Position numbers and translations under genes: made by a program
The notes under the pieces: model-generated
Told to the model about the DNA's origin: nothing
Seen by the model: only the letters and a program-made list of their open reading frames with translations
The model's database searches: none
In this document: piece after piece, positions 1 to 64,000 of the stretch
How positions within the stretch are numbered: position 1 is the stretch's first letter
How the letters are laid out: each line of letters opens with the position of its first letter
Source of the DNA: Octopus vulgaris
Lineage: Eukaryota
Assembly: GCA_951406725.2 (NCBI GenBank)
Contig: OX597828.1
Span: 36,208,001 to 36,272,000 of the forward strand
DNA length: 64,000 bases
Reading direction: 5' to 3'

Positions 1-462
1 CACACCAAAAGAGCACCTAAGTGTCACTCTGTAACCAAACTTCTGTGAAAAAAAACATGTCTGGTCAAAGATAAAAGTTACCTTCTTTAGAAACTGATGA
101 GGGTTAGTGACAGGAAGGGAATGTGACTGTAGAAAATCTGTCCCAATAATTTTGTTTGATACATACAAGCATGGAAACGTAGACGTTAAAAGAATGATGA
201 TGATGAAGAGATATATGATGACTAAGCCTGTTAAAAAATATATTGAGTTCAAATCCTACCCAAACCAAAAGGATAAAAACAAGTACTTGTCTTGAAACAC
301 AAGTGTTAACGCAAGGGATTATGTCTGATTATGTCCCAGCATAATCGCAGCCCAATGGCTGAAAGAACAAAAGACAAATGGTCACTTGACCTGCTAAAAA
401 TAGAAGCTAAACCTCTTTGAAATTATGCACTAAAATGAAAATCACATATAAATTGTAGTTGG

Positions 463-789
463 ATACCTGTGCCAGTGGCACATAAAAAGCACCATCCGAA
501 CGTGGCCGATGCCAGTGCCGCCTCGACTGGCTTCCATGCCGGTGGCACATAAAAAGCACCAACCAATCGTGGCTGTTGCCAGCCTTCCCTGGTACCTGTG
601 CCGGTGGCACGTAAGATGCACCCACTACACTCATGGAGTGGTTGGCGTTAGGAAGGGCATCCAGCTGTAGAAACACTGCCAGATCAGACTGGAGCCTGGT
701 GCAGCCTCCTGGCCTCCCAGATCCCGGTCAAACCGTCCAACCCATGCTGGCATGGAAAACGGACGTTAAACAATGATGATGATGATGAT
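463..789 (+). mobile_element. Family C SINE-like element with (GAT)n tail
   Basis: GTGGCACGTAAAAAGCACC-type repeats, GGCGTTAGGAAGGGCATCCAGCTGTAGAAAC block, tail GGACGTTAAAC(GAT)n; many copies in the window. Confidence 0.75.
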
Positions 790-859
790 TGGATAACCTG
801 GTCCAATACAGGCAACGATTCCCTTTCCCCACAAATTGTATGATCATCATTGGAATATG

Positions 860-1010
860 TTAGCAGATTTTGAGGATCCTATGAAGGTATTGCTAATGGA
901 AACATTCCAAGTGAGTCAGATATCACTGTCGGTGACCCAGATTTCTGATCCCTACAAAGGGGCAGGAATTACAGCTGTCTTATTATACACAAGTAGTTCT
1001 GTATTGGTCT
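860..1010 (-). pseudogene. Highly decayed RTE-type reverse transcriptase fragment
   Basis: Minus strand LLVYNKTAVIPAPL*GSEIWVT, then frameshifted LECFH*QYLHRILKIC, resembling the VYxAxVxPxLLYGSExW..LExFHxxxLRxIL motif. Confidence 0.6.
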
Positions 1011-1300
1011 CAGAGTTTCAGCATGGAAAAACTTGTGTTTGGTCATAAAAGGCAGCGACTGGCATTCCTTGCACAGTTCAAACAATGCTGGATTTTCCAT
1101 TTGTTGTTGAAGTTTGGCAAGAGAAATTGGCAGCAAACACATTTCAGAAAACTCCACATACATACACATGTGTCTATGTATATAAGTGTGTGTGTGTGTG
1201 CACGCATGAACAGCATTAAACTTAAAAAGAAGACGCTCCTTAAAGGGACATAACTCAGATGAGGGAGGAAGGTGGGTAGGTTTTAGACTTGATTCCACAA

Positions 1301-1822
<522 letters not shown>

Positions 1823-2158
1823 GTTATAGAAAAAAGTGTGAGAGAAAGAAAGGGTAAAGTGTGTTTCATTTTACAAAATGACAACAGCTGTTAGTTGCTG
1901 TGTAAAGACTGTTCTGATTGGTCAATAAGTCAGTCTGACACAATTCTCTGCTGAGAAGCATTGGAAGGGCATCAGGGTATGAATTAGTAAGGTAGTGGGG
2001 GGATGGAAATCAGCAGCAGATTGGGGGGGGGGGTGAGCAGGGAGTGGAGCAGGGCTTATTTCATTTTCCTTTTTTTTATTTTTGTATGTGAGTGCTTAAG
2101 TGTTAATATGTGGAGTGTCTTAGGCCAGCTTTTGTGTGTAAATGTGTAAGATAGATTA

Positions 2159-2194
<36 letters not shown>

Positions 2195-2874
2195 ATAGGT
2201 GAAGGAGATGGAAGAGATCAGGTGATGCTAAAATAACCCCCTACCATTAGCAAAACTACCAACACACACACACCATCAATAACACCACCACCACCACCAC
2301 CACCATAATCAAAGAAAGTGCCTTCACATGGTCACTCAACCTGTTAAAAATAGCAGTCAAATCACTATCGAATCACACCCTACAGTCTTGAAAATAACAA
2401 AAATACACTGGATATGGTAATCTTTGTTACAATGTCATCTTAAGGCATGGGCACACTGGGTAGTTGTTTGGGGTCACCACATGTCTAGGGGCCAGATTAT
2501 GATCTATGTGTGCTGTAGCTTGCTACCAAGCAATGAATACTATTGAGCTCCATGCATTGATTTGCCCAAGGAGCCTACAATACAGCTGAGACAACTCTGC
2601 TTAGATATATTATGCATGGGGGACAAAAACCCCTAGAAGTAATGATCATAGCTGGAATGCTACTAATGACAGTCTACATGTTTAAGGCAGACCTGGGGTT
2701 AAACAACAACATCCTCACCAGCAACAGCAATTCAATATATATATATCATCAAGATCAATCACAACATATCTTACCGCTGCTGCAAGTACCAGCATCAGCT
2801 TTTTATTAAATAAATATGCCATAAATAATCAATTAGTTTCATATGCTAGCACCAATCAATGCTTTTTACAAATA

Positions 2875-3271
2875 TCTTTATATATAAAAGTAAGGTTGTG
2901 AGCTGTCTGTCTCCTACGATTTAGATTCCTAACTACTCCCACATTTTGCGGTGCAGTTTAACCAAAACCGGGTATCTTATAGTCGTGATTTATATTGAGC
3001 CCTTCTGGGTATTAGCGCGCGTCTACGATGAGTCTATGATTAAAAAAAAAATTTACCATCAATTTTTCCCATTTTTAATGCATTTTTGGCATATATAAGG
3101 GAAGTAACTCTCTAAAAATGTATTATTAAATCTCAGGATGTAAAAAGCTACAGTAACACCCGCCCCTTTGTGGTTAGCCTTATTGAGATGGCTATTATAC
3201 TTTACATCTCTAAAAATGCTTATATAGTTATTTCCCTTACAAACCCGAGCAACGCCGGGCGATACTGCTAG
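2875..3271 (+). mobile_element. Non-autonomous Helitron-like element
   Basis: Inserted between A and T; 5' TC, 3' CTAG; subterminal hairpin CCCGAGC-AAC-GCCGGG at 3244-3259. Confidence 0.75.
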
Positions 3272-3408
3272 TTTCTTATATAGTAAAAGCTAGTTAGTAT
3301 TACAGGGCCAGAAATATTTCTTATATAGATAGTAAAAGCTGGTTAGTATTAAAGGGCTGGTAACATTTCTTATATAGGAAAAGCTAGTAAGTATTAAAGG
3401 GCCAGTAG
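3272..3408. repeat. Three degenerate roughly 45-bp tandem units abutting the Helitron 3' end
   Basis: TTTCTTATATAG..AAAAGCT(A/G)GT..GTATTA.AGGGC x3. Confidence 0.75.
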
Positions 3409-3547
3409 GCAATGGCAAAGATTATAATTCCACTGAAGGTAGATTGGAAGAGAGAAACTCTGCAGAGTTGTCTCTCTTGCTTGCTAGGCTAGGCTAGACA
3501 AGGATGTTTGTTAGCTGAACATTAATATTTGTTCCCCACCTAATCAG

Positions 3548-3722
3548 GGGTAGATATGGTTGTGTGGCTTGCAGTTTGCTTCCCAACCATATGGTTCCAA
3601 GTTCAGTCCCATGACATGGCACCTTTGGCAAGTGTTTTCTACTGTAACCTTGGATGGATCAAAATCTTGTGAGTGAAGTTAGTAGGTGGAAACTGAACGA
3701 AGACCATTGCATGTATAAAATA

Positions 3723-3754
<32 letters not shown>

Positions 3755-4022
3755 CATGTCTGTGTGTGCGTCTGCATGTGTGTATGTCTGCGTGTATGTG
3801 TCCTTGTGTTTATCTCCCACCACCACTTAATAACCAGTGTTGCTTTGTTTACGTCCCCATAACTTAGCAACTTGGCCAAAAGAGACCAACAGAATAAGGA
3901 CCAAAAGTAGAAAAAAAAAAAAAAAAGAAAAAGGTACTCGAGTCAATTTGTCTGACTTAAAAAACGCTTCAAGGCAATGCCCCAGCATGGCCACAATCAA
4001 ATGACTGAAATAAGTAAAAAAA
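3548..4022 (+). mobile_element. Family A-related SINE, older copy
   Basis: Degenerate head, (TG)n centre and conserved tail. Confidence 0.75.
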
Positions 4023-4305
4023 AGATAATCGCTGTTAATTCAACCCTGTTGTAATTATCTATGACGCTAAAATTACTGGGAAATCCAATTTGTGTGAGGG
4101 GAGGGTAAGATCCAGAACAGTCATGAGGAAATAACTGCAGTTTCCAGAACTTTCTGAGTAGCGTCACTAATGAAAGATTACCAGGAGTTTTTTTTTTTTT
4201 TTTTTCTTAGTAGTTTGTGAAGTGAGATGATGAACTGTATCAAGTGACCTACTTCTCGAAAAAGAATGTCCATTGTCTGCTCTAGAATCTCAAACAACTG
4301 AATCT

Positions 4306-4706
4306 ATAGGCGCAGGAGTGGCTGTTTGGTAAGTAGCTTGCTAACCAACCACATGGTTCCGGGTTCAGTCCCACTGCGTGGCATCTTGGGCAAGTGTCTT
4401 CTGCTATAGCCCCGGGCCGACCAATGCCTTGTGAGTGGATTTGGTAGACGGAAACTGAAAGAAGCCTGTCGTATATATATATATATAAGTGTGTGTGAAT
4501 ATGTTTGTGTGTCTGTGTTTGTTCCCCTAGCATTGCTTGACAACCGATGCTGGTGTGTTTACGTCCCCGTAACTTAGCGGTTCGGCAAAAGAGACCGATA
4601 GAATAAGTACTGGGCTTACAAAGAATAAGTCCCGGGGTCGATTTGCTCGACTAAAGACGGTGCTCCAGCATGGCCGCAGTCAAATGACTGAAACAAGTAA
4701 AAAGAG
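4306..4706 (+). mobile_element. Family A tRNA-derived SINE, full length
   Basis: tRNA-like head with A/B-box-like motifs (GGTTCAGTCCC), CORE-like CTTGGGCAAGT, internal (TA)n(TG)n, A-rich tail; many copies in the window. Confidence 0.9.
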
Positions 4707-4774
4707 AAAAAAAAAAAAAAGAGTATAAACGATCAGAGGAGAAAAAAAAATATTATTTTTCAGGCGTTGCTACA

Positions 4775-5180
4775 CAGGCAGAAGTGTGGCTGTGTGGTAA
4801 GAAGCTTGCTTCCCAACCACATGGTTCTGGGTTCAGTCCCACAGCGTGGCACCGTAGGTAAGTATCTTCTACTATAACCTCTGGCTGACCAAAGCCTTGT
4901 GAATGGATTTGGTAGACAGAAACTGAAAGAAGCTCATCATATATACATATATGTATATTTATGTGTGTGTCTTTGTGTCTGTGTTTGTACACCCTCCATC
5001 ACTTGACAACCGATGTTGGTGTGTTTATGTCCCTGAAACTTAGTGGTTCGGCAAAAGAGCCCTATACAATAAGTACTAGGCTTACAAAGAATAAGTCCTG
5101 GGATCAGTTTGTTTGATTAAAGGCGATGCTGCAGCATGGCCTCACTCAAATGACCGAAACATGTAAAAGAATAAAAGAAT
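4775..5180 (+). mobile_element. Family A SINE, diverged copy
   Basis: Collinear with 4306-4706. Confidence 0.85.
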
Positions 5181-5712
5181 GAAGCTGGCTTGCCACAAGG
5201 AGTCGAAAACCCAACACAGAAAGAAGAAATAGAGAGGCCAATACCAAGGCTTTGGTTTGATATGGTGGATCGGTCACTCCTTCTAAGAAATTAACATCCT
5301 GGAATTTCTTTGGATTTTCTTGTAAACTTTTATAACTTTCATCTTTTACTGGTTTCAGACCACGGCCTTGCTGGAGCCACTCACTGTCTTGAAGGGTTTG
5401 GACAAACGAATCGACCTCAGGACTTATTTAGTTTTTAAAGAAGTACATATTCCGTTGATCACTTTTACCAAACTGCTAGGTTGTGAGGATGCAACCAAAC
5501 CATCACCTGTTGTCAAACAAGGGGAGGGGAAGGGCAAAGACAGACCCAAACACATATACCTTCATACACACACACACACACACAATGGACTTCCACACAG
5601 TTTCTGTCTACTAAATTAACTCACAAGGCATTGGTTGTCATGGGCTACAGTTAAAGACACTTGCCCAAGGTGCCATGCAGTGGAACTGAGCCCAAAACCA
5701 GAGGGTTGCAAA

Positions 5713-5953
5713 CAGGGCTGTGGAGTCGGAGTCAGAGTCGGTAAAACTACACCGACTCTGACTCCCAATATCTTTATTCTTTAATATAAACCAGTTATGA
5801 CATATAGGCCTACTCAAAGTACAAGCGTATGCATAGGTTTTATGAGATATGTAGACCACAATCACTTAATTACATAAAGAAGAGTCAGAGTCGGAGGTGC
5901 CAATGGTAGAGGAGTCAGAGTCAAAGCTTTTTTGTTTTGACTCCACAGCCCTG
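5713..5953. mobile_element. hAT-type MITE nested in a SINE
   Basis: TIR CAGGGCTGTGGAGTC / GACTCCACAGCCCTG; perfect 8-bp TSD GTTGCAAA (5705-5712, 5954-5961); subterminal GGAGTC/AGAGTC repeats. Confidence 0.9.
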
Positions 5954-6295
5954 GTTGCAAAGCAACTCCTTAACCACACAATATACCTCAATATATTGTA
6001 CATACTCTTTTCTTTGTTTGTCTTTGTTTGTTCTTTTATACTCTTCACTATTTTGTCCGTTATCCCCAGTTGTAATCCCAGTTGTGGTCGGGTACTTACA
6101 AAGTTTGGTCTGGGTCGTAACCTTGTTTCAATTGTTTTTACTGTCCTTTTTGTTTAATTATATGGTAAAGAAATTAATAAAGGTCATAATAAATAAGTGG
6201 TTCTAAATCAAGGTTTTAGTTTGTTAGTCACATCAGTTCATTAGGAATGTAGAGATTACAGGATAAATTGGGTTAAATATTAACTAACAATTAAT

Positions 6296-6720
6296 ATAGG
6301 CGCAGGAGTGGCTGTGTGGTAAGTAGCTTGCTAACCAACCACATGGTTCCGGGTTCAGTCCCACTGCGTGGCATCTTGGGCAAGTGTCTTCTGCTACAGC
6401 CCCGGGCCGACCAATGCCTTGTGAGTAGATTTGGTAGACAGAAACTGAAAGAAGCATGTCGTATATATGTATATATATATATATGTATATATGTGTATGT
6501 GTGTGTGTTTGTGTGTTTGTGTTTGTCCCCCTAGCATTGCTTGACAACCTATGCGGGTGTGTTTACGTCCCAGTCACTTAGCGGTTCAGCAAAAGAGACC
6601 GATAGAATAAGTACTGGGCTTACAAAGAATAAGTCCCGGGGTCGATTTGCTCGACTAAAGACAGTGCTCCAGTATGGCCGCAGTCAAATGAATGAAACAA
6701 GTAAAAAGAGTAAAGAGTAA
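6296..6720 (+). mobile_element. Family A SINE, full length
   Basis: Near identical to 4306-4706. Confidence 0.9.
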
Positions 6721-7754
6721 ATTACATCAAGATGGATTTGTCACACACACATACACATGTAGTTTCAGGTGCAGTTGTATGGTTAAGCAGCTTGCTTCTC
6801 ATCCATGTGGTTTTGGAGTACAGTCCCATAGTGTGGAACATTCAATGTTTTTTACTACAGCCCCAGGCCAACTAAAGCCACATGAGTGGATTTGATAGGT
6901 GGAAATAGAAAGATGTCCCTCGTACATATATGAGGAGTTGTTCTTTGTGTTACTAGTCCTGTTTTCCATTTTTTTTCTTTCATTGTTTGCATATTAAACA
7001 TGTTTCTTTTTGTACTTCATGTTGTTTACAGTTGGTGACATCCTGTCACCCATATTCTCTTTCTCTCTTTTCTCTTTTACTTGTTTCAGTCATTTGACTG
7101 CAGCCATGCTGGAGCACTGCCTTTAGTCGAGTAAATCGACCCCGGGACTTATTCTTTGTAAGCCCAGTACTTATTCTATCGGTCCCTTTTGCCGAACCGC
7201 TAAGTGACGGGGACGTAAACGCACCAGCATCGGTATATATATATCTTTGTGTGTGTCTTTTGTGTTTGGCCACCCGCCCATGCTTGTTTATACATTCCTG
7301 TAACTTTGAGGTTCAATAAAAGAGATTGACAGAACAAGAACCAGAGGGCTTACAAGATTAAGTCCTGGGACTAAACTCTTTAAAACAGTGCTCCAGCATG
7401 ACCGCAATCCAAAGACTGAAACAATTAACAGATAATAGATATGTCCCTTCTTTTTTATTTTCCTTGAAACATAGCATATGATTTGTGGGAGATTTGACTG
7501 TTAGGTCAAACAGGTCAATCATGAAATGTATTTTTTTTTTTTGTTCAGGGTTGTTGTTTCCTCTCTATTTCCTACAGGGGTTTATGTCCCACTTCCATTG
7601 CCTCAGCGGTTTAAAAAGCAGATAGTTATATATATATATATACCACCTCCTACTTAAAGAAGTGGTGTCTTTATTGTCAAGGGCAACATAAATTATTGTT
7701 GTTGGTTTATTTAGACTTAGATGATTACAGTCAGCTGTAACTGGGGAAATAGAT

Positions 7755-7788
<34 letters not shown>

Positions 7789-8274
7789 CTATTTATGCGT
7801 ATATATTATATATAGATGGAGGCATAACTGTGTGGTTCAGAAGTTTGCTCCCCAACCACATGGTTTTGATTTCCGTCCCGCTGTGAAGCATATTGTGCTG
7901 ATGTCTTCTACTATAGCTCTGGGCCAACCAAAAAGCCTTGTGAGTGGATTTGGTATACAGAAACTGAAAAAAAGGCCCCAGTGTGTGTGTGTGTTTGTGT
8001 GTGAGAAAGAGAGAGACAGACAGACTGTATCAAGTGTCCTTCTTGTCTTGACATCATGTGACAGTTGTAAACAAACATCACCATCATACAAGCAGCGTCC
8101 AACTCCAATCTTCTATGAAAATATGTCTGACTCATGTGAAATCATGTGTTGAAACGGATACTATTGTATTTCAGGATTTTCCAATTCATTTCTTTTACTT
8201 ATTTCAGTCATTTGACTGCGGCCATGCTGGAGCACCATCTTTAGTCAAGCAATGGTGGGGGGACAAACATATAC

Positions 8275-8316
<42 letters not shown>

Positions 8317-8518
8317 CAATAATAATTCTCTAAAAGGGGATATAGACAGTAACTGCTCGATAACATAAGGGACTAAAGCCATCTGAATATGGCTAGGGAC
8401 AGGGCAGGGTGGTGGGGGTGTTACTGTTGCATTTAGCCCCAGGCGAACATCGACGTCACCAGAAAGGCTCGACACCGTCACGGTGCCCTTAACCTGCAAA
8501 GGGAGGTAATTCCCCGAT

Positions 8519-8592
8519 GAAGCGGAAACCACACACGGACCATGGTTTCAAGGTGTATTGCCTATCATCGGCGTGTGGTAGGCCTCCGCTTC
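8519..8592 (-). ncRNA. Hammerhead-like ribozyme copy (minus strand)
   Basis: Reverse complement of 9606-9679. Confidence 0.72.
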
Positions 8593-8878
8593 CTCGACGA
8601 ATTCTCACTCTGCAGGATTTTCTTATATAGATTTTCAAGCAAAATACATTTGCTGATTTCGAAAATCTGTTCGAAAGCAATAATAATTCTCTAAAAGGGA
8701 TATAGACAGTAACTGCTCGATAACATAAGGGACTAAAGCCATCTGAATATGGCTAGGGACAGGGCAGGGTGGTGGGGGTGTTACTGTTGCATTTAGCCCC
8801 AGGCGAACATCGACGTCACCAGAAAGGCTCGACACCGTCACGGTGCCCTTAACCTGCAAAGGGAGGTAATTCCCCGAT

Positions 8879-8952
8879 GAAGCGGAAACCACACACGGAC
8901 CATGGTTTCAAGGTGTATTGCCTATCATCGGCGTGTGGTAGGCCTCCGCTTC
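8879..8952 (-). ncRNA. Hammerhead-like ribozyme copy (minus strand)
   Basis: Reverse complement of 9606-9679. Confidence 0.72.
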
Positions 8953-9605
8953 CTCGACGAATTCTCACTCTGCAGGATTTTCTTATATAGATTTTCAAGC
9001 AAAATACATTTGCTGATTTCGAAAATCTGTTCGAAAGCAATAATAATTCTCTAAAAGGGATATAGACAGTAACTGCTCGATAACATAAGGGACTAAAGCC
9101 ATCTGAATATGGCTAGGGACAGGGCAGGGTGGTGGGGGTGTTACTGTTGCATTTAGCCCCAGGCGAACATCGACGTCACCAGAAAGGCTCGACACCGTCA
9201 CGGTGCCCTTAACCTGCAAAGGGAGGTAATTCCCCGATGAAGCGGAAACCACACACGGACCATGGTTTCAAGGTGTGTGGTTTCAAGGTGTGTGACCATG
9301 GTCCGTGTGTGGTTTCCGCTTCATCGGGGAATTACCTTTGCAGGTTAAGGGCACCGTGACGGTGTCGAGCCTTTCTGGTGACGTCGATGTTCGCCTGGGG
9401 CTAAATGCAACAGTAACACCCCCACCACCCTTGCCCTGTCCCTAGCCATATTCAGATGGCTTTAGTCCCTTATGTTATCGAGCAGTTACTGTCTATATCC
9501 CTTTTAGAGAATTATTATTGCTTTCGAACAGATTTTCGAAATCAGCAAATGTATTTTGCTTGAAAATCTATATAAGAAAATCCTGCAGAGTGAGAATTCG
9601 TCGAG

Positions 9606-9679
9606 GAAGCGGAGGCCTACCACACGCCGATGATAGGCAATACACCTTGAAACCATGGTCCGTGTGTGGTTTCCGCTTC
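9606..9679 (+). ncRNA. Type I hammerhead-like ribozyme (variant core), predicted cleavage after GUC at 9660
   Basis: Stem I GAAGCGGAGGCC-UAC-CACACG / CGUGUG-U-GGUUUCCGCUUC; core CCGAUGA 9627-9633; stem II (U)AGG-CAAUACA-CCU(U); GAAA 9649-9652; stem III AC-CAUG-GU; C17 at 9660. Deviations from canonical: U4C and a U.U pair at 10.1/11.1. Confidence 0.72.
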
Positions 9680-9965
9680 ATCGGGGAATTACCTCCCTTT
9701 GCAGGTTAAGGGCACCGTGACGGTGTCGAGCCTTTCTGGTGACGTCGATGTTCGCCTGGGGCTAAATGCAACAGTAACACCCCCACCACCCTGCCCTGTC
9801 CCTAGCCATATTCAGATGGCTTTAGTCCCTTATGTTATCGAGAAGTTACTGTCTATATCCCTTTTAGAGAATTATTATTGCTTTCGAACAGATTTTCGAA
9901 ATCAGCAAATGTATTTTGCTTGAAAATCTATATAAGAAAATCCTGCAGAGTGAGAATTCGTCGAG

Positions 9966-10039
9966 GAAGCGGAGGCCTACCACACGCCGATGATAGGCAA
10001 TACACCTTGAAACCATGGTCCGTGTGTGGTTTCCGCTTC
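9966..10039 (+). ncRNA. Hammerhead-like ribozyme copy (cleavage after 10020)
   Basis: Identical to 9606-9679, offset +360. Confidence 0.72.
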
Positions 10040-10325
10040 ATCGGGGAATTACCTCCCTTTGCAGGTTAAGGGCACCGTGACGGTGTCGAGCCTTTCTGGT
10101 GACGTCGATGTTCGCCTGGGGCTAAATGCAACAGTAACACCCCCACCACCCTGCCCTGTCCCTAGCCATATTCAGATGGCTTTAGTCCCTTATGTTATCG
10201 AGCAGTTACTGTCTATATCCCTTTTAGAGAATTATTATTGCTTTCGAACAGATTTTCGAAATCAGCAAATGTATTTTGCTTGAAAATCTATATAAGAAAA
10301 TCCTGCAGAGTGAGAATTCGTCGAG

Positions 10326-10399
10326 GAAGCGGAGGCCTACCACACGCCGATGATAGGCAATACACCTTGAAACCATGGTCCGTGTGTGGTTTCCGCTTC
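10326..10399 (+). ncRNA. Hammerhead-like ribozyme copy (cleavage after 10380)
   Basis: Identical to 9606-9679, offset +720. Confidence 0.72.
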
Positions 10400-10685
10400 A
10401 TCGGGGAATTACCTCCCTTTGCAGGTTAAGGGCACCGTGACGGTGTCGAGCCTTTCTGGTGACGTCGATGTTCGCCTGGGGCTAAATGCAACAGTAACAC
10501 CCCCACCACCCTGCCCTGTCCCTAGCCATATTCAGATGGCTTTAGTCCCTTATGTTATCGAGCAGTTACTGTCTATATCCCTTTTAGAGAATTATTATTG
10601 CTTTCGAACAGATTTTCGAAATCAGCAAATGTATTTTGCTTGAAAATCTATATAAGAAAATCCTGCAGAGTGAGAATTCGTCGAG

Positions 10686-10759
10686 GAAGCGGAGGCCTAC
10701 CACACGCCGATGATAGGCAATACACCTTGAAACCATGGTCCGTGTGTGGTTTCCGCTTC
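10686..10759 (+). ncRNA. Hammerhead-like ribozyme copy (cleavage after 10740)
   Basis: Identical to 9606-9679, offset +1080. Confidence 0.72.
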
Positions 10760-12709
10760 ATCGGGGAATTACCTCCCTTTGCAGGTTAAGGGCACCATGA
10801 CGGTGTCGAGCCTTTCTGGTGACGTCGATGTTCGCCTGGGGCTAAATGCAACAGTAACACCCCCACCACCCTGCCCTGTCCCTAGCCATATTCAGATGGC
10901 TTTAGTCCCTTATGTTATATATATATATATATATACGACAGGTTTCTTTCAGTTTCCGCCTACCAAATCCACTCACAAGGCTTTGGTCGGCCCAAGGCTA
11001 TAGTAGAAGACACTTGCCCAAGGTGCCATGCAGTAGAACTGAACACAGGACCATGTGGTTGGTAAGCAAGCTACTTACCACACAGCCACTCCTAGTCATT
11101 TTCTTTTTGCCAAATAAACACACACACCATATATATATATATATATATATATTTACCATTCCCAAGCAGACGCTAGAGTATGATGCAGTCCTTGACTCCT
11201 TGGATCCTTGTCAAACTGCCCAACCCATGCCAGCATAGAACATGGGGATTAAATGAAGATTATCATCATAATATACATATATGGCATCATGGCTGTTTGG
11301 TAAGACGCTTGCTTCTCAACCACATGGTTCCCGGTTGAGTCCCACCATGTGACACTTTGGGCAAGTGTCTTCTACTATAGCCTCAGGCCAACGAAAGATT
11401 TCTGAGTGGATCTGGTAGACAGAAAGTGAAAGAAGCCTGTCGTGTGTGTGTCCTCACCATGACCACTTGACCGGTGTTGATAAAATAAGTACGAGTTGAA
11501 CACTGGGGTCAAAATCCTCAACCCTTCCCCAAAATTTCAGGCCTTGTGCCTACAGTAGAAAAGATCATTATTATTATTATTATTATTATTATCGCAGTGA
11601 GCTGGCAGAATCATCAGCATGCCAGACAAATGCTTAGGAGCATTTCTTCCAACTTCATGTTCTGAATTCAGATTTCAATGCAGTTGAATTTGCCCTTCGC
11701 CCTCTTGGGGTTGGTAAAACAAAGTACCAATCAAGTACTGGTGTCAATGCAATCACCTAATCCCTGGCCTTGTGCCTACATTAGAAAGGGTTAGGATCAT
11801 CAACACATTTGGCAAAATGCTTAGCAACATTTTGTTTGGCTTTACATTCTGTGTTCAAATTCTATCCAGGTTGACTTTACCTTTCACCCTTTTGGGGTTA
11901 TTAAATTAAGTACCAGTCAAGCACTTGAGGGGAGAGGGATTCAGTATAATTGACTAGCCAAAACTTCAAGCCATGTGCCAATAATAGAAAGGAACACTAC
12001 TACTACTATCACCACCACCCTTTACAACAACTATCATCATCAACATCGTCATTCACCACTACAACCACAATGGAAGCTTCTACTTATGATAGTTGTTCAC
12101 CCCTACTAGAAATAGAAGTGAAACCTTCCACAAATCTACTGTCTTAGAAGGAGAGGATGCATTGGATAATGTGGTCTTGGGTCTCCTGCACAATGGTTTA
12201 AAAAAATGGGGTGGTTCATGGCCGGAATGTCTATGCCAAAATTTCAAACCATGTGCCTATAATAGAAAGGACTACTACAACCACCAGCACCAGCACCACT
12301 ACTACAACAACAAAAACTACTGAGTAGTCAAAGCAGTAATTCTGGATTAAATATGTCATGGTATAGGCATCACTTCACAGTTACAAAAGTATTGTTGTAA
12401 CAAGGAATTCCATGATGTGAAACCTATTTTTCCACGAACTTCCATGTTACATAGAAGTTAAATGAAGCCTGGAACCATGGGAAAATATTTTTTTTTACAT
12501 ATGCAGGCCACCTATATTTAGTTACTGTTCACCTTTGTGGCTTTAGTTTGAATTCTAACAGAACCAATTAGTTTTTTATTTGTTTGTCTTTAGGGAGGGA
12601 ATGAAAAAACTATCGCCCATATATTGAAATTGATCCAGTTGACTGTGAACCTCCCTCTGTCCCACCCATACAAATCTACAGTTTTTTCATGCTGTGTCTC
12701 AGACTTTAA

Positions 12710-12894
12710 CCTTTTTGTTAACATATTTCTATTAAACTTCAATGCTTTGTTTCAATTAATTTTGAAAATAATGGAAGATTTAGTTAAATAATTTTGTCAT
12801 GATTGATGGTGACTGAAACACCATGAATTAACATGAAAATTTGTATCATAAAACTAAGTGCATGCATGTCACAGGTAAGTTGGTATCAAAAGGG
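12710..12894. mobile_element. piggyBac-like MITE
   Basis: TTAA on both sides; degenerate TIR CC(T/C)TTTTG..CAAAAGGG. Confidence 0.55.
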
Positions 12895-13049
12895 TTAAAG
12901 ATATTTGAAATGGCTTCGTAAATTACAAGACTGAGTTGAAGGCTTATCTCAAAACGCTGAGCCTTAAAAAGATGACAATGGACCAAGATATGTGATGCAT
13001 CGCCGTTCTCAAGAAGACATTCACCGCAACAGAATTGATATCCTAAAGC

Positions 13050-13525
13050 CACGGTGCCACATAAAAAAGCACTGGTGATGGTGCCACAAGAAAGCACTGG
13101 TGATGGTGTCACATGAAAAGTGCTGGTGGTGGTGTCACCTGGAAAGTGGTGGTGGTAGTGGTGCCACATAAAAAGCACTGGTGATGGTGTCACATAAAGT
13201 TCTGGTGATGGTGTCACATAGAGAGTGCTGGTGATGGTGTCACATAAAAGGGGCTGATACAGGTGCCACGTAAAAAGCACTGATGATGGTGCCATGTAAA
13301 AAGTGCTGGTTATGGTGTCGCATAAAAAGTGCTGGTGATGGTGCCACATAAAAAGCACCCAGTACATTCTGTAAAGTGGTTGGTAATAGGAAGGGCATTC
13401 AGCTGTAGAAACCAAGCCAAAACTATAGAACCTAGTGTAGCCCCTGGCCTTGCTAGCTCCTATCAAACAATCCAACCCATGCCAGCATGGAAAACAGGCA
13501 TTAAATAATGATGATGATGATGATG
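13050..13525 (+). mobile_element. Family C-related element with about 24-26-bp tandem repeat (GGTGCCACATAAAAAGCACTGGTGAT) at 13053-13358
   Basis: Roughly a dozen degenerate units followed by the family C 3' end. Confidence 0.7.
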
Positions 13526-14346
13526 AGCTTCTTGGAAACTGATAAAGTTTGAACCTGGAGTGGTACTTTTAATGGCCATAGCTACTGCACCACATTGCAT
13601 TGGTTTTTTTTTTACTTAACTTCACCCCAAACCAACCAATTGAATTGCTTCCACCCTGCACTAAAACATAACATGTAGAACACAGAGAAGCCAAAAGAAA
13701 TGATCAGATGTTTCCTCACCATTTCCTTTAGGAAAGTACTTCATTAGAGGTAGGGCTTAGTAACCTTGTTAGGAGAATAATGACCTGAGCTTCCTCAACT
13801 AATTGTCCCAGTTGAAAGAAGTGACTACAGTAATTATAATAACAATTGGCACAAGGCTACAACGGAACAAAAACAACGTCGGCAGCAATTAACACAATAA
13901 AAAACTTAAATATAAACACACATAGCAATGTACCAAGCTAATGTCATTAATAACAAAAACAACATGAATGGGAGGAGAGGATCACATCATCGGCAACAAC
14001 AACTGATACAATTATCACAACAACTGTAATAAGTGGGTGTACTCTGAGTAGGCAAAGCGGTAGATAAGAGTGAGTTGTATAGTTTGGTATAATGAGTCCC
14101 CAAATTAGCTGGTTTGTAGTTTTAGAGAGGTGTGGGGCTTGGACAGAAGTGAGAGTATCTCATTAGCCCGGTTTATATCACAAGAGGTTGGGTGCACGTG
14201 TGTATGTGTGTGTGTGTGTGTTTGAATACAGGAGAATGGTAACTGAGCAAGTTTCAGAGTGTTGGACTACTGACCTCAAACACTCAGTCAATGTGCCAAG
14301 GGAAGTTTTGCTATGTCAATTATTTTTCTCTTTCTTTGAAAAGCCA

Positions 14347-14750
14347 TAACCCCTTTCTTCAGAAAGCTGAAATTTATAATACCTGATTCACAAAAGGTAT
14401 CAACCCTTATTTCAGAAAGTTATAACCCCTGCTTCGCAAAGGCAAAATACAAGCTTCACAAAGGTATAACCCCTCCCTTCAGAAAGTTATAACCCCTGCT
14501 TCACAAAGGTGAAATTCCAGCTTCACAAAGTTGAAATCCCTGCTTCACAAAGGTGTAACCTCTACTTCTAAAAGATGCAACCCCAGCTTCATAAACAGGC
14601 AACCACTGCTTCACAAATGGGCAACCCTTTCTTCACAAATGGGTAACTCCTGCTTCACAAAAGGGTAACACTCTGCTTCACAAAGTTGTAACATTCCTTT
14701 ACAAGGGCATAAATCCTGCTCCACAAACTTATAAGTTCTGTTTCACAAAG
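14347..14750. repeat. Degenerate roughly 21-22-bp minisatellite (AACCCCTGCTTCACAAAGGT..)
   Basis: Recurring CTTCACAAA/CTTCAGAAA cores. Confidence 0.75.
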
Positions 14751-15904
14751 TTTTGTTAAACCTGTTTAAGTAGGTCGTAATTCTACCTTGGAAAGCTCTG
14801 ACCCTGCTTAAAAAAAAGAGTGCTGCTCTTTCAACCTTCAAGAAGATATTTTATCACAAATGTAAACATTCTTGTACTCAACACATCATGGGTGCTTCTA
14901 GACATCTTGATGCCAACTTTAGAAGATACAATTTAGATCAGAGAAGAAAGAGTAGAATTAATGACCTTTTCAGGGCCACTAATGAAGAGGGTAAGGACAG
15001 AAGAAAGAAATCCCAACCTCGCAGGTTACTTACTGCAGTAGGAAGTTGTACAAAGTGCCAAATTATTGCAAAAACCAGTGTCTTTTAAAATGACACCATT
15101 TTCACAGAAATTTGGATGTGTGGTTAAGAAGCTCACTCAGCAACACTTACCTCTATGTTTCAGTCACATGGCGTGGAACCTTGGGCCAGTGTGACTGAGC
15201 CCCAAACCATGTGGTTGCAGAGCAAGTTTCTTAACCACGAAGACATGCCTGTACCTTCAGCATGAGTACACACACACAAACACACACACACACACATTCC
15301 TTTTTGAGTTTTTGTTTTCAGTCATTCTCTGTAAGGGATTTAAAACTTGTAAACACGATACAGTTGAGAAGGAAATGAAACCCATGGCTAGAACCCAGCA
15401 ACTCCCAGGAGACGGAAGCTGGATTATAAAGAAGTTGTTAACCTACAATGTAATGAAGTGTTTTTTGCAGTTCATTAGGGAATTCAAATTAAAAAAAAAA
15501 AGAAGGAACATACAAACATCTGAATGAGTGAATAAATAAAATTTTTAAAAAAAAACAATTTTTTTTGTATTTGTTTTTGTTGCTTTCAGATTCTTTTGAA
15601 ATTTTTTTTGAAATTTTTTTTCATTCCTTCCTAAATCTCGGTGAGATTTTGGATAAATTAAAATATACAGAGTGAGATAAAAAAAAAAAAAGGAGAGAAA
15701 GAAATGGGGGAGTTGAGAGAGGGAGGAGAGAAAGAGAGGGGCAAGAAGAAGAACAAGAAACCAAAAAAAACAGCCAAGTGGTAATGATCCCAGAGGAAGA
15801 ATTTAATATCCTCACAGCTCTTGAATAAGTGCGTAAACACACACACACAACATTATATACCTACATACATACATACATTGAAATATATATATATATATAT
15901 AATG

Positions 15905-15942
<38 letters not shown>

Positions 15943-16265
15943 CACACACAAACACAGATTTGTTTTTCACAAGGGAGAGACTGAAGTGTTGCTAGTTGTT
16001 AGCGCCTTCATCACATAGAAGTCATCAACCTGCAGAGATCTGAAGTCACTGTCAACCTTTCCCTTGTAAAAAAAATAACTTATGTGATACTCTACTTAAA
16101 TGTGTAGGGTGATCCTTCAATTAACATTTAACTATTGTTACATATAACACACAAAAAGACGTGTGTGGTGTGTTTTTATACATATTATATATACATGTAT
16201 ATATATATATTTCGTTTTTGCAGTTGGTTTGCAAGATTCTTTATGTGAATTTGCGTGTTGAAGCA

Positions 16266-16500
16266 TATTTTATTGTGTCTGGGGAGAGTCATTCTCTTTT
16301 AGTGCCTTGTTATTTAACACACTCACTGGTTTGATTTCCACTCATTTACTTATTTATTTTTCTAAAATTTTGTTGCGTCTTGCAACTTTTTCAATAGTTG
16401 CGAGAAAAAATAAATAAGTAAATGAGTGGAAATCAAACCAGTGAGTGTGTTAAGTAATAAGGCACTAAAAGAGAAAGACTCTCCCCAGGCACAATAAAAT

Positions 16501-16501
<1 letters not shown>
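16266..16501. repeat. About 98-bp inverted repeat with 39-bp spacer
   Basis: 16266-16363 vs 16403-16501, about four substitutions and one indel. Confidence 0.9.
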
Positions 16502-16554
<53 letters not shown>

Positions 16555-17302
16555 GTACAGGACATCACCAACATAAAATATGAAAACAAAAGAGTTCGAT
16601 ACGCAAGCAACGAGAGAAACAAATGGAAAACAGGACAAGTAACATAAAGAACGACCCTTCATCAGCTGTTGGCTTATTGAATGGCAATATGAGTTTTGAC
16701 GGTTGGTCCCATAAGTACCAAAATAAAACTTTGGATTTATGGAGGGTCAGAGTTGGGAACAAAAACAGGACAGTGGAGACATACAAGGAAACCGAACAAA
16801 AACAAACATGGACGGTCGTCAGCCCAGAACGAGGGTAAAATAGTGAATGCTGGAGAAATATTTTCTTTGACAAGGGAAAAGATAGAAGAGAAAGATATAG
16901 GATATGTCCAGTCTTTAGGACAGCCCTGAAAGAAAAGAAAGATGATCATGCGAGGAAAAGAAAGATGAATGATGGTCACGTGTGAGCAACAAGAGAGTAA
17001 AGGAGAAAGAGGGGGAGAGACAGACAGATAGACAGAAAATGGTGAAGGGGAGAAAAAGGATTTAGAGAAAGGATGAGAGAGAAAATAATATGCAGAACAT
17101 ATACACCACAGAGGCTCACATAACAATAGGATTGTTATATGGAAGCCTGACCAAGTATACCTTGGCCATTGGTAAAGCCACATGTTTGAAGAAATTTTGA
17201 AGGCATAGCTGTGTGGTTAAGAAGCTCACTTTGCAACCACATGGATTTGGTTTCAGTTCCACCATGTGGCAACTTGGGCAATTGTCTTCTAACACAGCTG
17301 TG

Positions 17303-17464
17303 GGCACAAGAGTGGCTGTGTGGTAGGTAGCTTGCTTCCCAACCACATGGTTCTGGGTTCAGTCCCACTGCATGGCACCTTGAGCAAGTGTCTTCTACTA
17401 TAACCTTGGGCTGACCAAAGCTTTGTGAGTGGATTTGATAGGCTGAAACTGAAAGAAGCCCATC

Positions 17465-17508
<44 letters not shown>

Positions 17509-17725
17509 ATGTGTGTGTGTTTGTGTGTGTGTGTTTGTCCCCCCATCATCGCTTGACAACTGATGTTGGTGTGTTTACATCCTTGTAACTTTGCAGTTCA
17601 GCAAAAGTGACCGATAGAATTACTAGGCTTACAAAGAATAAGTCCTGGGGTCGATTTGTTTGATAAAAAGCAGTGCTCCATCATGGCCACAGTCAAATGA
17701 CTGAAACAAGTAAAAGAATAAAAGG
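17303..17725 (+). mobile_element. Family A SINE, preceded by a second SINE head (about 17200-17300)
   Basis: Collinear with the family A consensus. Confidence 0.85.
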
Positions 17726-19659
17726 ACAAAAGAGAAAAAATTTTGGCAACCAGTCACATATATTCTTTTATTCTTTTTTTTACCTGTTTCAGTCATTTGA
17801 TTGGCCATGCTGGTGCACTAACATGAAGGCTTTTAGTTGAACAAAGTGACCCCAGGACTTTTTTTTAAGCCTAATACTTATTCTATTGGTTACTCTTGCC
17901 AAACTGCTAAGTTACAGGGATGTAAACACACCAACACCAGTTGTCAAGTGGTGATAGGGGCAGAGACAAACACACACACACACTCATATATACGACAGGC
18001 TTCTTTTAGTTTCCATTTGCCAAATCCACCCACAAGGCTTTGATTGACCCAAGGCTATGGTGGAAGAGACTTTCCCAAGGTGTATACACACACACATACA
18101 CACACACATGCAGCCTGGTACAAATCTCTGGCTTGGCAGTTCCAGTCAAACCATCCAACCCATGACAGCATGGAAAATGGATGCTAGACCAAAATTTACA
18201 GCCGAAACACCATAGCTCAACTTTTACACCAAAATGATTTTGGAAAGATAGTGGTAATGTGGTAATGTTTGAATGTTTATACTACATGTTTACACCACAT
18301 GTTTACACTATTATATTATGTCAACTTGTAAGCCAGAAAATATGGTTGTTAAAATTTCAGGGTTGTCTCCCTTACCCATTTGATCAGAACTAGTTATTTA
18401 GATAGAGCGCTCTCATCACTAACAATGCACATTTAGATAAATATAATTTCTTACATTACTACATCAGATACACTAGGATCTACTTTACTATTATAGTTTT
18501 CATGTCCCAGCAGTCCTCCTTAAGTATCCCCACTCATTCGTACATATAACCCCACCACACCCACCTAGCCATCCATACACACACACACACACACACCTAG
18601 CTACACACACACACACATAAGGTCAGAGGGATGGGTGTTTCTTTTCATCAGCTGTTGACTATAAAACCAACAAACTGTTACACTGAACGTAAAGTGTGTG
18701 TGTACTGAATATCATTTGTATGAGCGTGCACATGTGCATGTGTGTGTGTGCACATGCATATTGAATATCCTGTGCGTGTATGCATCTTTAACACTTATCA
18801 AAAACATGTATCAGTGTCGAAATAGAGTACTTCATGACATCTGGTGATTGAACTAAATAAAATGTTTACTAATATAGACATGAACTTTAAAATATTAGAT
18901 TAACAGTTGAAAAATCCAAAGCTTTTACTAACAGAAACCAAAGAAAGAGCCTCTACATGGTTGATCACCTTGCTAGAAATATCAGCTAAATCTTCCTCCA
19001 ATTAGACTCTACTGTTTTAAAATAAAAGGAAGGACAAACTGGATGATATAGTTCTAGATGCATTGTGCCTAATATTTATTTAATGGGAAGGTCATGGCAT
19101 GAGTGCTTTTGATTATAGGCCTACTTAATCGGGGCTGACCTGGGGGTGAAGACTTACAACAAGAAACCTCAACCGAATTGCTTGACATGCGAAAAATAGC
19201 AACCATGTCTTCCCCAAATGATGTCCTACTAGTTTAACTTCTTAACATCTAAACTGGCCATGATACTCTACCTATTTTATGTTTAAACCAGCAAGATCTG
19301 GCTTCTCTCACCTACCCTACAATGTCATTCTAAGAGTAAGCAATCACATCATCAAAATCTTGAAGCTACAAGATAATGCATGATTAATTCAAAACAATGT
19401 GAATAAATAAATAAAGTATTACATTTGAGAGAGTAATCTGAATGATACAGAGTTAAAAATATAAACAAGGAGTCCTGTATAATCAGGTATTTAGTAAACC
19501 CATTAAGTCCCACTGTCCTATAAATAGGACACTAAATGAAAACCTTAAATAAGCTATATCACATTGCCTCAGTATTTCCATTTCTACTTGAAGTAAAGGA
19601 GTTTTAATAATTATTTTTTTCATTTTAACCTGTTTTCAATCATTTGTAAAAATTTAAAA

Positions 19660-19811
19660 GGATTTGAAGTCAGAATGTAAAGGTCCTTAACCCATTAAAT
19701 CCCAGAGTATTTAAATTTCTGAATCATCATCATCATCATCATCATGATTCAGAAATTTAAATACTCTGGGACTTAATGAGTTAAGGACCTTTACGTTCTG
19801 ACTTCAAATCC
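19660..19811. repeat. 68-bp inverted repeat with (CAT)n spacer
   Basis: 19660-19727 vs 19744-19811, three mismatches. Confidence 0.9.
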
Positions 19812-20618
19812 CACCAAGGCCAATTTTAGCCTTTCATTCTTATGAAGAAGGTCAATCAAACATAGTGGCAATCAAGAACCAAAGGTCAATTTAATCTACT
19901 GTGCACTTCCATCAAAATTCATGGCCATTTTGGGCTTCTACTAAATCATCATCATCATCATTTAACATCTACTTTTCCATGCTTGGATGGGTCAGATAGA
20001 ATTTGTTGAGGTACATTTTCTATGGCTGGATGCTCTTCCTGTCATCAACCTTCACTTGTTTTGAAGTAAGGTAATATTTGCCCATGATGGTGACACTCAC
20101 TTATAACTATCATATGATGCCAAGGCAGGGAGACACTAACGCACGCACACACACACACACACACATACATACATACACATGGCAGGCTTCATTTTAGTTT
20201 CCATCAACCAAATCCACTGACAAGGCTTTGGTCAATCTCTGGTTTAAGCATAAGACACTTATCCAAGAAGCCACTCAATAGGACTGAGCTCAGAGCCATG
20301 TGGTTGAGAAGCAAACATCTTGCCAAATTCTTTTCACATCTGAGTTCAAACCCCACCAAAGGCAGCTTAATTTATTGTACAAATAGTGGAAAGTTGTGAA
20401 GGGAGATACCAGTTACACAACAGGGTCAATATAATGTACTGCATTTAGCACACCGGGCAAAATGCTTAGTGGCATTTCAAATTCTTCCATGGTCAGCTAA
20501 TTTTGCCATTCATCCTTCCAGGGTTGGAAAAATAAATACCAGTTGAGTGTTGGGGGTCAATGTAATTGATTTACCTGTTCCCCACGAAACTGCTGGCCTT
20601 GTACCAAAATTTGAAACC

Positions 20619-20814
20619 ATTATTATTATTAGTATTATTGTTATTATTATTGTTATTATTATTATTATTATTATTGTTATTATTATTATTATTGTTATTA
20701 TTATTATTATTGTTATTATTGTTATTATTATTATTATTATTGTTATTATTGTTATTATTATTATTATTATTATTATTGTTATTATTATTATTATTATTGT
20801 TATTATTGTTATTA

Positions 20815-20846
<32 letters not shown>
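20619..20846. repeat. (ATT)n microsatellite with GTT interruptions
   Basis: Direct inspection. Confidence 0.95.
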
Positions 20847-20848
<2 letters not shown>

Positions 20849-21296
20849 GGCAGTGAGCTGGCAGAATCGTTAGCATGCCGGACGAAATACTTAGCGGTAT
20901 TTTGTCTGCCGCTATGTTCTGAGTTCAAATTCCGCCGAGGTCGACTTGGCCTTTTTTGGGGTTGATTAAATAAGTACCAGTTACACACTGGGGTCGATCT
21001 AATCGACTTAATCCCTTCCCCAAAATTTGAGGCCCTGTGCTTCCAGTTGAAAGAATTACTATTATTAAGGTGGCAAGCAGGCAGAATCCTCACCATGAGG
21101 GACAAAATGCTTGGCACCATTTCTTCCGGCTTTACATTCTGAGTTCAAATTCCGCTGGGAGTCGATTTTGGCTTTCATCCTTTCGGGGTCGGAAAAATAA
21201 GTACTAATTGAGTACTGGGGTTGATGTAATCAACTTACATCCTCCACCCCACTCCACCCCCAAAATTGCTAGCCTTGTGCCAAAATTTGAGACCAA
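20847..21296 (+). mobile_element. Two tandem family B SINEs following a long (ATT)n tract
   Basis: Head AAGGCAGTGAGCTGGCAGAATCGTTAG, B-box GAGTTCAAATTCC, central CTTTCATCCTTTCGGGGTCG..AAGTACCAG resembling the Deu/Nin SINE domain. Confidence 0.8.
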
Positions 21297-22913
21297 TGTA
21301 ATGTAGTGTATTTCTCCTTACTCACCCCTCAAGAAACTATGGCCTTGTGCTTATAAATGAAGGAACCATTGTGATTATTAATACCATTCCTGTGGTTCTA
21401 TTTTTGATATCGTTAGTAGAGTTTTTTTTTTTAGACAAAAAATACACAGAAAGCTTTTAAAAAGAAAAATCTAAATAATTAATATACAAAAAAAAAACAA
21501 GCTAAATATAGTCTCTGAATGAGTCAGATGCTTCTTTTCACTTCATATGCATGTGTGTGTGTGTTTACATACATACACACACACACACATTACATACATA
21601 TATAACATATGTATAAGTATGTATATGTGTATGTGTGTGTGTGTGTAGCTATGTATGTATGCATGTGTGTGTATGTGTGCATACACACACACACACATTA
21701 AATACAAATATAACATTAACATGTGTGCATGTGTGCTTGCGTATGTATCTATTTATGTATGTGTGTGTGTGTGTGTGTGTGTGTGCATAGATATAAACTG
21801 TAGCTGTCAGTTGCAATGGAGGAGGACTCCGTAATGTGTACCATGCCTCAGCTAATTGTTTTAGGAACCCATGCAGCTGCAAGAAAATACAGACACCTCT
21901 CTTTCCCCTCCCACCACCCTCTGACCCAGTGGAAGATCTGACATGTGACAACTGGAGAAAGAAAGAAAGAGACGAGGGAAAGGAGAGAGAGAGAGAACTG
22001 TACCAGCATTCTAATAACTCGGTAAAGATGAAGGGTAAAGTTAACCTCTGTGCGATTTGAACCCAGTGTGCAGAGATTCAGGACAAGTATTGTAGCACAT
22101 TCTACCCAACAGTTTGTACTAGATCCCTTATCGATTGTTGTAACAGGGAATTTCATTATATCATCATCATCATCATCATCATCGTTTAATATCCACCATC
22201 CATGCTAGCATGGGTTGGACGGTTTCACAGGGCTTTTACAGCTGGATGCTCTTCCTAACACCAACCACCCAGCAGAGTGGACTAAGTGCATTTTACGTGG
22301 CACCAGCACAGGCGAGGTCAGTTTTGGCATAGTTTTTACAGTTGGATGTCCTTCTAAACCCCAACCTCTTTACAGTAAGGACTTGCATGGCACCAACACT
22401 TTCAGGGTCACCATATAACTTGCAAGACAATAATCCTCTGAGAGAGGATTTGGCATTGGAGGAGAGGATATATGTCAAACTGGTAAATTTGATGTTGGTC
22501 AATGTTTTTGGTTTGCTTTTTTAGTAATAATAATCATTCTGGCACACAAGGGGAAGAGAAAGTTGACAACACCTCCCTCTCCCGGGTACTTTACTGGCAT
22601 TTATTTTATCAACCCCAAAAGAATGAAAAGCAAAGGTGGCCTCAGATACCAAGCAGAAGAAATGCCACTAAACACTTTAATGTGCCAATGATTCTACCAG
22701 CTGACCATAATATCCATTCTACAAGGCCTAAACTTTGGAGGGTGGGGCTAGTCCATTTCATCACCCCCACCCCCAGCGCTTGACTGGTAACTTAATTTAT
22801 TGATCCCAAAGGAATGGAAGGTAAAGTCGACCTTCGTGGAATCTGAACACAGAACATAGGGGTGGATGAATTGCCACCAAAAATTTTGCCTGGCATGCTA
22901 ATGATTCTGCCTT

Positions 22914-23546
22914 AGAAGTGGGGGAGCACCATAGCCGTGTGTTGAGAGGAATTCTTTGGGGTTTGGATAATTCACCTTTGGAAACATGGGTGGTTCGTTC
23001 AACATCCTTAAACAATCCTTATTCAAGTACCTTTTGAGTGGGATGGGCTACTCGACCAGAAGAAAATTCTAACTGGACCTCACCTGCAAGGTCATTCAGT
23101 GTTTATCTTGATACAAGGTCACCATGTTGTTCACATATGGTTGTGATGCATGTGCCGGGTGTACCCTTATCAGACGGGTAGTCATAATGGGTATACTGGG
23201 CTTCGTATATTTTACCCCAGTACCACTTTGATGGCATGCATTGCTCTCAACACTCAATAATAATAATAATAACAATAATAATAATAATAATATCTTATTC
23301 AGGGACCTTTTGAGTGGGATGGGCTACTCAACCTGAAGAAAATTCTAACTGGGCCCCACCTGCAAGGTCATGCGCTGTTTATCTGGATATTAGATCACTA
23401 TGTTGCGCACATATAGTTGTGATGCATGTACCTGGTGTACCCTTATCAGATGGGTAGTCATGATGGGTATATTGGGCTTTATATATTTTTACCCCAGTTT
23501 CACCTTGATGGCATGCACTGCTCTCTCACTCAAAAATAATAATAAT
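22914..23546 (+). mobile_element. Two tandem 5'-truncated family D copies ending in (AAT)n
   Basis: Match the 3' portion of 42053-42619, with different 5' starts (about 22914 and 23293). Confidence 0.75.
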
Positions 23547-24639
23547 CAACTTTGCCTTTCATCCTTTTGTGGAGGTGGGGCGGAGATAAAATAAGTACAT
23601 GTTGAGTACAGATGTTGATGTACTTCACCTACCCTTCCTCCAAAATTGCTGGCCTTGTACCAAAATTTGAAACCACTAATAACAATAATAACAACAAAAA
23701 TTTTTTTTTATCAAATAACATTTATATAATTATTTTTTATCAATATATAGAGTATATTTTTTCACTGTTATATAGGAAAAGTCAGTGAAGTATGTTTTAA
23801 TTCAACAATGATCAGTTGGAATGTGGTGGTTGTGGTTTAGTAAAGAATGTGGTGGAAGGGGTGATAGGAAGGTGGGAACAGAGATGCTGATGGTGGAGGT
23901 CGTGATGACGGTAGGGAAGATGGCGATGGAAGTGGAGACCGGCATTGAAGAAACAATGAAAATATATTGAACAATTGGATGAAATAAAAAAAAAAAACAT
24001 GTTTTAATGAATACTATATTTGGAATTAAAATGTAAAAGGAAAAAAATAATCAGTAAACGAAAAAGACTATTTCTAAAAATAATCCTATTGATGGTTATG
24101 GTATGAGTAATAACTATTTCTCTAGAGGTAGATGACTACATTTGGTCAGGAAGGAGGAGTGACAGCGCAGTTCTTAGAGTAGGAAGTTCAATATGACTAG
24201 AACTGGCCCAAGATTTAGGCATAAGCTAAACAAGTGATAACTTAGGGACTCACAGTCTGCAAGGGCCTCAAAATAATTAAAGGTAATATATAAGGTTAGT
24301 TGAGTTAGAGGTGAAAATAACTGTCTAAGGAATAAAAGTATCCGAAATACTACCAGTATATTACCTCTATTTAAACATGGGCAAAAATGTTATGTTCATA
24401 AATTGTAGGTAAAGCCAAGGATAAACTGGAGTTTATCAGGAATCAAAATTTAAAGAAAACAGAAAATAGACTTAACATTGATGAACAGCAATTGATTTAC
24501 ATCAATTATTATTTGTTAATAATTCATAAAAAGACTGCATCCAATATATTCTTAATTTCTGTAAGAATTTATAGTGTAAATTTTTAATAAAGTGTCTCCA
24601 GGCTTTCTATAGTTTAATGACACTTTGCCTAAATTTGTC

Positions 24640-25040
24640 AAGTCAATTACATTGACCCCAGTGCACCACTGATACTTATATCATCGACCCCGAAAAGATG
24701 AAAAGCGAAGTCGACCTCAGCAGAATTAGAACTCAGAACATAAAGACAAATAATATATGGCTAAGTATTTTGCCTGCCAGGCTAACGGTTCTGCCAGCTT
24801 GCTGCTTTGTAATGATTTAATAATCCTTCCTACTGGAAGCACAAGGCCTCAAATTTTGGTGAGAGGGGACTAGTCGATTACATCAACCCCAGTACGCAAC
24901 TGGTACTTAATTTATCGACCCCGAAAGGATGAAAGGCAAAGTTGACCTCAGTGGAATTTGAACTCAGAACATAATGGCAGACAAAATACTGCTAAGCATT
25001 TTGCCCGGTTGGCTAACAATTCTGTGAGCTTTCAGCTTTA
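24640..25040 (-). mobile_element. Two tandem family B SINEs
   Basis: Reverse complement of family B. Confidence 0.8.
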
Positions 25041-25194
25041 CAATTATTTAATAATGACAACACATTTATGGTGGAAGAGATATAACCAAGTCAATCAATA
25101 AGAATATATTACTGGGATATTATTAGCAATAAATAATTAAGTTACCTCAGTATATCAACAACAATGGCTTGGGTCATACCAATATATTACTGGT

Positions 25195-25976
25195 ATGCCA
25201 GCGCCGCCTGACTGGAGCCCGTGTTGGTGACACGTAAAAGCACCAACCGATCGTGGCCGTTTGCCAGCCTGCTCAGGGCCCCTGTGCAGGGCCCCTGTGC
25301 CGGTGGCACGTAAAAAACACCCACTACACTCATGGAGTGGTTGGCATTAGGAAGGGCATCCAGCTGTAGAAACACTGCCAAATCAGACTAGAGCCTGCTG
25401 AAACCTCCATGACTTACCAGACCCCGGTTGAACGTTAAATGATGATGATGATACTATCAGCAAAAAAGAGCCAAGACACTACATCATCATCATCATCATC
25501 ATCGTTTAACGTCCGTTTTCCGTGCTAGCACGGGTTGGACGGTTTGACCGGGGTCTGGGGAGCCAGGGGCTGCTCCAGGCCCCAGTCTGATCTGGCAGTG
25601 TTTCTACAGCTGGATGCCCTTCCTAACGCCAACCACTCCGTGAGTGTAGTGGGTGCTTTTTACGTGCCACCTGCACAGGTGCCAGAGGGGTCTGGCATCA
25701 GCCACGATCGGTTGGTGCGTTTTATGTGCCACCGGCACAGAAGCCAGTCGAGGCGGTGCTGGCATCGGCCACGTTCGGATGGTGCTTTTTATGTGCCACC
25801 GGCACAGAAGCCAGTCGGGGCGGTGCTGGCATCGGCCACGTTCGGATGGTGCTTTTTATGTGCCACCGGCACAGAAGCCAGTCGAGGCAGTTCTGGCATC
25901 GGCCACGTTCGGATGGTGCTTTTTATGTGCCACCGGCACAGAAGCCAGTCGGGGCGGTGCTGGCATCGGCCACGTT
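25195..25976. mobile_element. Tail-to-tail family C pair (plus 25195-25452, minus 25482-25976); minus copy has about 4 x 67-bp internal tandem repeat
   Basis: ATGTGCCACC recurs at 25724, 25791, 25858 and 25925. Confidence 0.8.
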
Positions 25977-26465
25977 GGAATTTGAACTCACGTCCTAAAG
26001 AAACAAATGTAAATACTGTACACTCTCATTAAGATCATCATCATCATCAAGTTTTAACATCTGTTCTCCATGCTGGCATTATATGAGCCATTCATTAGAC
26101 AAAGGGTTAATGTAGACGATATGATAACGATGATGTAAATATTTACAACTTTGATTGTCAATGATGATGAGGATTATGATAACTGATGCTGATGGTGATT
26201 AATGTACATGTTTATAGTTTTGATTACGAATGTTACTGACAATGATGGTGGTGGTGGTGATGATGGTGGTAGTAGTTGTAGTGGTGGTGGTGGTGGTGGT
26301 GGTGGTGGTGGTGATGTGAATGATAGTGACAACTCTATTAAAAGAAACCCAGTTAATGCTCTTAAACTCTTTTCATCTGGTTAGATTTTATATTCTTCCT
26401 TTACTTCGCAGAACTTTTCTGAGCAGCCATACTAACACGGCAGCATACATGCATACACACAGACA

Positions 26466-26521
<56 letters not shown>

Positions 26522-26687
26522 ATACATATACATATAAATAAACACACTCGTACAAACTAACACTTCCAGAAGTGATAATTGGTGTTTAAAAAGATTTAGA
26601 GATTTTAGTTGGATTTATTGCAAAATTTTTGTCTTACATTAGTTTTCTCTTCCTACAAGCTGCCCCTCTTTGTTTCTCTCTGTCTCT

Positions 26688-26737
<50 letters not shown>

Positions 26738-28289
26738 ATACAAATACGCATCCATATATTTAAACACACAACATGCATACCTACTTCTTTTTTCTTTTAC
26801 TTATCTGTAAATCAATCTTGTGAACAACAACAAAACATCTTCCATCTAATCATGATTACAGTAAAAGTGTGCGTGCGTGGAATCGGGTAGTCAGAAACTG
26901 TGTTGGAGTCTACTGAAGAGATTGGTAAGTGAGATCTGGGGGAAGCATCATTGTCACAGCAACACAACCGTGTCTCATTGTGTCTGCCTGAGGAATTACA
27001 CTAACAATACGAAATGTCTGCAAACGAAGAAGACAAAGACACAGCCACTTTTTACCCCCCCCTTATTTTTCAAAGGAATGGGTGGGATGCAGAGCCTTCA
27101 CAGCCCCCCACCCCAGGTTGGTGAGATTGATATGGTCAAGGAATGCAGGAAAAGTATGAGCAGAGAGGGGAATTTTGTGGATATTACCATTCTGGGGAAG
27201 AAAGGTTAGTCATGGTCTTCAGTGCAGCAATGAGCATGAGAAGGGAAGGAATTTAAAGGGTATAATATACTAGGGAGGCTATACCAGTGAAGGGATACAA
27301 TACGGGTGAAAAGAACAGACCAGGAATCTCTAAAGTGTAGTAACAGTAGAAAAAGGAGAGTGAGAAGAAAGCACATCTATGGGATAAAGGTGGGAGCATG
27401 TTGGTAAGAAATTCCATTCTAATCAGTTGAGTGTCCCTTTTTTTTTTTGTTTTTTAATCTGAAGGGGAAATGCATTTTAAAATGCTTAAGTGTGTAGCAG
27501 CAACAGTGTCTCATATGGGAGCAATATTCCACTCTGGACTTTACTATAATTTAGAGAATAAATAAATATGCTGATCAAACAACTGGAGTCCAGCACCATC
27601 AACATCATCATCATCATCATCGTCAATTAATGTCCATTTTCCATGCAGACATGGGTTGAACAGTTTGGTAAGATTCAGCAAGCCACAAGGCTGCACCAAG
27701 CTCCAGTGTCAGCTTTGGAATGGTTTTTTATATGGCTGGATGCCATTCCTAATGCCAACCACTTAAGAGATTGTACTGGGTGCTTTTTATGTGGCACCAG
27801 CACTAGTGAGGTTGTCAAATAAGTTGCAGGACAGAAAAGAACAGAAGGTAAAAAGCAGCCCTCACTACCACTGTGGATAAGTGGTGAGGATATTAGAAAT
27901 GAGGGAGGGGCTGAGGGGCTAAATTATGCTAGACAGACGAGAACAGGTTCCTAGCTATAAAGAAGAAACATGGCTACCCCACGTTATAATGGTGAGTAAG
28001 AGTAATTGGGAAGATGAAGATAAAGAAGAAAGATGGTAGTGATGGTGTGTCAAAGTAGGTGAGCAAAAGAGAGGATAAATGTATAAGATAATATCAAGAT
28101 TAAGTGGAAACTGGTGATGGTGTACATTGGCAATAAGTAATCCATAGAGATGTTTACAGAAGAGTCTCCAGAACATGAAGAACATGGCTGTATCTACAAA
28201 CATACGTATGTTTTATTCTGCCAATCAGAAAACTGGAACCAGCCAGGTCAGGCACCTTGGGAGTGGATTTGGAAGACAGAAACTTAAAC

Positions 28290-28850
28290 CATGGCCTCCA
28301 GATGACTTCGGAATCTCCTGCAACTCTTCTGAACAGTCTCCTTGACTTCAGTTCATCTTTGGTGTTACAAGGAGTTTTGTTGGTCTCTCGCTCAACTGCA
28401 CGCCACACATAATAATCAAGGGGGTTGCAGTCTGGGGAGTTAGGTGGCCTGATGTTAGGGGTAATGTAGTTTCAGAAATTGTCTGACAGCCATGACTGGG
28501 TTCTCTTGCTTGTGTGGCATGGTGCAGAGTTTTGTTGCCAAACATAGGATCTTCTAGCAGCCACCCTCTTGACCTAGGGCAGCACTACCTTCTTCATGCA
28601 CTTGATGTAGGCCTTCGTGTTGACTCTGAGGCTGTGTTAGAAGATGATTGGAGGTATAAAGTCGCCATCACTAGTGATCACTCCAAACACCATGGTATTG
28701 ACTGGATGTTTGATTTTTATCACTCTCAGTACATGTCCTCAGATTGACACCCAAACACTCTGAAATGTTTGTATTGGAGCTTCCAGCATGAATGCCAAGC
28801 AGTACAGCATAATGTTTCCAAATTTCTGGCAGAGTGAATTCCATCATGCT
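28290..28850 (-). pseudogene. Decayed, internally deleted Tc1/mariner-superfamily transposase
   Basis: Minus-strand translation gives VWQQNSAPCHTS..WLSDNF*..PPNSPDCNPLDYYVWRAVERETNKTPCNTKDELKSR, matching the DD(E/D) C-terminal motifs, with stops and frameshifts. Confidence 0.8.
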
Positions 28851-29404
28851 GGTGTTTTTCTCACATACAGTGCACAACTGACCCTACTATACTATATAGT
28901 CAACAAAATCAAAAATAAACAATGCTCAGCCACAAAATTAAAAATATAAAATGACAACAATTTACTCATCACAGCCCATGTATGTGTGTGTGTGTGTGTG
29001 TGTATATATACATATGTGTGTGTGTATATATATACATATGTGTGTGTGTGCATACTTACCTTGGTATCATGTGATATTTGTTAACAAGTATCACCATCAG
29101 TGTCCCCCATTTCCAATCTTCCATGAAAACATGGCTGGTCATGGGGAAATATTATCTTACTCTGAAACAGGTGAAACTTCCCAAGAGAAATGGCATAAAG
29201 CCATAAAAAAATCCACCCCAACAAACTCTATCTGACCCACGTTAACAGGGAAAAGGATAGTGATGATGAGAACCATATATTTTTATATGGTATTTTTCTG
29301 TGAACAGATACATCATACGTAATGGTCTGCCAATGAGCCAGTTAGTGGTTGACTGAATATCTGATAAATGTATCAAGGGATTGTCTATGTCATTTGAATG
29401 AAAT

Positions 29405-29640
29405 AAATACCTATTTATTTACTACTCACAAGGGGCTAAACACAGAGAGGACAAACAAGGACAGACAAACGAATTAAGTCGATTATATCGACCCCATTGC
29501 ATAACTGGTACTTAATTTATCGACCTCGAAAGGATGAAAGGCAAAGTCGACCTCGGCGGAATTTGAACTCAGAACGTAACAGCAGACAAAATACGGCTAC
29601 GCATTTTGCCCGGTGTGCTAACATTTCTGCAAGCTCGCCT
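29405..29640 (-). mobile_element. Family B SINE (alternative tail ..GTTTAGCCCCTTGTG..)
   Basis: Reverse complement of 48842-49072. Confidence 0.8.
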
Positions 29641-29670
29641 GAATGAAATAAATACCATAAATCTGCTTAA

Positions 29671-30280
29671 CTCTTTAGCATTCAGATTACCATGTCAAAT
29701 GTAAACCTTATTTATTCACATGGTTTTGAATTAATCATCTATTATCTTGTGGCCTTGAGATTTTGATGATGTTATCATATATTTTCAGAATGATATTGTA
29801 CGGTAGGTGTGAGAGGCCAGATCTGGCCAGTTTTAACACATTTTCTTTCTTTATATGTTTCAGTCATTTGACTATGGCCACGCTGGAGCACCGTCTTTAA
29901 TCGAGCAAATCGACCCAGGAATTATTCTTTGTAAGCCTAGTACTTATTCTATTGGTCTCTTTTGCTGAACCGCTAAGTTCGGGAACATAAACACACCAAC
30001 ATCGGTTGTCAAGCAACGGTGGGGGGACAAACACACACAAAGACACACATATAAATATATAAACATATATATATATATATACATGACAGGCTTCTCTCAG
30101 TTTCCATCTACCAAATCCACTCACAAGGCTTTGGTTGGCCTGAGGCTACAGTAGAAGACACTTGCCTAAGATGCCACGCAGTGGAACTGAACCTGGAATT
30201 ATGTGGTTGGGAAGCAAGCTTCTTACCACTCAGCCATGCCTGTACCTTAGAATATTTCAGCTGGTTTAAATGCTAAAGGG
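29671..30280. mobile_element. piggyBac-like MITE interrupted by a SINE (related copies about 19238-19452, 38151-38370, 50230-50440, 50458-50672)
   Basis: TTAA-CTCTTTAGCATT ... AATGCTAAAGGG-TTAA. Confidence 0.75.
29845..30245 (-). mobile_element. Family A SINE nested in a piggyBac-like MITE
   Basis: Collinear with family A; flanks are the two halves of the MITE. Confidence 0.85.
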
Positions 30281-30555
30281 TTAATGCTGGCATGGCTATT
30301 TGGTTAAGAAGTTTACTTGGCAACTATTAGCTGCAAGATGATGAGCTAAAAGACCCTAGCCTTGAAAGACAGGGACCATCATGTTGACAACAAATTTTTA
30401 TGATATTCAGTTCTCTAAGTTTTCTGTCAATCGACATCCTTTGAATTTGGAGGCCCCTTCTTTCCCTCTTTGTGGTCCTTTTTGCTACAGTGACCAGAAG
30501 CCTGGTTTGTGACAAAATCATAAAAAAAAAAACATAGGCGCATGAGTGGCTGTGC

Positions 30556-30729
30556 ATAGGCGCAGGAGTGGCTGTGTGGTAAGTAGCTTGCTAACCAACC
30601 ACATGGTTCCGGGTTCAGTCCCACTGCGTGGCATCTTGGGCAAGTGTCTTCTGCTATAGCCCCGGGCCGACCAATGCCTTGTGAGTGGATTTGGTAGACG
30701 GAAACTGAAAGAAGCCTGTCATATATATG

Positions 30730-30786
<57 letters not shown>

Positions 30787-31000
30787 ATGTGTGTGTGTCT
30801 GTGTTTGTCCCCCTAGCATTGCTTGAGAACCGATGCTGGTGTGTTTACGTTCCCGTCACTTAGCGGTTCGGCAAAAGAGACCGATAAAATAAGTACTGGG
30901 CTTACAAAGAATAAGTCCCGGGGTCAATTTGCTCGACTAAAGGCGGTGCTCCAGCATGGCCGCAGTCAAATGACTGAAACAAGTAAAAGAGAGTAAAGAG
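30556..31000 (+). mobile_element. Family A SINE, full length, with duplicated 5' 22-mer at 30534-30555
   Basis: Near identical to 4306-4706. Confidence 0.9.
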
Positions 31001-31744
31001 TAGGTACTTCAAAGTTGGCTGTGTGATTAAGAAGTTCGCTTCCCAATCAAATGGTTTCAGGTTCAGTTCCATCATGCAGCACCTTCCGCTAAAGCCCTAG
31101 GTTAAACCAAAGCTTTTTGTATGCACATGTGTGTAAGTGTGTCTAGACAAAATATGATAGATGTAAAAGAGGGTCATTATCATACAAACAATATCATTTA
31201 TTTTCAATCTTCCATAAAAACATTATCACATTATCTTGTTTGGAAACAATGGGGGGTTGGTGACAAGAAGGACATCTGGCCATAGAATAATGCTCTGCCT
31301 CAACAATTTCCATCTGGCTTATTGCAAGCATGAAAAAGTGGCCATTAAAACAGTGATGATATGTATATTACATATGTGTACAAGTGTGTGTGTGTGTGCA
31401 CATGTTGTGTGTGTGTGTTCAATGTGTTTGATAACAGTCACACTCAATTAACTCCAAGTTAGCCTTAACATTACACATCAATCCGCTAGGAGAAATCCTC
31501 TAACATCTCACTGTCTGTCACTGACAAGTGGCATCACACATTTTATACGCAACCACCCACCCAAACACACACACACACACACACAAAAACGTAAACACAC
31601 AATGTATTTTCTGGCTTTTTACACATAGCACCAACACCACCGACACCCAGACATTTGTCATAATCAGATTTCATTCAGTTTGCTTCGTACATCAATGAAC
31701 GCAGCATCACAGTGATGGAATCCAAATAGACAGCACACATACAT

Positions 31745-34010
<2,266 letters not shown>

Positions 34011-35953
34011 TAGCTGTTTTATTGATTCTTAGATAAAAGCATGCCAACCATCTGATACTAACTGATGAATTTTGACAGCTTAAGTACCCAACATAGTCAC
34101 ACACACACATGCACATACATACACGCACACACAATCAAACTGACACAAAATCAAATACAATCCGATAGACACAATAAACCCTACACACACAGACACACAC
34201 ATGCATATACACTAACACATACACACTCAAGTCCCCCCTCCCACCCCCATGGTAGTGAAGATGTGGTGCAGACAGTAATTAATCACTTAAATGTAATTGC
34301 AGTACATGTGCTTGTATTTCACTGTTGTGGTTTTCAAACTTTAATCAGCAGCTGGGGAACACACACACACAGAAATTCAAACATGCAAGTACACACACAA
34401 GTACAAATATACAGGCACACACACAAGTACAAATATACAAGCACACACACAATCTCATCATCATCGTCATCGTTTAACGTTCGCTTTCCATGCCAGCATG
34501 GGTTAGACGATTTGACTGAAAGACTGGTGAACCAGATGGCTGCACCAGGCTCAAATCTGAACTGGCAGGGTTTCTACAGCTGGATGTCCTTCCTAACGCC
34601 AACCACTCTGTAGAGTGTAGTGGGTATTTTTACATGCGACCAATATGAGGACCAGTTAGGCGGTACTGGCATCGACTATGCTCAAATGGTGCTTTTTTTA
34701 CGTGCCGCTAACACAGGAGCCAGTAGGGTGGCACTGGCAACGACCACGCTCGAATGGTGCTTTTTATGTGCCAGCGGTGTAGGTACCAGTCAGGCGGTAC
34801 AGGCATCAGCCACAACAATAACTTCACTTGACTCAACAGGTCTTCACAAGCACACAAATATTTTTCTTTTATTCTTTTATTTGTTTCCGTCATTTGACTG
34901 CGGCCACGGGAGCACCACATTTAGTCGAGTAAATCAACCCTGCTGTTTTAAAAGAGAACTGGAGGATGTATTTAAGTCTGAAAACGGTGAGATCCTTTCA
35001 TTGTAAATCTTTTATACTTTACTGGTTTCAATCACTGGGTTGTGGCCATGCAGGGGCACTGCCTTGAAGCGTTTAGTTGAACAAATCAACCTCAGTACCT
35101 AATTTTTTTTTAATAAGTCTCTTTTGCAGAACCACAAAGATATAGAGGGACATAAACAAACCAACACCAGTTGTCAAGTGTTAGTAGAGGACAAATATAA
35201 ATACAAAAACACAAACACATGCGCACGTACACACACACACACAATGAGCTTTTACACTTCCCATCTATCAAATTCATTCACAAAGCATCGGTCAGTCCCA
35301 GACAAAATAAAAAACACTTGACCAAGATGATGTACAGTGAGATTGAACCTGCAAAGTGAGCTTCTTAACCACTCAGCCATGATTAGATATCTGAAGATAT
35401 TTTAAAGTTGTCAGAGTGTGTAAGTTCAGCCTTGCTAATTACACAATACTCCTTTCTTAGCTATGATAAAACAAAAGATTCTAATTTCCTGTTTCCACAC
35501 CTGCCTGGAGGTTCCCCTGGCACAGGAATTGCTTCCAGACAGACTGGTTGGCTCCAACAAAGATATGCAGTCTTCAATAATCTCCAAAAACATTAAAAAA
35601 AGAAGAAAAAAAATATCCAGCAAGCAAGACTTTCCATAAGAATAATAATTACTCATTGAGTTGCATAGTTTCAGATTTTTCACGGAAAAGAAATAGGAGC
35701 ATTAGAAAGGTCACAATGATGATGATGATGATAATGGGAGCTTATATTTATTATACGATAAAATAATGGCTATTATCAACTGAAATATGTAATTGGTATA
35801 TATTTTATCAATGTTCAAGAGATAAAAGCAACATTAGTTTAAACAGGATTCCAACTAAATACTGAGAAACTAAAAGACTATAATATAAAATATCGAAAAA
35901 GTATTCTATTTTCTCTGCCTTCATCACTGTTGTATTATTATTATTATTATTAT

Positions 35954-36004
<51 letters not shown>

Positions 36005-36279
36005 TAAAAAAAAATTCTTTCTAATGGAAGCACAAGGCCTCCGAATTGTGGAAAGAGATTAAGTCGATTACATCAACCCCAGCATGTAACTGGTACTTAT
36101 TTAATTGGCCCCAAAAGGATGAAAGGCAAAGTTGACCTTGGCAGAATTTAAACTCAGAACGTAGCGGCAGATGAAATAGCACTAAGCATTTTGTCTGGCA
36201 TGATAACAGTTCTGCCAGCTTGCCACTTAATAATGAGAATAATAATAATAGAAACAATAATAATGATGATAATAATAAT

Positions 36280-36655
36280 AACAAGAGCACTCAGAGAGTG
36301 CAAACCTCCACCAAGGTAATACCAACATCCTCTCAACAATAAGCCAGAGAATGAGAATATCTGAAATAAAATGAGAATATCTGAAATAAACTTGACTGCT
36401 CTCACAAATGAAAATACTAAAAATGAACCTGACCACTCTCAAAAATTAAGTAAAAAAAAAAAAAGGGAAAAATAATCCAGAATTCCTTTCTGGTACCGGA
36501 TTGATCCCAAAATCTAATCAGTCCGTGCCAGTCATGAGACCAAACATCTCTGAAAGTTTCATCTGAATCCATCCAGCGGTTCTTGAGATATCTTGCCCAC
36601 GGACAAACAAACAAATGTGACTGAAAACAATACCTCCACCTTAGTGAAAGCAATA
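36280..36655 (+). mobile_element. Helentron-associated (HINE/DINE-like) non-autonomous element
   Basis: 5' ACAAGAGCACTCAGAGAG..AACCTCC..CAAGG, (AAAC)n, 3' GAAAACAATACCTCC plus hairpin; sits in (AAT)n. Confidence 0.65.
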
Positions 36656-36891
36656 ATGATTTCAGATTTTGGTACATGGCTCACAAATTTGAGGGAGGGT
36701 GTAAGTCAATTACATTGACCCCAGTGCTTGACCGGTACTTATTTCATCAACCCCAAGAGTATGAAAGGCAAAGTTGACCTTCATGACAATCAAAGTCGGA
36801 ATATAAAAGGTGGACAAAAATGCTCCTAAATATTTTGTCCATTGCACTAATGGTTCGGCCAGATTGCTTCCTTGATTATAATAATTATGTC

Positions 36892-36932
<41 letters not shown>

Positions 36933-37431
36933 GATCTCAAATTTTGGCACAAGGCCAGCAATTTCGGAGGAGAGGATAAATCAATTACATCAATCCCAGT
37001 GCTCAACTGGTACTTACTTTATCGACCCCGAAAGGATGAAAGGCAAGGATGGTGTCAGCGGAATTTGAACTCAAAATGTAAAGAGCCAGAGGCATGCCTC
37101 AGGGCACTTTGGTTTGACACAAATGATTCATCCAATCAAAGTCTGAAATTTCTTTGTGTGTGGTGAAAGGAACAGTTGATTATATCCACTCAAGTACTTA
37201 ACTAGCACTGGCAATTATATTATGGTCTTCAGAAAGATGAAAGGCAAAGTTCATATCAGCAAGAGTCAAAATACTTTTCTTTCTTTCTTCCAGCTCTTTT
37301 AATTCCTGAGTTCAAATCTTCCCGGGGTTAATTTTACCTTTCATCTTTTCAAGGTCAATAAAATGAGGCCAATTGTATCAACTAAAACCCTCCTCCAAAA
37401 TTTCTGACCTTCTGAGAAATTATTATTATTA

Positions 37432-37795
37432 TTACCTCTGCCTTAGTGAAGGCAGAGGTATTGTTTTCAGTTGCGTTTGTTTGTTTGTCCATGGACAAGA
37501 TATCTCAAGAACCACAAGATGGATTCAGATGAAACTTTCAGGGATGTTTGACCTCATGACTGGCACAAACTGATTAGATTTTGGGATCGATCTGGTACTA
37601 GAAAAGGATTCTGGATTGTTTTTCCTGCTTTTTTACTTAATTTTTGAGAGCAGTCAGGTTCATTTTTAGTATTCCAATTTGTGAGAGAGGTTGAGTTTAT
37701 TTCAGAGATTCTCATTTTAAAAATCATCTTTGGCTAATCGTTGAGAGGACATTGGTGTTACCTTGGGTAGAGGTTTGCGCTCTCTGAGTGCTCTT
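37432..37795 (-). mobile_element. HINE-like element, inverted relative to 36280-36655
   Basis: Reverse complement of the same family; clear terminal hairpin ACCTCTGCCTT-AGTG-AAGGCAGAGGT. Confidence 0.65.
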
Positions 37796-39442
37796 ATTAT
37801 TATTATTATTATTATTATTATCATTATTATTATCATTATTATTATTATCATTATTATTATGTAATGTAATTTGATATAAGAGATATGGACAGTTAAATCA
37901 ATCCCAGAACTTGAATGATAATTATCTTATTAACCCAAAGGGGCAATGAAAAGCAAAATCAGTAACAATTTTAACAGAAAATGCAAAAAATATAAAATAA
38001 CAAACTGAATTCTACCCAGCAATATTCCACAATATTCCACAAATTCTACCCGGAATTTTGCCCACCATTCTACAAACTCTACCAAGAATTTTTTTTCCAA
38101 TGCCTAACAAACTGTACCATTGATGATACTTGAGGCAAGGAATTATTTAATCCTTTAGCATTTAAGCCAACCATATCTAGCCTAAATATTTTACATGTTC
38201 CATGTTCAAACAGGCCACATCTGACTTCACACGCCCACTCTACAATGTCATTTTAAAAATTAAACAATCATATCACTGAAAGCTCAAAGCTATGAGATAA
38301 TCTATGATTAATTTTAAAATGTGAATAGATAAGCATTACAGTTTACTGAGTAATCTTAATGCTAACAGGATAATTAAACAGACCTCAGTACATGATTGGT
38401 ACATTATTTTATCAGCCTGAAAGGATAAAAAAATGAAGTTGACCTTGGTGGGTTTTGAGCTCAAAACTTAGAGGATAAGAACAAACACCAAGAGGCATTT
38501 GATCCAGAGCTCTAATAATTCATTCAATTCATTGTTCTAATTAAAAACAAATCACTGAGGTTAATTTCCTAGCTAGATCATTATTTTTAACTATGTTTAT
38601 GATGCACATTATATTAAATATTTTAACCCTAATTTAGTCATATTTTTTACGGATGGAATCTCAAAGTAATTTCCCACAATGATTATAATTTTTCAACATG
38701 CACACACACACACACACACACATTTCATGCCCATGTTCCAAGTCTTTTCATATAAGTTGGATGGTTTCACAGGATCCTATGGGACAAAGGACTGCATTGT
38801 GCTCCAGTATCTGCTTTGGCATGGTTTCTATAACAAGATGCCTTTCCTAACACCAACCACTTTATACCATGTACTGGGTGCATTTTTTAATGGATTTTTT
38901 TTTTTGTGCCATTAATTCTAGTGAGGTTACCATGCAGCTCAGCTCTACAAGACTATAAACCCTGAGGAGAAGAATAGGGCTCATGCTAGGAGAGATGAGA
39001 AGTGAAATTTAAGGACAAAGAGGTAAATGTATCTGAGGGAGAAATAGATGCTTGTAAAATGACATTTTGGTCTGACTCTCTTGGTCAAGTCAACTTGATC
39101 TCTCCCTCAACTAGCTGTACCATCTTCAGGATCAACTGGGTCCCTGCATCAACAAGGAGTACTGTCTTTGGAGTATCTGGATCCTTGCTCCAACAAGCAA
39201 TATGTGAGTATCAACTGGATTCAGCACCAATTAACTGTGCCATCTATCATTGGGATCAACAAGACCGTTACACCAACTAGCTGCACTATTTTGGGGCTCA
39301 ACTGAATCCCTGCACCAACAAACTATACCATTTTGGGGCTTTTTTCTTTCTAGACATCTCTCTCAACTGATTTCATTGTTCTCATTTGCTCTCCCTAAAT
39401 ATATTTTCATTATTGTATATACTTTCATCTGTCTCTCCATAC

Positions 39443-39841
39443 ATAGGCGCAGGAGTGGCTGTGTAGTAAGTAGCTTGCTAACCAACCACATGGTTTCGGG
39501 TTCAGTCCCACTGCGTGGCACCTTGGGCAAGTGTCTTCTACTATAGCCTCAGGCCGACCAATGCCTTGTGAGTGGATTTGGTAGACAGAAACTGAAAGAA
39601 GCCTGTCGTATATATGTATATATATATGTGTGTGTGTATGTTTGTGTGTCTGTGTTTGTCCCCCTAGCATTGCTTGACAACCGATGCAGGTGTGTTTACG
39701 TCCCCATCACTTAGCAGTTCGGCAAAGAGACTGATAGAATAAGTACTGGGCTTACAAAGAATAAGTCCCGGGGTCGATTTGCTCGACTAAAGGTGGTGCT
39801 CCAGCATGGCTGCAGTCAAATGACCGAAACAAGTAAAAGAG
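39443..39841 (+). mobile_element. Family A SINE, full length
   Basis: Near identical to 4306-4706. Confidence 0.9.
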
Positions 39842-40387
39842 TATGTGAGTGTGTGCATGTGTGTGGAGTGTTTGTGTGTACATGTATGCACATGTGTTTG
39901 TCGGTGATGCCCCAGCATAGCCACAGTCCTCTGACTGGAACCAGTAAAACAGTAAAAGAAGACATTCTCTATCAATCCGTCCATATTTACATCGACCCAA
40001 CCGACCAACCAACAAACCAACAAACCAGCCGGTTCATTCCACATTCACAACCATTGCCACATAAATGGAGGAACACATCAGCAGAAAGTTTAAATGGGTG
40101 AGAAACGGTGGTGATGATGACAACGATGATAGTGATGAAGAAGGTGGCGCGGAGGCGATGGTAATGATCAAGGGGCTAATTATTAAGGATGAACAGTTTC
40201 GGTGATGAAAAATAGTGATGGTGATGATAAGAACAGTGATGATGATGATGATGATGATGATGATAATGATGACGATGAAGATGATGGTTGAGATGGTACA
40301 AAGTGCTGAGAGTAATAGATATAAACATTAAAGAGGAGATAAAGGGAACACGATGAGAAAGTTTAAAAATAAAAACAAATCAACGCA

Positions 40388-40594
40388 ACCACTACTACTA
40401 CTACTACCACCACTACCACTACTACTACCACTACTACCACTACCACTACTACTACTACTGCCACCTCCAGCACTGCTGCTGCAGCAAACAGTCATACAAC
40501 TACCACTAATACTATTGAAAACAATGCTACTATTACAGTAACCACTGCCATCTACTAGCACTAACTACCACTACTGCAGCTACCAATACAAGCT

Positions 40595-40643
<49 letters not shown>

Positions 40644-40660
40644 GACTGCTGCTGATGCTG
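40388..40660. repeat. (CTA)n/(CCA)n/(CTG)n trinucleotide tract
   Basis: Direct inspection. Confidence 0.85.
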
Positions 40661-41101
40661 CTACTGGTACCCACAACAAGCCAACAAGGAAGACATTTGT
40701 AAATGATAATTTGATAACTTGACCTGCTAGAGATAGTAGCCAAATCACCCACAAATCACACCCTATTGTTTTTAGAAGAAAAAAATGTGGGGTCATATTG
40801 GGTACTGTAGCCCGAGGTAAAGCATGCCTGAGAAATAGATAGGATGGTCACGAGTGGAATGTGTGATCATAAATCTGCTTGATCAGGGTTGACCTGGGCT
40901 AAAACAACAACTGCAACATCTACAACTAGTATTAGTGACTACTACTACTGCTGCTGCTGCATGCACTGTCACTAAGTAAAGCAGCTACTACTACAACTAC
41001 TACTACTACTACATGCGCTACTACTAACTACTGAAACCATTACTAATATCACTACTACAGCAACTACTACTTGCACTACACTAGCAGCTATAACAACTAC
41101 C

Positions 41102-41132
<31 letters not shown>

Positions 41133-41634
41133 AACATGCACACACACACACACACACACATACACACACACACACCACAAACACACCACAAACACACACA
41201 CACACATACTAGTGCAACAGCAACAATAAACCAATCAGAAACAACAGCAATATTATTGATTGATTTTTTGGTAGCTGTCTTTCAGAGAAATATTTAGATG
41301 TGGTCTTTAGTACTAACGACATGGAGAAATGATGATGATGGTGGTGGTGCTGATGATGATGACGATGATGGTGGTTTGATATAGAGCCATGATGGTAGTG
41401 TATTGGTGCTGTAGTGTTATGATGGTAATGATAGTGGTGATGGTGATGGTGCTGCAGTGGTGGTAGTAGTAGTAGTAGTGGTGGTGGTGATGCAGTGTGT
41501 TGGTATAGGTGATAGTAATGTGGTGCTGTTGTAGTGGCCTAATGCAGCAGCATTGTGGTGATGTACTGTGGTGGTACAGTGGTGGCAGCCAGTTGGTTGT
41601 AGTGGCAAATGTCGTGGTAATGATCATAGTGGGA

Positions 41635-41983
41635 TCAAAATCGAAATCGAAATCTTTCAACATCAATGGAAATTGTAGCTGAGATACCAGTGCCAGTGGC
41701 ACGTAAGAGGACCGTCCAAACGTGGCCGTTGCCAGCGCCGCCCCGACTGGCCCCCGTGCCGGTGGCACGTAAAAAGCACCATCCGATTGTGGCCGTTTGC
41801 CAGCCTCGTCTGGCACGTAAAAAGCACCCACTACACTCTCGGAGTGGTTGGCGTTAGGAAGGGCATCCAGCTGTAGAAACACTGCCACATCAGACTGGGC
41901 CTGGCGCAGCCTCCTGGCTTCCCAGACCCCAGTTGAACCGACCAACCCATGCTAGCATGGAAAGCGGACGTTAAACGATGATG
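41635..41983 (+). mobile_element. Family C element
   Basis: Matches family C with (GAT)n tail. Confidence 0.8.
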
Positions 41984-42052
41984 ATAATTTGTTGTAGTGG
42001 GGAATAATAATAATAATAACAATAATAATAATAACAACAACAACAACAATAG

Positions 42053-43148
42053 CACTGATGCAGTGCCAGGCAGTGGCTCTCATGGCTTCTCATTTTAAGT
42101 GATTAAAAATGTTAACATGTACATTGCTTTGACTTGAGATGAAAGATGGGCTACAGCAAATATTCTGCTTAGTACCACAAATTTGCTTGTCAGTTGTTTG
42201 ACCATAATCAGTAGAGCACGTTCCTTGGTGGCTCACAATATGTGCATCTCTGATCACAAGCAGAAGTAATGGGGGAGCATCACAGCCATGTGCTGGAAGG
42301 AATTCTTTGCAGTTTGGATAATTCGCCTTTGGAAACATGGGTGTTTCTTTCAACATCCTTAAACAACCCTTATTCAGGAAACTTTTGAGTGAGATGGGCT
42401 ACTTGACATAAAGAAAATTCTAACTGGGCCTCACCTGCAAGGTCATGTGCTGTTAATCTTGATATGATATCACCATGTCATGCACATATGGTTGTGATGC
42501 ATGTGCTTGGTGTACCCTTATGAGACAGGTAGTCATGACAGATGTACTCTGGGTTTTGTATATTTTACGCCAGTGTCACTTTGATGGCATGCACTGCTCT
42601 CTCACTCAATAATAATAATGCCCTGATGCAGTACAAGGCAGTGGCTCTCATAGCTTCTGATCTTAACTGATTGTAAGTGTTATCATGTACATTGTTTTGT
42701 CTTGGTGTAAAAGCTGGGCTACAGCAAATATTCTGCTCAATACCACAGATTTGCTTGTCAGTTGTTTGACCTTAACTATTTGAGCATATCGCTTAGTGGC
42801 TGATGATATGTGCCTCTCTGATCATGAGCAGAAGTAGAGGGGAAGCATCATAGCCATGTGTTGAGAGGGATTCTTTGGGGTTTGAATAATTCACCTCTGG
42901 AAACATGTTTTGTTCAACATCCTTAAACAACCCATATTCAAGGACCTTTTGAGCAGGATGTGCTACTCAACCTGAAGAAAATTCTAACTGGAACCCCACC
43001 TGCAAGGTCATGCACTGTTTATCTTGATATGAGATCACCATGTCATGCACATATGGTTGCGATGCATGTGCCTGGGTATATTGGGCTTCATATATTTTAC
43101 CCCAGTATCACTTTGATGGCATGCAATGCTCTCTCACTCAATAAAAAT
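42053..43148 (+). mobile_element. Two head-to-tail copies of a roughly 550-bp family D retroelement with (AAT)n tail
   Basis: 42053-42619 and 42620-43148 are collinear; both end ..GCTCTCTCACTCAATAA and both follow (AAT/AAC)n. Confidence 0.75.
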
Positions 43149-43151
43149 AAT

Positions 43152-43610
43152 AAACCTTTCTGCTAAAGGCACAAGGCCTAAAATATTACATTGACCCCAG
43201 TGTTTCACTGGTACTTAATTTATCAACACCAAAAGGATGAAAGGCAAAGTCAACCTTGGTGGAATTTAGAACATAGTAGCAGACAAAATACCACTAAGTA
43301 ATTTGCCTGGTATGTTAACAGTTCTGCCAGCTTACTGACCTATAAATAATAATACTAATAATAATAGTTGTTGTAATGGTAACAATAATATTCTTTTCTA
43401 CTCTAGGCACACAGCCGGAGATTTTGGGGGAGGGGAGCCAGTCGATTAGATCACCCCCCCCCAGTACGCAACTGTTACTTAATTTATCGACCCCTGAAAG
43501 GATGAAAGGCGAAGTCGACCTTGGCAGAATTTGAACTCAGAACGTAAAGGCAGACGAAATACTGCTAAGCAATTCGCCCAGTATGCTAATGGTTCTACCA
43601 GCTCACTGAC
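43152..43610 (-). mobile_element. Two tandem family B SINEs
   Basis: Reverse complement of family B, separated by (AAT)n. Confidence 0.8.
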
Positions 43611-43840
43611 CTATAAATAATAATAATAGTGGCTGTAATGGTAACTATAATATTGATAGTAATAATGGTAATAGCAACAGCAGAGAGAACAGAAATGAAA
43701 ATTGTTGTTGGTGGCGGTATAATTGAGAGTGGTTGTGGTAGTAGTAGTTGTGGTAGTGGTAGTAGTGATTTTATTGATACTAGAACAGTAGTAGTAGTGG
43801 TGGTGGAGGTGCTGGTGGTGGTGGTGGTAGCATTATTACT

Positions 43841-44238
43841 CTTTTACTATTTTGTTTCAGTCATTTGACTGCGGCCATGCTGGAGCACCGCCTTTAATCG
43901 AGCAACTCGACCCCGGTACTTATTCTTTTGTAAGCCCAGTACTTATTCTATCGGTCTCTTTTGCCGAACCGCTAAGTAATGGGGACATAAACACACCTGC
44001 ATCGGTTGTCAAGCAATGCTAGGGGGACAAACACAGACGCACAAACACACACACGCATACATATATATATATACATATATACGACAGGCTTCTTTCAGTT
44101 TCCGTCTACCAAATCCACTCACAAGGCTTTGGTCGGCCCGAGACTATAGTAGAAGACACTTGCCCAAGGTGCCACGCAGTGGGACTGAACCCGGAACCAT
44201 GTGGTTGGTAAACAAGCTACTTACCACACAGCCACTCT
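43841..44238 (-). mobile_element. Family A SINE
   Basis: Reverse complement of the family A consensus. Confidence 0.9.
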
Positions 44239-44529
44239 ACTATTATTATTATTACTTGTTAATAAGTTGGACAAAATGCTTAATGACATTTCTACTGGTT
44301 CTTTACGTTCTCAGTTCAAATTCCGCCGAGGTTGACTTTGCCTTTCGTCCTGTTGAGATTGATAAAACAAGCAGCAGTCAAGTAACAGTGGGGGGTAACT
44401 GACTTGCACCCCTCCCCTCAGAAACTGGTGGCTCTATGCCAAAATTTGAAACCATTATTATTACTATTACTATTATTGTTGTTGTCTTTAATGTTATTGC
44501 ATGTGAGCCCTTGTGGCTAATAAAAGAAT

Positions 44530-44576
<47 letters not shown>

Positions 44577-44578
<2 letters not shown>

Positions 44579-44800
44579 GGCAGCGAGCTGGCAGAATTGT
44601 TAGCATGCCAGGGCAAAATGCTTAGTGGCATTTCATCCATCTTTACATTCTGAGTTCAAATTCCACCAAGGTCAAATGAGCTTTTCATCCTTTCAGGGTC
44701 AATAAAATAAGTACCAGTTAAGCACTGGGAGTCAATGTAATCGACTAGCCCTCCTCTCTGCAAATTTCAGGCCTTATTCCTATAGTATAAGGGATTATTA
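44577..44800 (+). mobile_element. Family B SINE flanked by (ATT)n
   Basis: Matches family B. Confidence 0.8.
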
Positions 44801-45883
44801 TTATTATTATTATTATTATTATCATTATTATTATTATTAGCAGCAGCAGCAGCAGAGGATATAGTGATGGTCGTAATAGTTATCAGAGGTAGTAACAGAT
44901 ATTGTTTAGCCCCAGGTCAACCCTGATCAAGAGGACCTCCGATCAAAATCATTTCAACAGTGACCATCTTGTTTTCCCTACATTCAGGGAATCTAGGATC
45001 ACATTTTTTTTGTATCCCTTTTCAACCTGGTAGGTTGGGATTTGAGGGAGATTTGGTTGCTATTTCTAGCATGTCGTGTAACCATGAAGAGAAGCCTACA
45101 TTGGCAAATAGTGGTGTTAGCGGTAGTAGTAGTAGTAGTAGTGGTGGTGGTGGTGGTGGTGGTGGTGGTGGTGGTATACACACATAGTTTAATATATGTT
45201 TATGTCTTATTTGAACTATTAAGGAACAATATATATTTAAATGAAATACATAATTGTTATTTAACCCTAGGTCTGCCAGGATCCAGCAAACCTGAGATCA
45301 ACAAGTCAAACTGTGTGTAAATAGGATTACATTATCAAATGTGTTCCCTCTGCTTCAGGAAAGTTGGTGTGTGTGACCCAAGAGTGCTTTGGTTGCTATT
45401 TCTAGCAGACCGAGCAACCACACAGAGGCTTCTCTTGGCTAATGATTGAGGTTTGCTGCTGGTAATGCTGCTACAGTTTAACTTCCAGATCAATCCTGAT
45501 CCATCCTGATCAAACCTGATCTGTGATTACATTATTTAATAGATTCTTTCCATATTTAAGCAGTATGATGTATTTTGAAGGTGATTTGGTTGCTATTTCT
45601 AGCAGGTTGAGTGACCATCCTGGATATCTTCCGCAGTCTTATGAAATATGGATTACACTATCAAATATGCCCTAGCTTTTAAGATGATAAAAATGATATG
45701 GTGTTGGTTGAGGGAGATTTGGTAACTATTCCTTGCAGGTTAAGAGCCCATGCAGAGGTTCTCTTGATGGCTCAATAGTAGTGATGGTGAATGCGATGGT
45801 GCTGTGCATGTCAATGTGTGTGTGTGTATGGTATTAATTTTGGTGTCCGCAATGGTGTCAGACATGATTGAGTGTATAATGGG

Positions 45884-46160
45884 ACAGTGACTGATGATGA
45901 TGATGATGGCAGTGACTGATGATGATGACAACAGTGACTGATGATGATGATGATGACAGTGACTGACGATAATGATGATGACAATGACTGACTGATGATG
46001 GCGACAATGACTGACTGATGATGGCGACAGTGACTGACTGATGATGACGACAGTGACTGACTGATGATGACGACAGTGACTGACTGATGATGACAACATT
46101 GACTGACTGATGATGACGACAGTGACTGACTGATGATGACGACAGTGACTGACTGATGAT
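45884..46160. repeat. 23-bp minisatellite CAGTGACTGACTGATGATGACGA
   Basis: About a dozen units, apparently derived from (GAT)n/(GACT)n. Confidence 0.85.
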
Positions 46161-46890
46161 GACGACAGTGACTGATGATGAATCTGATTGTGACTGATAA
46201 GAATGTCAGTTGTGATTGATAATAATACTGGTGACTGATGGGAATATACTTTATGATTGACGTCAATGTTTGTTGTGACTTATGGCAATGTTGATAGTGA
46301 CTAATAGAAATGCAACTTATGATTGATGATGATGCTTGTTGTGACTTATGGTATGCTGGTTACGATTAATGGTGATGCTTATTGCGACTGATCAGAACAT
46401 CAGTTGTGACTGACGGTGATGTTGAGTGTGATAGCATTTGTGGTTGTAGTGTTGGTGGTTGTTGAGGTGGTGACAGCATTGGTAACAGCGTCACCAATGG
46501 TATAAACAAGCGAGCAAGATGGAATCTGTCGCTGTTGTTGTTGTTGTTGTTGTTGTTAGACATTTCACTGAACATTTTCCAGAATCTGACTTTGAAATTC
46601 AAACCTCTGAAACATAAGGACTCACTACATGAGGAGATTGACATTTCGAAAATTCTTTGAAACGAAGAGGAGGAAATAAAAAAAAGGTGAATAAAGAAAA
46701 GGAAACAAGAATCCAAAAATAAAAACAAAATTAAATGCTCTCTGGCATTCACAACTTAAGAACCCTTAAAAAAAAAAAAATAAAATGGAGGATGGAAAAA
46801 AAAAAAAAAAAAAAAAAAGAGAGACCAGAATTTGGAGATTTACTTGTAGATTTGTGGTTGAAATCCAAATTACAATACAACAACAACAAC

Positions 46891-46957
<67 letters not shown>

Positions 46958-48100
46958 GTTTCAAATTTTGGCATAAAGGCCAACAATTTAGGGGGAGGAA
47001 TGAGATGATTATGACAACCTCCCCCCCCCTAGTGCTCAACTGGTACTTATTTTATCAACCCTGAAAGGATAACAACTTTGTAGCACCTTGGATAGGTGTC
47101 TTCTACTATAGCCTCAGGCTGACCAAAGCCTTGTGAGTGGATTTGGTAGATGGAAACTGAAAGAAGCCTGTTGTCTATATATATCTACATTCGTATGCAT
47201 GTAGGAGTGCTTTTGTGTCTGTTTGTCTCCCATCACTGCTTGACAACCAGGGTTGACATGTTTACATCCCTTTTATAACAATGACAACTTAGCAGTCCAG
47301 CGAAAAGAGACCAATAAAATAAGTACCAGACTTTTAAAAAATAAGTGCTGGGGTCGATTTGTTCAACTAAAATTCTTCAAGGTGGTGCCTACCCCATGGC
47401 TGTAGTCTAATGACAGAAACAAATAAAAAGATAAAAGAACTACTAGTTATTGTCGTCGTCATCATCGTTTAATGTCTGTCTTCCATGCTGGCATGAGTAA
47501 TGATAATAAAATTTTAAATAATTTAAATTCTAAAAACTAAAATAGTGAAGGATAAAAAGCACTATTCGTTTTAGTGTTAAAAAAAAAAATCACTTAATAA
47601 AAGTGAGAGATCCGACAGGAAAATTTTGAAAATGTGAAGAGAAGATGACACCTTTCGGAGGAAAGAACAAAAAAAAAGAGAAGCAAAAGAATTTTTTTTT
47701 AAATTTCAAAATAAAAGTGATTTCACAGTATGCTAGCAGTGTTTGCAAAGGTATTGGCCAAGGTGCTAAGATATTGACCATGAGATGAGGACAAACCTGA
47801 ATACGCTGGGCCTTGCAGCTAGGAGATTAAGATGGCTGGGATGAAAAAGGAACGGCATTTATATTGTACTGGAGGTTTGTCTAATTTGTGGCAACATGAA
47901 AGAAAATAGACTTCAAAACAATGATGATGAGGATGATAATGACTATAATGAGATGACAATAAGGATGATGACTAAATGACAATAATGATATATATATATA
48001 TATATATGGCTTCCCAGAACCCCAGTCGAACCGTCCAACCCATGCTAGCATGGAGAACGGACGTTAAACGACGACGATGATGATGATGATATATATATAT

Positions 48101-48538
48101 ATAGGCACAGGAGTGGCTTTGTGGTAAGCAGCTTGCTTACCAACCACATGGTTCCAGGTTCATTCCCACTGCGTGGCACCTTGGGCAAATGTCTTCTACT
48201 ATAGCCTCGGGCTGACCAAAGCCTTGTGAGTGGATTTGGTAGACAGAAACTGAAAGAAGCCCGTCGTACAAATATATATATGTGTGTGTGTGTGTGTATG
48301 TGTGTGTGTGTGTGTTTGTGTGCCTGTGTTTGTCCCCCCCCCCCCAACATCACTTGAAATTGATGCTGGTGTGTTTACGTCCCCGTAACTTAGCAATTTG
48401 GCAAAAGAGACCGATAGAATAAGTACTGGGCTTACAAAGAATAAGTCCTGGGGTCGATTTGCTTGACTAAAGGCGGTGCTGCAGCATGGCCGCAGTCAAA
48501 TGATTGAAACAAGTAAAGGAGTAAAAGAGTAAAGAGTG
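48101..48538 (+). mobile_element. Family A SINE, full length
   Basis: Collinear with the family A consensus. Confidence 0.9.
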
Positions 48539-48841
48539 TATATACATACAATGAGGTAAAGAGGATCATGATGAAAATGACGATCAAGATGAGTTTGTCA
48601 ATATTGAGGATGATGAGAATGTCAAGAAAGACAATGATAGAAATAAGGATAATGATGAGAAAGCTGGTGACCATGAGAGAGACAATGATGAGGATGACAA
48701 CAATGAGAGCAATAAAAGCGACAATAATGACAGCAATGAGAATGACAAAGGTGGCAATGAGAATGATGATGACAGCAAGGAGAACGACAATAATGACATA
48801 ATGACGGCAATAACACACAAGAATGACGGTAATGAGAATGA

Positions 48842-49540
48842 CGGCGAGCTGGCAGAAACATTAGCATGCCGGATGAAATGCTTAGTGGTATTCCGTCTGT
48901 CGTTACGTTGTGAGTTCAAATTCTGCCGAGGTTGACTTTGCCTTTCATCCTTACGGGGTCAATAAATTAAGTACCAGTTCCGCACTGGGGTCGATGTAAT
49001 CGACTTAATACCTATGTCTGTCCTTGTTTGTCCCCTCTATGTTTAGCCCCTTGTTGTGGGCAATAAAGAAATAGGTAATGAGAATGACGATAGTGATGGC
49101 AATGAGAACAAAAATAATCCTTTCTACTGGAATCACAAGGCCTCAAATTTGGAGGAAGGGTACTTCTAACTGGTACTTATTTAATCAACCCTGAAAGGAT
49201 GAAAGACAAAGCCAACCTCGGCAGTATTTGGACTCAGAATGTAGCAGCAGACGAAATACCTATTTCTTTACTGCCCACAAGGGGCTACACACACATGTGA
49301 CAAACAAGGACAGACAAACGGATTAAGTCGATTACATCGACCCCAGTGCGTAACTGGTACTTAATTTATCGACCCCGAAAGGATGAAAGGCAAAGTCGAC
49401 CTCAGCGGAATTTGAACTCACACTAAGCATTTCGCCCGGCGTGCTAATGTTTCTGCCAGCTCGCCGCCTTGTAACAGCAGACAAAATACCATTAAGCATT
49501 TCACCCGGTGTGCTAACGGTTCTGTCAGCTTGCCGCCATA
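48842..49540. mobile_element. Family B SINE cluster: plus copy 48842-49072 and nested minus copies 49115-49540
   Basis: Matches family B in both orientations. Confidence 0.75.
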
Positions 49541-49770
49541 ATGAGAACAGTGATAATGAGAGCAACGAGGATGATAATGACATGAGTGATTAGAATGGTA
49601 ACAATGACATTAATGTGGGCAATGATGATGATGATGATGATGATGATTACGAAATATCAACAAGACTAGTCTTTTTAGGCTAGATTAAGAATACCAGAGA
49701 TTAACCAGAAAACAAAACAAAAAGGAAAAGAAACAAGTAATTAAAGTGTTTTAAAAACTCTCAAGGACAA

Positions 49771-50063
49771 CATCATCATCATCATCATTGTTCGACCGTG
49801 GTCGAGACAAAGGAATTTACCATGCTACGCCAGACTTCACGGTCCACCATAGCATTACGGAGGTCCTGTTGCTGGATGCCTGTATCCCTGGAGATTACAT
49901 CAGGGTAGGAGAGTGTGCACCCTCTGGTATTGCAAGTAGATGGCTTCCAGAGGAGAAGAGTAGAAATTGCCTCGTTTTCAGCTCTACAACAATGTCCAGC
50001 AAACTGGACTCTCCTACCTTTCACAAGAGATGACACAGGTGGTAGTTTCCCATATATTTGCAA
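49771..50063 (-). pseudogene. 3' end of an RTE-clade LINE (RT C-terminus) with (TGA)n tail, 5'-truncated
   Basis: RRVQFAGHCCR..LLLWKP..YPDVISRDTG..AMVDREVWR, with the stop codon directly followed by (TGA)n. Confidence 0.8.
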
Positions 50064-51387
50064 AGGGAGAGATAAATAGGGGATTTATGAAAGCTTCATA
50101 AACCATGATGTATAAGTAGAATAGAGTGTCCTGCCTCAGTTACAGGGGGGTTAACAAGGAAGTTTCAACACCTTTGCTTGACCTTCAAGAAATTACCAGA
50201 CAAATCTCCTTAAGCCACACTGTTAGCTTTATCCTTTGGCACTTAAACTGGTCATATCTGGCACAAATATTCTGTCTTATGTTCAAACTGACCAGATCTG
50301 GCCTCTCACACCCATCCCACAACGTCATTCTAAAAATATACAATCACATCATTGACATCTTGAAACTATGAGATAATGCACGATTAATTCAAAACAATGT
50401 GAATGAACAAGCTTTCCATTTGATAGAGAAATATGAAGGGTTAAGCTTAACCCTTAATCCTTCAGCATTTAAACCCGTCATATCCAGCCCAAATATTCTG
50501 GTTTCTGCTCAAACTGACCAGATTCTGCTTCTCACGCCCTTCCTACAATGTTATCCTAAAAATAAACAACCTCATAATCGAAATCTTGAAGCTAGAAGAT
50601 AATAAGTAATTAATTCAATAAATAATCAATAAATAAGCGTCACATTTCACAGAATAATCTGAAAGCTAAAGAGTTATAGAAGGAAGGATCATCATCATCA
50701 TCATCATCATTTACTGTCCACTTTCCATGCTAGCATGGGTTGGACGATTCAACTGTGGTCCGGAAAGCCAGAAGGCTGCACCAGGCCCGTCTGATCTGGC
50801 AATGTTTCTACGGCTGGATGCCCTTCCTAACGCCAACCACTCCGTGAGTGTAGTGGGTGCTTTTTACGTGCCAGACGAGGCTGGCAAACGGCCATGGTCA
50901 GATGGTGCTTTTTACGTGCCACTGGCACGGGGGCCAGGCGAGGCTGGTAACAGCCAAAATCTAATATTCCTTAAAAGACAAGATGGTCATGGCTAGAATG
51001 ATTTTCATCAATCAGGGCTGGCCTTGGGCTATAAGAAATATTAACAGACCATAGTAGACTGGAACCAAAAACCTATCAGCTGGTAGTCATCTAATGCCCT
51101 TCCCAGTCTGGCTTTCTTTTTTTTATTTTTGGTTTTATTTATTTTTTTTTGCTGCCACAACCAAACAAAATGGTGCGTCAAGTTTGTTGACAACTCATAT
51201 TCTGACATTTAAAAATAAATAAGTAAAAAATAATTAGGAAAAAAAAAAGGTCTGTTTTTACAACTGCAAGCTTTAATTGGAGTTAAAGAAAGGCCTGGGT
51301 GGGGAAAGAATTAACAGATGTTATTGATAAGAATCCAAAAATAGTCTTGAGTGATGGGCAAGGGATATGATGGTGGTGGTGATAATG

Positions 51388-52110
51388 ATTCTAATTTTGG
51401 TACAAGGCTAGCAATTTTGAAAAAAGGAGAAAGTTGATTACATCAACCCCAGTACTCAGCTGGTACTAATTTTATCGATCCCCAAAGGATGAAAGGCAAA
51501 AATTGCCCTTGGTGGTATTTGAACTCAGAACATAAAGCCAGAAAAAATGTCGTTAAGCTTTGTGTCCAGCTCTACCATTTTATCACTTTAACAGTCCTTT
51601 CTGGGGGTCGTCATAGGCACAAGGCCTGAAATTTGGATGTAAGGAGCTGGTTGATTACACTGAGCCCAGGGCTCAACTGGTACTTATTTTATCAACCCCA
51701 AAAGATGTAAGGCAAAGTTGACCTCAGCAGAATTTGAAGTGAGAATGTAAAGAGCTGCAAGAAATACTAAGCATTTTGTCCCATGTGCTAACGATCCTGC
51801 CAGTTCGCCGCCTTAGTAATAATAGCAATAACCCTTTCAACTAAAGGCACAAGGCCTGAAATTTTTGGAGAGGGGACTAATTGATTATATCGACCCCAGT
51901 GTTTCACTGGTACTTAATTTATTGACCCCAAAAGGATGAAAGGCAAAGCCGACCTCGGTGGAATTTGAACTCAGAACGTAGCGGCAGACAGGATGATAAA
52001 AATGAAAGACAATGTTGACCTCGGCAGAATTTGAACCCAAAACATAGAACTGGAAGAAATGCCACTAAGCGTTTTGTCCAATGCTCTTCTGATTTTGCCA
52101 GCTTGCTACT
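51388..52110 (-). mobile_element. Cluster of about 4 family B SINEs/fragments
   Basis: Repeated GGATGAAAGGCAAAG..GAATTTGAACTCAGAA blocks. Confidence 0.75.
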
Positions 52111-52659
52111 TTCGTTGATCTCTGATGATGATAACAACAACAACAGCAACAACAAAACTCATAAAATACTAGAATAGAAGGGGTCTGACTGTTTTTATAG
52201 AAACATCAAAGGGGATGTTTGACACATAACTGACTGAACTTGTTGGAGGTCCATGACAAAATGTTAAAATTTATTTACATTCATCATCAGCCACAATAAC
52301 AACAACAACAGCAATAATCAAAAGATGCAATTTCAATAAATGGAATTAAAGATTGTTGGTGTTTGTTTTGTTTTAAAGAATTTAAAGAATATAAAAACAT
52401 GAAGAAGAGGTTACAATCAAGTGATTTTTTTCCTACTTTTACCCCCACCACTCCAGATTACCTCACCACCACCACCACCACCAGCACTACCATCATCACC
52501 AGTGACAACAAGAAAAAGAACAACAACACCGACAACAGCAATACCATTAGGAACAATATCACTTCCACCGACACAGTTTATACAGAAAACTGAAATTGTT
52601 GCGCGTGGGGTAGAAAGAGCCAGGTGAGGTATCTTGAGGGAAAAACAGACGAGGAAAAA

Positions 52660-53440
52660 TGGAGAGAGAAATATATTGGAGGGAGGGGTGGGGGAGTGGG
52701 GAGAGAGAGGGACAGGAAAAGGGGGAGAGAGGAAGAAGAGAAGGGAGAGAGGAAAAGGAAAGGGGAGAGGGAAAAAGAAAAGGGGGAGAGAGGAAAAGAG
52801 AAGGGGAGAGAGGAAAAAGAAGGGGAGAGAGGAAAAAGAGAAGGGGAGAGAGAGGAAAAAGAGAAGGGGAGAGAGAGGAAAAAGAGAAGGAGAGAGAGAG
52901 GAAAAAGAGAAGGGGAGAGAGGAAAAAGAGAAGGGGAGAGAGGAAAAGAGAAGGGGAGATAGGAAAAGGAGAAGGAAAATAATAAGAGCAAAGGTGAAGG
53001 GTAGAAGAGCAAGGGGAAGGACAGGTTGGGAAAGAAGATAAGGAAGAGGGAAGAATGAGGGTGAGGATAGAGCAAATAGACAAGAATGAGGAGGGAGAGA
53101 GAGGAGTGGGGCAAAGGGAGAGGGGAGAGAGAGGAGTGGGGCAAAGGGAGAGGGGAGAGTGAGAACAAGTTAGGGGAGAGAAGAGAGCAAGGCAGAGAGA
53201 GAAGCAAGCTAGGGGAGAGGTGAGCCAAGGAAGAAAGAAGACTGGAGGGGGGGTGAAGAAGAGAGAAGAGCGAGGTGAAGAGGAGAAGAGACAGGAGGTG
53301 GAAGAGCAAGGGGTAAGAATGAGGAAGGCAGGAGGAGGAGAGTTAGGAGGGAGAGAGAAGAGCAAAGGGAGACGAAGAATGAGCAAGGAATGGGAAAAAA
53401 AGAAAGAGTGAAAAGAGAGAAAGAGAGAGAGAGAGGAGAT
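52660..53440. repeat. Polypurine tract with roughly 21-23-bp GA-rich units and a 30-bp direct repeat (about 53095-53158)
   Basis: Plus strand is almost exclusively G/A. Confidence 0.85.
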
Positions 53441-55609
53441 TAAATGGGTAAAAACAAAAAGGAAAACAAAGGATTAATTACACATACGCACACACACACA
53501 CACGCGCGCGCGCATACATACAAGAACAAAACATACAGACACAGACATGCAAAAACACATGTAAACACAAAGAATATAAACACACAAATGCACACACACA
53601 CACACGCACACACACAATACACACAAACATATACAAGCATGCAACACATGCATACACAAATAGATTTTCAAATAAAAAAACACATGAAATGCATACACAC
53701 ACACACACACACACACACATCTAAAACCCAGACGCTTGCAACAGGATTAAGAAAGACTTAAGAACAATAAAATGAAGAAGAAAAAAACCCATTAAGAACT
53801 AAAAAAAAACAACAAAAAGTATTAACAAAAAAAAATGCGTATGCATGAATGAGTGCATGTGTGTGTGTGTGTGTGTGTGTGTGAGTGCTTGTTAGTGCAT
53901 CAGTGAACATGTGAGTGTGTATGTACGTGTGAATGTGAATGCATGAGTGGATGCGTGTAACCTGTTGGGAACTGTGTTTGAAACACTGCAGTGTTTATAT
54001 TGGAAAGTGTTGTCTGTCTGTCTGTCTTATTGTAGAGTAATTACTTGATACAATAGCATTGATTACATAACAAACAAGTAAAAAAAAAACAATATCAAAT
54101 GTTTCCAGAAAAATCTGTTCGAAAGAGAAAGAGAGAGGGGTGGGAGGGGGTGGGACGGGCAGGGAGACAGGGGGAAAAGACAGAATAAAGACAACAGAAA
54201 GCATAGAAATGAGCAGTAGTGGTGATGGTGGTGGTGGAAATATTAATGATGATGACAATTATTATTAATCGTTATTATTATTAATAAGATGGTGAGCTGG
54301 CAGAATCGTTAGCATGCTGGGGAAAATGCTCAACAGCATTTCGTTCACCTTTATGTTCCGAGTTCAAATTCCACAGACATCAGCTTTGCCTTTCGTCCTT
54401 TAGGGGATCGATAAAATAAGTACCAGTTGAGCCCTGGGGTCAATGTCTTAGCTCCCTCTCCTGAACTTGCTGGCCTTGTGCCAAAATTTGAAAGCAATTA
54501 TTACAAAAGAAAAAGGTTCTGGTTCTATTAAATACTGAGTTCAAATCCTGCCAAAGCTGACTTGGCTTTCATCCCTTCTGGAGTCAATGAAATAAAGCCT
54601 TAATCAAATAGTTGGAGAAGATAGGGGTGACAATGGTACCAACTAACACCACTCCCTTCAAAGTTGCTGGCCTTGCACCAAAATTTAAAATCATGGTATG
54701 GTGACCAATTGGTAGACTCATTAGGGATGTTGGACATATCTTTTGGCTCTGCATGTTCTGAGAGTTCAAATCCCAGTGAGGTCAACTCTGTTGTCCTTTT
54801 AGTCTTCTAGAAATAACAACCAAATCTCCATCAAATTACACTCTACTGTCTTAAAAAAAGCAAGAACATCATTGAGGGGAGGGGTAACTGAGTTACATCA
54901 ACCCTAATCCAAAAGGATCGAAAACAAAGTTGACCTCAGTGGTGTTTGAACTCAGGATGCATAAAGGTAGAATAAATACCAGTAAGAATTTTGTCCCAAC
55001 ATTTTAATAACATTCTGGCAGCTCAAATTCAAATAAAGATTCCTGTTGTCAGCCACAAGAGCAGTGATAATATAGCAGTTAGTCCACAGGACCCCTTAAG
55101 GAACATGGAGCTAGCTGATTACAGAGTTTCTCTGGTGTGTAGCTATTCCTCCTTCGATGGGATGCCAGTCTATTGCAGGATTAATCATTTTTGCCATCTG
55201 AATCAGCTGAAGCAATGTAAAATGAAGTGTCTTGCTCAAGAACACAATGCAGTGCCCAGTCCAGGAATTGAAACCACAATCTTACAATCATGAGTCCAAC
55301 ACCCTAACCACTAAGCCATGCACCTCCACATCAATGTGAAATGAAGTGTTTTGCTCAAGAACACAATGCATTGACCAGCCCAGGAATTGAAACCAAAATC
55401 TTGCAATCATAAATCCAACACACTAAGCCATGTGCTTCCACAATGATAATATAATATTACCAGATTTCCCACCATACAAGCCAACACTGTATACAGTGTA
55501 AACATGTAATGCTAACATTCAAACATCACCAATATCTGCCCAACTCTTGCTGCATCTCACATAGAATTTTTGGTCCTCCAAAGTTGTTTTGGTGTATAAG
55601 TCAACCTCT

Positions 55610-56009
55610 TACTCTCTCTTTTACTTGTTTCAGTCATTTTGATTGTGGCCATGCTGGAGCACCGCCTTTAGTCGAGCAAATCAACCCCAGGACTTATTCT
55701 TTGTAAGCCTAGTACTTATTCTATTGGTCTCTTTTGCCGAACCACTAAGTTACAGGGACGTAAACACACTAGCATCGGTTGTCAAGCGATGTTGGGGGGA
55801 CAAACACAGACACACAAACACACACATATATATATACATATATACGACAGGCTTCTTTCAGTTTCCATCTACCAAATCCACTCACAAGGCTTTGGTCGGC
55901 CCGAGGCAATAGTAGAAGACACTTGCCCAAGATGCCACGCAGTAGGACTGAACCCGGAACCATGTGGTTCGTAAGCAAGCTACTAACCACACAGCCACTC
56001 CTATGCCTA
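55610..56009 (-). mobile_element. Family A SINE, full length
   Basis: Reverse complement of the family A consensus. Confidence 0.9.
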
Positions 56010-56797
56010 TGTTTTTTTTTTTTTTTTTTGAGGGCAGGGACTTTGGTCAGCAAAAATTAGAATTGTATGCCAGAACATACTGCATTTACAATGTTAGTAA
56101 AACACACATACACACACACAAAAGAGAAAGTCCTTAAGTATGAAGGTTACATTGAATACTGAATTATATCTCGAAACAAAAACAATAATAATGGTTCCAA
56201 ATTTTGATACAGTAATTTGGTGGGGAAGGGTAAGTCAATTATGTCAACTCTGGAGCTCAATGGATACTTATTTTATTGACCCCAAAAGGTAAAGTGAGCC
56301 TCAGCGGAATTTGAACTCAGAGCATACAGAGAGACAAAATGTTGCTTAGCACTTTGTCCAGCATGCTAACGATTCTGCCAGCTCGGTGCCTAAACAATAA
56401 AAATAATTTGGATGAGATGGTCATGGATGGAATGGATTTGATCAAAGACATGATCAGTCAGTTCTGACTAGGATTAAAACAAACAAACAAACATGTGGAG
56501 GTACAAAATGAGAAAGACAATCCAAGAAATGGGTCACCATTAAGAATGATGAATTGGAAAATTGTATGAAGAAGGTAGCTGTGTGAAAAAGCCATTGACT
56601 GTAATCTATGTTATATAGAGCCATAAACATTGATTGCTATCAATAACAGCATCTGAATGAATCATCGGAGAATGTCATTAGGAGAAGTAAATGGAGACAA
56701 TTGAAGAAGAAACAAAGACGGAAAGAAAGGAAGAAAAGAAAGGGGAAAAAAACAACACAGAAATGGAAACTTGTGTTAGTATGTATATGTATGTATG

Positions 56798-56827
<30 letters not shown>

Positions 56828-56828
<1 letters not shown>

Positions 56829-57740
56829 CATCATCATCATCATCATCATCATTTAGCGTCCGTTTTCCATGCTAGCATGGGTTGGACGGTTCAACTGGGG
56901 TCTGGGGAGCCCGAAGGCTGCACCAGGCCAGTCAGATCTGGCAGTGTTTCTACAGCTGGATGCCCTTCCTAACGCCAACCACTCCGAGAGTGTAGTGGGT
57001 GATTTTATGTGCCACCGACACAGGTGCCAGACGAGGCTGGCGAACGGCCACGCTCGGATGGTGTTTTTATGTGCCACCGACACAGGTGCCAGACGAGGCT
57101 GGCAGACGGCCACGCTCGGATGGTGTTTTTATGTGCCACCGACACAGGTGCCAGACGAGGCTGGCAGACGGCCACGCTCGGATGGTGTTTTTATGTGCCA
57201 CCGACACAGGTGCCAGATGAGGCTGGCAGACGGCCACGATCGGATGGTGTTTGTTACGTCCCCAAAGCACGGAGGCCAGTCTATGCGGTACTGGCTACGG
57301 CCACGTTCGGATGATTTTCTTGTGTGCCACCGGCACTGGTACCACAAAGATACAAATTCCATTTATGTTCATCTATTTTGATTTGATTTGATTTGATTTT
57401 CACTTGCCTCAACAGGTCTTCACAAGTGTCACAAGAAGGAAGGTATGCACAGGTGGACTGTCTACGTCGCCGGGTCTTCGGATGGTGTCTTTATGTGCCA
57501 CCGACACAGGTGCCAGATGTGGCTGGCGAACGGCCACGATCGGATGGTTTTCTTGTGTGCCACCGGTACTGGAACCACAAAGATACAAATTCCATTGATG
57601 TTCATCTATTTTGATTTGGTTTGATTTTGATTTTGATTTTTTGATTTTCACTTGCCTCAACAGGTCTTCACAAGTGTCACGCGTGTCACACACTTGCCTC
57701 AACAGGTCTCCACAAGTGTCACACACTTGCCTCTGCCTCA
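56828..57740 (-). mobile_element. Family C element with 4 x 62-bp internal tandem repeat and further internal duplications
   Basis: ATGTGCCACC at 57007, 57069, 57131 and 57193; a 57300-57430-like block is repeated at 57530-57680. Confidence 0.8.
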
Positions 57741-58602
57741 ACATATATATATATATATATATATCATATATATGTATATATGTGTGTGTGTGTATATCAT
57801 CATCATCATCATCGTTTAACGTCCGTTCTCCATGCTAGCATATATATATGCATGCATATATATGTATATATATATGTATGCATATATATATATATATGCA
57901 TATATATGTTATATAAATGTATATATATATATATGTATGTATTATATATGTATGTATGTATACATATGTGTGTGTATATATGTGTGTGTGTATATATATG
58001 TTTATTTGTAGATGTGTATATGTATGTACCTGTATATGTGTATGTGTTTGCGTGTGCACATATTAGTTAGACACTTCTAATAACGGTAGGTCTACAAAAT
58101 ACAATCTCTGGTTGATTACTTCAAATACAATAAGCAAAGTGCTTCTTTTTACATGTGAAATTGCATGATTATTCCTTAATCACAGTATTACAGGAGTTGT
58201 TAATGAGTCGTGTGCGTAATATAGATACGTATAAATATATATGAACCGATACAAAAGCAAACACATGTTCATACTTATAAGTATATACTTACATAGACAA
58301 ACACACCCATACATACACCCAAATACATATATACATAATATACCTATATACACACACATATGCATACACCTGTATGCACCCAAACACACATACACATATA
58401 TATATATATTTATAGATAGATACACAGACACAAACATATACCCACACAAAATACACATTTTAAAAATGGATTCCCTGTTAACACACTTATATTTTGTCTG
58501 TATTTTAACAGTGCTATCTTCAACGAAGCAGACTAACTCCACCTTAAAAGATATTTGATGCAGCTTTTCTTTGATCACAATTATCTTGTGTCTAACACTG
58601 TG

Positions 58603-58637
<35 letters not shown>

Positions 58638-58823
58638 TAAAACACACACATACATGCAAGCATGCAGACACACACACACACATATGCAAGCATGCAGACA
58701 CACACACACAAAATAAATAACAGCTGAGAAAGTTAGGGTTGTTTGACTTAAGTTTCACTGTTGCAGTTTCTTCGTGAATAACACCCTTTTAAAATATGTG
58801 GTTACATGTAAATGTGTGTGTGT

Positions 58824-58874
<51 letters not shown>

Positions 58875-59319
58875 CATAAATAGGTACAAGTGCATTACTC
58901 TTGAAGAAACAGCATGATTGAAACTCAAGTCAAATAACTCAAAATTAACTTGAATTAGCCGTTATTTATTGTGTTGTGCTGTGATAACTCCTACAAGTAC
59001 ATCGAATATAATATAAACTTGGCTACTTACGAGTAAATTATTACAAAGAAACTATTATTTGTGTCTGGTGTAGCTGTTTGAATCATAATGTTTACAATAA
59101 TCATGTTTACAATAATCATGTTTACATAAAAACTGGCACTCTACATATTGGCTTTCTGGGGTAGACTCTGAGGCTTACAGGTTTGTGATTTCATGTTGAA
59201 GGTTTTATTAAAGGTAAAGTTACCTTTAGTTGTTATTCACCTATTAACTGCCAAATTCTTTTTATTCATATTTTTTGGCTTTGCCAGGCATCTTGGTAGT
59301 TAAAATAATATATAGCCTT

Positions 59320-59703
59320 TTACTCTCTCTTTTACTTGTTTCAGTCATTTGACTGTGGCCATGCTGGAGCACCGCCTTTAGTCGAGCAAATCGACCCCAG
59401 GACTTATTCTTTGAAAGCCTAGTACTTATTCTATTACCACTAAGTTACGGGGACGTAAACACACCAGCATCGGTTGTCAAGCGATGTTGGGGGGACAAAC
59501 ACAGACACACAAACATATACACACACATACATATATACGATGGGCTTCTTTCAGTTTCCGTCTACCAAATCCACTCACAAGGCTTTGGTCAACCCAAGGC
59601 TATAGTAGAAGACACTTGCCCAAGGTGCCATGCAGTGGGACTGATCCCGGAACCATGTGGTTGGTAAGCAAGCTACTTACCACACAGCCACTCCTGCGCC
59701 TAT
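59320..59703 (-). mobile_element. Family A tRNA-derived SINE, near full length, directly downstream of the U6 copy
   Basis: Head ATAGGCGCAGGAGTGGCTGTGTGG, B-box-like GGATCAGTCCC, tail GAAACAAGTAAAAGAG. Confidence 0.9.
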
Positions 59704-59704
59704 T

Positions 59705-59811
59705 AAAAATATGGAACGCTTCGCGGATTTGCATGTCATCCTTGCGCAGAGGCCATGCTAAACTTCTCTGTACCATTCCAATTTTAGAATATGTACCGCC
59801 ATAGCTAGTAT
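59705..59811 (-). pseudogene. U6: Full-length U6 snRNA pseudogene
   Basis: Minus strand ATACTAGCTATGGCGGTACATATTCTAAAATTGGAATGGTACAGAGAAGTTTAGCATGGCCTCTGCGCAAGGATGACATGCAAATCCGCGAAGCGTTCCATATTTTT. ACAGAGA box and AGC triad kept; multiple substitutions including CpG decay; no clear upstream TATA box. Confidence 0.93.
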
Positions 59812-60234
59812 TTAAATTTTCTTCACATGTGAATTAGTTTGGAAATTATGATAAATTTTTCAAAAAGTCCCAAATGGGAATCGCTGAAAAAAAGCATATT
59901 TTTCCTTTTCTATTTAATTGCAATAATAAACATTTTAGTTTTTTTTTTTTAATTATAGTATCAAATGCAAATGTGTATGAAATATCAATGAATGATATAA
60001 TAGATGGGAAATGCAAAAAAAAAAAAAAACGTTTCCAAATTTTCAGCCAGAGCTCATAACGACAAACTTTAACTCCTAAATATTGTTAAACACACATCTG
60101 CAAATGCAATGTACTTAAGCAATTCATTTTAAATATTACGAACAACCGGCAGTGAGACTGTTTTTTAGCAGATCCCCAAATGGGGCTCAATGGCAGGCAA
60201 TGGGTTAAAGGTAATTAAAGGTAAATGTAAAGGT

Positions 60235-60497
60235 AGTTGTTATTAAAGATAAAGGTAAAGGTTACCTTCTTGAGTCTTGCCGACTCATAAGGGCCGGTTT
60301 CCCAGTTTTCATGGCATATAAATTCCCCACCTGGATGAGATGCTGGTCCATTGCTCATTTTTGCCAGCTGAGTGGACTGAAGCAACGTGAAATGAAGTGT
60401 TTTGCTCAAGAACATAATGCGTCGACCAGCCTAGGAATTGAAACCACAATCTTACGATCATAAGACCAACACCCTAACCACTAAGCCACATGCCTCC
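60235..60497 (-). mobile_element. CORE-type tRNA-derived SINE (family E) with (CCTTTA)-like tail; related fragments at 55080-55440
   Basis: Minus strand: head TGGCTTAGTGGTTAGGGTGTTGG, GGTTTCAATTCC, core GTTCTTGAGCAAAACACTTCATTTCAC. Confidence 0.7.
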
Positions 60498-61933
60498 ACT
60501 CATCTGGTGGTGGGATCCTGGTTCAAGAGTTCCAGAGTTTTGAGGAGTGCGGAACCACCTCTTAGCCACTATTGCCCAGCGTAATAGCACCTGTCAGCAT
60601 CTCAGTTATGGGTCAATTAACATATTAAGGCTTGCTTACTTATGCAGGTGAAAACTGGATCCAGCAGATTCTGCAGAAGATAACCTTAATGGTTTAATGG
60701 AGGGATAGGCAACTGCAGTGATGCATTATGGAGTGCAGAGAGCAAGATGAAGTAAGGCATCTTGGTCATTCACTGCATCTGTCACCATCTGCAGTTGTCT
60801 TGACCTTGCCTTGCCACTGGATTGAAGATGATCATCACGGGCTAGAGAGTGACAGGCTAGAGAGTGTGCAACTCTATTTTAAACGAAAGGATGACTAAAT
60901 GGTCCTCATCACTCCAACAGACGAATGTAATGGTACATTAGTTCTGTTTCATGAGTTTCTTTTTTAATTGTATAATCGCTCACTCTTGTAAGCAAGGTGA
61001 ACTTGGTTCATGTAATATCTGTGCAGTTTATGTAGTTTTTCTTGGTGCTGCATTTGCTGCACCTGTGTGGGTCATGAACTGTATGGTGACCCCAAAAGAG
61101 CAGATGGCATGAAAAAAAAATACACCCAGCACACACTGTAAAGTGATCGGCATTAGGAAGGGTGTGCGGCCGTAAACACCATGTCAAAGCAGAGACTGGG
61201 GCTCAGTGTAGTCCATGGATACTTTGGTTTCTGTTAAACCATCCAACCAATGCTAGCATTGAACACGAATGCTAAATGATGATGATGTATCTCAAATTTT
61301 AAAATATGTGCACCATAATCCAGCTAAAAGGGGTCGTAATACATTTGAAAACAGTAGAAACCAAAGAAAACTCGGGACGTTCTGTGTCAAAACAAAAAAA
61401 TGAATAAAATAATAATACAAATAATGATTCAAACAGAGAATTAAATTTTGAGCTGTGAAGAAGAGAAATCTAACATCCCAGGCAGAGTGCTCTACTGAGT
61501 AAAGAAAGAAAAAATATCAACTTTTCTTTCAAAGAGTTCTTCCCAAAAACACACAGCTTAAAAATTTATTCCACTGTTTGAATTCTGTGTAAATATGTTG
61601 ATTTAATGAGTTGCAAACACTGTTTGTGCCAGTTTTTAAAAAAACAAAAACTTTGTAGTGTATGCCTTTTCTTCTCTTTTTTTCTTCTTTCTTTTTTCAG
61701 GCTGTTATGTCTTAAATACCAAGTTGGGTTCCACATCCTGTTAGTCACATGAAAGACAAAATTCATCCCCATTTCCATCCTGCCATCATCTAGTCCATAC
61801 AGAAACATAAGCTTAATAATTTTGTTTTTTTCAAGTAATAAGCCCTTAAAGAAATATATTAAATTATATTTGGTGGCTGTTGTTGTTTAACCCCTCAGCT
61901 GTTATTTCTAGCTGGCTGAATGACCATGTAGAG

Positions 61934-62199
61934 CAGTAGTTCTCAATTAGAGTCCATATAAGACTTTTGGGGATCCATGGAACAAAATAGTAAATTGGAG
62001 ACCCACAAAAGTATTTTAAGGGTCTCTGAAAAAATTTTGTTTCTCTAACATTTTACATAGTTCAACCAACACAAATTAATGTGTGGAAAATAAAATAGGA
62101 ATTTTAAAAGAATTTTTAAATATCGAATGGCTTTGGGGTTCCACCAGAATAAAATAGTAATCAAAGGGGTTCATAGATAAAAAAGGGTTGAGAAACCTG
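61934..62199. mobile_element. Degenerate hAT (Charlie-like) MITE
   Basis: CAGTAGTTCTCAA..TTGAGAAACCTG termini; GTAGAG-containing flanks on both sides. Confidence 0.55.
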
Positions 62200-62475
62200 A
62201 GTAGAGAATCCTTTTTTTGGCTCACTGTTTTGGAAGGCAAAGAGAAATATAGTTTATTGACCAACCTTAACCCTGAACATAACTATCAGGGTTCCACAGT
62301 AGGGGTCTCAATCCCTCCCTCTAACGCCACCTCCAAGTTTCAGAGCGGGTGATAGACCGGAAATAAAGAGAAAGTTACAAGAGAAGAAAGCAACACAAAT
62401 ACTGCAATATAGTTAGTCTGGTTGTCTGCTGTTTTAATTATCTATACTACTCTTAATAATAATAATAATAATACT

Positions 62476-63270
62476 CCTTTCTACTGTAGGCACAAAGCCT
62501 GACATTTTGGGAAAGGGGGCACTAATCAATTACATCAGCCCAAGTGCTCAACTGGTACCTATTTAACTGATGCCGAATGGAGAAATGGTGAAGTTAATTT
62601 TGAGAGAATGTGAACCTAGTACGCACAGACAAAATGTCACAAAGTATTTTATCTGTTATGTTAATGAGTCAGCCAGTTCACCACCTCCTTAATAATAATG
62701 ATCCTTTCTACTGGAAACACAAGGCCTTAAATTTGAGGGAAGGGATTAAATCAATTACATCGACCCCAGTATGTAACTGGTACTTGTTTAATCGACCCTC
62801 CCAAAAGGATGAAAGGCAAAGTCAACCCCAGCAGAATTTGAACTCTGAACGTGAAGACAAACAAAATACCACCAAGCATTTTGCCCGATATGCTAATGAT
62901 TCTGCCAGCTCACTGCCTTGTAGTAGTAATAATAATAATGATGATGATGATGATTCCAAATTCTGGCACATGGCCAGCAATTTCGGGGAAGTGAGTAAGT
63001 TGACTATATTGACTGTAGCGTATTTCATTAGTACTCTATTTTACCATCCTCAGAGGGGTAGCAGACAAAGTTGAACTTAGCAGGATTTGAATTCAGAGCT
63101 AAAATTATTGATTCTGACTTTGGTACAATGCCAACAATTTTCGGAAGGTGGGAGCTAGTCAATTCTATCCCAGTATTAATTTTGGAGGGATTTGAACTCA
63201 GAATGTAAAGGATCAGAACAAATACTGCAAGACAATTTTTTCTAACGCTCTAACAAGTGTTCCAGCTTAA
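62476..63270 (-). mobile_element. Cluster of family B SINEs/fragments
   Basis: Same motifs, separated by (AAT)n/(GAT)n. Confidence 0.7.
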
Positions 63271-63280
63271 TACAAATAAT

Positions 63281-63645
63281 AACAAGAGCACTCAGAGAGC
63301 GCAAACCTCTGCCAAGGCAACACCAACATCCTCTCAACAATAAGCCAGAGATGATTTTTTAAATGAGAATATCTGAAATAAACTTGACTGCTCTCTTAAA
63401 CAAGAATATTAAAGATGAACCCGACCACTCTCAAAAATTAAGTAAAAACAGAGGGAAAGTAATCCAGAATTCTTGTCCGGTACCAGATCAATCCCAAAAT
63501 CTAATCGGTTCATGCCAGCCACAACGCCAAACATCCCTGAAAGTTTCATCTGAATCCATCCAGCAGTTCTTGAGATATCTTGCCCATGGACAAACAAACA
63601 AACACGACTGAAAACAATACCTCCACCTTCGCTGAGGCAGAGATA
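63281..63645 (+). mobile_element. HINE-like element, third copy
   Basis: Collinear with 36280-36655. Confidence 0.65.
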
Positions 63646-63654
63646 ATAATGATG

Positions 63655-63690
<36 letters not shown>

Positions 63691-64000
63691 TTAACAATAA
63701 TAATAATAATCATAATAATTTTGACACAAGACCAGCAATTTTAGGGGAGGAAGCAAGTCAGTTACACCAACCCCCAATGCACCACTGGTACTTATTTAAT
63801 CAACCCCAAAAGGATGAAAGGCTAAGTTAACCAAGGCAGAATTTGAACTTAGAAAGTAAAGAGCCAGAAAAGAAATGCTGCTAAGCATTTTATCCAACAT
63901 GCCAACCATTCTGCCATAACAAAGTTATTTTCAGTGAATACTACATTCATTCAGTTATAAAATGAGAAACATATTTAACCCAGTAATTGCTATAAAGTTA

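Follow-up and report, generated by a model that had tools for sequence, protein, structure and literature searches.

By its structure, the locus at 8285..10935 of the window (the whole 64,000-nt stretch of Octopus vulgaris DNA analysed here, to which all positions refer) fits a two-arm, head-to-head array of a 360-bp non-LTR retrozyme lying within the TA tract of a SINE. The array was probably formed by the enzyme of a Penelope-like element (PLE) that nicked the TA tract on both strands, started cDNA synthesis on retrozyme RNA at two fixed sites separated by 44 nt, and copied 2.7 and 4.5 units, after which the two cDNAs were joined at a ribozyme palindrome.

Two inverted arrays in one SINE

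Repeat scans of the window revealed that both arms are tandem arrays of period 360 with 99% matches, and in an inverted-repeat scan the left and right arms were mutual reverse complements over up to 944 nt. The ribozyme-sense 3' ends of both arms face outward. The locus thereby shows a feature of PLE type, a 5'-truncated copy in inverted orientation attached head to head. The limits of the arms, taken from the tandem-repeat scan, and those of the flanking elements are given below; unit phases are read in the ribozyme sense, with position 10002 as phase 1.

8190..8284, minus strand: SINE half, likely the 3' half, lacking about 110 bp internally (tail-like repeats at that end suggest the orientation)
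8285..8315, no strand: (TA)15, left part of the target tract
8315..9276, minus strand: left arm, 962 bp, 2.7 units, from phase 1 (9276) to phase 241 (8315) of the third unit
8315..8359, minus strand: 44-nt extension, likely a PLE-type tail, present at the left outer end only (45 bp as assembled, with one extra G)
9277..9294, no strand: inversion junction, an 18-bp spacer between the arms, next to the stem III palindrome
9295..10918, plus strand: right arm, 1624 bp, 4.5 units, from phase 11 (9295) to phase 197 (10918) of the fifth unit
10916..10935, no strand: (TA)10, right part of the target tract
10936..11092, minus strand: other SINE half, likely the 5' half, collinear with the left half

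An earlier note on this DNA had described two divergent arms of 962 and 1624 bp with differing ends, and the repeat scans returned the same coordinates and lengths. The 44-nt offset between the outer ends, the location of the inner ends in the hammerhead core and the make-up of the spacer from templated pieces had been overlooked.

The host SINE, which we take to resemble octopus SINEs, is interrupted at its centre. The flanks of the insertion align collinearly with the two sides of a central TA/CA tract in all 11 of the two-sided SINE copies extracted from the window, in line with the earlier note's description of them as collinear halves of one SINE. Its claim of one insertion into one SINE agrees with the complementary nature of the flanks and with the lack of target DNA between the arms. 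Because SINE centres make up only five of the 42 other TA tracts of at least six units in the window, a chance joining of two loci is unlikely to have paired the flanks in this way (about 1%).

The outer ends of both arms pass straight into pure TA, with microhomology of 1 nt on the left and 3 nt on the right. An AT-rich or microsatellite target, another feature of PLE type, is present as (TA)15 and (TA)10. Any target site duplication made by the insertion is unreadable in TA, where up to 20 bp could hide. Around the SINE as a whole there is a weak candidate for a duplication (11 to 12 bp, with one gap).

A predicted hammerhead in every unit

A type I hammerhead motif was found by descriptor search once in each of the six whole units and nowhere else in the 64 kb, while none of 5000 shuffled units matched. 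The matching descriptor allowed C at core position 4 and, as described in PMC4209133, one extra base before stem II. A stricter descriptor, with stem II directly after A9, found no site in the window and matched four of 3000 shuffles; Rfam returned no hammerhead match at the gathering score or at E up to 10. The predicted cores are as follows.

8538..8571, minus strand: hammerhead core in the left arm, predicted cut after 8538; second copy at 8898-8931
9627..9660, plus strand: hammerhead core in the right arm, predicted cut after 9660; further copies at 9987-10020, 10347-10380 and 10707-10740

Stem I of the motif has a 6-bp proximal part extended by 12 further pairs, stem II consists of a U.U pair and 3 bp, and stem III of 2 bp with a palindromic tetraloop, for which pairing between copies was predicted at -12.6 kcal/mol. 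The unit is predicted to fold well (z = -4.9); the fold constrained to the ribozyme reaches -24.9 kcal/mol against -32.3 kcal/mol for the minimum-energy fold, a loss of 7.4 kcal/mol in stability. At the locus the core reads C at position 4 (U4C), a change described as lowering activity in vitro (PMC3088659). A contig subfamily with T at both positions 3 and 4 makes up a depth of 8171 out of 8710 in sequencing run X13 and about 2% in run X1.

The unit is tandem and non-coding, and its 360 bp fall inside the approximately 150 to 450 bp expected of non-LTR retrozymes. No LTR-type direct terminal repeats were detected in the insertion by repeat scans, and the family is dispersed and multi-copy, as is expected of this class (48 to 1339 contigs per sequencing run). 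Judged by structure, the element fits the non-LTR retrozymes, with self-cleavage as a predicted property.

Outer ends and inner junction

The outer ends of the arms lie at phases 241 and 197 of the unit and thus differ by 44 nt; between the outer end of either arm and the inner end of the other there are 130 or 164 nt. An offset of 44 nt slightly exceeds the 30 to 40 bp published for PLE tails, and is modest evidence when taken alone since two random ends would fall 25 to 50 nt apart in about 14% of cases. Even so, a PLE tail spanning two fixed start sites is probably a better match to the offset than random permutation. Among the contigs of the sequencing runs, one departs at phase 197, and there are ambiguous contig ends at phase 241.

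Both arms have their inner ends (phases 1 and 11) within the hammerhead core. The predicted cut (phase 19) lies 19 and 9 nt downstream of these ends, and both cDNAs would accordingly have crossed it. The spacer at 9277..9294 is composed of two matches, one of 12 nt to the sense strand and one of 14 nt to the antisense strand, which overlap by microhomology and end at the stem III palindrome. It may be the product of repeated microhomology-primed synthesis during joining.

Only five private differences were found in the 2586 bp of the arms, including a 4-bp deletion at 9334 and a substitution at 9843. Single-base indels at homopolymers, which may be consensus errors, account for two of the five. 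None of the three private differences in units 1 and 2 of the right arm, one of which is such an indel, is mirrored in the left arm. The five unmirrored differences fit a young event and two separate syntheses.

The family in public sequencing runs

Four of 24 public runs (X1, X2, X5 and X13) were compared, their short-read contigs being aligned to 9225-9665. The retrozyme family is abundant and variable, with, in ascending order, 48, 478, 642 and 1339 contigs in the four runs, and at sites that vary in the family both arms of the locus share one haplotype. In X5, one contig departs from the unit at 9478 (phase 197, the phase of the right outer end) into ATATATAT. This contig was one among the 24 loose ends listed (162 others lie beyond these) and could come from this very locus in a different animal. 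Where contigs end at 9522, the phase of the left outer end (X5 records 28 and 29; X13 record 11), graph merging may be the cause. A fall in summed depth across 9478/9479, seen in X5, X13 and X2 and not in X1, was rejected as evidence for an end, as summed depth does not measure copy number and contigs can also be broken by a C>G variant at 9479.

Three candidate inversion joints were detected in X1, from 9270 to 9464, from 9273 to 9380 and at 9513/9575, with depths of 97.6, 39.9 and 44.9. In two of these joints one side falls within the hammerhead core, at phases 7 and 4; for the third no orientation was given. Detection of joints in X1 may favour the region of the hammerhead core, as only there did the aligned stretch include the antisense strand. 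No contig spanning the junction of the locus was present among the contigs listed, beyond which lie 2496 further pieces.

At this junction X13 had zero depth in the bin 9285-9299 and X5 covered nothing to the left of 9295, which counts against the proposed reading. One X5 contig (depth 813) crosses the head-to-tail junction of the unit, where circle, multimer and DNA are indistinguishable; X5 is RNA by guess only.

Coding capacity and candidate helpers

No frame of at least 150 aa overlaps the insertion, and an autonomous PLE, with an ORF for reverse transcriptase and GIY-YIG endonuclease, is absent from it. The longest frame of the unit, of 90 aa, has no credible relative. Its three matches among 1.84 billion representative proteins were all repetitive and, on inspection, unrelated, and were rejected. 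An ATG situated 21 nt before the right end had been a candidate for the start of a PLE ORF; the 90-aa frame had no matches among longer proteins, and this candidate was also rejected. Protein searches with this frame found no helper PLE, and exact-pattern scans of metagenome contigs and viral contigs found nothing.

Naiad PLEs are described as preferring (TA)n (PMC8557442). Because Naiads, the TA-targeting clade, are without canonical hammerheads, the helper would more likely belong to another clade, for example Neptune.

Relation to known elements

PLE copies often carry an inverted 5'-truncated copy and, at one end only, a tail of 30 to 40 bp (PMC8557442). Rotifer Penelopes are described with head-to-head inversions, palindromes at the junction and a 31-bp tail (PMC3846280). 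At AT-rich DNA the PLE protein of Anolis cuts and extends each of the two strands, and it has two internal start sites on the RNA for reverse transcription, the gap between which forms the tail (PMC11167929). Insertions of endonuclease-bearing (EN+) PLEs, as these sources describe them, resemble the locus in their head-to-head inversion, one-sided extension, junction palindrome, AT-rich or (TA)n target and a hammerhead upstream of the ends. Unlike them, the locus has no ORF, both of its arms are multimers of a unit the size of a pLTR, and its tail is 44 nt rather than 30 to 40. Inversion, one-sided tail and TA target are published PLE features, which bears out the earlier suggestion of a PLE as plausible helper.

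Metazoan non-LTR retrozymes (PMC7229834; bioRxiv 10.64898/2026.07.22.740005) share with the locus a non-coding tandem unit (170 to 400 nt in the published accounts), one type I hammerhead per unit and dispersed, high-copy occurrence. The motif at the locus resembles the text description of HHR_Amex2 from axolotl, in which stem II has a U.U at its base and stem III consists of 2 bp and a tetraloop (PMC7229834). The locus differs from metazoan non-LTR retrozymes in its C at core position 4, and two inverted arms, a one-sided tail and a TA target are absent from the published accounts as consulted. Pairs of minimal hammerheads on opposite strands, 100 to 700 bp apart, have been described (PMC4209133). 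Non-autonomous Chlamys elements such as MRC1 also form head-to-tail multimers; they occur in green algae, target C or CA and mostly have no hammerhead, and the account of them in PMC8557442, as consulted, describes no two-arm multimer.

In L1 twin priming, as at the locus, both target ends prime cDNAs whose far ends are joined by short complementarity, giving a head-to-head inversion (PMC2912911). That account has L1 using the poly(A) 3' end and one internal site, so that the two parts cover different stretches of RNA; L1 twin priming is also described as leaving a target site duplication of 10 to 17 bp. At the locus, by contrast, the starting points of the two arms nearly coincide, both arms go through the same sequence several times and poly(A) is absent.

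Among cephalopods, 235 hammerhead-1 matches were counted in giant squid (PMC6962438). A paper on repeats of Octopus vulgaris lists recently active PLE families, and hammerheads and retrozymes do not appear in its main text as consulted (PMC13282606).

Retrozymes, a proposed PLE helper and copying of circles beyond unit length have already been published (PMC4209133; PMC7229834; bioRxiv 10.64898/2026.07.22.740005), and retrozymes have been proposed to be non-autonomous derivatives of PLEs (PMC7229834; bioRxiv 10.64898/2026.07.22.740005). For the combination of a two-arm retrozyme multimer, a one-sided tail and a TA target, no report was found in open-licence PMC and bioRxiv texts; Repbase, subscription papers and supplementary figures may hold cases. 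The architecture is also not as novel as the earlier note suggested, inversion, one-sided tail and TA bias being standard for PLEs.

Proposed origin and alternatives

In the mechanism that we favour, and regard as probable, the endonuclease of a PLE would cut both strands in the (TA)n tract, as PLE biochemistry suggests. Each 3' end would then prime reverse transcription inside the retrozyme RNA, at phases 197 and 241, which would leave a tail on one arm only. Each cDNA would run through several intact ribozyme sites, and the template would therefore be a circle or an uncleaved multimer. The same DNA would result from either, and we regard a circle and an uncleaved linear multimer as about equally likely; a weak ribozyme would favour the multimer. 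The cDNAs would end past the predicted cut, in the hammerhead core, and repeated rounds of microhomology-primed synthesis at the palindrome of stem III would then link them, producing the 18-bp spacer. The earlier note had proposed that each target strand gave rise to one cDNA and that the two were then linked head to head; the geometry of the arms and the both-strand cleavage and extension described for the Anolis PLE (PMC11167929) speak for this. A fully specified version, in which a PLE dimer primed both strands at two fixed sites on circular retrozyme RNA, circling 2.7 and 4.5 times, is possible and is put forward only tentatively.

The earlier note had instead proposed permuted ends and twin priming of L1 type, and an origin of this kind now appears unlikely. 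Priming would occur at arbitrary AT-rich points of the circle by TA microhomology, with ends permuted between loci. Both ends do lie at AT-rich points with microhomology of 1 to 3 nt, retrozyme circles are documented in other animals (PMC7229834), and chance would give an offset like that of the locus about as often as calculated above (14%). The offset nevertheless matches the pattern of a PLE tail, the X5 contig, drawn from another study, runs out into AT repeats at the phase of the right outer end, and the contiguity of the two cDNAs seen in L1 is replaced here by gaps of 130 or 164 nt between arms that overlap in content and have no poly(A). It is improbable that a single cDNA was self-primed by fold-back at the stem III palindrome, or that an existing array was later inverted by break repair, even though the junction offers a palindrome and templated snippets and self-priming has been proposed for PLE inversions (PMC3846280). 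With fold-back the private differences of right-arm units 1 and 2 should be mirrored, and none of the three is (one being the homopolymer indel that may be a consensus error); the right arm is moreover longer than the left, and no reason is given for outer ends 44 nt apart.

Multi-unit cDNA would not be needed if the TA tract had received two insertions independently, or if the arms of a short inverted insertion of PLE type had later grown by unequal crossover. The family is high-copy (48 to 1339 contigs per run) and local tandem growth has been proposed (bioRxiv 10.64898/2026.07.22.740005), yet such an origin is quite improbable here: neither TA nor other target DNA lies between the arms, the arms share one haplotype at family-variable sites, and neighbouring units do not share private differences, which growth by crossover would tend to spread. 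Long near-perfect inverted repeats are prone to read and assembly artefacts, and we consider it very improbable that two loci were joined, or a read folded back, at this locus. No listed contig spans the junction and two of the five private differences are single-base homopolymer indels, as an artefact would allow; against it stand the flanks, which are not mirrored and form complementary halves of one SINE (a pairing with the roughly 1% chance given above), the different outer ends of the arms, and the similar joints in X1 at depths of 40 to 98.

Implications for the spread of retrozymes

The locus combines features of known kinds and is a useful test case, as a single locus. The case for mobilisation of animal retrozymes by PLEs has been built on ribozymes in common, co-occurrence and similarity to pLTRs, with the mechanism called open (bioRxiv 10.64898/2026.07.22.740005). 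An insertion scar is evidence of another kind for such mobilisation and a possible footprint of the spread of animal retrozymes. If a PLE had the proposed role, the 3' ends in every young copy of the family should be fixed at two sites separated by 44 nt, which can be counted genome-wide. The shortness and repetition of the unit also make arm length a means of telling whether tandem arrays are made at the time of insertion or by later growth. If retrozyme circles were indeed the template, the locus would be a direct genomic footprint of their copying by rolling-circle reverse transcription with a PLE enzyme, and the palindromic stem III of the hammerhead would seed the head-to-head joins typical of PLEs.

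Sequences bordering the host SINE

To judge from its flanking sequence, the host SINE, whose TA tract holds both arms, is possibly bordered by a target duplication of 11-12 bp, the two copies of which match with a one-base gap within a T run.

8187-8197 and 11097-11108: possible target duplication, 11-12 bp, bordering the host SINE

Other features of the window

23018-23546: tandem array, period 276 bp (repeat scan)
25652-25976: tandem array, period 67 bp (repeat scan)
56998-57252: tandem array, period 62 bp (repeat scan)
59328-59811, minus strand: U6-SINE junction (U6 and adjoining SINE copy)

None of the three arrays matched the hammerhead descriptor in the window scan. An Rfam search of the window revealed a full-length U6 copy (59705-59811), whose 3' T run is directly joined to the head of the SINE copy. 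The junction is either a U6-SINE chimeric retrocopy or a U6 terminator used as a SINE insertion site.

Coding potential and subfamilies of the 360-bp repeat

10176-10283: 35-codon frame with ATG start, within the 360-bp unit

The ATG lies 21 nt upstream of the right-end phase, so that about 7 codons of the frame precede one outer end and about 22 the other, a pattern reminiscent of the 12 and 22 aa given for a rotifer Penelope-like element (PLE) terminal repeat (PMC3846280). Protein searches gave no support for this frame.

In contigs from public sequencing runs, T occurs at both hammerhead core positions 3 and 4 (window 9627-9628), linked within the same contigs. This form is the majority in run X13 and ~2% in X1; thus, subfamilies differ in the catalytic core. 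Contig loose ends at 9335-9500 reveal divergent subfamilies, more alike from about 9373 onward than elsewhere. The terminal repeat of a helper PLE could be among them.
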